IMG/VR virus record: IMGVR_UViG_3300047457_001149
Coordinates: 26,358 to 90,357 of that record
Length of the DNA: 64,000 nucleotides
DNA from: a virus
Strand: one strand, 5' to 3'
The notes under the pieces are model-generated. The model was given only the letters and a program-made list of their open reading frames with translations. It was not told the DNA's origin and did not search any database. Each line of letters begins with the position of its first letter. Position 1 is the stretch's first letter. This document shows, one piece after another, positions 1 to 64,000 of the stretch. A program made the position numbers and the translations under genes.

Positions 1-873
1 CACTGCTTCTTCGCCAGCCAGTGCTTGAACCCGGACCTCGTGGCGGCCGGCCTGAGCGGGGAAGATCGTCGGCTGGCGCTCGCCAAGGCGTCGATCGACG
101 ATGACCACGCTTGGTCCTACGAGGACTTCCTCAAGGGCAAGGACGACCTCCTCGAAGACAAGGCTTACGGCAAGCGGCTCAAGGCCTTGCGCGACAACAT
201 CAAGCGCCTCGTCTTCGGCATGCTCTACGGCGCCGGCGTCAAGAAGGTTGCGGACATCGCGGGCATCAACCTGGAGCTTGCCAAAAAGATCCAGGAGTTG
301 CTCTTCTCGAAGTTTCCGACTATCAAGAGCTTCATCGACCAGACGATCTGGGAGATGCGGATGTTCGGAATCGTCGAGACGTACCACGGGCGGCGCCGCC
401 GCTTCTCCCTCGGAAAGAGCGCGCCGTCGTCGCTTCGATCCAAGGCGGAGCGGCAGGCGGTCAATTTCAAGATCCAGGCGACCAACAGCGACATCGTCAT
501 GATGGTGCTCTGCTGGGTGTCTGAGGTCATTGAACGCGATCTGAAAGGCCGCCTCTTGCTGACCGTGCACGACTCAATCGGATTTCAGGTGCCGAAGAAG
601 TACGCGCATCAAGTCCCTGAGATCTTCAAGAAGTACGGCACGGACCGCGTCGCTGAGGCTTGCCCCTGGCTGCCCGTTCCCTATCGGTGGGACGTTGAGC
701 TCGGTCCGAACTACGGCGACGTCATCGGCGCAGACAAGTACATCGCCAAGCTTCCGGCGGCCCTCCCTGAGCCGGAGCTTGACGGGTACACCGACGAGGA
801 GATCTTCGACGATCTCCGCGACCCAGAGGCGCACGACCTCGCGCCTCTCACCAAGCCGCGAGAAGCGGCGTAG
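1..873 (+). CDS. polA: Family A DNA polymerase, C-terminal part (5' truncated by window edge)
   Basis: Motif B-like RDNIKRLVFGMLYG, ERQAVNFKIQATNSD, motif C LTVHDSI. Confidence 0.93.
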   Translation, partial: HCFFASQCLNPDLVAAGLSGEDRRLALAKASIDDDHAWSYEDFLKGKDDLLEDKAYGKRLKALRDNIKRLVFGMLYGAGVKKVADIAGINLELAKKIQELLFSKFPTIKSFIDQTIWEMRMFGIVETYHGRRRRFSLGKSAPSSLRSKAERQAVNFKIQATNSDIVMMVLCWVSEVIERDLKGRLLLTVHDSIGFQVPKKYAHQVPEIFKKYGTDRVAEACPWLPVPYRWDVELGPNYGDVIGADKYIAKLPAALPEPELDGYTDEEIFDDLRDPEAHDLAPLTKPREAA

Positions 874-880
874 GAGCCCC

Positions 881-1468
881 ATGTACAAGAAGTCTTCTGG
901 CCTGCCTGACCTTGCCTTCGTCGATGTCGAGACGCTGGGGCTGAACCCGGAGAAGCACCGCGTCATTGAGATCGCGGTGTCGAGGGTTCCGTTCGACGTC
1001 AAGAAGTGGCCGGCCTCGCCAGAGATTCTGGTGAGGCGGTTCACGCCATCGGCTGAAGACTTGGCGCAGGCAGAGCCAGGAGCGCTTCGCGTCAACGGGT
1101 ATCACGCGGGACACCCAGAGTGGTCCGACGCCGTGCCCGACCAGAAGGGCGCTTGGCAGATGCTCAACTCGCTCGTCCTCCGAGACGCCGTGCTCGTCAG
1201 CCAGAACGTCCCCTTCGACCGGGGCTTCATGGAGGCCGAGCTCCGACGGGCCGGCGTGACAAACCCTTTCTGGGCTCGCCGCTTCATCGACATCCAGAGC
1301 TACTCCGCGCTCATCGCGATGGAGAAGGGTCTCAGCAAGTGGGGTCTGCACGACGTCTACTCGGCGCTCGGACTGCCTGCTTTGCAGGAACACCGCGCGG
1401 CGGCGGACGTTCAGCGCGGCATGGCGGTGTTCGAGTACGTCTACGACCGGGTCATGAAAACGGCGTAA
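881..1468 (+). CDS. DEDDh 3'-5' exonuclease (DnaQ-like)
   Basis: FVDVETLGL, SQNVPFDRGF, HRAAADV; AGGAG RBS before ATG 881. Confidence 0.88.
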   Translation: MYKKSSGLPDLAFVDVETLGLNPEKHRVIEIAVSRVPFDVKKWPASPEILVRRFTPSAEDLAQAEPGALRVNGYHAGHPEWSDAVPDQKGAWQMLNSLVLRDAVLVSQNVPFDRGFMEAELRRAGVTNPFWARRFIDIQSYSALIAMEKGLSKWGLHDVYSALGLPALQEHRAAADVQRGMAVFEYVYDRVMKTA

Positions 1469-1486
1469 ACGCGGGTATAAGGCAGT

Positions 1487-1810
1487 ATGGACAACCATCT
1501 GTCTGAAGCGCGTCGAATCGTTCTCAAAACCCTGTCTATCTGGGCCTCCGGACTTAACGGTCCGGAGGCAAAGGCTCTGGCGGCGGCGGCATCGCCGGAA
1601 GAGCTGTCGTCCGCGTACGCGAAGGTTATCGCCTTCGCGGACGAGCACTACAGGCGCGGGCGCGGGTGGGCCTACCGCCGCGACGCAGAGCGGAGCTACT
1701 TCGCCGCAAAAAAAGCGGTCGAGTGGCTCGACCGCGCACCTTCGTACCGCGAGCTGGATGACTGGGGGTCTCGCGTGTACCGCGAGACCTGCATCGCTCG
1801 CTGCTCGTAA
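1487..1810 (+). CDS. Hypothetical protein (cargo of cassette copy A)
   Basis: 107-aa ORF between promoter-like motif and terminator; start MDNHL. Confidence 0.6.
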   Translation: MDNHLSEARRIVLKTLSIWASGLNGPEAKALAAAASPEELSSAYAKVIAFADEHYRRGRGWAYRRDAERSYFAAKKAVEWLDRAPSYRELDDWGSRVYRETCIARCS

Positions 1811-1881
1811 GACCTCCGTCCTGGAGGCACCGCCCCGCGCCGTTCGGCGCGGCCAAAGGGGCGGTTTCTTTGGCCGTCAAT
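1807..1881 (+). terminator. Intrinsic terminator-like hairpin, copy 1
   Basis: ACCGCCCC...GGGGCGGT stem with inner GCGCCG/CGGCGC hairpin, followed by TTTCTTT; near-identical copy at 2852-2927. Confidence 0.75.
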
Positions 1882-1957
1882 TGGGGCCTGCACGACGTCT
1901 ACGCTGCGCTCGGACTGCCGTGTTCAAGTACGTCTACGACCGCGTCATGAAAACGCC

Positions 1958-1986
1958 GTAAAAAAGGTGTTTTGCGGGTAAAAGGC
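1958..1986 (+). promoter_or_regulatory. Putative phage promoter GTAAA-N9-TTGCgGGTAaAAG
   Basis: Same motif at 37896-37923 and 51158-51184; right half also at 1471-1481. Confidence 0.6.
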
Positions 1987-1989
1987 AGT

Positions 1990-2523
1990 ATGGGAAACCA
2001 TCTGCCTTCCTGGGCGGCGTCGGAGCTCGTGCTCCGCGCCATCGACAACACCATCGCCGCGCCCAAGCAGGGCGCGGCGTACTTCCGGCGCCCCGCCGGA
2101 AGTTACATCCCCCACCTCGCGGCGCTCCCCGCCGACGAGGAGGGCCCGCGCGCGGCGGGAGTCCTCCGCGAACTGGCCAGAGATGGCCAGTACGTGGAAG
2201 TGACCGAACAAGTGAGGAAGTCAGGCGCGTCCTTCGGGGCGTGCCGGTACTTCAGGGTCGAGGGCGTGGCCGGGGTGGAGGCAGCGTGCCTCCTCTCCGA
2301 CCTCTCCGAAGACGAGCTCGGGCTGGTGCGCGCCCGCAAGGGCCACCACCAGCCCGAGCTGGTGGCCCCGGGCGTGCCCGCCCGGAACGTCAACTTCCTC
2401 CACGTCTGCGTGGGGGACCCGGGCAACCCGGGCAGCGAGATCGACCCCGCTACGGCGGTGGTCTACTTCTGGGCCCCCGGGCGGGTCCTCCCGCCCGGGC
2501 TCACGGTCAAGCTCGACCGATGA
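1990..2523 (+). CDS. Hypothetical protein (cargo of cassette copy B)
   Basis: ATG 1990 in the same context as ATG 1487; start MGNHL. Confidence 0.65.
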   Translation: MGNHLPSWAASELVLRAIDNTIAAPKQGAAYFRRPAGSYIPHLAALPADEEGPRAAGVLRELARDGQYVEVTEQVRKSGASFGACRYFRVEGVAGVEAACLLSDLSEDELGLVRARKGHHQPELVAPGVPARNVNFLHVCVGDPGNPGSEIDPATAVVYFWAPGRVLPPGLTVKLDR

Positions 2524-2855
2524 CGCCCCCGGACGGTGTCCAGGGGTGGCTCGACTCCTTCGGGAGGCAAGCCCAAAAATGCGCGGCCAGCCGGGAGTGG
2601 ACCCGGCTGGCCTGTAGCCTGACCATGCTGGGCGTCCCCGAGCCCGGTAATTGGATTGAAGACGTCAGCAATGACGTCGACCTCGCCTGGGTGGACGCGC
2701 ACCCGGGCGAGTACGCGGCCCTCGTGGCCGATCTCATCCCGCGAGAGGCTCTCAAGCCCCTTGCGGCGGTGTTCGCGAGGGACGTGAAGACGTCCCGCAT
2801 CTGCTCGCGGCCAGAGTATGCCGCGTTTCTCAGGGACTGGTTGAGGTCTCTGTAA
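2520..2855 (+). CDS. Hypothetical protein
   Basis: ATGA overlap with upstream gene; MTPPDGVQGWLDS; ends just before the terminator. Confidence 0.6.
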   Translation: MTPPDGVQGWLDSFGRQAQKCAASREWTRLACSLTMLGVPEPGNWIEDVSNDVDLAWVDAHPGEYAALVADLIPREALKPLAAVFARDVKTSRICSRPEYAAFLRDWLRSL

Positions 2856-2927
2856 GCCCTCCGTCCTGGAGGCACCGCCCCGCGCCGTTCGGCGCGTCCA
2901 AAGGGGCGGTTTTCTTTGGCCGTCAAT
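2852..2927 (+). terminator. Intrinsic terminator-like hairpin, copy 2, between convergent genes
   Basis: Copy of 1807-1881; abuts terminase stop codon. Confidence 0.75.
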
Positions 2928-4650
2928 CGTCGTCGATCGACGACGTCAGGTTGATCTCGTTGTTCGCGATCTGCAGCGCCATCCTTGCGAAGTTGAGCGA
3001 GTGCAAGAAGTCATCAGGCTGGTTAGGCGCGTGCCGCCAGACCTTCCTCGTCGCTCCCGACTGACCGATGACCTCTTCGTACTCAGCCATGATGTCCTTG
3101 AACGGCTGGTCCATGACGTTCGAGGGTTCGCTGGGGAACTGAAACTCCTTACGGATGAAGCTAGTCATCAGCGAGTCGATCGAGATCGTTCGGTTCACCG
3201 TCACGAACTTCCCCTTCCGGTTCCAGCTCATGTAAGCGGCGGCGTTGCCGGAGTACCGAAACTTGATCACGCGCTGCGGGTTCTGGATCTTGTTGCGGAG
3301 CATGTCCATCGACATATTGCCCTCGCCCGCGTCGCCGCCGATGAACATCTTGTAGTGCGTCGTTCGGTCATAGAGCGCCAGCGTCTCGAAGATCTCTTCA
3401 AACTCGCTGAGCGGGGACGTGCCAGGGAAGATCTTGAAGTAGAGGAGGCGCGTCCGTCCAAGCCCCATCTTCCCGATGATGGTCATCACCGTGCGGGACT
3501 TGATCTGCACGCCCCCGTCGCCCGTGGTGATCGCCGTTCCGCCGCCGGACCAGTCAAGGCCGACTGCGATCTTCGTCACTTGGCTGAGGTTCTCTCTTGT
3601 CGGCGTGCGGCTGATGAGCGGCCCGTCGCAAGCGACTTGAAGCATCTCCTTGCTGACCAGCCGGCGCCCCTGCGAGTCGCTGATACCGAGAACCTCATTT
3701 CGAAAGACCGAGATTGGGTACGCCGAGGCGCCCTCAAGGTTCTGTAGGACGTCCTTCTTCCATTTTGACAGAGCCGCGTCCCTCTGCGGCCCCTCTGGCC
3801 ACGCCGCCGGCACGTACTGCGGCATGATGAGGCGCGAGATGTGATACCCCTTCGTCTGATACACCTGTCCATCCTCATCAGGAGGCAGGCGGTGCATGTC
3901 TACCCAGACGCCTTCGCGCGGGTTCAGGTACTTGTCGCAGCTCTTACAGACCGGGCCGCGCCGCCCTACCTGAGTCTCGCTGACGAGGATCGAGTGCTTG
4001 CCGCATCCGGGACACTTGACCGCCCACTCGGTCTGGCTCGACGCTTCCCAGAGGTGTTCGATCCCGTTCTCCATCGACTTCGGCGTGCCGCAGTAAGTCT
4101 CGTAGGAGCCCCGCTTCGACGCCGCCAGGCACTCTTTGATCACCGGCAGGATTACGTCGAGTGACATGTCCTGCACCTCGTCGAGCATCAGCCGGTCGCA
4201 AGAGCGGCCACGGCATCGGTCGGCGTCGTCCGAGGCGTAGCTGAACTCGATCTGCGACCCGTGCGAGAAGTAGCGCGCGAGCACGCGATTGGTGGTGTCG
4301 GTGTCGACGAAGATGTCCCGGACCAGCGGGGAGAAGAGGATGAACTTCCCGACGCGCGAGACCGAGAAGGTCTGCGTCTGCTCTTTGGTCGGCGCGATGA
4401 AGAAGGTCTTGAAGTGCGGGATCGCCAGACACTCGCCGATGGCGAAGGTCGAGAGCGTCATGCTCTTGCCGACCTGCCGGCAAGTCTTCAGGAGCATCTT
4501 CTGCGGAGAGGCGTCGTAGACCGCCCGAAACATCGGGTAGTCTGTCAGGCTGAACTGCTTGCCCTCCCAGACGAGGAGCTTCTCCGCGAACTGCGACCGC
4601 GTCCCGGCCAGAATCTTCTTGATGTTAGATGGAGTGCTGGAGGTCTGCAT
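2923..4650 (-). CDS. terL: Terminase large subunit
   Basis: Walker A KTCRQVGKS, Walker B LMLDEVQD, coupling motif YCGTPK, CPGC/CKSC zinc ribbon, nuclease GLDWSGGG and PDDFLHSLNF. Confidence 0.88.
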   Translation of the reverse strand: MQTSSTPSNIKKILAGTRSQFAEKLLVWEGKQFSLTDYPMFRAVYDASPQKMLLKTCRQVGKSMTLSTFAIGECLAIPHFKTFFIAPTKEQTQTFSVSRVGKFILFSPLVRDIFVDTDTTNRVLARYFSHGSQIEFSYASDDADRCRGRSCDRLMLDEVQDMSLDVILPVIKECLAASKRGSYETYCGTPKSMENGIEHLWEASSQTEWAVKCPGCGKHSILVSETQVGRRGPVCKSCDKYLNPREGVWVDMHRLPPDEDGQVYQTKGYHISRLIMPQYVPAAWPEGPQRDAALSKWKKDVLQNLEGASAYPISVFRNEVLGISDSQGRRLVSKEMLQVACDGPLISRTPTRENLSQVTKIAVGLDWSGGGTAITTGDGGVQIKSRTVMTIIGKMGLGRTRLLYFKIFPGTSPLSEFEEIFETLALYDRTTHYKMFIGGDAGEGNMSMDMLRNKIQNPQRVIKFRYSGNAAAYMSWNRKGKFVTVNRTISIDSLMTSFIRKEFQFPSEPSNVMDQPFKDIMAEYEEVIGQSGATRKVWRHAPNQPDDFLHSLNFARMALQIANNEINLTSSIDDD

Positions 4651-5308
4651 TCTGTCGTGATCGGCGGTCCATCCGCTCCGTCACGTACAGGAGGCACTCG
4701 ATCAGACGATGCACCTGGGCGTCGACGGCGGACTTTGGCTCGCCCTGCAGCATACGCCGTAAAGCGTCCAAAGGCATCTTCTCGACCGTCTGCCACTCTT
4801 TGCGGGCGCGCGCCGGGAGATCTTTCTCCCCGACGAGCAGGGTGTCGAGCACGTCCTGGCAAAAGGCGAGCTCCTTCGGCGCCAGCGCGAGACCTTCGTC
4901 GTGCAGCACTACGGCGATGGCCGGGTCGATCGTGTCGGGGTCGAAGCCGTCGTCCTCGGTGAAGGTGTGGTCGGTGAGCGCGGTGAGCTCGCGGACCACC
5001 CAGCAAAGCTGCTCGGGCGTCGGGTGGTGGATCGCCTCGCCAGAAGCGGAGACGCCGTCGCAGGCCAAGGCCAGGGCGAAGAGCACGTCGTGGTCGTAGG
5101 TCCAAACCGGGCCAGTGACGACCGTCTGCGCGCCGAGCAGCTTGGCCATGAGCTCGTCAGTCGGCGGAATCTTCGCCCGCTCCAGCTCGATACGAATCGT
5201 GTCCGGCTCCCACGCAGGAAGGGTCAGTCCCAGAACCTTTTGCGCCGCGACCCAAGCGACGGACATCTCGACGTGCGGGTCGCGCAGGATTTCGGACGCG
5301 GCAGACAT
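4625..5308 (-). CDS. Hypothetical morphogenesis-region protein
   Basis: 227-aa ORF coupled to neighbours (TGATG) in the structural operon. Confidence 0.7.
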   Translation of the reverse strand: MSAASEILRDPHVEMSVAWVAAQKVLGLTLPAWEPDTIRIELERAKIPPTDELMAKLLGAQTVVTGPVWTYDHDVLFALALACDGVSASGEAIHHPTPEQLCWVVRELTALTDHTFTEDDGFDPDTIDPAIAVVLHDEGLALAPKELAFCQDVLDTLLVGEKDLPARARKEWQTVEKMPLDALRRMLQGEPKSAVDAQVHRLIECLLYVTERMDRRSRQNADLQHSI

Positions 5309-6354
5309 CAGCCCGCGACCACCGGGACGCCAGCGGCCTTGAGGTGCCGGGCGAGGTCCTGCTTCATGTCCGCCGGGAGGGTGTTGATCACTTCAGCAAC
5401 CTTCTGCGCGTCGACCCGACCGCCGGAGGCGATCTCGGAGACGACATCAGGCCCGAGCGCGTCAGAGAAGAACGACGTCGGCAGCGACGCGAGCTTCGCG
5501 GTGTCGACGAGCTGCCCGCCGAGATCGAGCATGTTGGCAGCCAGCTTCACGGTCGAGTTGAAGACCGCCGCCACGGGATCCGGCACTCGACGGTCGTAGT
5601 GCTTGTCGAAGCCGGCCATGGCGTCGAGGTCTCCGATCGCTTCGGCGAGCTTCACGCGCGTCACCTGGTCGCGAAGGCCGGCGCGGTCTTCGATCACCGC
5701 TCGGGCCATCTTGTTGAAGGCCTCCTTCACTTCCGCCTGCTTTGCCATCGTCGCGCGCGACGCCAGCGTCTCCGCGAGCTTCTGGCGATCCGTCACGGCC
5801 AGCCCCGACCACTTGAGCGACTCGGGCTTGAGCGAGACGTCGTGGCGCTCCGCCGCCTCCGCGAGCTTCGCGAAGGCGTTGGCGCGCGTCTCCGGCCGCA
5901 TCCGGCGGTACTGCTCAAGCAGGCGCTCTTCGGCGACCTTGACCTCTTCGGCGTCGCGGACCGGGTAGAGGCGCTCCTCCGGGAAGATGCACTCGTCGGG
6001 ATCGAACTCCGCGACCTTCTCTTCGACCGGCGCGAGGTAGTCGACTGGGATGCCGTACGCGTCGAGGGCCTCCTCGATCTCAGCGACGACCTCCTTCGGC
6101 ACCAGCGGCACGCGCCGCCCCTCAGAGGCGATCTTGGTCTGCTCCGCCCCGTGCTTGGCGTAGAGGTACGAAACGACCGCGTGCTCCGGCGTGTGCACCG
6201 GGAAGCTCGATCGATCCGGCCACGCGAAGGCGGACGCGGGGATCTGGTCTCGCCGATCCTCGAACGAGGCGTGCTTGACGAGGTCATACGCGCCGGGATG
6301 GCGGTGGAAGAGCATCTGAAGGGTCGAGTGGCCCGGGTCGTTGTAGAGGTCCAT
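5308..6354 (-). CDS. Putative head-associated protein rich in K-x-A motifs, with two DUF6582-like segments
   Basis: FAWPDRSSFPVHTPEHA and FPEERLYPVRDAEEV; 14 of 20 Lys residues are K-x-A. Confidence 0.7.
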   Translation of the reverse strand: MDLYNDPGHSTLQMLFHRHPGAYDLVKHASFEDRRDQIPASAFAWPDRSSFPVHTPEHAVVSYLYAKHGAEQTKIASEGRRVPLVPKEVVAEIEEALDAYGIPVDYLAPVEEKVAEFDPDECIFPEERLYPVRDAEEVKVAEERLLEQYRRMRPETRANAFAKLAEAAERHDVSLKPESLKWSGLAVTDRQKLAETLASRATMAKQAEVKEAFNKMARAVIEDRAGLRDQVTRVKLAEAIGDLDAMAGFDKHYDRRVPDPVAAVFNSTVKLAANMLDLGGQLVDTAKLASLPTSFFSDALGPDVVSEIASGGRVDAQKVAEVINTLPADMKQDLARHLKAAGVPVVAG

Positions 6355-6356
6355 CG

Positions 6357-7364
6357 TCACACCGTGTTGGGGTTAAAGGTAGGGCAGACGGCGTAAACGG
6401 AGGCGAGCGCCGCTCGCTCTGCCGCTTGGGCCGCGTTGACGTTATTCTGCGCCGTCAGCGCGTCGTTGGCCAGCGTCTGGCATCGGGCCTGACAGGCGGT
6501 CACTCGCCGCGCGTAGTCGTCTCGTTGCGACGTCTTGGTGGTGAGGAGCGCCTGATAGGAGCGCGCGTCGCCGACGTAGCTTCCCTGTTGGAGGACGAAG
6601 TTCTTGGCGTTCGTCGAAGCGACGCCGGTCCCGCCCGTGACCGTCTCGGTGATGCCACTGACTACGCCGCGCGCTGTCTCCAGAAAGGCAACGTCCGTGA
6701 CGAGAAAGTTGTAGATCTCGCGCGTCGCCAGACAGTTTTGATCGCACTCGTTCGCGGCCGTGACGGCGGCGTCGCGAGTGGCTTCGGCCGCCACTCGCGC
6801 GTCGCGCGCCGCGACGTACGCCGCCGTGCGCTCTGCCTCGACCGAGGCGCTCGCCTGCGGCAGCGCATACTGCTGCGAGGGATTGGTCGCGAACGCCGTA
6901 AATGAGGTTCGCCACTCAGTAACCAGCGACGAGAGCCTCGCGATGATCTGCCGGTAGGCAGCGTCTGCGGTCGTCAGGTTGTCGTAGATGAGCGTGCAGG
7001 AGCGTGAGAGGTAGACGGTGCGTCCGGTCTGTACGGCGTGCACCCGGTCGCGGGGCAGCTCGGTGATGTCGTTGATGTTGGCGATACGAACGAAGGTGTC
7101 CGGCGGCACGATCAGCACGTCGCTGGAGACAACCCGGATGTACCTTGGCGCGGACGGGTCGGTCTGGCGGATGTCGAAGGGCGTAGCGATCCGCGCGAGC
7201 ACGTCGGATCGAGGATCGGCCGTGTTCACGATCGTCAGGACAAAGAGGTCGGGGAAAGGGAGGTCGCCGCGATCTGTGATCGTAGACGTCACCTCAAGCT
7301 TCACCGACCCGTCGCCGAGCGTGATGGCTCGGCGAACCTGCGTGACGTAGGGGATCGTGCTCAC
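6357..7364 (-). CDS. Hypothetical virion protein with C-terminal coiled coil and Cys pairs
   Basis: 335 aa, Ala/Thr-rich, CDQNC and CQARC motifs. Confidence 0.7.
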   Translation of the reverse strand: MSTIPYVTQVRRAITLGDGSVKLEVTSTITDRGDLPFPDLFVLTIVNTADPRSDVLARIATPFDIRQTDPSAPRYIRVVSSDVLIVPPDTFVRIANINDITELPRDRVHAVQTGRTVYLSRSCTLIYDNLTTADAAYRQIIARLSSLVTEWRTSFTAFATNPSQQYALPQASASVEAERTAAYVAARDARVAAEATRDAAVTAANECDQNCLATREIYNFLVTDVAFLETARGVVSGITETVTGGTGVASTNAKNFVLQQGSYVGDARSYQALLTTKTSQRDDYARRVTACQARCQTLANDALTAQNNVNAAQAAERAALASVYAVCPTFNPNTV

Positions 7365-7753
7365 GGCGACTCCGAGTTGTACACGTAAGCGGTCTCGCCG
7401 CCAAAGGTCGTGTTGGTGCTCGTCGCCCAGAGGCGCGTGAGGATGTCTACCCGCGCGCGGGTTACAGCGGCGAAGGCTGACGCCTGCCCCTTGTTGTCAA
7501 AGCTTCTCGTGAACTCCGCCGCGCGGTAGTACGGCTTGTAGGCGTCGAGCGCCTCGCTGCGCGACGGAGGCCAAGAGAGCATGTCAGCCACCAGCGCGAC
7601 GTGCTGGTAGGTGTCCGTCGCCACGTCGAGCACGAAGATCTCGGGCGCGATGTCGCCGGTCGCGACGACCCGAAAGGTCACGTCGTACAGGCTCGCGTCG
7701 GGCGGGTCCCGAGGAATGACTTCCTCTTTTTGGCTAAGACTGATCCACGCCAT
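7361..7753 (-). CDS. Hypothetical virion protein
   Basis: 130 aa; weak similarity to N-termini of flanking ORFs (PEIFVL / PDLFVL / YMFVV ... VA). Confidence 0.65.
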   Translation of the reverse strand: MAWISLSQKEEVIPRDPPDASLYDVTFRVVATGDIAPEIFVLDVATDTYQHVALVADMLSWPPSRSEALDAYKPYYRAAEFTRSFDNKGQASAFAAVTRARVDILTRLWATSTNTTFGGETAYVYNSESP

Positions 7754-7754
7754 G

Positions 7755-8675
7755 TCAGGGTCCGATCGTGTGCGTGATGGTGTTCAGGAACGCGGTCTGA
7801 TTCTGCGTCGCCGCGCGCTGCAGCGCGTCTACTTGTTGCCGCGACACGAGAAAGAGGTCTTCAACAGCCTGGGCGGTGGGGAGGATCTGCGTGAATCGAG
7901 TCGTCAGGCTGAGCGGCGTAGGGCTCGGCTCGCGGAAGGTCACGCCGCTGTTGCCCGTCGCGAGCATCGTCGCGCCCTGCATGAGCTTCCATGTCAGGTT
8001 CGCCGCCGCGGTCGGAAAGTACTTCGGTTCGACGCCGGCCGGGACCGCGCTCGGGTCGATCTTCACGAAGTAAAAAGCCCAGTTGCCGCTCACGCCCGGA
8101 GAGGTGAATGTCCGGTCAACTTGTGCAACATTACCCAAGTAGGATACAATCCGAGCCCAGCCGTTGTTCCCAGGGTCGGTGAAGTTAGACAGGTACACCC
8201 AGCGCCCGATGTCGTCGGGGGAGAAGTTGTAGCTCGGAATGACCAAGCCCACAGGTCCGCAAGAAGCGTCGCCGCCGGAGGCGCGGGTTTGTCGAGCTAG
8301 GACGGCGAATTCAGTGTCGGTGTAAGGAGCCTCGGAAGTGAGCCAGGTTGACGGAGGGTTAGTGAAGCCGACCGTCTGCCCCGGAACGACGGAGGCCAGC
8401 GCGACGTCTCCACCAACGCCACGAAGGTCGAGGCAGACGATATTGCAGGGAGGCAGGTTTGTGACGTCGAGCAGCGTCGCGACGCGCTCAAAGGTCTCGA
8501 AGCCGCCAACCTGGCGGACGACGAACATGTAGGCGAAGTAAGAGGGGTCCGTCGCGATCGGCGGTGACCCTGGCGGTACGCTGATCGGAACAGTTACCGC
8601 CCACTGGATGGCTTGATAGCCTTCAGGGCGGATGTACCCCTTCTGCTGAATACGAAGGGTGACCGGAGTAGTCAT
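7755..8675 (-). CDS. Hypothetical virion structural protein
   Basis: 306 aa beta-rich; FSPDDIGRWVYLS...NNGWARIVS motif resembling segments of the baseplate protein; RBS GAGGA upstream. Confidence 0.7.
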   Translation of the reverse strand: MTTPVTLRIQQKGYIRPEGYQAIQWAVTVPISVPPGSPPIATDPSYFAYMFVVRQVGGFETFERVATLLDVTNLPPCNIVCLDLRGVGGDVALASVVPGQTVGFTNPPSTWLTSEAPYTDTEFAVLARQTRASGGDASCGPVGLVIPSYNFSPDDIGRWVYLSNFTDPGNNGWARIVSYLGNVAQVDRTFTSPGVSGNWAFYFVKIDPSAVPAGVEPKYFPTAAANLTWKLMQGATMLATGNSGVTFREPSPTPLSLTTRFTQILPTAQAVEDLFLVSRQQVDALQRAATQNQTAFLNTITHTIGP

Positions 8676-9231
8676 GAAGTTCCTCGGAGTCGATCAGTCG
8701 CTTCGCGAACCAGGGGCCGCCATCGTGGATGAGCGAGGACAGATCCTCGCAGCTACGCACCTAAAGATAAGAGGGGAGGTGCGCGGCGGCCAGCGTTTGG
8801 CCGAGATTCTCGGCTTTATTCGAGAGGTCTGCGCCCCTCACGACATCGTCGCAGCCGCGATGGAAGGCCCCAGCCTCAACAGCACGCACCGAGAGTTTGA
8901 CCTCGGAGAGGTGAGCGGCTTGGTGCGCGCGGAGATCTACGCCGAGCACCGCGTCGAGCCCTGGGTGGTGGCGCCGACGCAGCTCAAGCTCTTTGCGACG
9001 GGGCGCGGCGCAGCGGACAAAGACGAAGTCATGAACGCCGTAAACAAGCTCTGGGGCCTCGACGTCGGCAACGACAACGTCGCTGACGCAATCGTCCTCG
9101 CGCAGATCGCGAGGTACGCCTACACGCAGGCGCGCCCGATGACGCGCGCGCAGGCGGACGTCATTGTCTCCTTGACCAAGCCAAAAGCGGCCAAGCGCCG
9201 CGCCCCGCGCAAGAAGGTTACGAACATCTGA
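8674..9231 (+). CDS. ruvC: RuvC-like Holliday junction resolvase
   Basis: MKFLGVDQSL, AAMEGPS, PTQLKLFATGRGAADK, NDNVADA: catalytic D/E/D/D pattern. Confidence 0.88.
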   Translation: MKFLGVDQSLREPGAAIVDERGQILAATHLKIRGEVRGGQRLAEILGFIREVCAPHDIVAAAMEGPSLNSTHREFDLGEVSGLVRAEIYAEHRVEPWVVAPTQLKLFATGRGAADKDEVMNAVNKLWGLDVGNDNVADAIVLAQIARYAYTQARPMTRAQADVIVSLTKPKAAKRRAPRKKVTNI

Positions 9232-9233
9232 TT

Positions 9234-9896
9234 ATGTCAAAGACGTACGAACTCAAAGCGGATCTCAGCCAGCGAGAGAAGATTTTGATCGCGGCAGCGG
9301 AGCTTGGGGCAGACACCCCCGAGGAGCCCATAGCGGCACACGACATCGTTCGGCGAGTGCACGCACGATTTCCAGAAGACTTCTCGCTCGGCGGGGAAGG
9401 TCCGCCGATGGCCGACAGCAACAAGGTGTTTGCTAAGCTGGCGGGCCCTGAGGGCCTGCGCGGAAAGGGGTACCTGGAGGCCGCGGGCACTCGACAATTT
9501 CGTTTGACCAAAAAGGGCTGGCGAGAGATCGCGCGGCTGACGGTGCCCGAACCGAAGCCTCTGAAAAAGAGGGTGCGAAAGCCAAAGCGCCTGGCCAACC
9601 TGAGCGCTGCCGACAAGCACTACGCCCGACACTACGCGAGCCTCCCGACGTTCCTGAAATCAACGCGGGGCGCGCCCCTCACCTACGCGGACGCGTGCAG
9701 CTTCTGGGGCGTCTCGCCTACTCGCCCGGACTTGACCAAGATTGAAGAGGCGGGAACTTTGTTCGAGCGGCTGGTGGCCGAACTCCGCGCGTACGACGTA
9801 AAGGATGCAAGCGTGCCCAGCTACGCGACGTGCGCTGGGCTACTGAACTTGCACTTGATGATGCGGAGAAGGTTTGCCGGGCAGCTGGGCGGCTAG
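9234..9896 (+). CDS. Hypothetical protein, possible N-terminal winged helix
   Basis: GLRGKGYLE...FRLTKKG resembles a wHTH wing; follows ruvC by 2 nt. Confidence 0.6.
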   Translation: MSKTYELKADLSQREKILIAAAELGADTPEEPIAAHDIVRRVHARFPEDFSLGGEGPPMADSNKVFAKLAGPEGLRGKGYLEAAGTRQFRLTKKGWREIARLTVPEPKPLKKRVRKPKRLANLSAADKHYARHYASLPTFLKSTRGAPLTYADACSFWGVSPTRPDLTKIEEAGTLFERLVAELRAYDVKDASVPSYATCAGLLNLHLMMRRRFAGQLGG

Positions 9897-12800
9897 GTGC
9901 GGACGCAGAGCAGGGCGGCGGGACGGAAGACGACGCTGGTGACAGCGAGATCGAAGACAGAAGGGGCGCCTGAAGCAAGTTGTACGTGCGCCTTCCCGTC
10001 GTTTCCAAGGAAAATTGGCGCGTGCGCAGCAAATCTTACGTCTTCGCTCTGCCCGCGACGCCGGACTTTGTACCCCGTCGCGCGCCAGATGCTTCGCGTG
10101 TTATTGACGTCGTAATTTGCGCCCGGGCTCGTTTGTAGAAGCAGATTCCATTCGGTCTCAAAGACGCCCAAACCCCCGGTCATGTTGGTCAAAATAAACC
10201 CAGCGTTAGTCACAGTTTCCGAACTGGTCGTGTTACCGACGGCGCCGGGGTATTCGTTTTGAAGGGCGATGACGTTACCCACTGGCGTTGCGGCTGTGAT
10301 GTAAAGGGAATTTCCGACGCCGTTAATAGCGGTCTGACAGGCGACAGCTACCTGAGCGTCAGTCCAGCCTAGCGTCAGATTTACTGCGACGGTGCCGGGG
10401 GGCGCCGCAGGAGACCCTGCAATTTGAAAGAAGAACGTTGTAGCGGGGTTTACTCCGTCGTTGATCGTGAACGTCTGCCCCGCGCCGATGCTTGCGGTGT
10501 CGACTGTCGTCAGAGACCCCGTCGCGGCAACGCCGCCGACGGCGTCCAGGGTGCCCGGGTAATTTGCCGCAAGGCGAAGCTGAACGCTCAGGTCGACCAT
10601 ATACCCGACCACTGTGTAGCCCGCGGGCAGGAATGGGGAAAGAGCTGTTTGGTTGACGAACGGCGCGATTGCGGCAGTGGTGTCTGATAGGGTCAAAAAG
10701 CTCGGGTTAATTGAGCTGCCGAGCACCAAGTCGTTAGCGCCCGAGGCCGGCAGCGGGATCGGTACGACGCGCGTATACATACTGCCGTGGTGGTGCGACA
10801 GCGACGCGTCCTTCGGCGTTCCGGATTCAATCCCGTTCAGCAGCCGGAAGTCGTCTAGGGCGAGAATGCGATTGGTGGTTCTGACGAGAGGGTAAAGCTC
10901 AGACCACGATACCGATTGGGTCCCCGTGACTGTGAGCGGGCTCAGAATGTAAACCGTCGTTGCGTTTATGACCGTAAGGATTTCCCATTTTCCGTTGTAC
11001 ACCGCCAGGGGTCCTGTGGTCGACAAGAGGAGCAGATGTCCTGCCGACCCAGCAGGGCCGCTGACCATGTTTGCCAGCCCAGAAATCTGGATGATGTTTG
11101 TAGAGGGGTTAGTGAAAGTGAGGGCCGCAGTGCCGGCGTTCCCTGTGCCTGCGGTATCTTGCTCGCTCCACGACGCTTCGAGCACCGTTTCAGAAAATTG
11201 TTGACCGAGGTTGTTGTGCCCGCGCCGGATCACGCCGTTGCCGTAGATCTGCTCGTCGGCGTAAACGCCGGGCACAGATGGAATGGTCTTTCGCCCCCGC
11301 ACCCCGGTCTGGGAATTCCCTTCGATGTGCGCCTTGTAGAATGTAAGGGTTGCGCCCGAAAGAGGCGTGAGCGGCAGGCTTGACAGCCCGTCAAGTGAAC
11401 AAAGAACGCAAGTAGGAACAGGGACAGTAAAGTTAATTGACTCAAGAAAGTAAAACCCGGCATTAAGCGGGTCGTTCTTGATTTCGACGACGACGTGTCG
11501 ATGGTTAGGCGACGTGTACGGCGCTTGAATTACCAATTCTTGCGACAGAAAGGTCGCTGAAGCTTGTGACAACGTGCTGAAAGTGATCGTCCCGCCGAGC
11601 ACTCCAGTAACGGGATTGTTGAGGGGAATGTCGACTGTGCTGCTGTTGTTATATGCGAACGGCAAAAGGGTAAGGTTCGCCAAGTCTTCTTTTTGGGAAG
11701 AAAGGGAGAAGAGGTTGCCTGGCGAATTTAGCGTGGACTGAATAAACCGTCCGCCCCCGGTAGACGTCGCCAAATCTTCAAAACGCTTTTGAAGGGGCGC
11801 CAGACCAGTCATTCGGTGCCCAGTTTCTAGCACTCGACGATTGATGCCGGCTGAGCTGTTGTTGAGGAGGTCCGCCAACGCCGCGCGGAGCGATCCTGAG
11901 ATAGCGTTCAGCGCCGTGTTCCCTACGCTGGCGACCCCACTGACACCTTCAAAGCCAACGCGACGGGCGCCGCTGGTGTTGGTAGAAAGGTCTCCCAGTT
12001 GCGCCACCACGGCGTCGAGCGCGTTTTCAACGGTTCCGGCGGGGAGAGCGGTGGGCGGCGTAGCTGCGTCTGCGTTCCAGTTCCCCGACCCGTCGTAGCC
12101 CACCAGGCTCGCCCCAGAGCTTCCCGGCGTAATCGCCGCCAGGAGCCGTCGAAGAGGGCCCGCTGCGCCGATCGGCGCAGGGGCGTCGCCGAGGCGGATG
12201 CGCGAGCCGTCAATGAAGACGAACTCAGTGATGCCGTCCTGTACCAGCAGCTTCCCGATCGGAACCGAGCCCGGAATCTTCTCGGGCTCCCGCCCCGTGT
12301 TGAAGAGCGAGTAGCCCGTCGGCGGCGTCGTGTTGGTCGTTTTGAACCCTGCCCGGTCCGTCGGGAGGTCGAAGATCGCCTGCCGCCGCCCGCCGCGCGG
12401 GTAGCCCGGGCCGACATACTCTTGCACCGGACCCGGCGGAAAGGCGATGGCGAGGCCTTCTCCGTCGCGCAGGCGGTTGTGGTTTACGCCGCTCACAACG
12501 GCCGCGAAGAAGGCCGCGAGCTGCGCCTGAGTTACGAGGTGCGCTTCGGCGTCGTAAGCCCCTTGCACCGCGCCGTTGCCGATAGTGACGGCGACGCTGC
12601 CGGGAGTCACGGCGGTGGAGGCGACGCGAAGGAGGTTCGCGACGCCAAAGGTGCCTTGCGACGTGACGTCAGCGTTGAACGCGGCGATGAACTGCGCGTG
12701 ATTGGGCACGCCGGACTGCGTGCCGCACGTGACGAGGATCTGAGTTCGAGGCGTCCCGGTTACGGCGAAGGTGAATGTGCCGGTAGCTGCCGAGGCGTTG

Positions 12801-13318
12801 AACTGGATCTGAAGGGCGATCCGATTCGCGCCGGTCGTCAGCGCCGTCGGATCAGAAAGGCTGTCGCCGTCAAAGTACCCGCGCTGGCCGGTCGACGCCG
12901 ATGACGCCGTAAACACCAGGGCGTCCACCGCGCTCGGGCCGAGGTAAGGGTTGTCGCCGAAGAACACGCGACCGCCCAAGTGGCGCCCGCCGCTGAACCG
13001 CCCCGGTGTGAGCGCGGGGTAGACGTAAAGGTCGGAGGTAGCGACGAGCTCAAATTCGCCGCTCGCCGGCACGGGCTCGGTGACGGAGAAGAGGGCTTCG
13101 GAGCGGAGGAGGAGGCTTCGGTCGTAGTCTGCGTAGTAGAGGAGGTCTTGCACCGCGCGGCGCAGGACTTCTGTCCGAGAACGAAGGTTCTCGACCGGCC
13201 GGTTTGTCGTACCAGACCAGATCACCTCGGCGTCTGCGACCGGGACGATCGAAGCGGCGTCGGCGTCGTTGTTGTCCGACCCCTGCTTGAACGAAATGTT
13301 CTCGTCGTAGTTAGGCAT
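9893..13318 (-). CDS. Tail fibre / receptor-binding virion protein
   Basis: 1141 aa; N-terminal TNRPVENLRSRTEVLR; repeated GASLVGYD / GARRVGFE fibre motifs; Gly/Thr/Ser-rich; follows baseplate genes. Confidence 0.7.
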   Translation of the reverse strand: MPNYDENISFKQGSDNNDADAASIVPVADAEVIWSGTTNRPVENLRSRTEVLRRAVQDLLYYADYDRSLLLRSEALFSVTEPVPASGEFELVATSDLYVYPALTPGRFSGGRHLGGRVFFGDNPYLGPSAVDALVFTASSASTGQRGYFDGDSLSDPTALTTGANRIALQIQFNASAATGTFTFAVTGTPRTQILVTCGTQSGVPNHAQFIAAFNADVTSQGTFGVANLLRVASTAVTPGSVAVTIGNGAVQGAYDAEAHLVTQAQLAAFFAAVVSGVNHNRLRDGEGLAIAFPPGPVQEYVGPGYPRGGRRQAIFDLPTDRAGFKTTNTTPPTGYSLFNTGREPEKIPGSVPIGKLLVQDGITEFVFIDGSRIRLGDAPAPIGAAGPLRRLLAAITPGSSGASLVGYDGSGNWNADAATPPTALPAGTVENALDAVVAQLGDLSTNTSGARRVGFEGVSGVASVGNTALNAISGSLRAALADLLNNSSAGINRRVLETGHRMTGLAPLQKRFEDLATSTGGGRFIQSTLNSPGNLFSLSSQKEDLANLTLLPFAYNNSSTVDIPLNNPVTGVLGGTITFSTLSQASATFLSQELVIQAPYTSPNHRHVVVEIKNDPLNAGFYFLESINFTVPVPTCVLCSLDGLSSLPLTPLSGATLTFYKAHIEGNSQTGVRGRKTIPSVPGVYADEQIYGNGVIRRGHNNLGQQFSETVLEASWSEQDTAGTGNAGTAALTFTNPSTNIIQISGLANMVSGPAGSAGHLLLLSTTGPLAVYNGKWEILTVINATTVYILSPLTVTGTQSVSWSELYPLVRTTNRILALDDFRLLNGIESGTPKDASLSHHHGSMYTRVVPIPLPASGANDLVLGSSINPSFLTLSDTTAAIAPFVNQTALSPFLPAGYTVVGYMVDLSVQLRLAANYPGTLDAVGGVAATGSLTTVDTASIGAGQTFTINDGVNPATTFFFQIAGSPAAPPGTVAVNLTLGWTDAQVAVACQTAINGVGNSLYITAATPVGNVIALQNEYPGAVGNTTSSETVTNAGFILTNMTGGLGVFETEWNLLLQTSPGANYDVNNTRSIWRATGYKVRRRGQSEDVRFAAHAPIFLGNDGKAHVQLASGAPSVFDLAVTSVVFRPAALLCVRT

Positions 13319-13324
13319 GACTCC

Positions 13325-13810
13325 TCAGGAAGTGACGGCGATGCGCCAGGTGTAGGTGACCGTGATCGCGCTGGTCTTGACGATGTCGGGGTGAACTTGG
13401 CGCGCGAACATCTGCCCGTTGCCCATGAAGAGCCCAACTTCGCGAAGGGTCTGCCCGACAGCTTGAGAGGTCGTAAGAGACCCGGTGACGATGAGCTCCC
13501 CCGTGGCGGGTAGAACCGTGCGCGACCCGGCGCTCAGCGTGATCGCGTCGCCCGGGAGGCCGCCTCCGAGCGCGATGTCGCCAGTGGTCGGAGGCGTCCC
13601 TACGGTCCCGGGGACCAGTTGAACGAAACGCCAGTCAGTCGGCGAGCCGGTGTCCTGCGACCAGAGGTAGAGCGGCGAGTTCAGCCCAGCGAGCACGATC
13701 GTGTTACGGATCGCGTAACGCCGTAAAGGGCGGATTTCCCCCAGGTGGAAGATCTCTACCTGCAGGTCTCCCCGGAGGCGGACCGCTTCAAGTCTGGTAT
13801 TGTCGCTCAC
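13325..13810 (-). CDS. Baseplate / tail-fibre attachment protein
   Basis: LREVGLF...MFAR...IVKTSAITVTYTWRI, typical of tail-collar N-terminal domains. Confidence 0.7.
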   Translation of the reverse strand: MSDNTRLEAVRLRGDLQVEIFHLGEIRPLRRYAIRNTIVLAGLNSPLYLWSQDTGSPTDWRFVQLVPGTVGTPPTTGDIALGGGLPGDAITLSAGSRTVLPATGELIVTGSLTTSQAVGQTLREVGLFMGNGQMFARQVHPDIVKTSAITVTYTWRIAVTS

Positions 13811-16800
13811 GGCCCAAGGGTAATCTGAACCGCTCGATCCACCAAGCCCATCTGCTGCGGAGTTTGAGTGGGCGCGCGGACAACTCGCGGGTTGGTCGCG
13901 CCGTAGGCCAGGCGAGTCTCGCCAGGGTCGAGCGGGTCGCCAGAGGCGCGAATGCGCCGGATACAGTGTACGTACCGGACGAGGTTCGACAGCAAGTTGT
14001 CGAAGGACGCAGACGGCAGAATCGTCAACGTGCTCGTGGCGTAGTCCACGGTGTAGTCGACGCCCTCAGCAGGGCGCCGCGCGCCGCCGTTGACGGTCAC
14101 CGCCGAGTCGAAGCGCACCTTCACGAGCGAGGTCTGCACGTCGCCGACAGGCAGCGGCGCGGTCGCGGGCAAGGGGTAGGTCCCGGCGGCGCCGGCGATC
14201 GTCGTCGAGTCGTCGCGGTAGCGGAACGCGTCTCCGTAGCGCACGCCGTCGGTCGGTGCGTAGCGCAGCACGTTGTCGACGCTGAAGAGCGCCTCGGTGT
14301 AGAAAGGCCCGTAGCCGACGACGAAGTCTTCGAGCACGCGGAGACGGTCACTGAAGTCCGTGAGCGCGTCCAGGTAGATGTACGTGTGCGAAGGCTTCGC
14401 CTCGCGAATCAGGCGCGTGATGTCTTCAACAAACTCCGCCGGCAGGACGACGTTGCGGTCGATGCGGATCGTGATCGCGTGGTACTTCAAGAAGCGGTCC
14501 ATCATCACGAAGGCCACAGTGCGTCGGTAGAGGAGCGGCGGGAGCTCGACGTCCAGCTGCACGGGCGGGACGAAGGTCGAGGCGCTCGGCGGCGGGAAGC
14601 GGTCGAGGACGACCACTTGATGCTCGATGCTCGACGGCGAAAGCGGCGTCGCGATACTGCGGATCGGGTAGGAGCCCGCGAAGCCCGGCGTGCGAATCAC
14701 CAGGGCTTGGCCTACGTCTCGCATTCTGGCCAGCGGAGTTCCAGGTGGGAATGCGAACTGGACGGAGTCTGCGCCGAACCAGAACGCCGTGCCTTGTCGC
14801 CGCTGCCCCGGCATCGCCTCGTCGTTGACGCCGTAAGCCACGCCAAAGTCGCCGAAGTTCGCTCGGTCGAGAGGGTTGTAGACGTGCTCGATGTACTCGG
14901 GCGACACGCGCCGCCGCTCCGGCGTATCGACGTCCAGCTGCAGCACCTGATCGGGGATGACGACGTGATGCCACCACGTCGGATCGCGGACGTAGTCGAT
15001 GACCTGGAACGCGGTAGTCAGCGCCTCGAACGCGCGGAGGGTCAGGTAGCCCGCGTTGGCGGGGTCGGCGATGTCGCTGCGGACGGGGGTGGTGAGCGGC
15101 AGCGCGTAGGTGCTCTGCGAGGTCACCACAGTCTGCTGGTTAACTCGGGAGATGAACCAGCTGAGCGCCGTGGCGTCGTCGAGTCCGTAAGGTGCCTCAA
15201 GCACAACGGTGGAGGCGTCGTCGACCGCGAGGATCTTAAACGTGCCGTTGTTCCTTGACGCGTTGGCGTTTCGAATCGTGATCGTCCCGTTGACGTCTTC
15301 TTGCGCGAACGCGAAGCTGCCCGCGCGGAATCGCGTAGTCAGTTGCGCGTGCTGAAACTCCCAGTAGTCGACCGTCTGATTCGGAGGAGGCGGCGCCACT
15401 TGAACTACGGTCGAGCTGATTACCGCTGTGACGACGTACTCCTCCTGCACGTCGACCGTTCGCACCAAGAGGCGCGCGCCGATGTCGGTCGAGAAGAAGG
15501 CGGCCGACGGCACTGTCAAGCTGCTGTTCGCGGCCGAGAAGACGCCGTTCCTGCCGCTGGCGTAGTCGATCGTCTGCCCGTCGGTGCCGGTGAAGATGAC
15601 GCCGCTGTCGTACGAGAGGAGTAGCTCGTTGTCGTCGTTGATGACCGGCAGCTCCGCCATGACGTTCAGGGCGCTCTCAAAGCGTTCGAGCGTCGGTCCG
15701 AGGAGAAAGAGCTGCGCGACGCCGCGAAGGAATGTTCGGTACTGCTCGCTCGTCGGGCGGCGGTAATCGAGCATGTACCCAAAGTTGTTGTAGAGTGCGT
15801 TCTCGTCAATCTCGACGTCCGTGCCCCAAAGGGCGAGCGTGCGGACAGTCCGACTCTTGGCGAACGCGAAGGGCGTCGGAGTCGGGTTGACGTGGGTGTA
15901 CGTCACGACCTCCCGCCGCCACGTGTAGTTGACGCGCGGTGCGGCGATCGGACTCCACGGCGTCAGGATGACCAGCTGCCCCGCGTCGTAGTTTACGACG
16001 TAGTCGAGGCCTTCTTGTACCGCCTCGCCCGCGCGCAAGAGGCGGAAGGTGCCGTCGGGGGCCATGGCGCGGACAGTAAAGGCGCGGGTGCCGGCGACGG
16101 AGAAGGTGCCGGGCACGAGATAGGTCTGTGGCAGCGTGATGACCGGGCGCGGGCCTGCTGTGTAGGTTCCTGACATCCCGACGATCACGAGGTCGACCCG
16201 GTTTGACAGCGTCGCTTCGAAGTTGATCGAGCGGTCGAGCGTCAGCACTCCGCCAAGGGAGGAGGCGCACCGCGCCAGCCCGCAATTGAGCGGGCTCTCC
16301 CCGGAGGACACGTACACATAAGCGCCAGTGAGCGGCAGCCAACGAGCAGGGTCGAACGCCGCGCCGGAGATGTGCGCGGACCGGGCCCATTGTGCGACGC
16401 CAAGGTACTCCACGACGTCGCCCGCCGCGTAGCTAGTGAGCGGCGCCCACGTACCTTGGTAGAAGGGCTCTCCAGCGACGGTGACGGTCTTTGTTCCTGG
16501 CACCGAGGCTCCGTCCGTCGTCGTCGGCGCGAAGCGAAGAGCGATGCTCGGGCGCGCGGGCGGCAGCACTCCAACACGTACAGCGTCGAAGGGCGTTCGG
16601 ACGACGCTGACTGCGATGGTCTTCGACGAGAAGTCTTGGACGTAGTCGGGCTGCTTCACGGCCAAGTAGAGGACGTTGCCGTCAATCCCTGTGATGCGGG
16701 TGTACGTCGGGTCTCCGCCGCCGAGGATCTTCAAGCGAAAGAAATCACCAACGCGAGCGCCTGCAGCGGCCCAGTTGTTTCCCGAAGGGTCTGTGAACAT

Positions 16801-17277
16801 CGCGGGCGCGACCTCCTCGACGTATCTCACGGGGAACAGCGGCAGGCTCGCGCCTGCGCCGTCTACGTCGAAGAGGTTTGACTTGAAGCTGACGCCGCCG
16901 GCCTCGACGAGATAATCTCTAAGCGCCAGGAGAGTCGCGGTGGGCGCCAGCACCTTGTTTGTGAAAGTGCGTGCGCCAGCGATCGTCAGCCCCTCTTGCG
17001 TGTACGCGTAAGTGTCGTCCGCGGGAGAGTGGCCTTCTTGATAGAAGAGCTGGCTTTCCCGAATCTCCAAGTACTTGTAGTAGTGCTTACTGAAGAGGGG
17101 GACGTGCCTGAGACTCGTGCCGAGAACAGTCTGCAAGAGCTCCAGGTAAAGCTGTCCGAGGTTGATCTGCGCGCCGTCAAAGTACGCGCGAAGGTCCCTG
17201 GCGTCCGTAAAGAAGGCGTTCCAAAAGGCTGACAGCGCGTTGATGAAGTTCTTCGACGGATCGTTGAGAAGCGGCAT
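13807..17277 (-). CDS. Large baseplate wedge-like protein
   Basis: About 1156 aa from MPLLND; LYNNFGYML, IREAKPSHTY, EGVDYTVDY repeats, CBM5/12-like WAPLTSYAAGDVVEY; next to baseplate J-like gene. Confidence 0.7.
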   Translation of the reverse strand: MPLLNDPSKNFINALSAFWNAFFTDARDLRAYFDGAQINLGQLYLELLQTVLGTSLRHVPLFSKHYYKYLEIRESQLFYQEGHSPADDTYAYTQEGLTIAGARTFTNKVLAPTATLLALRDYLVEAGGVSFKSNLFDVDGAGASLPLFPVRYVEEVAPAMFTDPSGNNWAAAGARVGDFFRLKILGGGDPTYTRITGIDGNVLYLAVKQPDYVQDFSSKTIAVSVVRTPFDAVRVGVLPPARPSIALRFAPTTTDGASVPGTKTVTVAGEPFYQGTWAPLTSYAAGDVVEYLGVAQWARSAHISGAAFDPARWLPLTGAYVYVSSGESPLNCGLARCASSLGGVLTLDRSINFEATLSNRVDLVIVGMSGTYTAGPRPVITLPQTYLVPGTFSVAGTRAFTVRAMAPDGTFRLLRAGEAVQEGLDYVVNYDAGQLVILTPWSPIAAPRVNYTWRREVVTYTHVNPTPTPFAFAKSRTVRTLALWGTDVEIDENALYNNFGYMLDYRRPTSEQYRTFLRGVAQLFLLGPTLERFESALNVMAELPVINDDNELLLSYDSGVIFTGTDGQTIDYASGRNGVFSAANSSLTVPSAAFFSTDIGARLLVRTVDVQEEYVVTAVISSTVVQVAPPPPNQTVDYWEFQHAQLTTRFRAGSFAFAQEDVNGTITIRNANASRNNGTFKILAVDDASTVVLEAPYGLDDATALSWFISRVNQQTVVTSQSTYALPLTTPVRSDIADPANAGYLTLRAFEALTTAFQVIDYVRDPTWWHHVVIPDQVLQLDVDTPERRRVSPEYIEHVYNPLDRANFGDFGVAYGVNDEAMPGQRRQGTAFWFGADSVQFAFPPGTPLARMRDVGQALVIRTPGFAGSYPIRSIATPLSPSSIEHQVVVLDRFPPPSASTFVPPVQLDVELPPLLYRRTVAFVMMDRFLKYHAITIRIDRNVVLPAEFVEDITRLIREAKPSHTYIYLDALTDFSDRLRVLEDFVVGYGPFYTEALFSVDNVLRYAPTDGVRYGDAFRYRDDSTTIAGAAGTYPLPATAPLPVGDVQTSLVKVRFDSAVTVNGGARRPAEGVDYTVDYATSTLTILPSASFDNLLSNLVRYVHCIRRIRASGDPLDPGETRLAYGATNPRVVRAPTQTPQQMGLVDRAVQITLGP

Positions 17278-17278
17278 T

Positions 17279-19336
17279 TCAGACTCCTCGCTGCTGAAGT
17301 GCCAGCTCGTCTGCGTCCGCAAGATACCGCACGGTGCGGTCGCTCACCCCGAGGTTCAGGAGCTGCCGACGCAGTTGCGCCTCGTATCCTGCCGCAGGCA
17401 GGCCGAAGTCGAGGGGGTTGGTCAGCCGCGCCGAGCTTGTCACGCCGTTGTCCGGAAACAGTGTGACGATGTCCTCCGTCTCGTAGCGGTACACCTTGCC
17501 GTCGGGCGACAGGAGCTCGTAGCTGATCGTGAACGGGTACGTCGCGGCGATGTTGACGTCAGCCTCCTTCGCGACAAGAGACAGCGCGCCAGTGTCTGGG
17601 CGAGTTCCGAACGGGGTTGCGCCGATGAAGGTCACGAGCGCCGACACGACGGTCTCCTCGCTCACCGGGAATGACGCAACAGGGTTGAACACGTCGAGCG
17701 TGTTGCGCGGGAGGATTCGCGGACGATACGGGATCGAGAAGGAGAGGTAAACGGGATGGTGGGACCGGACAAGCGGGTTGGCGCCGACCGGACGATTGAA
17801 GTCGTCGGTCACGTACGCGGAGATGGCGTCGAAGTTAACCACAGACGTGTAGGTGACTTCGAGGATCAGTCCCGTGAGGTCCGCCGCCGGCCAGCCCACT
17901 TCGACCATGGTCACCGCTTTGGTCGATTGCGCCTCCTGAGGGTTCTTGCACGTGACGTAGTAACCGAGCTCCGTGCCGGGCGCGGGAGTCGTGGCCACGG
18001 GGCTGTTTCGCCGGTCAGTGAAGCGGACGGTGCCGGTGACGAGGTCGCGGTAGGGGTCGTACTGCGCGGGGGCGCTCAGGAGCACCGCTTGCTTTACGCG
18101 GTACACCGGACGCCCGGAGAGCATGACGCGGTTGTATTCGCGGAAGCTCCGAGACGTCGTCGCGGAGGTCGTCGGGCCCCGCGTCAGCTTGTTGTTGAAG
18201 AGCGGATAGTTGTTGCCGACGCGGTAAGCGAGGGCGGGAATGGGGCTCTCTTCGTCTGTCGCGATATCAAACGGGACGCGGGCCGACACTTCAATCTCGT
18301 CTGGTCGCACCGCTGTGATGACGTATTGGAACGGAGAGTTAGGTGTACCGCTCTCGATCACCAGAGTGTCACCGACCACGACTCCGTACGCCGAGAAGGT
18401 GCCAAGCGGCAGGGCTCCGTCTCGCAGGACCGTGATCAGATTGTCCGGGCGTGGCGCGAGCGCGTTGATCTCGATGCGCTCAACAATCTCCTGCGGCTCC
18501 AGCTTGGCGTAGAGATCGACGTGCCCGCCGACGTGCAGGCGGTACCCCGACGCGGGGTCGGAGGCGATGTCGCGCTGCATCTCGGGGTCGCCGTAGCCCA
18601 CGGTGAGCAGCTGCTGGATCTCGGGGAATTGCTCGCCCCGAAGAATCGCGTCGTTGGATCGTGCGTTGATGAGCGCGCGAAGCGAGAAGGCGTTTGACGA
18701 CGTCGAGATGAACTCTGACGTCGACTGCATGTCGTCGCCGAAAGCGAAAGCCTGGGTGTTTTCGGCGTAAGAAAGGAACGGAGAGAAAGGGTCGACTCCT
18801 ACAAAGCGGCCGGCCGGCTGGTTATAGACCGCGCCTACTCGGGCTGCCGTGAGGTTGACCTGAACGACGTAATCAATCACTCGCCCCGAAGAGTCGAGAT
18901 TTGGGCGAAGCTCGCTAGAGCTGATGAAAAGGTCCGTCGTCCCGGAGATGTAGAACACCAGCTGCGGCGTCTTGAAGAACCGCGTCCGGCGCGGGATCAG
19001 TAGATCCACCTTCTGCGTAAAATGCAGCGTCACTTGGCCTTTGGCGAAGCGACCTTGATCCCGCGTCAGGTAGAAGTTGGCGAGAATCGCGTCCGCCGCG
19101 TCGCGCACGCTCTCGGCGTCACCGAGCTGCGAGATGTCACGCAGCGACAGGCGGTTCCTGAGCTCAATGAGCTGCTGACGGAGGAGCGCGTAGACCGTAG
19201 CGTGCCCGTCGACGATCGTGTTGCCGAGGACTGACCCTTGGCTGTAGTCGTGATCCGGGTTTCGTGACGTCAGGACGTCGCGTAGGAGCTGGGCGGCTTC
19301 TTCGACGTCTTCTTGGTTGATGTCGTACTCTGCCAT
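17279..19336 (-). CDS. Baseplate J / wedge protein
   Basis: DYSQGSVL, ILANFYLTRDQGRFAKGQVTLHF, AARVGAVYNQPAG, GGHVDLY. Confidence 0.8.
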   Translation of the reverse strand: MAEYDINQEDVEEAAQLLRDVLTSRNPDHDYSQGSVLGNTIVDGHATVYALLRQQLIELRNRLSLRDISQLGDAESVRDAADAILANFYLTRDQGRFAKGQVTLHFTQKVDLLIPRRTRFFKTPQLVFYISGTTDLFISSSELRPNLDSSGRVIDYVVQVNLTAARVGAVYNQPAGRFVGVDPFSPFLSYAENTQAFAFGDDMQSTSEFISTSSNAFSLRALINARSNDAILRGEQFPEIQQLLTVGYGDPEMQRDIASDPASGYRLHVGGHVDLYAKLEPQEIVERIEINALAPRPDNLITVLRDGALPLGTFSAYGVVVGDTLVIESGTPNSPFQYVITAVRPDEIEVSARVPFDIATDEESPIPALAYRVGNNYPLFNNKLTRGPTTSATTSRSFREYNRVMLSGRPVYRVKQAVLLSAPAQYDPYRDLVTGTVRFTDRRNSPVATTPAPGTELGYYVTCKNPQEAQSTKAVTMVEVGWPAADLTGLILEVTYTSVVNFDAISAYVTDDFNRPVGANPLVRSHHPVYLSFSIPYRPRILPRNTLDVFNPVASFPVSEETVVSALVTFIGATPFGTRPDTGALSLVAKEADVNIAATYPFTISYELLSPDGKVYRYETEDIVTLFPDNGVTSSARLTNPLDFGLPAAGYEAQLRRQLLNLGVSDRTVRYLADADELALQQRGV

Positions 19337-19339
19337 GGC

Positions 19340-19783
19340 CTAGCCAATCCTCGCGTACGGAATGAGAACAGGGAGGGTGCTCTGCGCGCTGTTTGTCAGG
19401 CGCACCCAAATGTCGAACGCGTTGTCGCTGAGCTGTGTGAACCTCGTAAGGCTCACGGTCTGCAGCGTTTCGGTGTCCGGCAAGTTCCGCCGGAACCGCT
19501 GCATTTGTTTCAGCTGTGTCGTAGCGTCATCGATGTACTCCAGCACGGCGGTCTGCACGGTGCCAAGATCGACGACGTTGTTAGACAGAAGGTACGGGAA
19601 GTTGGTGCCCTCTGTTTGGCGCCACGGATGAGAGCCCTTAGGGGTCAAGAACAACATCAGCCACTGGTCGGCGAGCTTCTGTATCCCCTCCACCCGGATC
19701 GGGTTGCCGAAGCCGAGCGTGAAGTTTCCGAGCGCACGCTGTTGCGCTGGGTCGATGAGCTGGATGTGAAGATCTTTCGACAT
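19340..19783 (-). CDS. Baseplate gp25/W-like protein
   Basis: GIQKLADQWLMLFLTPKGSHPWRQTEGTNF; directly upstream of J-like gene. Confidence 0.75.
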   Translation of the reverse strand: MSKDLHIQLIDPAQQRALGNFTLGFGNPIRVEGIQKLADQWLMLFLTPKGSHPWRQTEGTNFPYLLSNNVVDLGTVQTAVLEYIDDATTQLKQMQRFRRNLPDTETLQTVSLTRFTQLSDNAFDIWVRLTNSAQSTLPVLIPYARIG

Positions 19784-21045
19784 CAGTACGGAGTCCCGTC
19801 GCCCCAAACGCCTCGCGAATAGTCGTAGACGTGCGGCTCAAAGTTAGAGACTTGCGGGAAGATAGGCGTAACTGTCTGCGCGCCTCGGTTGGTCGTAGCA
19901 GCGCGAACGCCAGTCTGCGCGGCTTCCGAGTGGGCCATTCTTTCGCGGCTGACGAACAGTTCTCGGCGTGACTGCCCCTGCATGTCCGAGGACCTCTCGG
20001 GCGCAGCGAGCCTCAGATACGCCCCCATGGCAATCGCCGTTTGCCCCGCTGTGTCCAGCTGTCCGATTGCTACCCGTGCTTCATCTCGCGCGGCGAGCGC
20101 CCGAGGAGCTTCGGCGGTTCGGAATATCTCCGTTGCCAGGTCGTAGCTGCCCTCGGTGTCGATCTGCACCAGCATGGGTTCGTCGTCCGTCCGGTAGTAC
20201 TGGAACGGGCTCTTGGTTTGATTGCGCCACGCGCCGTTTGAAAAGTTGAGCAACTTATCTACCGCAAGCGTCTGCCCGGCGGTGTAAACCGTAGCCAGCA
20301 CCCCAGGGGTGGCGGTGTTGTCGAAGTTTCTCCGGATTTCTGGAAAGGCCACGTAAAGTTTGGCCAGTAGAACGACTAGTGTGTCGATTTGAGGATCGGT
20401 GTACGGCAGCTCGAAGTACTCGCGCACAAGGCCGCGCAGGTAGTCCGCGCGAAGGATTCCCAAGGCGCCTTCCAGCCCAACGAAGATTGCGTCGTCGTGC
20501 CTTGCGGGGATGGTCGTCGTTTTGTAGTCGAGCGCGGGTCCTACAGAAATGTTTCCCAGCCGATCGATCAGAAAGTGATACGCCGGCCCTGCCCCTCGCG
20601 TCGTCATGTTCTGCGGCGTCACTGCCTGCTTCTCTGCTGAATTCGTAAAGTCATCGAGTTCGGCAGAGACGAGCACGTTCGCGTCGTCGGGGTGGGGAGC
20701 GACGCCGTGCGGGGCCTGCCTCTGCGTGCGAATTGTCCGGTTTTGACGCGAGGTGAAGCGGCGGCGATCCAGCTCCAGCCCGTAGGCGCAGACGACGATC
20801 TGTCGGATGGTTCGCGGCTCTTCGTCGTCCGGCGGGATTACGTGCGCCGGGTGCGCGTTCAGGTAAGAAAATTGAATCGTCTCTTGAAAACCGATGTCGC
20901 TGAGCAGGCGCGGTGGGGTGCCAGTGTTGCCAACGCGCGGCTCCAGATTGGCGTACTGCGTGACGGTCCGCCTCTGATCGTTCGACCGGCGACTGAGCGC
21001 CGCGACGATCGAGTCTATGCCGGCGGCGGGCGAGGGATCAGGCAT
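19783..21045 (-). CDS. Degenerate N-acetylmuramoyl-L-alanine amidase-like virion protein
   Basis: IRQIVVC, AYHFLIDRLGNI, AIFVGLEG, YTDPQIDTLVVLL resemble Amidase_2 motifs; first Zn-ligand His is absent. Confidence 0.55.
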   Translation of the reverse strand: MPDPSPAAGIDSIVAALSRRSNDQRRTVTQYANLEPRVGNTGTPPRLLSDIGFQETIQFSYLNAHPAHVIPPDDEEPRTIRQIVVCAYGLELDRRRFTSRQNRTIRTQRQAPHGVAPHPDDANVLVSAELDDFTNSAEKQAVTPQNMTTRGAGPAYHFLIDRLGNISVGPALDYKTTTIPARHDDAIFVGLEGALGILRADYLRGLVREYFELPYTDPQIDTLVVLLAKLYVAFPEIRRNFDNTATPGVLATVYTAGQTLAVDKLLNFSNGAWRNQTKSPFQYYRTDDEPMLVQIDTEGSYDLATEIFRTAEAPRALAARDEARVAIGQLDTAGQTAIAMGAYLRLAAPERSSDMQGQSRRELFVSRERMAHSEAAQTGVRAATTNRGAQTVTPIFPQVSNFEPHVYDYSRGVWGDGTPY

Positions 21046-21049
21046 GCAG

Positions 21050-21748
21050 CTATCGTAGCCGCTGCGCCTTTTCGAGCAAGGCTTTGATCTGATTGAGCTG
21101 GTAGGACAGTTGTCCCTGCGTCAGCCCGGTCTCGTGCATGATGCCGGCGGCGTTCTTTACGGCGTTACCGTTGTAGCCCGTTCGCATCTCAAAGATCTTC
21201 TTCTGCACCGGCGTCATGTCGTGGTAGGCGAGGTGCACGACCTCCGGGTCGTCCATGTACATCATGAAGGCGGGCCCGTCCCCTGACTCCATGTACTCGC
21301 GCTTCCCGACGAGCTCGACGACGCTCTGCAGCCGTTTCGGAGGCAGCCGCATGTGGTCGGCGATCTCGTCAATCGACGGTGGTCTGCCGTGCATGTCTTC
21401 CAGCTGGCTTTTTGCCTTGACGTAGTTGTTGAAGAGGAGCCGCTTCTGCTCTGGCACGGACACCGACGACTGCCGCGCGTAAGCGGTGCGCGAGAGCTTT
21501 TGGAGCTGGTTGGTGACGTGCGTCGAGAGCGCGGTCCCGGCGTTCGGGTTGTAGGTCTCGAACGCCTTGATCGCCAGCAGTTTGGCCTCGTTCTCCAGCA
21601 TCGTCTGCGGAAGGATGTTGCTCCAGCGCGAGCTCTCGCGTCTGATGACTGGCGCCATCTGCTTGAGCAGCGCTTCCAGGTCCTGCTGGGACCGCGTCTG
21701 CTTCCACTTCTTCCAGAGCTCTAGGTCTTTGCTCTTCGTGTCGTCCAT
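21050..21748 (-). CDS. Phage RNA polymerase sigma factor (sigma70 family, FliA/WhiG/SigF-like)
   Basis: Region 2 AIKAFETYNPNAGTALSTHV, region 3 HGRPPSIDEIADHM, region 4-like C-terminus. Confidence 0.85.
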   Translation of the reverse strand: MDDTKSKDLELWKKWKQTRSQQDLEALLKQMAPVIRRESSRWSNILPQTMLENEAKLLAIKAFETYNPNAGTALSTHVTNQLQKLSRTAYARQSSVSVPEQKRLLFNNYVKAKSQLEDMHGRPPSIDEIADHMRLPPKRLQSVVELVGKREYMESGDGPAFMMYMDDPEVVHLAYHDMTPVQKKIFEMRTGYNGNAVKNAAGIMHETGLTQGQLSYQLNQIKALLEKAQRLR

Positions 21749-21756
21749 GGCCGGCC

Positions 21757-24700
21757 TCAGGTCGTGGGACTGAGAAGGTTGCGCACCCGATCTCGGTAGA
21801 GCTCCAAGAGCGTGTCCCAGTTTGCGCGAGTTTCAGGATATTCGCCTGCGACGCCTTTGTTTTCCGCCGTCGGCAGAATCTCGGGTCCAGTCGTGTATCC
21901 TCGTTCAGCCTCAGCCGGGGGCTGCCCTGGTCCGAGTCGCAGCCTAAAGATTCGTCCGTAGTAAGTGGCGGAGGCGCGGCTCACGTTGCCTCGCGTCTGC
22001 GTCCCGTCGGCGTTCTGCCGGGTGACATCCTGCAAGCGCAAGCGCCCGTACGCGAGCTCAGTTTGAGGGTCGGCTACGAGGCCCGCGCGCAGCAACTCAT
22101 TGATCGTGCGGCCGCCGTGCCAGAATCGAATGTAGTCTTCCAGGCTGCACGCGGGGCGTGACGCCAGTTGCATGGCGATGTGGTAGTTATCAAAGGCCTC
22201 CGCGTACGCCGTTCCCGGGCGAGGGCTGATCGGCCCCAGGTCTTCAAGGTTGTTCTCTGCTGGAGTGGCCTCGGCAGTGTCCGCGGCCGCGGCGGCAGCT
22301 TGCGGCTGAGCTTGCGTCCCGTCCCCCGAAAGAATCTCTCGAACTTCCTGCGGCGTTACGGCGTTCGTCAAGCGGACGGGAATGTTAGGCAAACCCGCAA
22401 TGTCGCTGTGGCGCGCTTGCGCATTCCTGTCTCCCTGCGTAGCCGGTCCAGCTTCCGGCATTGAGGTGGCTGTGCGCGCCTGTTCCTGTCGCGCGGCCCG
22501 CGCGGCAGCTTGGTTATCGATGATCGTCGAGTACGTGTCGCCCGTAATGACGATGTCTTCGCCACGGATGCCCTTGGAGAAAGTCAGCACGGCGTCCCAG
22601 CGAAAGCAGGCGAGCGTGCGCCGGGGAGGTTGTCCCCCGTAGAGAAGTTTTTGGTAGAACTCTTCCGCTTTTGAGTCATCTTGGATGACTGCGCGGATCT
22701 CATCGATGATTTCAGCCGGGGCGGAGGTGACGCGCCCGTTGAAGCGCGCGGCGTCGAGCCTTACGTCGTAAATGAACTCTTGGATCGTGCGGCAGAACTG
22801 CATTCGAACGACGGTCGACATCGAGGCCCCGCCCGTACCCGCGTTGGCCGAGTGACTGACGCCGACGACGTAGCCTACCGAGTGCATGCCCGTGCGCTGG
22901 CTGTCAAACAGCATCGCCGGGAAGCCGACGACGAGATACGGGTTGAACCGCAAGTTTGCCCCGGCGGAGCGCTGCGCGTAGCGCTGCTTCAGGTACTCAT
23001 ACTGCGCGTACAGCTTGAAGAGTTCGGAGAATTCTTCTCCTTGTTGGACCGCTTCTGTTGAAGACAGCGCGCCTACGCCTTCCCCGGTCGGAGCTGTCGC
23101 CCCCGTCGCGGTGGCATCCGTAATGTTTATCGAGAGCAGCTGCGCGTTCTCTGGCGGAAACAAGGGCTTCTGGTAAGCCGTCGCAATCGGCGCGCGAAAT
23201 TCAGTCAGAGCTGGGAGCTGGTTAGCGTCAATGAGGCGCTTCACGCGCGTGAAGTAGGTGCTCAAACTGCGCGTGCGCGCGATACCGGCAGAGAGCCCCC
23301 CAGCGTAGTAATTGATGTAGCCGAGGTGCATGTAGAAGAGGTCAGGCCGAATCCCGCCCAAGCGATCCCAGTAGCTCGACGCATACACGCCGCCATCAAT
23401 CAAGATCTGAGCGAGTGCCGGAGGGGCGCGCCCCGTAAGCATCGTTTGCAGCGCGGCCATGTATGAAGAGTTAGAGCTGAACATCGCCCACATGTTCGTG
23501 AGCGCGTCGTCGAAGCTAGTACCGGCGACAAAAGCTCTAGGCGGCGTAGCCCAGGGATTGACCGTCCACGCCCGGGCGGGATACGTGCGGTATTGACGCT
23601 GATTCGCAATCGCCCACGAAACGAAAGTTTTGCAGCCGGTCTCCGTGAATACGATCCACGTAAAACCGAACGCGGCAGCAGTCATCTGATCCTGCGTCAA
23701 ACCGTTGAAAGGCGCTTCGCGAGACAAGCGGTCTCGAATCGCCACGGTCAGCATAGCGAGCCGGGTGTCGAGGTTGTGCACCGGAAGCCAGCGTGGCGGG
23801 AACCCGTCGCGGTTAGGCCGCCCCCGCCTTGGCGGGCTCCCTGAGGGACGGCTTGGCGGGAAGTCAGGGTTTTCGCGCATGGGCCACGGCGCTGTCGCTT
23901 CCGGCGGCACGAAGCGCGCCGGGTCAAGCCCCGAACCGCGCTGAAGGCAGTCGCGGACAACGTTCGACCCGCCGACTGTCAGCCGCGTGACCGTTCGTCC
24001 GCGCTCGGCGCCGCCAATCAGGACTTGAGCGGGCACGGCATAGGCCGGCATCGACGAGGCGTCTCCAACGCCCCCTGCGCGCCGCGTCTCGGGGGTAGTA
24101 GTGGCCGCCTGAGACCCGGGCAAAGGGGCTCCGGTCGGCGGTGTGGCGGCTCCGCCGGCGGCGACGGCGGCTCCGGCCGCGCCCTGAGGTGTCGACGGCG
24201 TTCCTGCTCGAAGGACGCCCTGCCCGGGGGTAGTCACAATGAAGGGTTGCTGCGCGGCCGCCACAGACGCGGTCAAAGGCGTCGGGGCGGGGGCTTGATA
24301 GGGGGCTTGGGTATTCGCGGGAGTGGCTCCTGTTGATCGCCCCTGGTTGGCAAACTGCTGGAGCATCTGAAACCACGACGGAAGCTCTGCGCGGGATGTG
24401 ACGGGGCCTTTGAAAAACTCTTCCGGCCAGATCAGCAGGTTACGCCCCGACTCTCCACCGTGCTCAGAGGGGCTGATCTGCGCTTCCTGCAGCTGCCCGA
24501 CCTTATGGTGCAAGATTGCGTTTGCTTCTTCCGGCCAACCCACTGTGAGCGCGTGCAGCATGAACTCCGCGTTCGGGCCCTGCGCGCGAAGCGATCGCGC
24601 CATCACGCTGTCATTGATGTAAACGCGCGTCGGTTGGTTGATGTACGACTCATCGAAGGTCCAGGAGTCGATCATCGACGGCATGATGACGTTGCACGCA

Positions 24701-26190
24701 GGAGTTTCGCCGAAGAAGAAATTTGGCTTCACGAAGTACTGAGCCAAGCGGATTGGCTCAGTGGTCTCCGCTACTGCGATGTCCGCCACGTTGTTTGCGG
24801 CGCGAGCGAGCATGTCGTCTCGCACGCGGTTGACGTACTCGGTGGTGATTTCGGCGTCTGTTTGTTGTTGCGCACGCTCAGTAGCTGCTCGTATCTCGTC
24901 TTCGCTGCGAAAAGAGTTGATGACTTCGCTCTGCCCAACGCTGTTCGACAGCAAGCGCTGCGCGGCGGCCGGCAGCGATGGAAGCCCTGCGATGGGCCGT
25001 GCTGCTTGCTCTCGCAGGGCGGCGTCTCGCTGAGCCGCCGCAGCGGCGGCCGTTTCTTGACGAGCTTGCACCGCGCCGATCGCTTGTCGGAGAAATGGGT
25101 CAGTCGCCTCGTCGTTAGTTCGCGCTTGCCCTCGCCTGTACGTCGTAAGGGGATCGAGGGGCGACAAGGGGCGTAGGATTTTACCTTCTTCAGGCTGGTT
25201 GGGAGCCAAGGGAGACAGCTTGACACGAACGCACACGGGGTTCGTGATCATCGCGATCTCCATGTAGACGAGCGAGAGGACTTGTTGGAGCGTGTTCCAG
25301 ACCGGGCCGGAAGACCCCGTCTGCGCCGAAATCTGCCGTTGCATAGCGACCAGCGCCTGGTCGTTTCTCGCGGCGTTAAAGATCGGGAAGACGCCCTTAC
25401 GGTCGTTGAGCTTGTCCGCGTCTTCCAAAAGAGGCAGGCGCACCCAGCGGTTTTGAAAGCGGGTCTTACGAATGTGCCGCGCGAAGAAGTTCATCATCGG
25501 CACGGCACGGCGCTCAATCGGCACTTGCGTAGAGATGACGCCCTTGATCACGTTGGTCACAAGTTCGTAGGCGCACAGGATCTCTGCGGTTCCCTCCGGC
25601 GTGTTTGGGTCCGGCGTGGCCTGAATTGTCGTGGTCGCCCCGATGGCTCGACCGCTGGCGTCGTAGCGTACGGACGCTGTTTGCGCTTGGGCGCTCGTCG
25701 TAAGAAGGCCTTGGTGAAAGAGGGCGTAAGGGTAAAGCAAGCCGGGGACAGAGAGCGCTTGAGTCATCATCGTCGGGTCCCGCGACGCGACGATGTCGTC
25801 GACATTCGTCATGAAGAAGAAGTAAAGCTGCTGGAAGATATGGATGTGCGCGAGGCAGCTGAACGCTACTGTCCGCGAACCGGTAGACGACGAGAAGTGC
25901 CAGCCGACGATTTCGCCGTCCACCAACAGGCGGAACTTAGGCTTGTCCTCGGCCCAGTAATCTAGGTAGAAGATCTGCACGGGAATGCGGTCTTCCGTGC
26001 CGAGGCGTTGAATCGCGGGATCGGGCAGGCAGTAGATTGTGAAGCTCGGGACTTGCCAAACCTGCGAGTCCACTTGCCACCCCATGACGGGGACCTCTAC
26101 GCCGTTGATGTAGCAGACCCAGGCCCCCGCGTAGTGCGGGACGTCTGAGAAAACTGCTCCGGATCGCGTCGCGGTGGGGTCAAAGGACAT
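21757..26190 (-). CDS. Baseplate hub-like protein with a possible inserted muramidase domain
   Basis: 1477 aa; CYINGVEVPV start, PACNVIMP, FNPYLVVGFPAMLFD hub-like motifs; central Pro/Ala linker and ETG-containing insert. Confidence 0.6.
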   Translation of the reverse strand: MSFDPTATRSGAVFSDVPHYAGAWVCYINGVEVPVMGWQVDSQVWQVPSFTIYCLPDPAIQRLGTEDRIPVQIFYLDYWAEDKPKFRLLVDGEIVGWHFSSSTGSRTVAFSCLAHIHIFQQLYFFFMTNVDDIVASRDPTMMTQALSVPGLLYPYALFHQGLLTTSAQAQTASVRYDASGRAIGATTTIQATPDPNTPEGTAEILCAYELVTNVIKGVISTQVPIERRAVPMMNFFARHIRKTRFQNRWVRLPLLEDADKLNDRKGVFPIFNAARNDQALVAMQRQISAQTGSSGPVWNTLQQVLSLVYMEIAMITNPVCVRVKLSPLAPNQPEEGKILRPLSPLDPLTTYRRGQARTNDEATDPFLRQAIGAVQARQETAAAAAAQRDAALREQAARPIAGLPSLPAAAQRLLSNSVGQSEVINSFRSEDEIRAATERAQQQTDAEITTEYVNRVRDDMLARAANNVADIAVAETTEPIRLAQYFVKPNFFFGETPACNVIMPSMIDSWTFDESYINQPTRVYINDSVMARSLRAQGPNAEFMLHALTVGWPEEANAILHHKVGQLQEAQISPSEHGGESGRNLLIWPEEFFKGPVTSRAELPSWFQMLQQFANQGRSTGATPANTQAPYQAPAPTPLTASVAAAQQPFIVTTPGQGVLRAGTPSTPQGAAGAAVAAGGAATPPTGAPLPGSQAATTTPETRRAGGVGDASSMPAYAVPAQVLIGGAERGRTVTRLTVGGSNVVRDCLQRGSGLDPARFVPPEATAPWPMRENPDFPPSRPSGSPPRRGRPNRDGFPPRWLPVHNLDTRLAMLTVAIRDRLSREAPFNGLTQDQMTAAAFGFTWIVFTETGCKTFVSWAIANQRQYRTYPARAWTVNPWATPPRAFVAGTSFDDALTNMWAMFSSNSSYMAALQTMLTGRAPPALAQILIDGGVYASSYWDRLGGIRPDLFYMHLGYINYYAGGLSAGIARTRSLSTYFTRVKRLIDANQLPALTEFRAPIATAYQKPLFPPENAQLLSINITDATATGATAPTGEGVGALSSTEAVQQGEEFSELFKLYAQYEYLKQRYAQRSAGANLRFNPYLVVGFPAMLFDSQRTGMHSVGYVVGVSHSANAGTGGASMSTVVRMQFCRTIQEFIYDVRLDAARFNGRVTSAPAEIIDEIRAVIQDDSKAEEFYQKLLYGGQPPRRTLACFRWDAVLTFSKGIRGEDIVITGDTYSTIIDNQAAARAARQEQARTATSMPEAGPATQGDRNAQARHSDIAGLPNIPVRLTNAVTPQEVREILSGDGTQAQPQAAAAAADTAEATPAENNLEDLGPISPRPGTAYAEAFDNYHIAMQLASRPACSLEDYIRFWHGGRTINELLRAGLVADPQTELAYGRLRLQDVTRQNADGTQTRGNVSRASATYYGRIFRLRLGPGQPPAEAERGYTTGPEILPTAENKGVAGEYPETRANWDTLLELYRDRVRNLLSPTT

Positions 26191-26202
26191 GACCCTCTGA
26201 TG

Positions 26203-27327
26203 TTACTCTGCGAGCGGGATTGCGTATAGGAGCGCGGCGGCGACGGCGCCCAGCCGGTTGCTGGCGCCTTGAGATTCCCAAGCGCGCAGGAGGAGCTCCG
26301 CTTCTTCTGGGAGTGCTTGTCCGATAGCGACGAGCTCCCGAAGGAAAAGCTCAAACAGCGGCGCGACGGGGGCCACGCTTTCGTAGGCTGTCTCAGGGCT
26401 CACCAGGTCCTTTGCTTGTAGGCGAGAGACCTCCGCGCGCAGGCGCGCAGCGTCCGGCAGATACCCGGCGATAGAGGCGAGACTAGACACTTGAACGGCG
26501 TAAAAGAGCAATACGGCGAACGAGGCGGTCGACTGCGGAGGGCGCAGCGCGTTGAGGGCGGCTTGCCGGAACGTCTCGGTGAGGGCGCGCGCATTTGAGT
26601 AGTCGAGGTTCGTCAGCTGAAGGGCGGCGTCGCGGGTAGTGGTCTGGTCGAAGACTGGGTTAAACGACCAGGCGTACGTTCTAGTGGCGATGAGCGCGCT
26701 AGAGCTCTTAAAGCCGACTTCTACAGACACGTCTACGGGCTCGTCTTCTGGAAAATGGCGACGCGAGCTGACGTTTAGTGAAAGAAGAGAAGAGATCAGA
26801 AAGGACGAGCCGGAAAAGTCAGGGCGAACGAAGCCGGTGAAGCTGTCATAAGCCACGCTACCGTCTATGACGACTTGCGCGCTCTCAATGCTGAGCGGAC
26901 TGCTGGTGCTGACTGTCAGCAGGACCGGCGAAGTAGGAGAAACTTGCGTCGCTCCCGGCGTTGGACTTCTCGCAAGTAGGAGCGCGTCGCCAGCGAGGTG
27001 TGACCGCGCGACGGTCAGGGTGGAGGTGGCGCTGTCTGCGTAGGTTGTCGTAAAAATGAACGCCTCGCCTTGGACGGCGGGCGAGGTGAGCTGCAGCTGC
27101 ACGTCCAAGACCGTTCCTGAGTAGGCGACGGCGACAGAGAAGGTGGGGTGCAGAAAGGTCGTTACGCCGTTAACGGCGGTGTAGATCACTCCAGTCCCGG
27201 CGCGACTTACAGACAGTGTCCGACTGCCTGGAGTAGAAAGCGGCGAGATCCCCTCAACTCGTATTGACCAAGTGGGGGAGCGATCGACGAGGAGCTTGTC
27301 GGGCGGGGTTTGAGTGAGGGTGGTCAT
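26203..27327 (-). CDS. Hypothetical virion protein (Ig-like domains)
   Basis: 374 aa Ser/Thr/Val-rich; RSPTPGATQVSPTSPV Ig-like start motif. Confidence 0.6.
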   Translation of the reverse strand: MTTLTQTPPDKLLVDRSPTWSIRVEGISPLSTPGSRTLSVSRAGTGVIYTAVNGVTTFLHPTFSVAVAYSGTVLDVQLQLTSPAVQGEAFIFTTTYADSATSTLTVARSHLAGDALLLARSPTPGATQVSPTSPVLLTVSTSSPLSIESAQVVIDGSVAYDSFTGFVRPDFSGSSFLISSLLSLNVSSRRHFPEDEPVDVSVEVGFKSSSALIATRTYAWSFNPVFDQTTTRDAALQLTNLDYSNARALTETFRQAALNALRPPQSTASFAVLLFYAVQVSSLASIAGYLPDAARLRAEVSRLQAKDLVSPETAYESVAPVAPLFELFLRELVAIGQALPEEAELLLRAWESQGASNRLGAVAAALLYAIPLAE

Positions 27328-28616
27328 CGCAACAAGTCCCTCACGTCTTGTTGAGAGACGTAACCGCTGGCAAAGGGCGAGGGCGCGGAGAACGTCGCCG
27401 TCTCCGGGCGCCCGCTAGTCTGAGCGGATACTTGAGATGTCTGCGCCTGCGTCGCCCTTGTCGCCGCGTTGTTCTGCCCGTTGGCGGGCGTATACAGGAG
27501 GCCTTGATTCGCTGGCGTACTGACGGGGCCTACGGACCTGGTGCCCGTCACGCTACCGCTCGGATTCGAAGGCCCGCTCTGCGCCGCGCGCTGCTGTGCC
27601 GCTTGCTGCGCCTGTCGCCGCTCAGCCGCGTTTGGCCCTTGAGGAGTCGGCTGCGTTTGCGCCGACGCTTGCTCAGTCACGGCGTCTGTAGGCGCCGGGG
27701 GTTGCGCGGTTCGCGGGTCCGCCGAGCGCTCCGGTACGGGCCCGCCCTGGCCTTCCGAAAGGCGCGTAAGAACGCTTGCGATCGCGGCGCGCGAGCCGCG
27801 CGGCATGCGCCGGCCGTCGTACGGGATGGCATTCGGGTCGGCCGCGAAGGGAGTGTCCGCGCGCGTAGGAACCCAGCCGCTGGTGTAGTTAACGATCGCG
27901 ACGCGCTTAACCAGAAGTTGAAACTGAAAGGGAACGGCTGTTTCGGAGGTCGCCTGCAACGTGAAGTTCGTAGTGACGATGGCGCCTGTAATGATGTACG
28001 AGTCAATCTTCAGGCTGACTACTTTCTGCCGCCTTGCGAGCTGCGTGCCGCGAAGCACTTCAAGGTAGAGGCGCAGGAAGTTGGTGGCTTGATCGTCTTG
28101 GACAGAGTTGAGGAGCCATCCGTTAAACGTCCACATCGGCGGCGACTGGCCGAAGAAATACGCGACGTAGTTGTCCGCGAGCGTTTCCTTGATGTCGACC
28201 TTTTCTTGCAGCGGCATGGACGCATGCAGGATGAAAAAGTCGAGGTAGCCGTTCGTCGCGACGGTCTGGTTGGCGCGTGTGTGCGTGTCGGCGCTGCCAG
28301 AGCCGCCCGTTGTTCGATCGGGCTGACGGGGCGTCGGATTACCTACGAGGCGCGGTATCAGCTGTTCTTTCGTATGGTCGTCGCTGACCGACGCCAGAAA
28401 CAAGTTCATCTCGGACGGGTCAACTCGAACGTAAAGTCGCGACAGCGTGTTTCGGTAGAAGTCGGTACGGTAGCCTCGCGTGTTGTCGGAATACTTCGCG
28501 GTCATGCCCTGCATGAAGTTGGCGAACACGCCGCCGGCTCCGCGAGCAGGGTTGTACTCGACGGTTTCGTTTGCTGAGGGGACTGAGTCCCTGCCGGGGG
28601 CGAAGACGAAGGTCAC
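27324..28616 (-). CDS. Tail tube initiator-like / baseplate protein
   Basis: YVAYFFGQSPPMWTFNGWLLN...LRGTQLAR; Gln/Pro/Ala-rich C-terminus; downstream of tape measure. Confidence 0.55.
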   Translation of the reverse strand: MTFVFAPGRDSVPSANETVEYNPARGAGGVFANFMQGMTAKYSDNTRGYRTDFYRNTLSRLYVRVDPSEMNLFLASVSDDHTKEQLIPRLVGNPTPRQPDRTTGGSGSADTHTRANQTVATNGYLDFFILHASMPLQEKVDIKETLADNYVAYFFGQSPPMWTFNGWLLNSVQDDQATNFLRLYLEVLRGTQLARRQKVVSLKIDSYIITGAIVTTNFTLQATSETAVPFQFQLLVKRVAIVNYTSGWVPTRADTPFAADPNAIPYDGRRMPRGSRAAIASVLTRLSEGQGGPVPERSADPRTAQPPAPTDAVTEQASAQTQPTPQGPNAAERRQAQQAAQQRAAQSGPSNPSGSVTGTRSVGPVSTPANQGLLYTPANGQNNAATRATQAQTSQVSAQTSGRPETATFSAPSPFASGYVSQQDVRDLLR

Positions 28617-28619
28617 GCG

Positions 28620-28868
28620 CTACTCCTGCTCTGTGTAACGGTAGATCGTGATGGGCCCCTGTTCGTAGACTACCGCCTTGGCCAATCGCCACATCGACGG
28701 AAAGTTCAGCGCCGGCGCCAACGCTTGCCGAAAGTTTTCGACAGTGGCCTCGTGCATAGCGTTGAGCACGTCGTAGGCCGTTGCCGGAATCTGCTCCGGT
28801 CGCAGTGGCGGGAGCGGGTCTGTCGGCGGCTCGATCGGGTTGTAATCTTGAGTCGGTTCTTGGGCCAC
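28620..28868 (-). CDS. Small hypothetical protein
   Basis: 82 aa filling the gap in the operon; AGGTGA RBS-like sequence. Confidence 0.55.
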   Translation of the reverse strand: MAQEPTQDYNPIEPPTDPLPPLRPEQIPATAYDVLNAMHEATVENFRQALAPALNFPSMWRLAKAVVYEQGPITIYRYTEQE

Positions 28869-28875
28869 GGGTCAC

Positions 28876-31800
28876 CTACGGGAGGCTGTCAAGGAGCCCG
28901 CGCATTCCTGCGCTGGAAATTGTGTCTCGGAAAAGCTGAGCGGCCTCACGCAGCTCGCGCGCGCTACTAAGGAGGGGGTCTCCTGCTCCCCCAATGCCTT
29001 CGTTGCGCATCTCGATTTCTGCCGCCGCGGAGTCCAGTAGCTGCGAAGCGGCACCCCGCTCGCCTGAGCTCGTGGGGTTCATCGCGCTGGCGACCTCTCT
29101 GTTGACAAAGCCTTCTGCGTTTTCCCTGCCCAAGATCGCTGAACGGACTCGGTATCCGAAAGTGTCTCGGACTTTTTCTCTTTCCGCACCGGCTTGCTGT
29201 CCAGCCAGTTGTAGCAGCTCGTTGATCTGCCCCCGCGCGTTTGGGTCGCCCCGACGATGGCGGCGAAGTGCGTCCGCGAGCACGCGGCCGTAGCGACCCT
29301 GCTGCTGAAGCTGCGCCATGCGCGACGGGTCCGCTGCAAGCTCATCGATGTTCGCGCTGAGCCTCGCTTCGCTAAAGCCCCCGCGCGTGCCCATCATGCC
29401 GCCGATGGCGTCCCTGTCGCGGGCCAGGTCGGCCAGCGGGCCCCCCATGTTCCCCAAGACGTCGAGGCTGCTGACGACGTCTTCACCCGCTTGGCCACTT
29501 CGCATGAGGGTCTCGCCCTCGCGGAACGCGCTGAGCATTCCTTCAGCGGTCCGTTGAGAGCCAATGGCTTGCGAGAAATTGCGAGCCGCCAAGGTGCCTT
29601 CCTCGGTGGTAAGGAAGCGTTCAGATACTCCCTCCGCGCGGGACATGATGTTGGCGTACTCTTCGCGAGACACCGTCCGCCGAAGCTCTCCAGACATACT
29701 CTGAATGATTCTGCGCGCGCTCTCTTGCTGCGCGGGGCTGCCACGACGGATCGCCGCGTTCGCCATACCCAGCGAAGCGAGAATGTGCCGCGTCCGCTCC
29801 GCTTTCGCCGACCCCTCTGGGCCTACCCCCTCGATGTTTCCCATGATCGACATGAGCGCACGCGCCGATGCACGGGACCCGCTGTGCCCGAGCAGCGACT
29901 CAGCGCCGCGACGGCGGTCCTCTTCAAAGTTGTGCAGCGCTCTACTGCGGCTCGGCACCATGCTCTGCCCTAGCTCAATTCCCTGCTCCAGCCCTTCTCG
30001 TTGGACGTCGGTCATCATCAGCCGGGCTTCTGGCGCTACCTGTTGGATCGCCAGGTTCGGGTTTCGATCAAAGATCCTAGCGGCCTCCTGCTCGCTTCTT
30101 CCGGCCGCGCGCATCGAAGCGATGAACGCCTGGCGGTACTCGCCCGAGGTTCGTAGCTCGCCGCCAAACAAGTTGCCAGGGGAGATGAAGTTGGTGGCGG
30201 CGGTCGGCAGCATGTTGAACGCCGTCTGGAACGCTGCGTTGCCGACCATCGTCTCTAGCCGCTCTCCGCGCCCCATTGTGGCTACGCGCCGAGCGAACTC
30301 GCTGCGCGCCCGCTCGCCGGCGGCGCCTCCGCCAAAGGTGGCTTCCATCTGTCCCATCGCCGAGATCTCGTCTCGCATCGTCCCATGCAAGAGCTGCTGA
30401 GACATTCGGCCGCCTTCAGCGAAGACGCGAGCTCCTTGGCGCAATGTCTCCAAGGGAAGTTCTTTGTCCGTCCCGAGGATGCCTCCTGTAGCGGTCTCCA
30501 TCGCGCCAGACAGCAGAAAGCCTTCTCCCATAGCGAGCAGCCCGCGACGTCCCGTGCCTTGCGAGAGCCCGTAACCGATTCGCATGCGGTCGTACAAAGA
30601 CATCTCGCTGATCTCACCCTCGGGCCGGTTTCCCCGCTGCTGGAGGTACCTCGCGAAATCTCCAGAACGAACCAGTCGCGACTGCCGGCGACGGTCGAGG
30701 TCTGAGCTTGGCGCAAAGTAGTAGTTCTGGGCTTCGATGCCGCCCGTGAGCCGCGAGAGCCCCGTCTCGATTCCGTGGATGTCGTGCTCTACCTCAGAAA
30801 TGAAGCCGCCGACACGCCGGCTTTGCCGAAGCACGTCCATGACGCCCGGCATATTTTGTTCCCGCACGCGCTCCGCGTCGGCCTTTGCCTCGCGCATGCG
30901 GGTGGCCGCCTCTTGCCTTTGTGCGGCGTAAAAAGTCGGTGAGGTTACCTCCATCGCGCGCGCCATAGCGGCGTTCTCGTCAAGACCGGCGATACGGGCC
31001 GCCGTAATAAACCCTTGCGTGCCGCGCATGCCCATTCCGCGCGCGAGCCCTAGAATCTGAGAGTCCTCGACGTTGCGCTGGGCAAACGGGCCCTGGGACT
31101 GCAGGATCCGAGAGATTTGATCCCGCAGCATCGGCTGCATGCTGACGGCCATTCCGAGCCCACCAACCCCGAGATTGCTCGCCATGGCGGACAGGTTGTT
31201 CGCCCCTATCCCTGTCATAGAGAAGAGGTTGCCTCCGCCCGCGGCCAAGCTTTGGAGAGCAGATACGTTGAGCCCGCCGCCCGCGGTCATCATCGCGGGA
31301 GCGAGCATCGGCATCCCCATCATGTTGGCGCTGAACTGGTTGTACATTGCCGCGAGACCTTGAGGGCCTCGCAGCGCGGACATAAGTGCCGGGTTGATGT
31401 AGCCCGCATTCTGTCCCATGGTCGCCATGCCGAGATTGGCCATGCCGGCGCGAGTTCCCGCTCCCGCGCTCATGCCGAAGTTTTGGAACATTCCCGCGCC
31501 CGCGCTGCCGCCCACCTCCAGCATCTCTTGAAAGGATGTCCCGGCCATGCGGGCAAAGGCTCTACCGCTCTGCACGGCCCCGAGGGTCTCGCTCAGGTTG
31601 AGGCCGCTCGTGCGGAGGTTGCCCATCGTCTGGAGTGCGCGCTGAATGTCCGGCTCTTGCGCGAGCTCCATGAAGGCGCTCAAGCTCTTGGCGACGTCGC
31701 GAACCCGAGAAGTCATCTGCTCGACGTTGCCAACGCCGCTCATAAGGCCGGCGTGGGCTGCGCCCTGTGTGATGCCCGCTACGTCTGAAGCGTTAAACCG

Positions 31801-32610
31801 ATCGAAAGTCTCTCGACGAAAAGTCGAAGAGTTCCCGAGATTTTGCAGGCTCTCAGCTGCCCGCTCAGCCATGCTGGCGCTGAATCCGACTCCGAGGGGC
31901 CCCGAGCCGACGGGCATGAAATGCGCTGACAGGTGCTCAATGCCGCGCGCGAAGCCCGCTTGCTGCATCCTTGGAGCCATGACTTGCTCCATGAATGTGT
32001 TCTGCGCAAAGGCGCCGGCTCCGAAGTGCTCCATGCCGAACATGGCGCCGAGCCCGCCGATAGCGGCGCCAATTCCTCCGCCAAACTTTCCGCCCGCGTA
32101 AGCTCCGGCGAGGCCCGCCAGACCGACCGCGCCTACGCGGGCGCCGAGACCCGCGTAGGATGCTCGGTTGGCGTAGTTTTGTGCGCTCTCCGCTATCTCT
32201 TGTTCAACCGCCCCGGCGTACGGGGTGTTGAAGAGGCTCGGGGCGAAAGATCCGCCGAAGATGCCGGGGGACATCTGCGGTCCCGCGTACATAGGCGGCG
32301 GCGGGGGCATCGCGGGCGAGAAGGCCGAGCGCGGGTTGCCCATCATCCCCATGTAGGGATTCGGCGTTTGCGGGCCCATCATGGCCGCGGGGGACGGATA
32401 TCCCGCCATGCCTCCGAAGCCGGGCATGCCTGCCATAATGTTGTTGGCCGGCAGGATAGACATCGCCGCCCCGGGCCCGCCCATAGACAGGGCGGCGGCG
32501 ATTTGTCCGGGAAAGACGACCGGCGGAGGAACGGCGATCGCAGCAGGCAAGAGGCCCGCCTGTTGCTGCATGGAGTTATAGCCGGGGTCCTGGCCATCTT
32601 CGAACGGCAT
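28876..32610 (-). CDS. Tape measure protein
   Basis: 1244 aa Gly/Ala/Met-rich helical; directly after frameshifted chaperone pair. Confidence 0.78.
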   Translation of the reverse strand: MPFEDGQDPGYNSMQQQAGLLPAAIAVPPPVVFPGQIAAALSMGGPGAAMSILPANNIMAGMPGFGGMAGYPSPAAMMGPQTPNPYMGMMGNPRSAFSPAMPPPPPMYAGPQMSPGIFGGSFAPSLFNTPYAGAVEQEIAESAQNYANRASYAGLGARVGAVGLAGLAGAYAGGKFGGGIGAAIGGLGAMFGMEHFGAGAFAQNTFMEQVMAPRMQQAGFARGIEHLSAHFMPVGSGPLGVGFSASMAERAAESLQNLGNSSTFRRETFDRFNASDVAGITQGAAHAGLMSGVGNVEQMTSRVRDVAKSLSAFMELAQEPDIQRALQTMGNLRTSGLNLSETLGAVQSGRAFARMAGTSFQEMLEVGGSAGAGMFQNFGMSAGAGTRAGMANLGMATMGQNAGYINPALMSALRGPQGLAAMYNQFSANMMGMPMLAPAMMTAGGGLNVSALQSLAAGGGNLFSMTGIGANNLSAMASNLGVGGLGMAVSMQPMLRDQISRILQSQGPFAQRNVEDSQILGLARGMGMRGTQGFITAARIAGLDENAAMARAMEVTSPTFYAAQRQEAATRMREAKADAERVREQNMPGVMDVLRQSRRVGGFISEVEHDIHGIETGLSRLTGGIEAQNYYFAPSSDLDRRRQSRLVRSGDFARYLQQRGNRPEGEISEMSLYDRMRIGYGLSQGTGRRGLLAMGEGFLLSGAMETATGGILGTDKELPLETLRQGARVFAEGGRMSQQLLHGTMRDEISAMGQMEATFGGGAAGERARSEFARRVATMGRGERLETMVGNAAFQTAFNMLPTAATNFISPGNLFGGELRTSGEYRQAFIASMRAAGRSEQEAARIFDRNPNLAIQQVAPEARLMMTDVQREGLEQGIELGQSMVPSRSRALHNFEEDRRRGAESLLGHSGSRASARALMSIMGNIEGVGPEGSAKAERTRHILASLGMANAAIRRGSPAQQESARRIIQSMSGELRRTVSREEYANIMSRAEGVSERFLTTEEGTLAARNFSQAIGSQRTAEGMLSAFREGETLMRSGQAGEDVVSSLDVLGNMGGPLADLARDRDAIGGMMGTRGGFSEARLSANIDELAADPSRMAQLQQQGRYGRVLADALRRHRRGDPNARGQINELLQLAGQQAGAEREKVRDTFGYRVRSAILGRENAEGFVNREVASAMNPTSSGERGAASQLLDSAAAEIEMRNEGIGGAGDPLLSSARELREAAQLFRDTISSAGMRGLLDSLP

Positions 32611-32619
32611 GCCCCAAGT

Positions 32620-33030
32620 CTACTTGTCTTCGCTGAAGGACGCGACGCGCTTGAGCGCCTCGGCCTCGCGAATCTTCTGCTCAGCCTGCTTCTGACTCTC
32701 GATCCTCAACCGCTCGCGCTCCTCGCGCTGATACTCAGGCATGTAACGGTCTTGGTAGAGCTCGGCTTCGTAGAGCTTCAGCCAGAGGTTGATGTCCTCG
32801 TGGATGGCCTTTTTACGCCGTATTATCTGCTCCGCGTCTGTTCCCATCTCGACGAGCAAAAAGATCATCCGCTCGAAAAGACGGGTCGTCAGAGACACTT
32901 CCGCGTACTTCAAGTTCTGCTCGCGGAAGATCATCTCCTGCAAAACCGCGTCTTGAAACGAGCCCGCCTTGGGCAGCTTTACGCCGTCCGCCGAGGCCTT
33001 GGCGCGAACCACCCCAGACGGGCGAATCAA
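32620..33030 (-). CDS. Tail assembly chaperone, -1 frameshift extension (GT-like)
   Basis: Open frame without a good start of its own, entered at slippery G GGT TTT; reads LIRPSGVVRAK...SFSEDK. Confidence 0.75.
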   Translation of the reverse strand: MIRPSGVVRAKASADGVKLPKAGSFQDAVLQEMIFREQNLKYAEVSLTTRLFERMIFLLVEMGTDAEQIIRRKKAIHEDINLWLKLYEAELYQDRYMPEYQREERERLRIESQKQAEQKIREAEALKRVASFSEDK

Positions 33031-33731
33031 AAACCCGAAGACGCCCCCTCGCTGAGGGCGGCGTAGGTCTTGTTGTCGAAGTCGACGAGCGCGCGGTAGA
33101 GGGCCTCGACCATCGGCCCCGCGATGAACCGATCGCAAAAAGCCAGGCGCTCTCGGAAGGCGCGGTCGTGGTCGCTCATCGGCTCGTCAGGAGCCGCCGT
33201 GGCGAGCGCCTTGTCGCGGTAGCGAACCAGTGAGCAGGCGAGCTGCACGCGGAGTCGCGCTTGATTGATGACTGCTTGATCAAAAGTCCGAACGTCGTCG
33301 AGGGCGTTAGCGACGCGCTGGTTGGAGGCGGCGTCGCGCGAGCGGAGAACCACCTTCAGACGCCCATGGTAGAGCGCGTACTCCTTCTCCCAGTAGCCCT
33401 GCTCAAGCACCTTGTCGAGGATCTCGTTGGCCTCATCCTCTTCCATGCCCGCGTTCTTGATGTTCCGCAGCCACCGCTCGGCCGGGGTCAGGCTGACGTA
33501 CTCCTTGGCCTTGCTCTTGACCTCTTCGATCTGCTTCGCGCGCGCCTCTGGCTCGGCCTCAACCGGCATTTCGTTGAGCATCTGCTGCGCGAGCTGGTCT
33601 GCGGGATCGTTGGGATTGAAGACCGGGGTCTTGGGCGCGACCGCCTTGCCGGGAGCGGGAGTGGGAGCGGGAACCGGTGCCGGAGTCTTTTCGCCGTAAA
33701 CGCCAGGGCGCCGAATGTCCTTGTTGGTCAT
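33027..33731 (-). CDS. Tail assembly chaperone (G-like)
   Basis: 234 aa ending SSGF-stop with slippery heptamer; upstream of tape measure. Confidence 0.75.
   Translation of the reverse strand: MTNKDIRRPGVYGEKTPAPVPAPTPAPGKAVAPKTPVFNPNDPADQLAQQMLNEMPVEAEPEARAKQIEEVKSKAKEYVSLTPAERWLRNIKNAGMEEDEANEILDKVLEQGYWEKEYALYHGRLKVVLRSRDAASNQRVANALDDVRTFDQAVINQARLRVQLACSLVRYRDKALATAAPDEPMSDHDRAFRERLAFCDRFIAGPMVEALYRALVDFDNKTYAALSEGASSGF
33030..33036 (-). other. Programmed -1 ribosomal frameshift site G GGT TTT
   Basis: Minus strand TCG GGT TTT TGA; fits X XXY YYZ and -1 frame stays open to 32620. Confidence 0.8.
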
Positions 33732-33818
33732 GCTCGTACTTCCTTACCTGTTTGTGGTATAGGTGATTTGGGAAGCCTACTCGCTTTCCGCGCAGGGGAG
33801 AAGCCCCGAGGAGAAATC

Positions 33819-35894
33819 ATGAGTGCAGCAGAGTGGTTGAACGATTCAAGTCGTGGCATCGCGCGAGTTGTCCGACCTGGACAAGTTGCGATGGCCAAGC
33901 TGGTCGAGGAAGTCCTCACCAGCGAAAAGGGCGGGGTGGCGTTTCTGGAGGCAGGAACTGGCACAGGTAAGAGCTTCGCGTACTCAGTGCCGGCGATTCT
34001 CAGCGGCAAGCGCGTCGTTATCTCGACGGCGAAGAAGGCGCTACAGAATCAGCTCGTCGAGAAGGATCTCCCCTTCTTGACGGGGAAGATCAAGCAGACT
34101 TCTTTTTCGCTCTTGAAGGGCAAGAACAACTACGCATGCGGGCTCCGCTTCAACGAGCTCCGGGAGAACGACGCGTTTACGCGGTTGCCCATCTTTGAGC
34201 AGAACGCCTTCGCGAACTGGATGGAGGCTGGCGGCTACCACGACCTCTCGGACTTCACGCCGCCTTTCACGCTCGAAAGCATGGTGCGGGTCACCGAGTG
34301 CGTGCGGAAGAACTGCCCCTACGCCGAGTCGACGTGCGGGTACGTCAAGGCGCGCGACGCGGCCATGGCCGCGCAGATCGTCGTCGTGAACCACGCGCTC
34401 CTCGCCTATGACCTCTCGGTCGGCGGCGGGAAGATCCTGGGGCCTTACGACGCGCTCATCATCGACGAGGGCCATCAGGCCCCGAAGTACTTCCGCGAGG
34501 CCTTCTCGCTGAAGCTGCATCACAAGCATCCGGAAGCGATCAAGCGGCTCTTCGACGGCACTGAGTTCGAGCCGCACGCGCTGCTGGAGCACATCTACAA
34601 CTCGATCTTCACAACCGTGGCGCCCAAGAGCGAGCGCCTGAGTCTGACGGACAAGCTTCGCCAGTCGTTTGAAGACCTCTACACCGAGCTCGACAAGACT
34701 TACCGCAAGCTCAAGGCCCGCGGTCTTCTCGACGAGGACGACGGGGCGCAAGAGGCCGCCACAGCCGTAGCGGTCGCGCGGGCAAAGCTCAAGTCCGGCG
34801 CCACACTGGTGGACAAGAGCCGCAAGCTCGCGCAGATCGTGCTGGGCACGCACGTCGTCCGTGACGAAGAGGGTCAGATCATCGAGGGCGACGACACAGA
34901 CTACCTCTGCTACGTCGAGAAGCGTGGGCGCGGCGAGGTCCCTGAGATCGTTGTCACTCCCGTTGAGGTTGGCCCGCTGATCGCTCCGGGGCTGCTTGGT
35001 CTCGGGCGCGTGGTGGTGACGAGCGCGACGCTAGCGACGCCAAACGGCATGGACTACATGGCGCGCGAGTACGGGCTGACGCCCGGACAGGTCGCGATCA
35101 AGCAGGTCCTGGCCTCGCCGTTCGACTACAAGGCGCGGTCCACCGCGTACGTGTCGTCGACGTCGCCGGACCCTTCGGGGCGCGGCGACGACTACTACTC
35201 GATGATGAGCGAGGAGATTCACGAGCTCCTCGTCGCGTCGAAGGGCGGCGCCTTCGTTCTCTGCGCCAGCTACGACGACATGAACAAGCTCGCGGACGGC
35301 TGCCGTGAGCTCCTGCGCGGGTCGCTCAAGGGAGCTGGCGCTCCGTACCTCGTCTCTACCCAGGTGGGCTCCCCGGAGCCTCTCCTTGACTGGTTCAAGA
35401 ACACGCCGCGCGCCGTGCTCTTCGCCGTCAAGACTTTCTGGGAGGGCGTTGACGTACCTGGCCTCGGGCTTCGGCTCGTGGTCATTCCTCGTCTGCCGTT
35501 CCCTAACGCGGGCGACGTCGTTCTGCAGGCTCGAAAGAAGTTGGTGATGGACCGCCTCATCGAGAACGCAGGCTATGAAGAGAAGCGGGCCTCGCTGTCG
35601 GCCTGGGACTCTTTCGACTTCCAAGAGGCCATCATGGACCTCAAGCAAGGTGCTGGGCGGCTGATCCGCTCCGAGACGGACATGGGCGTGGTCGCGCTCC
35701 TTGACCGTCGGGCCTTTGGTACAACCAAGGGATATTCCAACAAGGTGCGAGCGGCGCTGCCGATGCCGACGACCAGTGACAAGGCCAAGGTGCTGCAGTT
35801 CCTGACGGCGCTCGCCGGCAAGGCGGCAGTACCGGAGCTTCCGCCTGTGCGCGGAGGCTCTACTCCGAAGCTCGACCGCTCGGGCGAGCTTTAA
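33819..35894 (+). CDS. dinG: DinG/XPD-family helicase
   Basis: EAGTGTGKS, Fe-S Cys cluster, VVNHALL, IIDEGH, TSATL, FWEGVDVPG, QGAGRLIRSETD; GAGGAG RBS. Confidence 0.93.
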   Translation: MSAAEWLNDSSRGIARVVRPGQVAMAKLVEEVLTSEKGGVAFLEAGTGTGKSFAYSVPAILSGKRVVISTAKKALQNQLVEKDLPFLTGKIKQTSFSLLKGKNNYACGLRFNELRENDAFTRLPIFEQNAFANWMEAGGYHDLSDFTPPFTLESMVRVTECVRKNCPYAESTCGYVKARDAAMAAQIVVVNHALLAYDLSVGGGKILGPYDALIIDEGHQAPKYFREAFSLKLHHKHPEAIKRLFDGTEFEPHALLEHIYNSIFTTVAPKSERLSLTDKLRQSFEDLYTELDKTYRKLKARGLLDEDDGAQEAATAVAVARAKLKSGATLVDKSRKLAQIVLGTHVVRDEEGQIIEGDDTDYLCYVEKRGRGEVPEIVVTPVEVGPLIAPGLLGLGRVVVTSATLATPNGMDYMAREYGLTPGQVAIKQVLASPFDYKARSTAYVSSTSPDPSGRGDDYYSMMSEEIHELLVASKGGAFVLCASYDDMNKLADGCRELLRGSLKGAGAPYLVSTQVGSPEPLLDWFKNTPRAVLFAVKTFWEGVDVPGLGLRLVVIPRLPFPNAGDVVLQARKKLVMDRLIENAGYEEKRASLSAWDSFDFQEAIMDLKQGAGRLIRSETDMGVVALLDRRAFGTTKGYSNKVRAALPMPTTSDKAKVLQFLTALAGKAAVPELPPVRGGSTPKLDRSGEL

Positions 35895-35939
35895 CCCGGT
35901 AAAGTAGCGCGCGCCGGAGAGTACCTGTAGACTCCGGGC

Positions 35940-36410
35940 GTGTTCCCCGACGTCCCTGATCGCCTCCCGACGTGCGTCTGCGTCAAGTGCCGGCTGCCGA
36001 TCAAAGACAAGCACGCGGTCGTGCAAGTCTTGTCGGCAGCCGGCATCGGGCCAGGGCCGGGCACCGGGCGTACCGTACACATCAATGAGATCGCCGAAGC
36101 GGCCCACTTGGACTGCGCGCGACCGGCGCTCACGTTGAGTGCGGACGCGATTCCGCGAACCAAGCTCAAGCCAGGAGACCCACCGCACGTGCCCCAGATG
36201 TCCCCCGACTACCAGTGCGTCCGCTGCGGCAAGGTCTACGGGCGCGCGGACCGATTCATCCAGGTCTACCGAGCAGAGGGGATCGCAGTTGATCCGGAAA
36301 CAAAGGCGCCCGCGCTTCGCTGCTCTGACGGCTACGAGACCTCCCACCTTGACTGCTCTGACCCGCAGCTGAAAGGCGAGGGGAGCCTGGTACTTGTGGG
36401 GACGGCATGA
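35940..36410 (+). CDS. Protein with two zinc-finger-like repeats
   Basis: CVKC...HLDC and CVRC...HLDC. Confidence 0.65.
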   Translation: MFPDVPDRLPTCVCVKCRLPIKDKHAVVQVLSAAGIGPGPGTGRTVHINEIAEAAHLDCARPALTLSADAIPRTKLKPGDPPHVPQMSPDYQCVRCGKVYGRADRFIQVYRAEGIAVDPETKAPALRCSDGYETSHLDCSDPQLKGEGSLVLVGTA

Positions 36411-36886
36411 GCCAGAAAGGCGTCGTTAACCCTTGGGCGAACCAAAAAAAGAAGGGCGCGGCTGATAGCGTTCAAGAGCGTCTCGCCGGAAAGGCCCGCG
36501 AAGGAAAGACGCCAGTATCGCTTCAAGGGCGGCTCTACTCGATCTTAGTGACGCTGCCGGTGCGCTTTCAAGAAAGCAAAGACGCTGACGTAGCTGCGCG
36601 GCATGTGATGGGCGAGTTCCTGCAGAAGAGCCAAAACACCCCGCTCGCGCAGCTCCTACTCCAGCAAAAGGTGAGCGTCAAAGAGTCGGATCTGATTGGG
36701 CCGAAGGTGACTTTTGAGTTTGGTCCTGTTCAGCTGCACGCTGCCGCCAGCTCTTCCGACTTGAATCTGGCCTTAGCCTTCGGCATTGATCGGCTCGCCC
36801 TCGCGCTCACGGAAGGGCGTGTGCGCAATAAGTCCCTTGAGAACTTGATGAAGGAGCACTTCCTTGAAGTGCTGCGGAACGTCTAG
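36407..36886 (+). CDS. Hypothetical protein
   Basis: 159 aa, ATGA-coupled. Confidence 0.65.
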   Translation: MSQKGVVNPWANQKKKGAADSVQERLAGKAREGKTPVSLQGRLYSILVTLPVRFQESKDADVAARHVMGEFLQKSQNTPLAQLLLQQKVSVKESDLIGPKVTFEFGPVQLHAAASSSDLNLALAFGIDRLALALTEGRVRNKSLENLMKEHFLEVLRNV

Positions 36887-36893
36887 GAGAAGC

Positions 36894-37139
36894 ATGAACA
36901 CGATCAAGTGCGGCGACTGTGTCTTCTTTGACCAGCGCGAGAAGTTCACTCCTCGCGGGCCAAAGCCCGCGTGGTACGGGTGGTGTGCGAAGAAGTCGAT
37001 CTATCCCCACCGCGCTCCGGACGGCATGGTCATTCCTGAGGGAGCTACAAGGGCGGCCGAGGATGCGACCATGAGCTCGCCTGTGATCGTGGACCCGAAG
37101 AAAGCCGTGGGGACCTGTACGGAGGTGGTGAGGAAGTGA
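36894..37139 (+). CDS. Small Cys-rich protein
   Basis: CGDC...WC...C; AGGAG RBS. Confidence 0.6.
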   Translation: MNTIKCGDCVFFDQREKFTPRGPKPAWYGWCAKKSIYPHRAPDGMVIPEGATRAAEDATMSSPVIVDPKKAVGTCTEVVRK

Positions 37140-37537
37140 TGGAACCGAAGGTTTACGTTCCAGGGCAGGATCGCAAGGCGGACGACCTGATCAAGCTCTA
37201 TGACAAGATCAACACGTCTCCCGCCGCTGAGCGCACGATCGGCGAAGAGCGGTCGGTCAAAGATCCCTTCGGCATTGAGAAACGAGGCGAGCCGAAGGAC
37301 GACTACGAGGCGGGCAAGAGCGCCGCTGAGCGCTTCACGAAGTTTTTCGGACTGCTGGTCCAGGACTTCGAGCTCGCCCCGCGCGCCGCGCTCTTCGCCG
37401 CTGAGCTGACGTTCCTCAACATCTTCAACGCCGACGATCTCCCGCTTCCTGAGGAGGAGGTCGAGGCGGCGCGCAAGGCGGCGTTCGACTACTACACGAA
37501 GAGCCGCGCGCTGATTCCTTCTACGGCCAAGCGGTGA
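37139..37537 (+). CDS. Hypothetical protein
   Basis: TGATG-coupled ORF. Confidence 0.65.
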   Translation: MEPKVYVPGQDRKADDLIKLYDKINTSPAAERTIGEERSVKDPFGIEKRGEPKDDYEAGKSAAERFTKFFGLLVQDFELAPRAALFAAELTFLNIFNADDLPLPEEEVEAARKAAFDYYTKSRALIPSTAKR

Positions 37538-37899
37538 TCGAGCACTTCGAGTACTGCTACCTCGTGCATCGAGCCCACGAGGTTCGGCGCATGGCCGAAC
37601 GGGCCAAGGCCGAGGGAGAAGAGTTTCACGTCTCGAACGCCTTCTCCCCGTTGGCTAACTACCTGATGGCACACGCCGTCATTCGTTCAATCTCCCCGGG
37701 CGAGCCTGAAGTCATCATCCTGCGGCTGCGTCATCCGGACGATGGGCAGGACTGGCTGCCGAAGGTGCGCGCGACGCAAGGGAAGTTCTTCGAACCCGGA
37801 TACGTCGAAGTTCCTGGCGTCGTCCGCGAGGACGGGCTCGTCGAACACCTCGCGTACTCGGACAAAGTGCCCGCGCCGCTCAAGCCGCCTACGCCGTAA
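37534..37899 (+). CDS. Hypothetical protein
   Basis: GTGA-coupled 121-aa ORF. Confidence 0.6.
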   Translation: MIEHFEYCYLVHRAHEVRRMAERAKAEGEEFHVSNAFSPLANYLMAHAVIRSISPGEPEVIILRLRHPDDGQDWLPKVRATQGKFFEPGYVEVPGVVREDGLVEHLAYSDKVPAPLKPPTP

Positions 37900-37957
37900 A
37901 AAATTCAGACTTGCTGGTACAAGGCTTCACTTTCCCTCCCATTGTGGGAGTGAAAGT
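37896..37957 (+). promoter_or_regulatory. Putative phage promoter GTAAA-N10-TTGCtGGTAcAAG followed by leader hairpin
   Basis: Motif shared with 1958 and 51158; ACTTTCCCTCCC-ATTGT-GGGAGTGAAAGT hairpin just downstream. Confidence 0.6.
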
Positions 37958-37967
37958 CGGAGGAATC

Positions 37968-39278
37968 ATGAAGATCCAGTACCAGATCACCCGCAACTAC
38001 GTCTCCAACTGGTCCCTCGCTCACGCGATCCGTGAGGTGATGGCCAACGCTTTTGACGCCGAGAAGCAGCTCGGCGCCAAGGCGCAGATCAAGTACGACA
38101 AGAAGAACAAGAGGCTGACCGTCCGCAACGAGAACGTCTCGGTCCGTCATGAAGACGCGCTCTACTTCGGCGAGAGCTCGAAGCGTGGGCAGGACTTCAT
38201 CGGCCAGTACGGCGAGGGCCTGAAGCTCGCGCTGCTGGTCTTCGCGAGGCTCGACCTCGACGTCGTCATCAAGAACGGCGCCAACGAGAACTGGCGGCCG
38301 TCGATGCAGACGGACAAGCTCGGCGTCGAGTGCCTGACCCTCGACATCACCAAGGCGGACAGGCAGGAGGGGCACTTCGACGTCGTGCTGAACGGCATCG
38401 AGGAGGAGTCGTGGGACACGATCCGTTCGTGGTTCCTGCAGCTCAGCCCGGCGTCCGAGGTCAAGCAGACCACCTACGGCCAGCTGCTCGACGACCCGGA
38501 GTACGTCGGCAAGATCTTCGTCCGTGGCGTCTACGTCACGACGCGACCGAAGTACGACTTCGGCTACAACTTCTTCCACGTCGACACCGGCCGCGACCGT
38601 CAGGTCCCGTCCAACTTCGACATCGACTGGTCGATCCAGCAGATCTGGAACGAGCTGTCGAAGAAGGGCGACGCGAAGTTTCGCGCTCGCCTGTTCAAGA
38701 GCTTTGAGAGCGAGGCCGCCGAGCAGGAGGCCTTCCTCTACAACCAGCCCCCTGCGCTGGTCACCGCGATGGTGACTGAGTTCAAGGAGAACTACGGCGA
38801 CAAGGCCGTACCCGTCGCCGGTACCGGCGAGGGCGGCGACCTGGAGCACCTCGGCCACACGCCCGTGCCGCTGCCCAAGCGCCTCGTCGCGCTACTTCGG
38901 GCAGAGATGCCGTCGCCCGAGAAGATCAAGGCCGAGTACTCGCAACAAGTCGTGAAGCGCTACCGGCTCGCCGAGCTCTCGCCCGTCGAGGTGAAGAACT
39001 TCACTCGCGCGCTGGAGCTCCTCTTCCCGCACGTGCGAGACGCGACCACGCGCGCGGTCATCGTCGACTTCGGCTCGAAGGACGTACTCGGCCTGCACAG
39101 CGGCGAGGACGTCTACATCGCGAAGGAAGTGGCACAGGACTTCGGCAAGCTCGCCATGGTCCTCGTCCACGAGTTCGCGCACGACTCCGGCGCCGACGGG
39201 AGCAAGGCGCACACCGACGCCATCCAGAGCCTCAGCGAGTCTCTGGTGAATCAGCTGTGGCGGCAGATTCCGGCGTAG
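37968..39278 (+). CDS. GHKL (HATPase_c / MPN635-like) ATPase with C-terminal HExxH motif
   Basis: AIREVMANAFDA (N box), IGQYGEGLKLAL (G box), LVHEFAH; GGAGG RBS. Confidence 0.8.
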   Translation: MKIQYQITRNYVSNWSLAHAIREVMANAFDAEKQLGAKAQIKYDKKNKRLTVRNENVSVRHEDALYFGESSKRGQDFIGQYGEGLKLALLVFARLDLDVVIKNGANENWRPSMQTDKLGVECLTLDITKADRQEGHFDVVLNGIEEESWDTIRSWFLQLSPASEVKQTTYGQLLDDPEYVGKIFVRGVYVTTRPKYDFGYNFFHVDTGRDRQVPSNFDIDWSIQQIWNELSKKGDAKFRARLFKSFESEAAEQEAFLYNQPPALVTAMVTEFKENYGDKAVPVAGTGEGGDLEHLGHTPVPLPKRLVALLRAEMPSPEKIKAEYSQQVVKRYRLAELSPVEVKNFTRALELLFPHVRDATTRAVIVDFGSKDVLGLHSGEDVYIAKEVAQDFGKLAMVLVHEFAHDSGADGSKAHTDAIQSLSESLVNQLWRQIPA

Positions 39279-39651
39279 GCTCCGGCTTCGTCGCGTCCAG
39301 CGACTCGATCAGCGCTTGAAACATCCGGAGCTTCTCCGGGTCACTGAGCGCCTTACTCACAGGCTCGGGCAGATGCGCTGCGCGCAACGCTTCCGCTGGC
39401 ACTACGCCGGCGCGGCGTTGCGCGTAGCGCTGTCCGGCGACCATCAGCTTCGCCGGGTCAAAGCCGGCGGCGCGCACCACTTCAACAAGGAAGGCGGGGA
39501 CGGGCTTGGACAGCGCCCAGCTCTCCCACGCCTCTGCAGACTTCCGGCGCAACATCACGTTCATGATGGCGGTGATGAGCGGCCAGAAAACCAGCCCCAG
39601 AAGAACGTCCTGGTGCTGGATCACGAAAGACAGAACGACGTTTAGGTTCAT
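39232..39651 (-). CDS. Membrane protein, possibly holin-like
   Basis: Hydrophobic N-terminus (VLLGLVFWPLITAIMNVML) then RRK. Confidence 0.55.
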   Translation of the reverse strand: MNLNVVLSFVIQHQDVLLGLVFWPLITAIMNVMLRRKSAEAWESWALSKPVPAFLVEVVRAAGFDPAKLMVAGQRYAQRRAGVVPAEALRAAHLPEPVSKALSDPEKLRMFQALIESLDATKPEPTPESAATADSPETR

Positions 39652-39663
39652 GAGGACAAAGGT

Positions 39664-40125
39664 ATGTCGAACAAGACCGTAGCAGTCATCAATGCCGTTG
39701 ACGCCATCGCTCGCGCAGCCGCGTTTCTCGACCAGGTTCGAGGCGACTCGGCGCTCTCAAAGGTTGACGATCACGCAGCTCTCCACAAGGCGTGGGCGCA
39801 TCTCGCCAAGGCGCCGCAGCGGCTCGGGCTCGACCCGATGACCAACGCGCGCTGCAACGCGCTCACGCAGGCCAACACCGCACTGTACGCGGCGTCCCAC
39901 GCGACGACGCAGTCACAGGCGGACGCGCTCACGCAGACGGCGAATGCGCTGCTCTCGCTGCATGACCAGGCGGCGGGCGTGGCGTGGTATAGCCTGCCGG
40001 GCACGCGTCGCGATGTGCGCGCCGAGACCCTGCGGCTCAACGACCGGGCGGAAAATCGTCAGCTGCTGCACAAGGTTGTGGAGCTGCTCGGCATCATTGC
40101 GGCCCGTTCCACGACCAATCACTGA
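39664..40125 (+). CDS. Hypothetical protein
   Basis: 153 aa Ala-rich helical. Confidence 0.6.
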   Translation: MSNKTVAVINAVDAIARAAAFLDQVRGDSALSKVDDHAALHKAWAHLAKAPQRLGLDPMTNARCNALTQANTALYAASHATTQSQADALTQTANALLSLHDQAAGVAWYSLPGTRRDVRAETLRLNDRAENRQLLHKVVELLGIIAARSTTNH

Positions 40126-40137
40126 AGGAACAATAAC

Positions 40138-40371
40138 ATGGACAAGCTTCTGCAACAGATTCAAAATACTCTGAACTCGGCGCGTGAAGGCACAGTGGTC
40201 GACGTCGCGCCGCTGCTTTCGGCAGCGGACGCGATCACCGACGGGGAGCGCTTGGAGCTCGCCGCATCTGCCGCAAATCCCAAGAACGTCGCCGGGTATC
40301 TTCGAGATGTTCTCCGGGTCATTGCGGAACCGCCACCGCAGCCCGCACAGCTCAGCTCGCCGCAGCAGTGA
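40138..40371 (+). CDS. Hypothetical protein
   Basis: 77 aa; AAGGA RBS. Confidence 0.6.
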   Translation: MDKLLQQIQNTLNSAREGTVVDVAPLLSAADAITDGERLELAASAANPKNVAGYLRDVLRVIAEPPPQPAQLSSPQQ

Positions 40372-40392
40372 CACTTTACGTCGTCAACCGTC

Positions 40393-40587
40393 ATGCCCGC
40401 AAAGAGAACGCCCACGTCCGACGCGCGACTGCGTCTGATCCTCGCTAGCTACGAGGACGTACTTAAGGCGCGAGCTGCGAGAAAGGACGCGCCTGACGAC
40501 GCGGCCGCTCAGAACAAAGAAGCCCGGGCGATCACGCTGCTAGAGAACAGCGTGATCGACTGGATCAACGACGTCTGGAAGACTTGA
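40393..40587 (+). CDS. Hypothetical protein
   Basis: 64 aa. Confidence 0.5.
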   Translation: MPAKRTPTSDARLRLILASYEDVLKARAARKDAPDDAAAQNKEARAITLLENSVIDWINDVWKT

Positions 40588-40618
40588 CTAGGTTTCACAC
40601 AAGGAGTAAAAAAGACAC

Positions 40619-40819
40619 ATGACGGACATCGAAGCGCAGTTTCAGGAGCTCATTCAGGCGGCCAAGGCACACAAGGCCGAGCTCGACATGGCGAAGCTGG
40701 AGTACAAGCACACCATGCGAAAGGTCGGGATCTTGGCGGAGCAGTACCCCGCCATGGCGCAGAAGCTCGGGCTGACCGCGCCGAAGAAGGACAAGAGCGA
40801 CAGCGGCAGCGAAGAGTAA
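40619..40819 (+). CDS. Small coiled-coil protein
   Basis: 66 aa; AAGGAG upstream; TTGACT-N17-TAAAAA at 40584-40612 may be a sigma70-type promoter. Confidence 0.65.
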   Translation: MTDIEAQFQELIQAAKAHKAELDMAKLEYKHTMRKVGILAEQYPAMAQKLGLTAPKKDKSDSGSEE

Positions 40820-40840
40820 CGGCACCACTAGCACACCACT

Positions 40841-40890
40841 AACGGGCGTCGGGGCTTCGGCCCCGGCGCCCGTTGGCGTTAGGAGAAAAC
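40841..40890 (+). promoter_or_regulatory. cUUCGg 15-bp leader hairpin + GGCGTT + RBS, copy 1
   Basis: AACGGGCGTCGGGGC-TTCG-GCCCCGGCGCCCGTT; covarying copy at 51220. Confidence 0.65.
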
Positions 40891-42381
40891 ATGTCGAGAG
40901 TCTGGTCGAAGTTTCAAGAAGACATCTACAGGTTCGTCGCTCAAGAGACGGGGAACCTGATGGTGATCGCGCGCGCCGGCTGCGGCAAGACCACCACCAT
41001 CTGCGAGGCGTGCAACCGGATCCCGCGCGGTAAGCGCGTCCTAGTCTGCGCCTTCAACAACAAGATTCGCGACGAGCTTGCTGAGCGCTTGAAGGACATG
41101 AAGCACGTGTACGTCAAGGGCATGCACCAGCTCGGCTTCGCCGCGATCATGCGACAGCGCGGCGGCGGTCGGCTGGACGTGGACCGCTACCGCATCCGCG
41201 ACTACGTCCGGGGGCTGATCCCGGACGAGATGAAGGAGTATCGCGGTGACATGGTCAAGCTCGTGGCGATGTGCATGGCTAACTTGGCCTTGGACAGCGG
41301 CGCGATCAAGAGCGCCATGTACGAGTACGACCTTCGCCCTAGCGCACCGGCCCACGAGGGCCTGTTCATCGAGTGGACTCAGGCGGCCATGGAGTACAGC
41401 CGGCGGCCGGCGGCGTCCATTTCTTTCGACGAGCAAGTGTTCCTGCCTGCCGTCATGAACCTCTCGACGGGCGCCTTCGACGTCGTCCTGGTTGACGAGG
41501 CGCAGGACTTGAACGCCTGCCAGTACCGCATCGCCATGAACGCGGTAAAGCGCGGCGGCCGCGTGATCGCGGTCGGCGACGACCGTCAGGCGATCTACGG
41601 CTTTCGCGGCGCTGACTCCGACGCCATCGGTCGGCTGACGCGCGAGCTCAAGGCGACGGTGTTGCCCTTGAGCGTCACCTATCGCTGCCCGACCAAGGTC
41701 GTCGCCTTGGCTCAGCGCCTTGTGCCTGACTTCGAGTCGGGAGACGGAGCGCCCCCGGGCGAGGTGCGAATCGTCGGCGAGAAGGAGTTTCTCGACGGCG
41801 TGAAGGTCGGGGACGCGGTGATCAGCCGCACCAACTCCGGCCTCACCAAGTACTGCTTGTCTCTGCTCGTCGGAGGCAAGCGCGCACGCATCATCGGGAG
41901 AGACTTGAGCGCGAAGCTTGAGGCGATCCTGGCGCGCGTGACGACGAACGTCCTCAAGGACGCGCTCGGTCAGATGAGCGCGTTTGTAGAGGACGAGGTT
42001 GAACGCCTCGTCGCCGCCAAGAAGGATGACAAGGCCGAGGAGCTCCTCGACAACCTTGAAGCCCTTCGCGCGCTGTCAGACGGCATGACGACTGTCACTT
42101 CATTGCGGCAGCGCATGAACTCTCTCTTCGCCGAGGGCGACGGCGTCGAGTACGGCACCATCCCCTGCATGACCGTACACAAGGCGAAGGGCCTTGAGTT
42201 CGATCGGGTCTGGCTCTTGGAGTCGACCTTCCGCGTCAACACCATCGAGGGTGAGAACCTCTACTACGTCGGCATCACGCGCACCAAACACCAACTCTTT
42301 CTGGTTCAAGTGCCGCGCGCTGACGGCTCGAAGGTTCCCAGCATCGCGCTGACCACCCTGGGCTTCAACCCGAACGCGTAA
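40891..42381 (+). CDS. UvrD/Rep-family SF1 helicase
   Basis: ARAGCGKT, LVDEAQD, VGDDRQAIYGFRGA, TYRCP, TVHKAKGLEFD, YVGITR. Confidence 0.93.
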   Translation: MSRVWSKFQEDIYRFVAQETGNLMVIARAGCGKTTTICEACNRIPRGKRVLVCAFNNKIRDELAERLKDMKHVYVKGMHQLGFAAIMRQRGGGRLDVDRYRIRDYVRGLIPDEMKEYRGDMVKLVAMCMANLALDSGAIKSAMYEYDLRPSAPAHEGLFIEWTQAAMEYSRRPAASISFDEQVFLPAVMNLSTGAFDVVLVDEAQDLNACQYRIAMNAVKRGGRVIAVGDDRQAIYGFRGADSDAIGRLTRELKATVLPLSVTYRCPTKVVALAQRLVPDFESGDGAPPGEVRIVGEKEFLDGVKVGDAVISRTNSGLTKYCLSLLVGGKRARIIGRDLSAKLEAILARVTTNVLKDALGQMSAFVEDEVERLVAAKKDDKAEELLDNLEALRALSDGMTTVTSLRQRMNSLFAEGDGVEYGTIPCMTVHKAKGLEFDRVWLLESTFRVNTIEGENLYYVGITRTKHQLFLVQVPRADGSKVPSIALTTLGFNPNA

Positions 42382-42387
42382 CCCACG

Positions 42388-42470
42388 AGGAGGGGCGAGG
42401 ACAACTCGCCCCTCCTTCGCTCTCCGCCCCTTTCTGTTGCCGCGCGCGGCGGCAGAAAGGGGCGGAGAGC
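42388..42470 (+). other. Two tandem intergenic hairpins
   Basis: GGAGGGGCGAG...CTCGCCCCTCC and GCTCTCCGCCCCTTTCTG...CAGAAAGGGGCGGAGAGC. Confidence 0.6.
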
Positions 42471-42492
42471 CTCATTGGTTAGGAGGAGGCAT

Positions 42493-43167
42493 GTGACACT
42501 AGAAGAGGCGATAGAGAAGATCAAGAAGGCGTACGCACAGAAGCTCACCGGCGTCAGAGCGTCGACGGAGCTACTACGCAACGCCGTAAACGTCTACGAG
42601 AGCGCGGCTCAAGAGGACGCGCTCAACCACTTCCTCATCGGGTCCGGCATCATCTCTCCGGACACCGAGCGCAAGGCCGAGACCGCGGCGCTCACGCTGC
42701 TCGACGTCGTCGAGAAGCTGCCCGAGCTCCGCCCGGGCTACGAGCACGAGATGATCTTGTTGGAAGATGAAGAGGAGACGGAGGCGGCGCCCGAGCCGCT
42801 GCCCGAGAGGCCGTTCCCTCTTCTCGCGGCGGACGGGCGCCCCGTTCTGATCTTCGGCGGCTTCGTCGTCGAGGATAAGATGCGTTCGCTGACGCAGACG
42901 GCGGGCGTTGCGGTGGAGTGGATTTCTAACGAGAGGAATGGGCAGGGCGACGGTGAGTGTGAGAGCGCGTGCCGCAAGATCCGCAACGGGCAGTATGCCG
43001 GGGTGATCTTGCTGAACGAGCTCATGTCACACCGACAGGGCGACAATCTGATCAAGGCTGCCAAGGGTGCAGGAGTTCACCACGCCGTCGGTAAGAAAGG
43101 CGGCAAGGGTGTGCTGCTGCGAGCGCTGGAACTGTTCGAGAAACAACGCAAGGAGACTGTGAAATGA
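42493..43167 (+). CDS. Hypothetical protein with DUF2325-like C-terminal domain
   Basis: VLIFGG...VEWI...GVILLNELMSH; AGGAGG RBS before GTG. Confidence 0.6.
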   Translation: MTLEEAIEKIKKAYAQKLTGVRASTELLRNAVNVYESAAQEDALNHFLIGSGIISPDTERKAETAALTLLDVVEKLPELRPGYEHEMILLEDEEETEAAPEPLPERPFPLLAADGRPVLIFGGFVVEDKMRSLTQTAGVAVEWISNERNGQGDGECESACRKIRNGQYAGVILLNELMSHRQGDNLIKAAKGAGVHHAVGKKGGKGVLLRALELFEKQRKETVK

Positions 43168-44207
43168 CGAGCTACTACAACATCTGCAAGGCCTTCATCA
43201 ATGGCGAGAAGATCGAGAAGCGCTGGCTCTCCCGCGTCGGGAAGAACAACGGCTGGGGTTACGGACGGGGCGGCGGGCTCTACTCAGCGCCGGGGACGAG
43301 GCGGATGGACGTCATCTACCAGGACGGCGTCAGCATAATTCGTTCCTACGAGCGCATGGCGCTGGCCGTGCGCCAAGATAACGGGCGCGTCATCGTGAAC
43401 GCCGATGATGGCCCGTCGATGATGACCCGCAGTCACCAGCGGGAGCTGCGCGGCGTGCTGCAGGGCGTGGAGCACTGCCTCCTGCCGTTCTCCGCGCTGC
43501 GCGCCGCCGGGATCTTTGTGGAGGATGTGGTGATCGTGGCCACGACTCCGGACAAAGAGATCGAGACCTGGAAGAAGTGCCGGTGCGAGAAGCCCTGGCA
43601 CACCGAGTCGAACGATTACGTTCGAGTGAACGAGGACGGCACGCACTCGGTGCGGAACGTTCAGCACTTCCTGGGCGAGACGCTCTTCACCACGCAACGG
43701 CATCCGGACCGTTACTACGTCGCCGGCCTCGACCGGAACGACGACCCGCGTAAGCGGAACTTCTATCTGGCGTGGCTGCCCGCCTTCGCGGCGCCCAAGA
43801 GCGTCGACGAGGCGCTCGAACTGCTGAAGCCGCAGGGTCTGCCGGAGAGCGGCTGGCTTCGTCAGGGCGAGTGGTTCTTCGTGCCGAAGCCGGGGCTCAA
43901 GCCGGTGCTTGAAGGCGGGAACGTGTTGGTCAAGGAGACCAAGATTACCTGGGACAAGACGAAGCCCGGCGTCCCGATCACGTCGGCGGACGCGGAGGAA
44001 GCACGGGCGTCGGCGAAGGGGCTGCCCTGGGGACGTCAGCGCCGGCACCGTGCGACACGCATGTACATCAACGACTCAGTGTACGTGAGCGGCATGGTTC
44101 GAGACGCGGAGCACAGCCCTCTCAAGCTGGGCGATGGGAAGACTTGGTACGAGGTGATTCGTAACCGCGCCGTGGGCAGCTGGGGCGCGCAAGGGAATGT
44201 GGACTGA
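43164..44207 (+). CDS. Hypothetical phage protein
   Basis: 347 aa; LRQGEWFFVP and EHSPLKL motifs typical of phage accessory proteins. Confidence 0.75.
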   Translation: MTSYYNICKAFINGEKIEKRWLSRVGKNNGWGYGRGGGLYSAPGTRRMDVIYQDGVSIIRSYERMALAVRQDNGRVIVNADDGPSMMTRSHQRELRGVLQGVEHCLLPFSALRAAGIFVEDVVIVATTPDKEIETWKKCRCEKPWHTESNDYVRVNEDGTHSVRNVQHFLGETLFTTQRHPDRYYVAGLDRNDDPRKRNFYLAWLPAFAAPKSVDEALELLKPQGLPESGWLRQGEWFFVPKPGLKPVLEGGNVLVKETKITWDKTKPGVPITSADAEEARASAKGLPWGRQRRHRATRMYINDSVYVSGMVRDAEHSPLKLGDGKTWYEVIRNRAVGSWGAQGNVD

Positions 44208-44476
44208 TGCGAGAGCTGTACGAGTTTCGGGAAGCGCCCGCAGACTTCGATCTACCCGACGCGTTCGATCCCGATCGAAGCAATCGGGACCGCGCGAAGC
44301 GGGCGGCGATGGGTCTGGAGGCCTACTGGGGAGACACCGACAGAGGAGAGGAAGCAGAGACCGTGGCCAAGGACTTCCTGACCGACCTCCTGCATTGGGG
44401 CGACGGTCAGGGGATCGACATCGAGGAGTTGTTGGGTCGAGCGAGGTCTACCTACGAGGATGAGAGGCAGCGATGA
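44207..44476 (+). CDS. Hypothetical protein, paralog 1
   Basis: RAKRAAMGLEAYW...DFLTDLLHWGDGQGID. Confidence 0.7.
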   Translation: MRELYEFREAPADFDLPDAFDPDRSNRDRAKRAAMGLEAYWGDTDRGEEAETVAKDFLTDLLHWGDGQGIDIEELLGRARSTYEDERQR

Positions 44477-44748
44477 AGCTTCAAGGCATGCGCAGTTACA
44501 AGAACGCGCCGGCCTCGTTCTTCGAGGTCAAGCGGGACGGTACCTGCGGACGAAGGCGCGCCAACAAGGCGGCGAGGGCGATCGAGGCGCACTGGGAAGA
44601 GACGAAGCCGGAGGGCGCTAGCGCGAAGGACTTGTTTCACGATCTCCTCGCCGACCTCTGGCACTGGTGCGAGGGGCAGGGCCTCGACTTCTACGAGATC
44701 GCGGCGGAGGCGCGCGCGACATTCAAGCAGGAGAGAGATCAGAAGTGA
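44473..44748 (+). CDS. Hypothetical protein, paralog 2
   Basis: RANKAARAIEAHW...DLLADLWHWCEGQGLD. Confidence 0.7.
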   Translation: MKLQGMRSYKNAPASFFEVKRDGTCGRRRANKAARAIEAHWEETKPEGASAKDLFHDLLADLWHWCEGQGLDFYEIAAEARATFKQERDQK

Positions 44749-44770
44749 CTTGTGATACCTTTACGAGGTA

Positions 44771-45115
44771 ATGCGCAATCACTACTTGAATCACGAGGAG
44801 CTTGAGTCTCTCGCATCCGACGACAACGACAACGTGCGTAAGCTCGTGGACTTGCTCCGCGATCTCGCCGGAGAGCGCTTGTTGGATCGGATGCGAGACC
44901 TCGGCCGTAAGTACCTGAACGACAGCGAAGCCTCAGGCCTCGATCGGGCTCTGTGGTACGCCGTCGAGAACGGGCCAGCCAGGCTAGACAGCGAAGAGGT
45001 CGGCGATCTCGAACAGCTGTCGCAAATGGCCGGAGGCTGGTGGCGGCTCGACGGCCCGGAACCGGAGTTCTTGTCGTTCGAGGAGTGGACTGAGATTTAC
45101 GGAGACGGGCAGTGA
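44771..45115 (+). CDS. Hypothetical protein
   Basis: 114 aa; LSQMAGGWW...FLSFEEW. Confidence 0.65.
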   Translation: MRNHYLNHEELESLASDDNDNVRKLVDLLRDLAGERLLDRMRDLGRKYLNDSEASGLDRALWYAVENGPARLDSEEVGDLEQLSQMAGGWWRLDGPEPEFLSFEEWTEIYGDGQ

Positions 45116-45441
45116 GCAAGGCAGACGACGCGAAGACCCAGCGGCAACAGACGCTGGGCAAGTTGCTGCGCGAAGCTCGGCACTCTCGCGGCTGGGTGTT
45201 GGAGGACGTGGCGAAGAAGGCTGGCGTGTCAATCCCCTTCTTGAGCGACCTGGAGCGCGGCAAGCGAGTGATCAGCCCGAAGCGGCTGCACGATCTCGCC
45301 CGCGCGCTGGAGCTCTCGGGGGCTGACTACATCCGGCTTTTCCAGCTTCGGCAAAGGCTTCCGCCGAAGGAAGAGCGGTGGTTCCTTCAGAACCCAGGAC
45401 TTTGGAAGTCCGCTCCGAAAGGGGCTTTACCCGCTGAGTAA
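45112..45441 (+). CDS. XRE-family HTH transcriptional regulator
   Basis: LGKLLREARHSRGWVLEDVAKKAGVSIPFLSDLERG. Confidence 0.88.
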   Translation: MSKADDAKTQRQQTLGKLLREARHSRGWVLEDVAKKAGVSIPFLSDLERGKRVISPKRLHDLARALELSGADYIRLFQLRQRLPPKEERWFLQNPGLWKSAPKGALPAE

Positions 45442-45527
45442 ACTACAGTAGGCTTCGGTTGTGCAGTTCACCGAGACAGGCCCGCTACGACATCCGGTTG
45501 TAGCGGGCCTTCTCATTTGGAGGGGTC

Positions 45528-45965
45528 GTGGACTATCCATTTCCGACAGCTCAGGTCGAAGTCGCAGTGCCGAAAAAGTTCCGCACGTGGTTCTCGGCGA
45601 AAGACTCCTTGTGCGTCACGCTGCAGGGAGACGTCGTCAAGATCATGGACGGCCCTCCGCTTCGAATCGTGCCGACTGATCATGGATACGCCGCGATGCG
45701 CGGGAAGATGGTCGTCGGAGAGTTCGATCAGCACACCGTGCGGCGCACGGTGAACGATCGGCTCTTGCGGCAAATGAGCGTCCTTCGCTCAGCGATTTAC
45801 GGCGTTAGCTTTCCCGCTCCGTTGGCATACGTGCTGCGCGATGGCTCGTTGGTTCACCCGGGCCCGTGCTTCTCGAAGCACGCCGAGAGCGTGACGCTGC
45901 GCGCGCTCTTTAGCGTGAAGGACGAGGATGCTCGGTGCTCTATCTGCAAGGAGGCTTTTGTGTGA
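45528..45965 (+). CDS. Hypothetical protein
   Basis: 145 aa; GGAGG RBS; terminal CSIC. Confidence 0.55.
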   Translation: MDYPFPTAQVEVAVPKKFRTWFSAKDSLCVTLQGDVVKIMDGPPLRIVPTDHGYAAMRGKMVVGEFDQHTVRRTVNDRLLRQMSVLRSAIYGVSFPAPLAYVLRDGSLVHPGPCFSKHAESVTLRALFSVKDEDARCSICKEAFV

Positions 45966-46507
45966 CGACATGTGAAAGCTGCGGCGCGGAGCACGTGCTT
46001 CTCCGCGACGAGGACGACGACCTCTATCGTCGAGTCTGTATCTGTGAGTCGAAACTGCCCTGTCACCACAAGGGCTGCAAGCAACTCGTAGTCGGCGCCC
46101 GCCTGGACAGATCCGGCGAGGTCCGCAAGTGCTTCTGCGCGAAGCACGCGGGCCTGGATGATGTGGCGGGCTGGCTGTCTCCGTCTCTGCCGGAGCCAAC
46201 TCCCGTGGTGAAGCAAGAGAAGGAGAAGAAGGAGAGGAAAGAGAAGAAGGACAGCTCGCCTAACGACGTCACGAAGCTCAACGTGCCGCTATTCGCGATG
46301 ACGTGCTGCGGACGGACGGTCGTGTCCACGCGCCGCACGTTTCACTGCTGCGAGTGCGACCAGACGCTGCGAGGCGCCCCGATCGAGAAGGGCGAGATGG
46401 ACGGCGTGTTCGTCAGGCACGGCCCGACCGGCACGAGCGTGATCATCACGCTCAAGATCGAAAGCATCGCTGACTACGTAGCCCACGACTTCGTAATCAG
46501 CGTGTAA
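45962..46507 (+). CDS. Cys-rich zinc-finger-like protein
   Basis: CESC, CIC, CHHKGC, CAKH, CCEC. Confidence 0.6.
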   Translation: MTTCESCGAEHVLLRDEDDDLYRRVCICESKLPCHHKGCKQLVVGARLDRSGEVRKCFCAKHAGLDDVAGWLSPSLPEPTPVVKQEKEKKERKEKKDSSPNDVTKLNVPLFAMTCCGRTVVSTRRTFHCCECDQTLRGAPIEKGEMDGVFVRHGPTGTSVIITLKIESIADYVAHDFVISV

Positions 46508-46569
46508 GCAGAGGAGGGGAGGGCCCGTATCCTGCGGGCCCTCCCCGTTCTCGTAGTATTCTTCCCTGC

Positions 46570-48054
46570 GTGTCAGGGCTAAAGACCGAACTCCGACCGC
46601 ACCAGATCCGAGCAATCGAGAAGCTCAAGGCTTCCGGCGGGCTCCTCGCCGCACACGGCTTGGGGTCCGGTAAGACGCTCACGTCCATCGCGGCGGCCGA
46701 CGAGCTCGGCCTGCCGATCGAAGCGATCGTGCCGGCGCCGCTCGTGGCGAACTACCAGAAGGAGCTGGAGAAGCACCTGGAGGAGCCGCCCGAGGACGCG
46801 CGCATTCGCTCGTATCAGAAGGTTACGCGGAACCCGGACATCCGGCGGGACGCGCTCGCCGTGCTCGACGAGGCGCACCGCATCCGCAACGTCGGCACCT
46901 CCGTCGAGCGGGAGGTCGCTCGGCGGGCGGCCGAGGCGAAGGCGCGCCTCCTGCTCACCGGCACGCCGGTGTTCAACAACCCGGCCGACCTCGCTCCGCT
47001 CCTCAACACGGCGGCGGGCAGAACTGTGCTGCCCAATGACCCCCGCGCGTTCAACGAGCACTTTGTCGGCGAGCGAGAGATCAAGCCGGGGTTCATCGCG
47101 AGGCTGCGCGGCGTTCAGTCGTCCAAGGTTCCCTATCTCAAGAACCGCAAGGAGTTGATTGAAGCCGCGCGCGGCTACGTCGACGTCTACCAAGGCGGCG
47201 GCGAAGGCTTCCCAGATCGGATCGACGAGCACCACGAGGTGGTCATGTCGCCGATGCAGCGGGAGATCTACCGCTTCCACGAGGGCAAGATCCCGTGGGT
47301 GGTCGCCTACAAGATGCGGCACAACCTGCCGCTCAACAAGAGCGAGAGCAGCAACCTGAACAAGTTTCAGGCAGGGCTCCGGCAAGTGTCGAACACGCCG
47401 AGGCCGTACATCGCGGGCATGACCGACGAGCAAGAGGAGAAGCACTCTCCCAAGCTTCGCAAGATGGTCGACCACCTGTCCGAGATGCGGAACAACGACC
47501 CGAACCATCGCGGGGTCGTCTACTCGAACTACCTCGAAGGCGGGCTCTTGCCGATGTCGCGGATGCTTCAGAAGAAGAACATCCCGCATGCGGTGTTTCA
47601 CGGCGGCCTCTCCAAGCTGGAGAAGGCGCAGCTCGTCAAGGACTACAACAGCGGGAAGACGCCGGTCTTGCTCGTGTCGTCTTCCGGAGCTGAGGGCCTG
47701 GACTTGAAGGGGACGAAGTCGATCCAGCTGGCCGAGCCGCACTGGAACAACTCAAAGATCGATCAGGTGATCGGGCGGGGGATCCGCTACCGGAGCCACG
47801 ACCACTTGCCCGAGGAAGAGCGGAAGGTGCGCGTGATGCGCTACTACTCCGTTCATCCCAAGCCCGGGCTCTTCGGAGACCGCGAAGAGGCCATCGAGCG
47901 GTACATGCAAAACATGTCCGACATGAAGAGCGGGATCGGCGGCGAGGTGATGCAGGCGCTGCAAGAGGCGAGCGACTACGGCCCGCTGCAGAAGACGGCG
48001 GCGAAGTACGGCCTGTCAGTCGCGATCCTCGCGAAGGCCTTCCCCCTCCGGTAG
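46570..48054 (+). CDS. SNF2-family helicase/ATPase
   Basis: LRPHQ, HGLGSGKT, LDEAH, LLTGTP, GAEGLDLKG, QVIGRGIR. Confidence 0.92.
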   Translation: MSGLKTELRPHQIRAIEKLKASGGLLAAHGLGSGKTLTSIAAADELGLPIEAIVPAPLVANYQKELEKHLEEPPEDARIRSYQKVTRNPDIRRDALAVLDEAHRIRNVGTSVEREVARRAAEAKARLLLTGTPVFNNPADLAPLLNTAAGRTVLPNDPRAFNEHFVGEREIKPGFIARLRGVQSSKVPYLKNRKELIEAARGYVDVYQGGGEGFPDRIDEHHEVVMSPMQREIYRFHEGKIPWVVAYKMRHNLPLNKSESSNLNKFQAGLRQVSNTPRPYIAGMTDEQEEKHSPKLRKMVDHLSEMRNNDPNHRGVVYSNYLEGGLLPMSRMLQKKNIPHAVFHGGLSKLEKAQLVKDYNSGKTPVLLVSSSGAEGLDLKGTKSIQLAEPHWNNSKIDQVIGRGIRYRSHDHLPEEERKVRVMRYYSVHPKPGLFGDREEAIERYMQNMSDMKSGIGGEVMQALQEASDYGPLQKTAAKYGLSVAILAKAFPLR

Positions 48055-48315
48055 CTTCCCGCGCTCCATCAGCAGCGCGAGCAGGTACTTGATCTTCGCG
48101 CGCTGCGCGCTGATCGCGTCTCGATAGGGCGCCGAGAGGTCCTTGACGATCGCCTTGGCGCCGGCGAGCTTCTCGTCCGCGGCCTTCTCCGTCTCGACCT
48201 GGTGGATGTTGGCCTCACACTGCACGAGCTCTCCGCGCACGTCTTCGTCAGAGTAGGTGGCGACGTCTTCGGCGTAGCCCGGCGGAAGCTTCTCCAGCAG
48301 CTTGATCATGTCCAT
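48016..48315 (-). CDS. Hypothetical coiled-coil protein
   Basis: 99 aa; AAGGA RBS; 3' overlap with SNF2 gene. Confidence 0.65.
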   Translation of the reverse strand: MDMIKLLEKLPPGYAEDVATYSDEDVRGELVQCEANIHQVETEKAADEKLAGAKAIVKDLSAPYRDAISAQRAKIKYLLALLMERGKLPEGEGLREDRD

Positions 48316-48338
48316 GATGAACCAGTCCTTTACGTCGT

Positions 48339-48740
48339 TCAGTTGAGCCCAAGGCGACCAAGCGTAGAGATCTCGTCGTCATCGTCGGTCGGGATCATCA
48401 GCGTGTCGGTCGGGGCGTCGACGTAGTTCTTGACGAAGTGGGTGTCGTTGATTCGATAGTCCTTGGCGGGCTCGATCGCCGCAATTATCGAATAGAGGCG
48501 CCGGAGGTGGTTGTCGATGCTCACGAAGAGGGCGTTCACCATCGTCATGTTGTCACAATCGTCGAGGCGTCCGCTTTTGTGCGTCTTCTTGTGACGCTCG
48601 GCGTACGCCTTGAGTTCGTCACGCTTCATGAGCACACGCTCCTTCTGTTCGCGGAGCACCTCTAGCAACTCATTACCTGGGATCGTGAGCTTCATCATTA
48701 CCTCGGCGGGTAAGCTACCAGAGCTTTTGTGGGCTGTCAC
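48339..48740 (-). CDS. Hypothetical protein
   Basis: 133 aa. Confidence 0.55.
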   Translation of the reverse strand: MTAHKSSGSLPAEVMMKLTIPGNELLEVLREQKERVLMKRDELKAYAERHKKTHKSGRLDDCDNMTMVNALFVSIDNHLRRLYSIIAAIEPAKDYRINDTHFVKNYVDAPTDTLMIPTDDDDEISTLGRLGLN

Positions 48741-49018
48741 GCCAAAGTGACGGGCACGGTCTCGGCGGCGCGGATCTCTCGGCTGAGCTGGAGCGTGTCG
48801 CGCTTCAAGCGACGGAGCAGCCGGCGGACGTGCTTGGCCTCCCGCAAGGAGCGCTGCGCGGTGCCGGACGGAAAGGTGAAGCGGGCGTAGACCGAGGTCT
48901 CGTAGAGGTCGTTCAAGGCGAGGAGCTGCGCAAGCCGCTCGACGGCGTTGCTGTCTTTCCGGACGGCCTTGATCTCTTTCGCGAGGCTGACTCCAGTGAG
49001 CTTCATGGGGCGCAGCAT
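48737..49018 (-). CDS. Hypothetical protein
   Basis: 93 aa, GTGA-coupled to next gene. Confidence 0.55.
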   Translation of the reverse strand: MLRPMKLTGVSLAKEIKAVRKDSNAVERLAQLLALNDLYETSVYARFTFPSGTAQRSLREAKHVRRLLRRLKRDTLQLSREIRAAETVPVTLA

Positions 49019-49021
49019 ACC

Positions 49022-49049
49022 TTGACAGGGAATCTATGAGTAGTAAGCT
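49022..49049 (+). promoter_or_regulatory. Sigma70-type promoter candidate
   Basis: TTGACA-N16-TAAGCT at the head of the long plus-strand accessory array. Confidence 0.55.
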
Positions 49050-49075
49050 CTCTTTCGGGAGCCCCTTCTACCCAT

Positions 49076-49128
49076 GAGCGCCCCGCCAGTCCGGCTTCAG
49101 GCACCGGGCTGGCGGGGCGCTCGCTTTT
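49076..49128 (+). terminator. 19-bp hairpin followed by GCTTTT (attenuator or small-RNA end)
   Basis: GAGCGCCCCGCCAGTCCGG ... CCGGGCTGGCGGGGCGCTC. Confidence 0.55.
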
Positions 49129-49138
49129 GGAGACTGCG

Positions 49139-49570
49139 ATGTCCATGAACTTCGACGATCTCATTCAAGCCTACCGGGGCGTGCTCCGGGAGAAATACGA
49201 CAAGCTGGACCGCGCGCTGGAGGCCTTCCGCGTGGAGTTTCCCGGCGTCGTCAGCGCTGCCGGGTTGCCGATGCCGTCGGTGGTGCCGCGCGCCGGCTCC
49301 GGCAGCGCCAGCGACATTGTCACCGTGGCGTGGGTGCAAGACTCGGCGCAGCCGGGAGCAATCGCCCGCGTCCGGATCGACTGGACCGTCAGCATCTCCG
49401 CGTTTCACTTTTCGGTTCGCGACCCCAGGGACCCGCGGGCGCCTCAGTTCGACGAGGCCGCCAGCATGAACTTCAAAGTCCCGCAGTGGTTCATCGACCG
49501 AGCGCAGCAGCTCATGTCCGACAAGGCGCTTCCCTACGACCGCTGGGAAGCAAAGATCTACACGTACTAG
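49139..49570 (+). CDS. Hypothetical protein
   Basis: GGAG RBS; MSMNFDDL. Confidence 0.6.
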   Translation: MSMNFDDLIQAYRGVLREKYDKLDRALEAFRVEFPGVVSAAGLPMPSVVPRAGSGSASDIVTVAWVQDSAQPGAIARVRIDWTVSISAFHFSVRDPRDPRAPQFDEAASMNFKVPQWFIDRAQQLMSDKALPYDRWEAKIYTY

Positions 49571-49577
49571 GAGGCAG

Positions 49578-50105
49578 ATGAAGTCCTACGCCACTCCGAG
49601 CGAGGCGTGGCGCCAGTGGTCGCGGGCAGACGCCCGCCGACTGAAGGCGTCGATGTATCAGCTCGCGGACGGCCGTTACGCCGTTTACGTCGTCAACTCC
49701 AACCTGATTCCGGCCGGGGCTCGACGAATGAAGCCCCAGCCGCCGTACCCGGTGGCGGACCCACGGGGAGAAACGAAAGAGGCCTTGGGTAAGGTGGAGG
49801 CCCGCCACGCGGGCATCGTCCGACACGCTTGCCGGGTGGCCGTGCGCCTGGCGAAGCAGAAGCTCACGGTTCACACGCGCGAGATTCGCGACGCGCTCGT
49901 CGCTCAGGGCTTGCTCGACCCGGAGGCTGGTCCGGAGCACTGGCTTGGCGCGGCGGTCAACAAACTGGCGAAGGAGGGCATCCTCGAGAAGTCAGGGCAC
50001 ACGTACAAGTACACGGACGCTTCGCGAGGGATTCACGAGCGAACCGTAACGATCTGGCAGCTGAAAGAGAACGCAGACACGACAAGGTACGAGGAGGAAG
50101 CATGA
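49578..50105 (+). CDS. Hypothetical protein, possible winged helix
   Basis: 175 aa; AGGAGG RBS; WLGAAVNKLAKEGILEKSG. Confidence 0.65.
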   Translation: MKSYATPSEAWRQWSRADARRLKASMYQLADGRYAVYVVNSNLIPAGARRMKPQPPYPVADPRGETKEALGKVEARHAGIVRHACRVAVRLAKQKLTVHTREIRDALVAQGLLDPEAGPEHWLGAAVNKLAKEGILEKSGHTYKYTDASRGIHERTVTIWQLKENADTTRYEEEA

Positions 50106-50749
50106 AGATGTTCGAGGTGACGGTGCCGGTCCACGGCACCATGATGGTGCTGGTCGAGGCGGAGAACGAAGAGGAGGCGAAGGAGAAGACGCTTCGCGGC
50201 GAGATCGCCGACGAAGACGGCGCCTTTCAGTACGGGGGCATCGACGAGAACGGCGAGTGGGCCTTCGAGGAGGCCAAGGCTCTGCCGGAGCGGGTGGAGG
50301 CGATCAAGGTCGATCTCACGTGGTCGCTCTGGTCGCTGTACAAGGACTACTGGGAAGAGCAGGCGCCGGGGGTGTGGGACAAGATCGAGGGGTTGGAGGT
50401 CGGCAAGTCGATTGAGATCGAGACGGCGCCCCGCAAAGAGATTCGCTACGGGGGTGTTGAGATCAGTCGGACGGAGACGGGGTGGCAGGCCACGGGGCAG
50501 TTCTTCGCCGTGTGGGACGAGGCGGAGGAGCTGGCCGAAACGGTCGGGGTTGAAGAAGACCGGATCGATGAGGTGCGAAAGGTCCTGCCCGTGACGTGGG
50601 AGGGGCCGGGGGTGGACGTGGACATCGAGGTCGAGGCTCCTACACTGGAGGAGCTGATGCGGCTTATCGACAAGAGGGAGGACGTATTACTGGAAGAAGA
50701 AAAGGAAGCGTGGACCAAGTTTGAAAGGCATTTTAAAGATGAACCCTGA
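50102..50749 (+). CDS. Acidic hypothetical protein
   Basis: ATGA-coupled; VEAENEEEAKEK motif. Confidence 0.65.
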   Translation: MKMFEVTVPVHGTMMVLVEAENEEEAKEKTLRGEIADEDGAFQYGGIDENGEWAFEEAKALPERVEAIKVDLTWSLWSLYKDYWEEQAPGVWDKIEGLEVGKSIEIETAPRKEIRYGGVEISRTETGWQATGQFFAVWDEAEELAETVGVEEDRIDEVRKVLPVTWEGPGVDVDIEVEAPTLEELMRLIDKREDVLLEEEKEAWTKFERHFKDEP

Positions 50750-51161
50750 ACACGTAGTCGCTGCGATCCTGTCGTTGTTTCCTTACATGAGCGGCAACAA
50801 CCGCGCGTGCGTGGAGCACCGGCGATCAGAGATCGCAGCGCAGCTTACCGAGACGGCGGACGCTGGTGTCCCCTCAGAGATCATGGCGGCGGTCGCATTC
50901 GTCGAGACGCACCTCGGGTGCGATCGCGGAGAAGGGGGCGGCTGGGGCGCGCCCATCGACGGGCAGCACCGTCACACGGCGGGGACGCACATGCACGCCG
51001 CGCGCGTGCTCATTCGCGGGCTGGAGCGTTGCGGGGACTGGGACGGATCGATCCGTCGCTTCCGCACGGGGCTCTGTCATCCGACCACGGTCGGCACTAG
51101 CTACCTGCGGCGCGTGAACCTGCTCATCCGTCGGATCGAGCTTCGCGCAGCGGGTCAGTAA
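50739..51161 (+). CDS. Small lytic transglycosylase (SLT)-like protein
   Basis: IMAAVAFVET (catalytic Glu position), AARVL, GDWDGSIRRFRTG, SYLRRV. Confidence 0.5.
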   Translation: MNPEHVVAAILSLFPYMSGNNRACVEHRRSEIAAQLTETADAGVPSEIMAAVAFVETHLGCDRGEGGGWGAPIDGQHRHTAGTHMHAARVLIRGLERCGDWDGSIRRFRTGLCHPTTVGTSYLRRVNLLIRRIELRAAGQ

Positions 51162-51211
51162 ATTCGCGAGTTTGCAGGTAGAAGATGCGCCAGCCACATG
51201 GTGTGGCCGGC
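51158..51211 (+). promoter_or_regulatory. Putative phage promoter GTAAA-N9-TTGCaGGTAgAAG with downstream hairpin
   Basis: Identical spacing to the 1958 copy; GCCAGCCACA-TGG-TGTGGCCGGC hairpin follows. Confidence 0.6.
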
Positions 51212-51219
51212 AATCAATC

Positions 51220-51272
51220 AACGGGCGCCAGGGCTTCGGCCTTGGCGCCCGTTGGCGTTTACGGAGAAAAAC
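51220..51272 (+). promoter_or_regulatory. cUUCGg 15-bp leader hairpin + GGCGTT + RBS, copy 2
   Basis: AACGGGCGCCAGGGC-TTCG-GCCTTGGCGCCCGTT. Confidence 0.65.
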
Positions 51273-51839
51273 ATGCGAGCAGAACACGTGTTTCAGATGG
51301 AGCAGAATGGCAAGCGGCTCGACGTCTACGTCGACCAGTGGCCGGACAATCCCCGCGAAAACGGGGACAACCTCGGCCAGCTCGTCTGCTGGCACCGGCG
51401 CTACGAGCTCGGCTCGAAGGAGGAGGTGAAGGCTGCGAGGGCCTTCGACCCGTCTAACTACGGCGGGTGGGCCGATCTGGAGGCCGCGATTGAGCGGGAG
51501 TTCAAACCGGTGGTAATCCTGCCGGTCTACATGCTCGATCACTCGGGCATCGCGCTCAGTACGTCGAGCTTCCACGACCGGTGGGATTCCGGTCAGGTCG
51601 GTTTCATTTTCGCCACGCGAGAAAGCGTGACGAAGTGGTTCAACAAGAAACGAATCACCAAGGACCTCCGCGAGAAGGTGGAGGCGCAGCTCCGCTCGGA
51701 GGTCGATCAGTACGGGAAGTACGTCAACGGCGACGTGTACGCCGCCGTCGTGACGGACCTCGTCAGCGGGGAGGAGGTGGACTCGCTGTGCGGGATCTAC
51801 TGCGACAACGTGCGCGAGATCGCAAACGATCTGCTGTGA
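51273..51839 (+). CDS. Conserved phage accessory protein
   Basis: NPRENGDNLG...HRRYELG...LPVYMLDHSG...WDSGQVGFIF. Confidence 0.75.
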   Translation: MRAEHVFQMEQNGKRLDVYVDQWPDNPRENGDNLGQLVCWHRRYELGSKEEVKAARAFDPSNYGGWADLEAAIEREFKPVVILPVYMLDHSGIALSTSSFHDRWDSGQVGFIFATRESVTKWFNKKRITKDLREKVEAQLRSEVDQYGKYVNGDVYAAVVTDLVSGEEVDSLCGIYCDNVREIANDLL

Positions 51840-52072
51840 AGAAGATCTACGCGATCGTCGACCGCGACGGGGTGCAGATCTGGCCTTTCCGCTACGGCGG
51901 CGTGAGGGGCTACGAAGACGCCGAAGAGATCGCTCGGGAGCTGCGACGGACTAGGCCGGACGCAGAGGTCGAAGAGTTCACGAAGAAGAAAGAGGAGGAC
52001 GAGTGGCTCGAATTCTCAAGGCCGATGGGACGATCAGCGAACTCAAGGGCGAGGACCCGAAGGGGCGGCTGA
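51836..52072 (+). CDS. Small hypothetical protein
   Basis: GTGA-coupled; overlaps next gene. Confidence 0.45.
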   Translation: MKKIYAIVDRDGVQIWPFRYGGVRGYEDAEEIARELRRTRPDAEVEEFTKKKEEDEWLEFSRPMGRSANSRARTRRGG

Positions 52073-52281
52073 CCCTCGAACAGATGCAGCAGGCGGTGGG
52101 CGGGTACGTCGAGGTGATCCGGCTTCCGCTCGACAGGCTGCAGATGCTCGTCGACGAGGAGGGCGGCTGGAAAGACCTCCCTGTCAACGAGACGGCGACG
52201 CTTCTGTATCAGAGCAACACGGGAGCCGGAAGGGTCATCAAGGGCGACGTGGTCCTGTGTGACTACCGGTCGCTTCGATAG
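52003..52281 (+). CDS. DUF3846-like protein
   Basis: LEQMQQAVGGYVE...VDEEG...LPVNETAT...IKGDVV. Confidence 0.75.
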   Translation: MARILKADGTISELKGEDPKGRLTLEQMQQAVGGYVEVIRLPLDRLQMLVDEEGGWKDLPVNETATLLYQSNTGAGRVIKGDVVLCDYRSLR

Positions 52282-52290
52282 GAGGAAGAG

Positions 52291-52710
52291 ATGAGCGAAA
52301 TGGTCTACCTGGTGACGGCCGACGCCTACGAGTACAACGACGAGTACTGGAGCTGGACGGACGGAGTCCGGTTTGAAAATAAGGCCCGGACCGACTTGGC
52401 CCAGGCTGAGGCGCACGCGCTCCTGATCAACATGGCGCACGCCCGTGAGGTGGTTACCTCCTGTCACGAATGGACCTACGGGGAAGGGGTGTGGCATCTG
52501 GTCGAAAACTGCGCGGACGCCGAAGAACTCTACCGGCGCGTGTTTCGCAAAGAGCCGGGCGATGACTTCAAAAAAGAGCTGGAAGCTCTCTCGGAGCTTT
52601 CCGATGGTCTGCCCGAAGGGGAAGGGTTCACGGACGAAGACATCCGGTGGTTCGTGGAGAACGTCTCCACGTGCCGGCGCGCCCGTGTCGAAGCGCTGGA
52701 AGTGCTGTGA
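52291..52710 (+). CDS. Hypothetical protein
   Basis: 139 aa; AGGAGG RBS; YEYNDEY. Confidence 0.7.
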   Translation: MSEMVYLVTADAYEYNDEYWSWTDGVRFENKARTDLAQAEAHALLINMAHAREVVTSCHEWTYGEGVWHLVENCADAEELYRRVFRKEPGDDFKKELEALSELSDGLPEGEGFTDEDIRWFVENVSTCRRARVEALEVL

Positions 52711-53066
52711 ATCCGCTCACGCACGCCAAGAACAGCGTGAAGCGCCACGGCGGATCGGTGGACGACTATCTGCCCATCCATCACTGGATGGATCAGACGA
52801 AGCTCCACGTGGCGGATCTCCGACACCGCGTGGTGCTGCACAACTCGTTCGGAGTGGGGCTGTGTGAGAGCGTGTTCGGGTTCTACCTCACGAACTCGGA
52901 CGGCAAGAAGTTCTCTGTGAGGAAGGTAGCCGAAGAGCACGTGATCGAGGACATGGGGTTCATCCCGAGCCTGGATCGCGCGCTGGCGCATACGCCGATT
53001 ACGCAGGCGGAGGCGCCGAGGCTGAGGAAGGTGATCGTGAAAGAGGAAGGGGAAGACCATGCCTAA
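52707..53066 (+). CDS. DUF6915-like protein
   Basis: HAKNSVKRHGGSVDDYLPIHHWMD...HRVVLHNSFG...EEHVIEDMGFIP. Confidence 0.75.
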   Translation: MNPLTHAKNSVKRHGGSVDDYLPIHHWMDQTKLHVADLRHRVVLHNSFGVGLCESVFGFYLTNSDGKKFSVRKVAEEHVIEDMGFIPSLDRALAHTPITQAEAPRLRKVIVKEEGEDHA

Positions 53067-53667
53067 CTGGTGCGACAACGATCTATACATATACGGTAAG
53101 TCTCGGGTCGAGATCGCCGACGCCATCGCTGGAAGCGAAGGCGTGATCGACTTCCAGAAGATCGTCCCCATGCCGGCGGCGCTGTGGGAAATTCCGTCAG
53201 GCACCATGACGGCGGACGCCGAGGTGCTGCTCGGCTGGAGGGACGCCGAGGTCATGCTGGACTGGGAGTGGGTCAAGGGAGAGGGGATCACGAGCGTCAA
53301 AGATCTCAAGATTTACCTCGTAAAGACCCACCCCGATCTTCCGGAGCTCGCTGAGAAGATGAAGGCGCTCAAGGCGGAGCTGGGGTATGCGGACTGGTAC
53401 GAATGGGCCTGCGCCAAGTGGGGCACCAAATGGAACGTCGACGGCGGCGTGCGAGACGATCAGCGGACTCGTATCCGCCTGACGTTCTTGACGGCGGGGT
53501 CACCCCCGTGGCCGATCGTCGACGCGCTCAGCGAGAAGTACCCCGAGACGAAGTTCTCGCTCCGCTACTACGAGTGCGGCATAGGCTTCAAGGGGTGGTA
53601 CGCCCGCAAAGGCGCGAAGGTGCTGGGGGACGTGCACGAGATGTATCGGGGGCGGCGTGGCGGCTGA
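53059..53667 (+). CDS. DUF1281/YubB ferredoxin-like protein
   Basis: MPNWCDN, DFQKIVPMP, WYEWACAKWGTKWN, FLTAGSPP. Confidence 0.8.
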   Translation: MPNWCDNDLYIYGKSRVEIADAIAGSEGVIDFQKIVPMPAALWEIPSGTMTADAEVLLGWRDAEVMLDWEWVKGEGITSVKDLKIYLVKTHPDLPELAEKMKALKAELGYADWYEWACAKWGTKWNVDGGVRDDQRTRIRLTFLTAGSPPWPIVDALSEKYPETKFSLRYYECGIGFKGWYARKGAKVLGDVHEMYRGRRGG

Positions 53668-53839
53668 GGCGCTTCTCCGGAAGCTTCGCAACGAGTACTC
53701 GGAGACGCGCGACGGCGACTGGGGCGAGTTCGTCCAGTGGGCGTGCGGCTACGACGTAAAGAAGGAACTGAGGGCGTGGGGAACGCCGGAGGAGGAGATC
53801 GAACGATGGGAATCCGAAGTGATGTCTTTCTCGCCGTGA
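53657..53839 (+). CDS. Small hypothetical protein
   Basis: 60 aa acidic, overlaps neighbours. Confidence 0.45.
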   Translation: MAAEALLRKLRNEYSETRDGDWGEFVQWACGYDVKKELRAWGTPEEEIERWESEVMSFSP

Positions 53840-54144
53840 AGGCGTCCATCCAGGACGAGTTCAAAGCGAAGTACGAAGAGTGGCTCAAAGATAACTTCGC
53901 GGCGGAAATGTTTCAGCGGCCCGAAGGCGTGGCCTTCTACATGACCGACGTGAACTGGTACTCCGACAAGATCGAGGAGATGTACCTGTGGCTCGTCCGT
54001 AAAGGCCAGCGGGAATTCATCATCGTCACGGCGTGCCACGACTACCCAGAGTCGACGGAGAGCGACGCCGGGCACTGGGAGGACAACCCCTGGAACGCTG
54101 AGAGGGTGATTTCCGTCAGCATCGAGTTCGACAAGGAGGAGTAA
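53806..54144 (+). CDS. Hypothetical protein
   Basis: MGIRSDV...VNWY; GGAGGAG RBS. Confidence 0.65.
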   Translation: MGIRSDVFLAVKASIQDEFKAKYEEWLKDNFAAEMFQRPEGVAFYMTDVNWYSDKIEEMYLWLVRKGQREFIIVTACHDYPESTESDAGHWEDNPWNAERVISVSIEFDKEE

Positions 54145-54710
54145 TGGACGAAAAAACGAGAGAGATTCTGCAGCGGGTGCACGCCGCGCTGCTCGACGCT
54201 GCCGGCGGCGTGCCGGCGGAGTTCTGGGACAAGGGAGGGACGGGCCACGACGTGGCGAACGAGCTGATGGAGGTCATCGCGGCGTCAAAGCCGAGGCGGC
54301 TCCCCGGAGGTGGCTCGACGAACAACGTCGACGCCTACACGACGGCGTGGCAGGAGTTCGTCGAATCGATCACCTCGGTGCTGGGGTGGCGGCTCGCTAG
54401 CTACGACCCCGGCTTCGCCTTCGAGACGCCCAGCGGTGAGCGGGTGTATCTCAACGAGGAGAGCGCGGGGCAGCTCGCGAAGGCGCTCGACCGGGTGCCG
54501 GTGGAGCAGGCGAAGGTCGAAAAGGAAAGGAGGCGCTGGGTGGTCAACTTCGACATTCGCGTCCCGATCCTCGTGGAGATCATCGCGAAGGACGAGGACA
54601 CGGCGGTCGAGCTCGTGATGGATCGCGAACCGGAGGAGTGGCTCGAAGACGCCAAGATCGAGAACGCAGAGATCCTGCCGGAGTGCATCACGGTGACTCC
54701 GGGCGAGTAG
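54144..54710 (+). CDS. Hypothetical protein
   Basis: 188 aa, TAATG-coupled. Confidence 0.65.
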   Translation: MDEKTREILQRVHAALLDAAGGVPAEFWDKGGTGHDVANELMEVIAASKPRRLPGGGSTNNVDAYTTAWQEFVESITSVLGWRLASYDPGFAFETPSGERVYLNEESAGQLAKALDRVPVEQAKVEKERRRWVVNFDIRVPILVEIIAKDEDTAVELVMDREPEEWLEDAKIENAEILPECITVTPGE

Positions 54711-54728
54711 GTCGAGAGAAGGAGAAAC

Positions 54729-55538
54729 ATGGACGACATCAAGCAGCTGCTGACGCTCCCGGATAACTGCTTCGTATCCCCCGACCATCCGGCGGTGAAA
54801 GACCCCGAGCACTGGTGCCTGGGGCCGGTACTCCTGACGCGCGACTCGGACCTCGTCGCCGAGGTCAACTTCGACGCGCTGCAGAAGGAGCTGAAGGAGA
54901 AGGGGTTTCTCGACGATCAGGACGAGGGAGACTACGGGTTCTACCGGCTCAATCACTGGGCCGTCGGCTGGGTCGAGCACCTGAGCTTCCGGGTGCTCGA
55001 CGAGAAGGGCGAGCCGACGGCCATCTACAAGTTCCTGAAGGAGTGGGAGAAGAAGCTCGACGACTACCCGCTGGCAGACGAGGAGGAGCTTTCACGGCGT
55101 GAATACGACGCCGCGATCGAGTGGATCCAGTGCGAGGGCATCCGCAGCTGCAAGGGCGGCGTGCCGACGGACTGGATGGAGCGAGTCTTCACCTGGCTCT
55201 GGGAGCACGAGCAGGGGGAGATGGAGAATCACTCGGGGCACGGCGCGACCCCGTCAGAAGCGGCGATTCGGAGAGCGCTTGCGGCTCTCGAATTTCTGGA
55301 GGTGAGCGTGGAAGAAGAGATCGAAGCGATCATGGCGAAGAAGTTTCCCGGTTGCCCGGTGGACTACTTCGCCGAGGTGACGGACGACCACTCGGAAGAT
55401 TTCGCGCGCGTCGAGGCGGATCTCCCGGAAGGTAAAGAGTTTTTCCTTATCGTGCGGGGCACCTTCGCCGACGAGGACGCGGCCTTCGCGGCGCTGCGGG
55501 ACAAGCTGGTGGAGGAGTTCAAGCATGAGCATGCCTGA
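54729..55538 (+). CDS. Conserved phage accessory protein
   Basis: TRDSDL, HWAVGWVEHL, LDDYPLADEE. Confidence 0.75.
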   Translation: MDDIKQLLTLPDNCFVSPDHPAVKDPEHWCLGPVLLTRDSDLVAEVNFDALQKELKEKGFLDDQDEGDYGFYRLNHWAVGWVEHLSFRVLDEKGEPTAIYKFLKEWEKKLDDYPLADEEELSRREYDAAIEWIQCEGIRSCKGGVPTDWMERVFTWLWEHEQGEMENHSGHGATPSEAAIRRALAALEFLEVSVEEEIEAIMAKKFPGCPVDYFAEVTDDHSEDFARVEADLPEGKEFFLIVRGTFADEDAAFAALRDKLVEEFKHEHA

Positions 55539-55866
55539 AGACACGTTCAAGAAGCGCGAGGAAGCCGTCAAGGTCTTCTGGGAGTGCCTGCAAGAGTGGC
55601 ACGCTGAGGCGCTCGTGAACTACCGCTACGTCGTGAACGAGGCCACGGGCCTCCTCGCGACGGGGGACGGCGAGGGGCCGGAGGACATGACCGTCCTGCC
55701 GGTCCCCAACGCGTCCATCTGCGAGGCGATCCAGGATCCGGGAGAGAAGGAGCGCGCGCTCGCGCGGCCCGAGCCCGGCATGTTCCGCCTCTTCGTCACG
55801 CGGAAGAACCGGCTTTCGTGGGCTGACTTCCCGATCGCGGCTCTCTCGGGCAACCGCCTCAACTGA
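55525..55866 (+). CDS. Hypothetical protein
   Basis: 113 aa; GGAGG RBS. Confidence 0.6.
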   Translation: MSMPEDTFKKREEAVKVFWECLQEWHAEALVNYRYVVNEATGLLATGDGEGPEDMTVLPVPNASICEAIQDPGEKERALARPEPGMFRLFVTRKNRLSWADFPIAALSGNRLN

Positions 55867-55874
55867 AGGGCCTC

Positions 55875-55917
55875 GGGCGCGCAGGGGACTCCACATCCCC
55901 TGCGCGCCCATTCTTTC
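55875..55917 (+). terminator. Terminator-like hairpin
   Basis: GGGCGCGCAGGGGA...TCCCCTGCGCGCCC then ATTCTTTC. Confidence 0.55.
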
Positions 55918-55920
55918 ACT

Positions 55921-56241
55921 ATGACCCCTCGACTCTACCGCGTCTTCGTTCCGAGCCGTGTGCTGGTACTCGCCTTCGACGAGGAGGCGGCCGCGCAGTT
56001 CGTGCTTGAGGAGCAAGTGGACAACTTGATCATGGAGGAGATGAGTGTCGTGAAGCTCACAGAGGAGAACATCCTGCCGAAGGAGCGCGAAGTGCGGCCT
56101 TACTTCTCAGGTGAGGTAAAGGAGCGCATCATTCGCGCGGCGTCGAACTGGCTGCTCATCATCAAGGCTGAAGAAGACGAAGAACGTCGACAACAAGAAG
56201 ACTTCGCACGCAGGCAGCTGAAGCTGCCGGGCGTCGAGTGA
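55921..56241 (+). CDS. Hypothetical protein
   Basis: 106 aa ending RQLKLPGVE. Confidence 0.65.
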   Translation: MTPRLYRVFVPSRVLVLAFDEEAAAQFVLEEQVDNLIMEEMSVVKLTEENILPKEREVRPYFSGEVKERIIRAASNWLLIIKAEEDEERRQQEDFARRQLKLPGVE

Positions 56242-56681
56242 CCCACAACTAAGCAGAAGAAGATCAGGAGAAGACCATGCTACGGCTCCTCCGAAGCCGT
56301 GCAGGAGGCGTGATGTCGGCCCCAAAACTGATCCGAGGCGTCATCAAAAAGTGGGCCATGGCCGACTACGGCTACGCCGGCCGCGGCAACGGCTACGGCT
56401 ACAGCGACGTCTACAGCTTCGGCGACGGTGACGGCTACGGCGACGCCTACGGCGATGGCTATGGCGACGGCTGCGGCGACGCCTACGGTGATGCCTGCGG
56501 CGACGGCTATGGCGACGGCGACGGCGACGGCCACGGCGACGGCTTCGGCTACGGCTGCGGCGAAGGTCGCGGCGACGGCAGCGGCACGTCGACAACAAAA
56601 AGACTTCGCACGCAGGCAGCTGAAGCTGCCGGGCGTCGAGTGACCCACAACGAGTCAGAAAAAGACCAGGAGAAGACCATG
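56184..56681 (+). repeat. 96-bp direct repeat (56184-56279 and 56586-56681) flanking Gly-rich unit 1
   Basis: ACGTCGACAACAA.AAGACTTCGCACGCAGGCAGCTGAAGCTGCCGGGCGTCGAGTGACCCACAAC...CAGGAGAAGACCATG in both. Confidence 0.95.
56313..56678 (+). CDS. Gly-rich peptide unit 1 (no stop; in frame with DUF6948-like gene to 57026)
   Basis: MSAPKLIRGVIKKWAMADYGY then (G-X)n core; AGGAGG RBS. Confidence 0.65.
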
Positions 56682-57026
56682 TCCATGACCACGACCAAGA
56701 AGACCACGACCAAGAAGCCCACGACCAAGAAGACCACGACCAAGAAGACCACCCCCGAGCGCCCCGTTCTCGTCACCACCGAGCACCGCGGCGTTTTCTT
56801 CGGCTACGCACAGAACACCGACGGCGACACCATCACGCTGCGCGGAGGGCGTCTTTGCATCTACTGGAGCCGCGACGTTCGCGGTTTCATGGGACTCGCG
56901 GCGAACGGTCCCACGGCGAGTTGCCGCATCGGGCCTGCCGCGGACATCACGCTCCGCAAGGTCACGGCGGTCGTCGAGGTGACTGAAGCCGCGGTGATGG
57001 CGTGGGAGGCGGCGCCGTGGGGCTGA
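56679..57026 (+). CDS. DUF6948-like protein (possible Sm-like fold) with N-terminal TTTKK repeats
   Basis: VLVTTEHRGVFFGY...ITLRGGRLCIYW...GLAANGP; 15-bp ACCACGACCAAGAAG x4; AGGAG RBS. Confidence 0.72.
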   Translation: MSMTTTKKTTTKKPTTKKTTTKKTTPERPVLVTTEHRGVFFGYAQNTDGDTITLRGGRLCIYWSRDVRGFMGLAANGPTASCRIGPAADITLRKVTAVVEVTEAAVMAWEAAPWG

Positions 57027-57244
57027 TCCGAGGCGTCGTTGAGGCGTGGGCTGCCGCCGAAGACGGCTGCGGCGACGGCTTCGGCTACGGCAACGGCGAA
57101 GGCTACGGCTACGGCAACGGCTTCGGCTACGGCGGCGGCTTCGGCTGCGGCGACGGCTTCGGCGGAGGCGGCGGCTACGGCTACGGCTTCGGCGGAGGCG
57201 GCGGCTACGGCGTCGGTTACTCCGAAGACGTGCAGGAAGCGTGA
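57017..57244 (+). CDS. Gly-rich peptide unit 2
   Basis: GTG start after GGAGG; LIRGVVEAWAAAEDG-(GX)n-GYSEDVQEA. Confidence 0.7.
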   Translation: MGLIRGVVEAWAAAEDGCGDGFGYGNGEGYGYGNGFGYGGGFGCGDGFGGGGGYGYGFGGGGGYGVGYSEDVQEA

Positions 57245-57471
57245 TGTCGAACCCGAAACTAATCCGAGGCGTCGCTGAGACGTGGGCCATGTCCGACTAC
57301 GGCTACGGCTACGGCTACGGCGACGGCTACGGCTACGGCTACGGCGACGGCTTCGGCTACGGCTACGGCTACGGCTACGGCGACGGCGAAGGCTACGGCT
57401 ACGGCGAAGGCTACGGCTACGGCGACGGCGACGGCGCCGGTTACTCCGAAGACGTGCAGGCGGCGCGATGA
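57244..57471 (+). CDS. Gly-rich peptide unit 3
   Basis: TGATG-coupled; MSNPKLIRGVAETWAMSDYG-(GX)n-GYSEDVQAAR. Confidence 0.75.
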   Translation: MSNPKLIRGVAETWAMSDYGYGYGYGDGYGYGYGDGFGYGYGYGYGDGEGYGYGEGYGYGDGDGAGYSEDVQAAR

Positions 57472-57698
57472 CGAGCCCGAAACTGATCCGAGGAGTCGTT
57501 GAGCCGTGGGCCATGGCCGACTACGGCTACGGCTACGGCGGCTACGGCTACGGCTACGACTGCGGCGTGGGCTACGGCTGCGGCGTGGGCTACGGCTTCG
57601 GCGACGGCGACGGCGACGGCGACGGCCACGGCTACGGCCGCAGCTACCTCTCCGGCGACGGCGGCGGTTACTCCGAAGACGTGCAGGCGGCGCGATGA
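57468..57698 (+). CDS. Gly-rich peptide unit 4
   Basis: ATGA-coupled; MTSPKLIRGVVEPWAMADYG-(GX)n-GYSEDVQAAR. Confidence 0.75.
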   Translation: MTSPKLIRGVVEPWAMADYGYGYGGYGYGYDCGVGYGCGVGYGFGDGDGDGDGHGYGRSYLSGDGGGYSEDVQAAR

Positions 57699-58027
57699 CG
57701 AGCCCGAAACTAATCCGAGGCGTCGTCGAAGACTGGGCTGCCGCCGAAGACGGCTTTGGCGACGGCTTTGGCGACGTCTTCGGCTACGGCTTTGGCTACG
57801 GCGACGGCTTCGGCTACGGCTGCGTCAACGGCGACGGCTACGGCTTCGGCTGCGTAAACGGCGACGGCTACGGCTACGGCTACGGCTTCGGCGACGGCGA
57901 CGGCTTCGGCGACAGCGACGGCTACGGCGACGGCTACGGCTACGGCGGCGGCGACGCCTACGGCGGCGGCTACGGCAACGGCGACGGCTACGGTGACGGA
58001 TACTCCGAAGACGTGAAGGAGGCGTGA
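57695..58027 (+). CDS. Gly-rich peptide unit 5
   Basis: ATGA-coupled; MTSPKLIRGVVEDWAAAEDG-(GX)n-GYSEDVKEA. Confidence 0.75.
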   Translation: MTSPKLIRGVVEDWAAAEDGFGDGFGDVFGYGFGYGDGFGYGCVNGDGYGFGCVNGDGYGYGYGFGDGDGFGDSDGYGDGYGYGGGDAYGGGYGNGDGYGDGYSEDVKEA

Positions 58028-58785
58028 TGCCGTCTCTCTGGTCAAAGAGCCGCCCTCGGCACCTCAAGATCATCAGCGAGGTCGACCAGGAGCCCCTACC
58101 TGATCGGCTTCATATCACCGCGAACTCGAAGACCGGCGTGTCTATCGACTTCGCGGTGCACCTCACGTGCTCACCTACCCAGGTGTGCATGGGTTACGGC
58201 GAGGAGTCAGCGGGGTGCTACGCGCTCCAAGGCTTCATGTCGTTCCCTAACGCCGTAAAGCACCACGTGCGAAATCAACGGCTGATGGAGGACCTCGTGG
58301 CGCGAAAGCCGCAAGAGGTGCTCCAGGTTGCGACGAAGCTCTGGGCAGACTTGCCCCGGGGCGTCGATTGGATCCGCTGGAACGGCGCGGGCGACTTGTC
58401 GCTCGGCGCCGTTCGGCTGATCAACGCGTTCTCAGCGAGGTACCCGGAGATCATCCTCTGGATCACCACGCGCCTTCCGGATCTCGCCTGCGAGATCAAA
58501 GACCGAAAGTCCATCCGGCTTCTCCTCTCGCTCGATCGCTCGACGCCGCCGAAGGTGGCCGAGAGAATCTGGGCGGTGCCAGAGAGGTTCCGTAAGGGCG
58601 TGGCGCGAGTCTCGTACACGCGCGTCTCTGAGGCCGACGTGCCGCCGAAAGGCGTGCACGTCGTCTTCAACAAGCACACATCAGGCAGATACAACGACTG
58701 GCCGCACGTGCGGGTGTGCCCCGCGTCGCTCTCGACCGGAGAGCACGAGGGTGCGTGCGACCCGTGCAGGAAGTGTTTCAAATGA
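58027..58785 (+). CDS. GP88-family / radical-SAM-like Fe-S protein
   Basis: NSKTG, CSPTQVC-x9-CYA, IRWNGAGDL, WITTR, LSLD, terminal CPAS...CDPCRKCF; TGATG-coupled to unit 5. Confidence 0.7.
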   Translation: MPSLWSKSRPRHLKIISEVDQEPLPDRLHITANSKTGVSIDFAVHLTCSPTQVCMGYGEESAGCYALQGFMSFPNAVKHHVRNQRLMEDLVARKPQEVLQVATKLWADLPRGVDWIRWNGAGDLSLGAVRLINAFSARYPEIILWITTRLPDLACEIKDRKSIRLLLSLDRSTPPKVAERIWAVPERFRKGVARVSYTRVSEADVPPKGVHVVFNKHTSGRYNDWPHVRVCPASLSTGEHEGACDPCRKCFK

Positions 58786-59054
58786 AAGACTTCGAACAAG
58801 AGGTGACGGCAGTCCTTTGGGGCGTCGGCGAGATGCTCAAGAAGAAGAACGCGGCGTACGGAGACTCGGCGCTCTCGCCCGTGCGGATCTTCTCGAAGGC
58901 GGATCCCGTCGAGCAGATCCTCGTGCGGATCGACGACAAGCTCTCGCGACTGGCGCGGGGGATGGCGGCGGGAGAGGACGTCGAGGACGACCTCATGGGG
59001 TATCTGGTGCTACTCAAGATCGCGAAGATGAGGAGGAAGCGGGAAGAGAGGTGA
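58782..59054 (+). CDS. DUF1599 / nucleotide-modification-associated (Nmad1-like) protein
   Basis: LKKKNAAYGDS...ILVRIDDKLSRL...DLMGYLVL. Confidence 0.75.
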   Translation: MKDFEQEVTAVLWGVGEMLKKKNAAYGDSALSPVRIFSKADPVEQILVRIDDKLSRLARGMAAGEDVEDDLMGYLVLLKIAKMRRKREER

Positions 59055-59094
59055 ATTCGTAGATCGGGCCCTGAGCGTCTCGCTCAGGGCCTCC

Positions 59095-59169
59095 GCTGAC
59101 GTAGCTCAACGGTAGAGCTCCGGCTTTGTAATCCGGGGGTTGAGGGTTCGATTCCCTTCGTCAGCTCCA
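59095..59169 (+). tRNA. tRNA-Thr (UGU)
   Basis: GCTGACG/CGTCAGC acceptor, GCTC/GAGC D arm, loop TT-TGT-AA, GGTTCGATTCC T arm, encoded CCA; 11-bp hairpin just upstream (59067-59091). Confidence 0.92.
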
Positions 59170-59184
59170 TAGGAAGGAGGGCCT

Positions 59185-60012
59185 ATGCCACGGGTGACGT
59201 GGACCAAAGAAGAGGATGATGTTCTCAGGCGGGCGTATCGAAAGATCGTCGGGCGGACGACGCAGGAGAGCGTTTGGCGAAAGATCTTGGAGCAGCTGCC
59301 GCGCCGTTCGAAGGCGTCGTGCCTTGTGCGCGCGAGCAAGCTCAGGATCGCTAACAAGGCGAGGTGGTCAGAGGCAGAGGACAAGATCATCAGGGATTGG
59401 TTCGCCGACGGCTCTGTTCGCGGCATAAAGAAGCTCCTGCCCCGGCGGAGCTGGGAGGCGATCAAAGGCCGCGCCAAGCGGCTCGGGGTCAATTCGCTTC
59501 GCTGGCAGGGCTACGTGTCGGTGACGGAGGCGGCGGCGCGCCTGAACTTCTCGTTGTCTTACTTCACGAACATCTTGAAGGCGATGGGCGTGGCGCTGCG
59601 AAATCGCGCAAACGAAGGAGGTAAGAGGGCACGCTACCGCCATCATGTGGTCGAGTGGGAAGAGGCCGAGGACGCGGTCAAGCGTTGGTTGGCGCTGGAC
59701 ACGACGCGCGCGGCGGCGGAGCGGTGGGGACTTAAACGGGACCGAGTGCAGCGCTGGGTCCGGGAGGCGCGTGGGTATCAAGAGAAGCCGGGGGTGGCGC
59801 TGAGGCTGCCTGCGGCAGAGTTCGACAAGATCATCAAGGAACGACTCGAAAAAGGAAAGAGGGCGAAAGATGGCGAACAACTATCAGCTGTGGAGCGAGA
59901 GCGTCGAGAACCTTTCGGACGAGGAGATCGAGTGGATCAAGGACACACTTACCTGGTCTCCTACGGAGGAGGAGGAGGAGGACCCGAACTTCGAGTGTCC
60001 CGCGTGGTATGA
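59185..60012 (+). CDS. Myb/SANT-like repeat and HTH DNA-binding protein
   Basis: WTKEEDDVLRRAY...LPRRSKASC and WSEAEDKIIRDWF...LPRRSWEAI; SVTEAAARL. Confidence 0.7.
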   Translation: MPRVTWTKEEDDVLRRAYRKIVGRTTQESVWRKILEQLPRRSKASCLVRASKLRIANKARWSEAEDKIIRDWFADGSVRGIKKLLPRRSWEAIKGRAKRLGVNSLRWQGYVSVTEAAARLNFSLSYFTNILKAMGVALRNRANEGGKRARYRHHVVEWEEAEDAVKRWLALDTTRAAAERWGLKRDRVQRWVREARGYQEKPGVALRLPAAEFDKIIKERLEKGKRAKDGEQLSAVERERREPFGRGDRVDQGHTYLVSYGGGGGGPELRVSRVV

Positions 60013-60313
60013 CCGCGACGCAGGGGGTTGCGGCTTCGACTACAACCTCGACAAGAAGTCCAGGTCGCTGCACGTATACTCCGAAGAGAACGGCAACCTG
60101 GACGCCTTGGTGGACTTCCTCCAGGAGTTCATCAACCGCTTCCGGCCCGAGATGCTCTTCGTGATCACGTGGGCGGAGACGTGCTCGAAGCCCCGGATCG
60201 GCCAGTTCGGGGGCGGGGCCGTGGTGATCCACAGGGACGGCGCCCGGTGGCTGACCGCCTGGGCGTGGGCGCGGGAGCAGGTTGAAGAGATTCAGGCGGA
60301 GAAGAAGGCGTGA
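59870..60313 (+). CDS. Hypothetical protein
   Basis: MANNYQLWSE...WAETCSKPRIGQFGGGA. Confidence 0.7.
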   Translation: MANNYQLWSESVENLSDEEIEWIKDTLTWSPTEEEEEDPNFECPAWYDRDAGGCGFDYNLDKKSRSLHVYSEENGNLDALVDFLQEFINRFRPEMLFVITWAETCSKPRIGQFGGGAVVIHRDGARWLTAWAWAREQVEEIQAEKKA

Positions 60314-60630
60314 GCGACTTCGAGACGAAGACCCTCAGGGGCAAGGCGCGGAAGGCGGCGGAGATCATCCTCAATGCCGCAGGACCGGTGAGCGGGGGAG
60401 GCTGCAAGGCCTTCTACTCGCAGAAGGAATGGCGAGATCGAGGCGAGGAGTACGGCCGAAAGGCGGTGCTCATCGTGGTGCACGACGGCGGCGACCTCGC
60501 GCCCTTCTTCAGCTGGTCTTACGGCCAGGAGGAGAAGCAGGCGGCGATGCGCGCGGCGCTCGGCAAGGAGAAGATGTGGGCAGAGGCGTGTACCGGTTGG
60601 TACACGGCGATCTACGAAAGGACGAAGTGA
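60310..60630 (+). CDS. Hypothetical protein
   Basis: GGCKAFYSQKEW...LIVVHDGGD. Confidence 0.7.
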   Translation: MSDFETKTLRGKARKAAEIILNAAGPVSGGGCKAFYSQKEWRDRGEEYGRKAVLIVVHDGGDLAPFFSWSYGQEEKQAAMRAALGKEKMWAEACTGWYTAIYERTK

Positions 60631-60923
60631 TGAAGGTCACGATCACGAGGAAGAGCCGTGGAATCGGCTACGGCTCGACCAGCGAGGTCGAGCAGGGGCC
60701 TGGTGGCCTGAGGATCAAGGACGTCAAGTCCCCAGATCTCTCCGGGCTGAGCCCGCGCGCGGCCTGCGACGCGCACCAGCAGGCGTGGAGGCTGAATCAA
60801 GGGCACTCCTGGCGCAGTGCCTTTTTCTGGAAGGGAAAGAAGATCAAGCGCAGCGACGTGCTCTGGGAGCTGGAGCTCCTCGTCAACGGCGGCAACCCGA
60901 TCGAGGTGGAGGTTGAGGAATGA
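60630..60923 (+). CDS. Hypothetical protein
   Basis: TGATG-coupled; MKVTITRK. Confidence 0.6.
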   Translation: MKVTITRKSRGIGYGSTSEVEQGPGGLRIKDVKSPDLSGLSPRAACDAHQQAWRLNQGHSWRSAFFWKGKKIKRSDVLWELELLVNGGNPIEVEVEE

Positions 60924-61426
60924 AGAAGAGATACTACCTGATTCCCTCGCAGGGCTATCAAGTGCTCCATCTCTCGCTCAGCGAGGAGGGCATCCGGTGG
61001 CTGGGAGAAGCCCGGAGGCGGATGCTCTCGCTGATGAAGCAGGAACCGGAGCTCCAGGCCATGGTGTACTCCGGCCTGGAGAGGTTCGCCACGGCCTCGA
61101 TCATCGAGAATGTGCTGGGCGATGACGATATTCGAGAGGCCCTGTACGACGACAACAGCGTCGTGCTGCTGGCGGCTCCGGCGGACTTTCCGATGAAGGA
61201 GGTTCACCTGTCGGGCTTTAACTCGGTTCAGGTCGTCAAGTACGGCGTAAAGCTGTCGGGGGTGCGGCCGGACTGGAAGCTCATCAGCTGGCAGGAGCTG
61301 GGGGTCGACGCGGACGAGGATCTCCTGCGGTGTCGCTACGCGGACTGCGACGAGGCGCATCCGGTGGCGACGGAGAATGAGTTGGTGACGTGCATGAAGT
61401 GCAGGAAGGACATGGGAATCGAATGA
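60920..61426 (+). CDS. Hypothetical protein with C-terminal Cys motif
   Basis: CRYADC...CMKC. Confidence 0.6.
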   Translation: MKKRYYLIPSQGYQVLHLSLSEEGIRWLGEARRRMLSLMKQEPELQAMVYSGLERFATASIIENVLGDDDIREALYDDNSVVLLAAPADFPMKEVHLSGFNSVQVVKYGVKLSGVRPDWKLISWQELGVDADEDLLRCRYADCDEAHPVATENELVTCMKCRKDMGIE

Positions 61427-61917
61427 GAGCCGCCGACAGCATCCCCCGCTACCCGTACCTCGTTCAGCGGCTTCGCTGGACGGGCGGGGGCGCAAAGGCA
61501 GGGAGCGAAGGGGTCAAGATCGGTGACTTCTTCGACTTCGACTACATGGGGAGCGCGGAGTTTGAGTTTGGCGCGATCCCCGCCGCGAAGCGCGCCCTCC
61601 GTGCCGAACTGGAGGCGCTCGGCTGGCCCGACCCCGAGAAGATCAAAGTGGAGGAGTATGTTTTCTGGTACGTCGGGGGGCCGCGCGACCGCGAGCTCGC
61701 GGAGGTTTGGGTTCGCGAAGAGCTCAAAACCGACTTCACGGGCATGAAGGAACGCTCGGACCTTCGGCGGGCGGTGACCGAGCCCGATAAGTGGTCCCCC
61801 AACGGCTGGTGGGCCATCGACAACGATGGCCGCTCAGGAAGTGCGGGCTTCGCGCTCTTCGCGGTGTTTCTCAAGAAGGACTACGCACGGGACTTTATCA
61901 AGGGAGTAAAAGGATGA
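61423..61917 (+). CDS. Conserved phage accessory protein
   Basis: FDYMGSAEFEFGAIP motif. Confidence 0.7.
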   Translation: MRAADSIPRYPYLVQRLRWTGGGAKAGSEGVKIGDFFDFDYMGSAEFEFGAIPAAKRALRAELEALGWPDPEKIKVEEYVFWYVGGPRDRELAEVWVREELKTDFTGMKERSDLRRAVTEPDKWSPNGWWAIDNDGRSGSAGFALFAVFLKKDYARDFIKGVKG

Positions 61918-62495
61918 CTGCTGAAGAGATCGTCGAAGCTATCAAGGAACTCAAGACGGTAGCGACGCTTCAGAAGATGGGCCTGGGCAAAGACGGCATC
62001 GAGTGGGTCAAGAGCCTGGGGGACGTTCCGGCGCGCTCGGTGTGGCGTGCGTGCGTCAATCCCGAATGGCTGGGCTGCTTTCTGGAAAGCCTCCACAAAC
62101 GAGGTCGGCTTTCTCCAAAGTACCTGGTCAGTGCGGCAGTGGCGTGCGCAGAGAGCGTCGAGCACCTTTCCAGAAACGACGGGGGTCGGGTGCGCCGTGC
62201 GAACGAGGCGGTGCGCGGTTGGCTTCGAGGCAAGGTCACCGAGGAGGAGCTGGAAGCCGCCAAGATCGGCGCATACGTGGCTGCGGCGTCGCAGGATCGC
62301 GAACGTGTCCACGCTGCAACTACGGCGGCGACGGCGGCGGCCTCGGCGAAAAACGACGTGCTCTACGTGCACGACGCGATCGCGGCTGCGGCCAAAGTGA
62401 AGGAGGCCAAAGAGCTGTGCGACGTGATTCGCGCTGAGGTCGCGTGGGAGATCGTTCAAGAGGCATTTAACAAGGAGCAGGCGGATGAACGCTGA
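61914..62495 (+). CDS. Imm5-like Ala-rich helical protein
   Basis: AVACAESVEHL...RRANEAVRGWLRGKVTEEELEAA...Ala run. Confidence 0.6.
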   Translation: MTAEEIVEAIKELKTVATLQKMGLGKDGIEWVKSLGDVPARSVWRACVNPEWLGCFLESLHKRGRLSPKYLVSAAVACAESVEHLSRNDGGRVRRANEAVRGWLRGKVTEEELEAAKIGAYVAAASQDRERVHAATTAATAAASAKNDVLYVHDAIAAAAKVKEAKELCDVIRAEVAWEIVQEAFNKEQADER

Positions 62496-62949
62496 AGAGA
62501 TCATCGAGGCAATCAAGGAACTCAGGAAGAAGTACCAGGCCCTGGTCGAGGAGGAGGGGCAGAAGTATTTCGACGAGAGGCCGTGGGTCCCCTACTTCGA
62601 CCAGAAGGAATGGGAGGACGGGATCCTCGCGGACGACGACACCGGGGAGTCGGTCAGGAAATGGGAGGTCCGTTCGGAGGACGAGCTCTTCTTCCCGGAG
62701 CTCAAGAACAAGGACTACGTGTACCTCCACTGGCAGCCCGACGAGACTTCGTCGGGTTACGGAGTCTCGCTCACCAACGAGGATGGCTGGGAGCGCTTTA
62801 AGAAGGCGCTCCAATACCGGAACTACGACTGCCGGTGCGGTGAGAAAATGAAGCGGGTCGAGGGCGAGAAAAAGGTCTTGGACAATGGGCGGACGTTCCG
62901 CTGCCCGGCGGGCCATCTGACCTGGTTCGGAAAGGAGGACGAGAAGTGA
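62485..62949 (+). CDS. Hypothetical protein sharing its N-terminus with the upstream gene
   Basis: MNAEEIIEAIKEL versus MTAEEIVEAIKEL; CRC...CPAGH. Confidence 0.65.
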   Translation: MNAEEIIEAIKELRKKYQALVEEEGQKYFDERPWVPYFDQKEWEDGILADDDTGESVRKWEVRSEDELFFPELKNKDYVYLHWQPDETSSGYGVSLTNEDGWERFKKALQYRNYDCRCGEKMKRVEGEKKVLDNGRTFRCPAGHLTWFGKEDEK

Positions 62950-63251
62950 GCGAGCAGACGGAGGCCCAGTCGGCCAAGTGGCAGGCGCGCGCCATCTACA
63001 ACGACGGCCCCTACACGATCGACATCGTCTGGGACCGGCAGAGCTGCGTGGGGCCCGAAAAGGACACCGAGAGGCTGGTGAAGTGGCTGAACGCCTACGG
63101 GCTCAAGGGCATGCGCCGAGAGGTGCAGAAGGCGGGGCTCGGGACGAGCGAGTTCCGGGAGGTGGTCTACAAGAGCAGGGGGTATCAGCTGACCGGTAAC
63201 CCTCGGGCGTCGTACGGGTACCTTTACCTGGAGGCTAAGAAGGAGGGGTGA
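62946..63251 (+). CDS. Hypothetical protein
   Basis: GTGA-coupled; ASYGYLYL. Confidence 0.65.
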   Translation: MSEQTEAQSAKWQARAIYNDGPYTIDIVWDRQSCVGPEKDTERLVKWLNAYGLKGMRREVQKAGLGTSEFREVVYKSRGYQLTGNPRASYGYLYLEAKKEG

Positions 63252-63363
63252 CAGAGGCCGGGGGGGCCAAGGGCCCCCGCTAGGCACCCGGGGGCGTCGG
63301 CCCCGGGAAGCGCTTCGGCGCTTCTTTTGTGTTATATTTCTAGGAGAAGGAAGAGGAGGAATT

Positions 63364-63987
63364 ATGCGACGAAGACTGTTTAAGTCGGCGGGTGGTTTGG
63401 AAGGGGGCGAAGGCCACGAAGGCCTCGAATTTCTGCGCGAAAGCTTTGAAGGCCTTAAACGCCTTCGAGAGCTCGCTGAACAGGCGCGTCGCGTAGAGGG
63501 TATTGAGGGGAGGAAAGAGTTTGTAAGGCGGATGGAGGGGACGGAGGGGAAAGAGCTTGCAAATCAGATGGAGCAGCTCAAAAAGAAGATTCTAGAGCAC
63601 TCGGAGGGGCGCGAAGACGAGTTCCTGAAAGGCAAAAGCGTGGCTGAATACATGGAGGCGGAAAGGGAAAAGTGGCGGGACCGTCTCAAAGGGAAAGGAA
63701 ACCCTGAGTCCTCGAAGTCTTTGGAAGGCTTGCGGGGGGCGCTTAAGGGCGAGGGTCTATCGGAGCCGCCGCGTCGACACGAGGCGGCTCCGGCGGCGGC
63801 CCGGGTCCTCGGTAAGGTGCCTAGAGCTCCAAGCCCCACGTCCCCGCACGTACCTCCGGTGGCGGCCCACGTTCCTGCCCCGCACGTACCTCCGGTGGCG
63901 GCCCACGTTCCTGCCCCGCACGTACCTCCGTCGGTGTCCCGGGTCCTCGGTAAGGTGCCTAGAGCTCTGCCCCGGCTAAAGCCTTAA
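63364..63987 (+). CDS. Charged low-complexity protein with Pro/His repeats
   Basis: GAGGAGG RBS; PHVPPVAAHVPA repeats; RVLGKVPRA twice. Confidence 0.55.
   Translation: MRRRLFKSAGGLEGGEGHEGLEFLRESFEGLKRLRELAEQARRVEGIEGRKEFVRRMEGTEGKELANQMEQLKKKILEHSEGREDEFLKGKSVAEYMEAEREKWRDRLKGKGNPESSKSLEGLRGALKGEGLSEPPRRHEAAPAAARVLGKVPRAPSPTSPHVPPVAAHVPAPHVPPVAAHVPAPHVPPSVSRVLGKVPRALPRLKP
63800..63967 (+). repeat. 36-bp tandem repeat (63842-63930, 2.5 copies) bracketed by a 30-bp direct repeat (63800-63829, 63938-63967)
   Basis: CCCCGCACGTACCTCCGGTGGCGGCCCACGTTCCTG; CCCGGGTCCTCGGTAAGGTGCCTAGAGCTC. Confidence 0.9.
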
Positions 63988-64000
63988 TTGGGCATACGCC

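Follow-up and report, generated by a model that had tools for sequence, protein, structure and literature searches.

Among the early and accessory genes of a freshwater phage, several short reading frames with a common leader and long runs of alternating glycine lie between a DUF6948 gene and a GP88 gene. They were found in a stretch of 64,000 nucleotides (hereafter the window) taken from the IMG/VR virus record IMGVR_UViG_3300047457_001149. An earlier note on this DNA proposed that the peptides are either a RiPP-like library modified by the GP88 enzyme, low-complexity chains working with a Sm-like DUF6948 protein, or decoys against host defence. The locus therefore raises the question of whether these frames are real genes, how the array was formed, and with which of its neighbours, if any, it works.

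Organization of the array

The locus consists of five tandem small genes for acidic Gly-Tyr/Asp repeat proteins, and these genes are real (Table 1). The motif LIRGV-x3-W is present in all five units. Units 1 and 3-5 share P-K-L-I-R-G-V and W-A without exception; of the nine codon columns concerned, four vary by synonymous changes only (CCA/CCG, CTG/CTA, GGC/GGA and GCC/GCT) and none shows a replacement, which supports translation in the Gly-X frame. Re-reading of the sequence agreed with the earlier note on the shared PKLIRGV-x3-W leader, the differing (Gly-X)n cores and the GYSEDV(Q/K) tail of units 2-5. It also agreed on the two subtypes, WAAAEDG...EA (units 2 and 5) and WAM(A/S)DYG (units 1, 3 and 4, of which 3 and 4 end in AAR), and on the Arg-rich wrong-frame extensions that mask units in the ORF list, as seen for units 3-5. 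The five copies carry a lineage-specific tail and two leader/tail subtypes.

Table 1. Features of the Gly-X array and its borders (window coordinates).
Feature	Position	Strand	Description
Backbone 106-aa gene	55921..56241	+	left cassette border; last 58 nt within the duplicated junction
Junction copy 1	56184..56279	+	3' end of the 106-aa gene, spacer with AGGAGA ribosome-binding site, ATG 56277
249-aa open frame	56277..57026	+	12 residues, unit 1 leader, Gly-X core, linker, Thr/Lys tail, DUF6948 domain
Remnant tail	56284..56313	+	GSSEAVQEA-stop; vestige of a lost unit; repeat family D4
Unit 1	56313..56585	+	leader MSAPKLIRGVIKKWA and 74-residue Gly-X core; tail and stop absent
Junction copy 2	56586..56681	+	linker in unit 1 frame; ribosome-binding site and ATG 56679 of DUF6948
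DUF6948 gene	56679..57026	+	115 aa, pI 9.9, net +8
Unit 2	57002/57017..57244	+	canonical Gly-X partner; leader LIRGVVEAWA, tail GYSEDVQEA
Unit 3	57244..57471	+	75 aa; Tyr-rich core, tail ..QAAR; TGATG upstream, ATGA downstream
Unit 4	57468..57698	+	76 aa; core 97% nt-identical to that of relative L022
Unit 5	57695..58027	+	110 aa, net charge -17; tail GYSEDVKEA; TGATG overlap with GP88
GP88	58027..58785	+	right cassette border; radical-SAM-like backbone gene (predicted), Pfam GP88 E 1.5e-9

The chaining of genes by stop/start overlaps was confirmed at the junction of the remnant with unit 1 and at all junctions from unit 2 through GP88: TGATG joins remnant and unit 1, units 2 and 3, and unit 5 and GP88, while ATGA joins units 3 and 4 and units 4 and 5. 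The following gene takes both its Shine-Dalgarno site and its stop/start overlap from the conserved tail, and even the remnant tail supplies unit 1 with an AGGAGG site in addition to its TGATG overlap. Unit 1 starts at ATG 56313, with an in-frame ATG (56277) further upstream that has an AGGAGA ribosome-binding site of its own. Unit 2 starts at GTG 57002 or at 57017, within the 3' end of DUF6948 (stop at 57024-57026) and in the -1 frame, a layout found in 65 of 68 relatives. The earlier note had placed this start at LIRGV; the leader stands, while GTG 57002 is the most likely start, judged by its homology to the start codon of relatives, which lies 24-27 nt ahead of the end of the DUF6948 stop. 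Unit 2 is the canonical partner of DUF6948, and units 1 and 3-5 are its tandem paralogs.

That the array might be an assembly artefact was not borne out, as independent contigs support every junction checked. In Logan contigs from three runs of separate studies (X1, X3 and X4), the first junction copy with remnant tail and unit 1 is bridged by X1 and X3, the boundary between the unit 1 core and the second junction copy by X1 and X4, the unit 2-unit 3 junction by X1 and X3, and the unit 3-unit 4 junction by X3; none of the Logan contigs checked spans the whole array. An independent 2.3-kb metagenome contig (L022) carries DUF6948, four units and GP88 in the same order, with GP88 97% identical.

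An amplified form of a two-gene phage module

The array is an amplified form of a widespread two-gene phage module that consists of DUF6948 and a (Gly-X)n protein. Of the 73 viral loci with sufficient sequence, 68 have a (Gly-X)n tract that begins within 400 nt past the DUF6948 stop on the same strand. In 65 of these 68 it is read in the -1 frame with respect to DUF6948, and its start codon mostly lies 9-27 nt ahead of the end of the DUF6948 stop. The protein is acidic and strictly alternates Gly with Tyr, Asp, Phe, Cys or Ser, written in GGC-NNC hexamers; in 35 of the 68 relatives the tract is followed, without a change of frame, by a C-terminal domain of 60 aa or more. An N-terminal motif, (L/I/V)(L/I)RGx(L/I/V)PxW, is widespread ahead of the tract in relatives, with G and W near-invariant in alignment A4. 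It is absent in distant modules, such as that of Eggerthella phage PMBT5, which starts MANYGYG, and a universal docking peptide is therefore doubtful. There is almost always one partner gene, and among 80 loci two occur only in the L064/L067/L068 lineage, in line with the earlier caveat that a lone Gly-X ORF next to DUF6948 is common among phages and that it is the multi-copy array which is unusual. Our search of the literature found no paper on the module.

The DUF6948 protein and its fusion to unit 1

As had been proposed, the two neighbours belong to the DUF6948 and GP88 families, the former with a match to Pfam PF22253 (E 4.3e-23, 81.7 bits, cut-off 27). The N-terminal tail of DUF6948 is rich in Lys and Thr, is written in 15-nt repeats (D5, 56689-56763) and is followed by a barrel. 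In its AF2 model (mean pLDDT 84) this barrel is predicted to be of the Sm type, bent and five-stranded; Sm/LSm-type chains account for nearly all of the structural matches at ranks 1-36 (Z 7.3 to 4.0), which points to a Sm/LSm-like fold at moderate Z, 7.3 or below. Pfam LSM gave no match to the protein. The charges of the two partners are complementary, since the units have a pI of 4.1-4.2 and a net charge of -6 to -17 against the basic values of DUF6948 (Table 1).

The earlier note had listed five small genes; the units stand, with the exception that unit 1, which lacks a stop, reads into DUF6948 as the 249-aa frame. The two are joined through a duplicated 96-nt junction (direct repeat D6, 56184-56279 and 56586-56681, 94% identical). 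Gene calls in other assemblies gave the same fused ORF in P0023 (DUF6948 part 94% identical) and P0024 (76%), and the Gly-X::DUF6948 frame stays open in P0022, P0023 and P0024 in spite of their divergence. A second lineage (L064/L067/L068) carries a comparable fusion and P0069 one more, although such fusions are rare (2 among the best 150 DUF6948 representatives).

Insertion and turnover of the cassette

The array and DUF6948 form a cassette that sits as an insertion between the 106-aa gene and GP88, both of which belong to the backbone of the phage. In four more distant relatives (L021, L023, L024 and L025) homologs of the 106-aa gene (ending ..QLxLPGVE) directly precede GP88, with neither DUF6948 nor a Gly-X gene in between, and the 130-kb record behind L021 (G001) lacks both DUF6948 and the Gly-X repeat altogether.

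Between the window and L022 the flanks are 94-98% identical, whereas the cores of units 2, 3 and 5 are only 65-76% identical and differ in length by +54, +39 and -6 nt, respectively. The motif GYGFGCVNGDGYGYG is found in unit 5 in the window and in the unit 2 counterpart in L022, and within one sample unit 4 occurs in variants of +6 and +18 nt. All length variants observed are multiples of 3 or 6. The cores change fast and mainly by six-base steps, probably through slippage rather than a DGR, because no reverse transcriptase was found in the 90-kb contig. Unequal recombination or slippage inside the hexamer tracts may also have produced the gene copies, which would explain the conserved tail-plus-leader islands between fast-changing cores; one such copy would have landed ahead of DUF6948 and come to read into it in frame.

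Proposed function

Of the three readings put forward earlier, that of low-complexity peptides working with DUF6948 is the best supported, on evidence that is genomic in kind: the pairing of the genes at 68 of 73 loci, the start of the partner within the end of DUF6948, the recurrent N-terminal motif, the predicted fold and the fusions. Our best explanation, to which we give about even confidence, is that a DUF6948 plus Gly-X module was inserted and amplified, that its acidic tails work with the basic Sm-like protein, and that GP88 is unrelated to it. The chains may be tethered to the Sm-like protein by non-covalent contacts of the N-terminal motif or by a covalent link of the kind seen in the fusion. 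Hfq has an acidic C-terminal domain that autoregulates RNA binding, and LSm4 has a low-complexity tail that promotes the assembly of P-bodies. The Gly-X chains could behave like these disordered tails, modulating the nucleic-acid binding of the barrel or driving multivalent assembly, presumably in the early phase of infection, and paralogs that differ in core length and composition would provide a mixed population of tails.

Alternative explanations

The acidic, aromatic chains could instead be decoys that, by mimicry of nucleic acid or of a host target, titrate an immune or degradative factor of the host; the growth of the array and the turnover of its cores would then be the outcome of an arms race. 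This would fit the very rapid core change between near-identical phages, the five-copy amplification, the location among early and accessory genes (including a SNF2 helicase, Myb-like regulators and many unknown genes) and the acidic composition, which is typical of DNA mimics. However, in-frame hexamer slippage is expected even in the absence of selection, what is conserved is composition and not sequence, the obligate pairing with DUF6948 is left unexplained, and there is no known host target. We consider decoys rather unlikely.

The codon use of the tracts raises the possibility that the nucleic acid itself is selected. In the window 92% of core codons end in C, compared to 37% in neighbouring genes, and GGC accounts for 137 of 146 Gly codons. 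Across eight phages with a locus GC of 38-64%, tract codons end in C in 98-100% of cases (C3 of the neighbouring gene, 13-44%), with GGC as 314 of 316 Gly codons and NAC outnumbering NAT by 213 to 2. Such near-absolute use of C-ending codons at any GC content is not explained by a purely protein-level role. The (GGC-NNC)n tract could be a binding array (for example, for the Sm-like protein acting on its own mRNA), could serve as a site of recombination or attachment, or could form a structure, with translation tolerated or secondary. The sole published mention of such a tract, in phage phiPLPE, describes a GC-rich DNA repeat and possible attachment site (PMC3391216). On the other hand, the leader amino acids are conserved through synonymous changes, the frame is maintained in every unit and in the 68 relatives, length variants come in multiples of 3 or 6, and the X positions are free to vary in a way that a strict nucleic-acid motif would forbid. 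Selection at the protein level is supported by the synonymous-only leader changes together with the in-frame, folded C-terminal domains in 35 of 68 relatives, and we regard a purely nucleic-acid role as unlikely.

A more speculative combination, to which we give only about one chance in ten, is a self-contained ribonucleoprotein device in which DUF6948 recognises the (GGC-NNC)n tract of its partner's mRNA and the acidic chains bind back to DUF6948. Recognition of the mRNA tract would explain the C-ending codons at any phage GC. If true, a tunable condensate or feedback circuit would organise early phage RNA or DNA, and the five-copy array and the fusion would represent an upgrade in dosage and valency.

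The five units had also been proposed as RiPP-like precursors (leader, variable core and follower) modified by the adjacent GP88. By its predicted fold GP88 is radical-SAM-like, with a partial (beta/alpha)6 barrel: 28 of the best 30 VIA-align rows are radical SAM enzymes, with QueE (Z 9.4, rmsd 4.0, 184 aligned), spore photoproduct lyase (8.5) and viperin (8.4) as the best folds. Its invariant cysteines are C48/C54/C64 and C231/C244/C247/C250, the latter forming a C-terminal CX12CX2CX2C cluster modelled at pLDDT < 50. The canonical CX3CX2C motif after strand 1 is not found in GP88, where the spacing is CX5CX9C; the radical SAM superfamily includes non-canonical spacings, so a cluster may still be present. 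The TGATG overlap couples GP88 translationally to unit 5, a variable core between constant ends resembles precursor families, and repeat proteins matured by radical SAM enzymes exist, as in the HXS system (PMC13128918).

Linkage to GP88 is nevertheless absent outside this lineage. GP88 was found within the 4-6 kb searched at 0/80 and 0/16 DUF6948 plus Gly-X loci (the two sets overlap), and tblastn with GP88 gave no match among 50,697 phage records, 138 of which carry Gly-X-type repeats. Conversely, L021, L023, L024 and L025 keep GP88 without the module, coupled to the 106-aa gene. Pfam gives only GP88 for this protein, with no RRE/PqqD or SPASM match, and no protease or transporter family was seen from 46.5 to 63 kb among the scanned neighbours, many of which have no family at all. 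The tail doubles as the ribosome-binding site of the next gene, which alone accounts for part of its conservation. On this genomic comparison GP88 appears to be a backbone neighbour by accident, outside the module and not the partner of the peptides, and a RiPP-like library modified by it is very improbable.

Programmed -1 ribosomal frameshifting at the DUF6948 end could yield a DUF6948-Gly-X fusion, as in the tail chaperones G/GT. The -1 frame of the 65 loci is already open upstream of the DUF6948 stop, over a median of 79 nt, and one database protein (P0031) is such a fusion; however, the 65 loci are not independent evidence because the shared frame is inherited. A canonical X-XXY-YYZ heptamer occurs in only 2 of 60 loci, the junction has start codons with ribosome-binding sites, the gene pairs of Barba10S and PMBT5 do not overlap, and units 1 and 3-5 here are unreachable by that route, which leaves frameshifting with hardly any probability. 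Finally, a DGR rewriting the cores from a (GGC-AAC)n template by adenine-specific mutagenesis would focus variation on the first two NNC positions, as observed, but is already close to refuted: the PF00078 reverse transcriptase is absent from the 90-kb contig (about 52% complete), no reverse transcriptase occurs in the complete PMBT5, NK-7 and Barba10S genomes that bear such tracts, the contig has no further (GGC-NNC)n copy, core lengths vary among relatives in a way that DGRs do not produce, and the second codon position mostly stays A.

Comparison with known systems

The repeat of Iodobacter phage phiPLPE, (KMGCCG)35, is the same kind of hexamer tract (Table 3 of PMC3391216; blastn match H9/H10), and it was described there as DNA only, without consideration of an ORF, a partner gene or a protein. 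In the HXS antiphage system a short-period repeat protein (HxsA, His-Xaa-Ser) likewise lies beside radical-SAM-type enzymes (HxsB/HxsC; PMC13128918). There, however, enzymes and repeat protein travel together, whereas GP88 and Gly-X do not co-occur outside this lineage, and in contrast to HXS and other rSAM-RiPP systems the units have no signal peptide and SPASM and RRE matches are missing. The [G/S]Y[G/S] domains of FUS/EWS/TAF15 and the YG domain of PEX13 are similarly Gly/Tyr-rich and length-tolerant, with composition mattering over order, but the units differ in their strict two-residue period, strong acidity, length of 50-85 residues and perfect hexamer microsatellite.

The closest counterparts are the DUF6948 plus Gly-X pairs of other phages, which share the partner start at the DUF6948 end, the GGC-NNC Gly-X alternation and, in most relatives, the N-terminal motif. 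In Ralstonia phage NK-7, where a 'fibroin heavy chain-like protein' lies downstream of DUF6948, the Pfam domain, order and strand are the same. Eggerthella phage PMBT5 (gp37/gp38) and the Rheinheimera Barba phages probably carry the same module, although the upstream genes of PMBT5 and Barba10S match DUF6948 at hhalign E values of 0.02 and 0.12, which are not significant. About half of the relatives have a folded C-terminal domain after the tract that is absent from the window units, and the present locus differs from all of them in having five partner genes, one of which is fused in frame ahead of DUF6948.

With Sm, LSm and Hfq proteins that bear low-complexity tails, the module shares a small Sm-like barrel, a likeness that lies in the predicted fold and not in a Pfam LSM match, and a disordered, compositionally biased chain. 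Compared to E. coli Hfq and LSm4, the tail here comes from a gene of its own, the fusion aside, and it is Gly-Tyr/Asp with a period of two instead of Q/N-, RGG- or Asp/Glu-rich. The pairing of an acidic chain with a basic core is a further shared feature.

Organization of the array

The window belongs to a 90,357-base IMG/VR virus record that is ~52% complete and has a GC content of 63%. An earlier note had described five small (Gly-X)n repeat genes (units 1-5) next to a DUF6948-like and a GP88-like gene, and all five were recovered at the same positions and in the same frame, with TGATG or ATGA stop/start overlaps throughout the array and the leader M-(S/T)-x-PKLIRGV-x3-WA common to units 1, 3, 4 and 5; both gene assignments are backed by Pfam (see table). 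Unit 2 was retained with a different start, most likely the GTG at 57002 within the last DUF6948 codons, since the Gly-X gene of relatives starts at the homologous position, which precedes the end of the DUF6948 stop by 24-27 nt.

Coordinates (window positions) of the array and neighbouring features
Feature	Position	Remark
SNF2-type helicase	46570-48054	
106-aa gene	55921-56241	upstream border
Direct repeat, copy 1	56184-56279	
Fused frame	from ATG 56277	249 aa
Remnant tail	56284-56313	GSSEAVQEA-stop
Unit 1	from ATG 56313	
Direct repeat, copy 2	56586-56681	
DUF6948	56679-57026	PF22253, Pfam E 4e-23
Five 15-nt repeats	56689-56763	(T-T-T-K-K)-like basic tail, DUF6948 N-terminus
Unit 2	57002/57017-57244	
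Unit 3	57244-57471	
Unit 4	57468-57698	
Unit 5	57695-58027	
GP88	58027-58785	Pfam E 1.5e-9
~90-aa gene	58782-59054	phrog_1485
tRNA-Thr(TGT)	59095-59169	single
Myb/HTH regulator	59185-60012	

Of the codon columns for the nine invariant leader residues, four show synonymous differences only and none a replacement, which argues for translation in the Gly-X frame rather than in the Arg-rich or Ala/Thr-rich alternatives of the ORF list. The cores consist of Gly alternating with mostly Tyr, Asp, Phe and Cys, encoded nearly entirely by GGC-NNC hexamers, and all units are acidic (pI 4.1-4.2, net charge -6 to -17), unit 3 being rich in Tyr, unit 2 in Gly and Phe, and units 1 and 5 in Asp. The tail GYSEDVQEA is specific to the lineage of the window; part of its conservation can be attributed to the fact that it also encodes the Shine-Dalgarno sequence of the next gene (AGGAGG or AGGAAG) and the stop/start overlap. 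A scan of viral contigs with the leader DNA pattern gave no match beyond the window's own record, and a homologous-protein search with residues 1-40 of unit 4 gave none either, the latter likely because the units are annotated only within longer ORFs extended by Arg-rich sequence, which fall outside the searched lengths. Gly-X genes of this type are mostly missed or mis-framed by gene callers.

The array is real and not an assembly artefact. An independent 2.3-kb contig from another metagenome, L022, carries four units in the same order between the end of DUF6948 and GP88 (97% identical), and Logan contigs from three runs of separate studies showed no differences over the junctions checked. 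These contigs bridge the first copy of a direct repeat to the remnant tail and unit 1, the unit 1 core to the second copy, DUF6948 to units 2 and 3, and unit 3 to unit 4. The bridging is junction by junction, with no single contig spanning the whole array, because short-read contigs break within the cores. In each of the four runs, the summed contig depth over 56385-56578, 57064-57160, 57258-57451 and 57840-58033 was 10-400x the flanking depth, which means that the sampled water contains a great many further (GGC-NAC)n tracts belonging to other organisms or phages. The one RNA-labelled run used (X15) is probably DNA, and covers little besides repeat-like contigs of other organisms.

The DUF6948 and Gly-X gene pair in other phages

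In public data, the DUF6948 family falls into 1,020 clusters at 50% identity (E up to 1e-3). We collected 80 viral loci with a DUF6948 relative, of which 73 had enough downstream DNA to be judged; 68 of these have a same-strand Gly-X tract that starts no more than 400 nt from the DUF6948 stop. Of the five misses, two or more are only apparent: in locus L069 the tract lies slightly farther off, and in L019 it is a GGY-phase variant outside the pattern used. The partner gene is in the -1 frame in 65 of the 68 loci, its start codon mostly preceding the end of the DUF6948 stop by 9-27 nt, and the two genes are translationally coupled. Programmed -1 frameshifting was considered as an explanation and rejected.

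Most partners carry a motif just before the tract (e.g., LIRGELPEW, VLRGTIPDW, LIRGVLPNW). This N-terminal motif is therefore family-wide, the "leader" of the earlier note is not specific to the array, and unit 2 represents the canonical partner. In about half of the partners the tract runs on into a folded C-terminal domain of no known family, while some have an N-terminal domain instead; Pfam and PHROGs gave no informative match for these domains, and for the post-tract domain the ESM Atlas returned sub-threshold leads only (DUF7666 at 0.81). Many relatives (L006, L010, L012, L016, L017, L019, L064) share a conserved ~110-aa domain after the tract, with the motifs FWKS-x-KDG-x-P-x-NGG and LHATL-x-P-x-KW-x-GERLW. 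In the cultured phages Barba10S and PMBT5, the gene preceding the Gly-X ORF showed no significant hhalign similarity to the DUF6948 profile.

A second Gly-X gene was found in one other lineage only (L064, L067, L068) among the 80 loci. With five paralogs and a conserved in-frame fusion, the window holds the most elaborate form of the module among the loci searched.

Fusion of unit 1 to DUF6948

Unit 1 is present in the frame originally proposed, has neither tail nor stop, and reads into DUF6948. A 96-nt direct repeat (94% identical) flanks it, containing the 3′ end of the 106-aa gene at the upstream border, a spacer with a ribosome-binding site, and an ATG. As the second copy is open in the frame of unit 1, the ATG at 56277 opens a frame that passes through unit 1 and on into DUF6948. 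The fused ORF is on record in other assemblies as two homologous proteins, P0023 (94% identical over the DUF6948 part) and P0024 (76%), in both of which the frame is open and the unit 1 core almost unchanged.

Such fusions are recurrent. In the lineage of L064, L067 and L068 a duplicated leader and Gly-X segment precedes DUF6948 in frame (L064 1949-2590), the extra copy having the same leader METITLLQGEQPSW and the normal downstream partner being also present, and a further protein, P0069, has an N-terminal Gly-X tract fused to DUF6948. In phrog_18306, a profile of 242 positions, the first half matches a Gly-X protein and the second half the DUF6948 of phage NK-7, which suggests that fused or merged calls of both genes exist among cultured phages. 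The conserved in-frame fusion represents natural "Rosetta stone" evidence that both proteins work together.

GP88 as a neighbour of the array

The earlier note had proposed that the units may be RiPP precursor peptides matured by GP88, described as radical-SAM-like. The predicted fold agrees with that description: in an unbiased structure search (VIA-align) the AlphaFold model (mean pLDDT 79) matched almost exclusively radical SAM enzymes, with QueE (Z 9.4), spore photoproduct lyase (Z 8.5) and viperin (Z 8.4) as best rows, which resolved the weak and mixed TIM-barrel and radical SAM rows given by Foldseek. The canonical CX3CX2C motif is absent; across the 18 homologs found, the invariant features are C48, C54 and C64 (CX5CX9C), an RWNGAGD motif and a C-terminal CX12CX2CX2C cluster. 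PDB sequence searches returned no match for GP88 or DUF6948.

The association of GP88 with the peptides is a different matter. A homolog of the 106-aa gene is directly followed by GP88 in the 130-kb viral contig L021 (GP88 56% identical) and in L023, L024 and L025 (59-62%), the two genes overlapping in L025, where checked. The whole L021 record contains no DUF6948 and no Gly-X repeat. Conversely, no GP88 relative was found within 4-6 kb of DUF6948 in the 80 loci, nor in a set of 16 (overlapping sets of viral contigs), tblastn against cultured phages revealed no GP88 relative in any record although 138 records carry such repeats, and a single-protein pattern search of viral contigs gave no match for GP88. 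GP88 without peptides and DUF6948 without GP88 indicate that DUF6948 and the array form a cassette inserted between two backbone genes. Peptide-GP88 linkage is hence absent in relatives, an outcome set beforehand as refuting the RiPP reading; a maturase role for GP88 in the array is not supported, and its contact with the array, judged from gene order, is apparently an accident of insertion, incidental in this lineage. This removes, as a false lead, the attractive RiPP reading suggested by repeat peptides next to a radical SAM enzyme. For GP88, action on nucleotides or nucleic acids seems just as plausible as action on peptides. Altogether, the array is very probably an expanded DUF6948 module with GP88 as a bystander.

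GP88 is a conserved backbone gene in the window and L021-L025. It is followed by the ~90-aa gene in the window, L023 and L025; farther downstream, the window and L021 have tRNA gene(s) and a gene for a Myb-like regulator. A long series of small family-less genes is bordered by the SNF2-type helicase and the Myb/HTH regulator, and this region looks like an early/accessory block.

Core turnover and codon usage

Compared with L022, the window is 94-98% identical in the flanks and only 65-76% in the cores of units 2, 3 and 5, which show in-frame length changes of +54, +39 and -6 nt, respectively, so that core length changes rapidly. The unit 4 core is 97% identical between the two, and +6 and +18 nt variants of it occur inside one sample (Logan contigs). 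A 15-residue motif found in unit 5 of the window is present in the unit 2 counterpart of L022, indicating exchange between units, and the tail-plus-leader islands are 75-88% identical to each other, so that the unit copies are not very recent. These observations fit slippage and unequal recombination in hexamer tracts, which also explain the multiplication of the islands. A DGR was rejected, as core lengths vary, the window's contig contains neither a reverse transcriptase nor a template copy of the tract elsewhere, and no reverse transcriptase was found in three complete cultured phages with such tracts. The N-terminal tail of DUF6948 has other repeat numbers and variants in P0023 and P0024, indicating that it also changes by slippage.

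Codons ending in C make up 92% of the window cores vs 37% of neighbouring genes. In the tracts of eight phages with a locus GC of 38-64% (L001, L002, L003, L006, L008, L016, L017, L019) they reach 98-100%, compared to 13-44% C at third positions in the adjoining partner gene: 314 of the 316 Gly codons are GGC, NAC outnumbers NAT by 213 to 2, and the other C-ending codons are AGC, TGC and TTC. Synonymous drift thus seems to be forbidden in the tracts. Under neutral slippage, synonymous variants would be expected to spread just as easily as the X-position variants that occur; hence some factor acts at the level of the nucleic acid or of decoding, and the restriction to GGC and NNC in phages of 38 to 64% GC bears on the upkeep of coding microsatellites.

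Possible role and comparison with known systems

The DUF6948 model (mean pLDDT 84) has a Sm-like fold, its best 36 structural matches being almost all of Sm/LSm type (Z 7.3 to 4.0). The protein is basic (pI 9.9), with most of the charge in a Lys/Thr tail encoded by the five 15-nt repeats, and is complementary in charge to the Gly-X chains. The complex predicted for DUF6948 residues 26-115 with the first 45 residues of the Gly-X proteins, both partners being entered as alignments, scored 0.24 against a mark of 0.32, a value that counts neither for nor against binding.

It may be tentatively proposed, as a possibility drawn by analogy and still rather doubtful, that the acidic, aromatic and composition-conserved chains act on or with the Sm-like DUF6948 protein. 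They would be tethered to it through the N-terminal motif or through fusion, and could tune nucleic-acid binding or promote multivalent assembly at an early stage of infection, with the five paralogs supplying tails that differ in length and chemistry. The disordered tails of Hfq and LSm4 offer the analogy for Gly-X chains acting with a Sm-like protein. For experiments, the array provides a natural series of tails of varied length and composition.

A full-text literature search (including DUF6948, PF22253 and PF17338) identified no paper on DUF6948 or its pairing with Gly-X genes, a gap that concerns a family of ~1,000 clusters welded to a Gly-X repeat gene in >90% of the phage loci examined. 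The only published trace found is the "GC-rich repeat (KMGCCG)35" of phage phiPLPE, which was taken as a possible attachment site (PMC3391216). Among characterised systems, the closest of the kind proposed in the earlier note is HXS, in which a His-x-Ser repeat protein is matured by two radical SAM enzymes (PMC13128918); the co-occurrence that defines HXS is not shared by the array and GP88.
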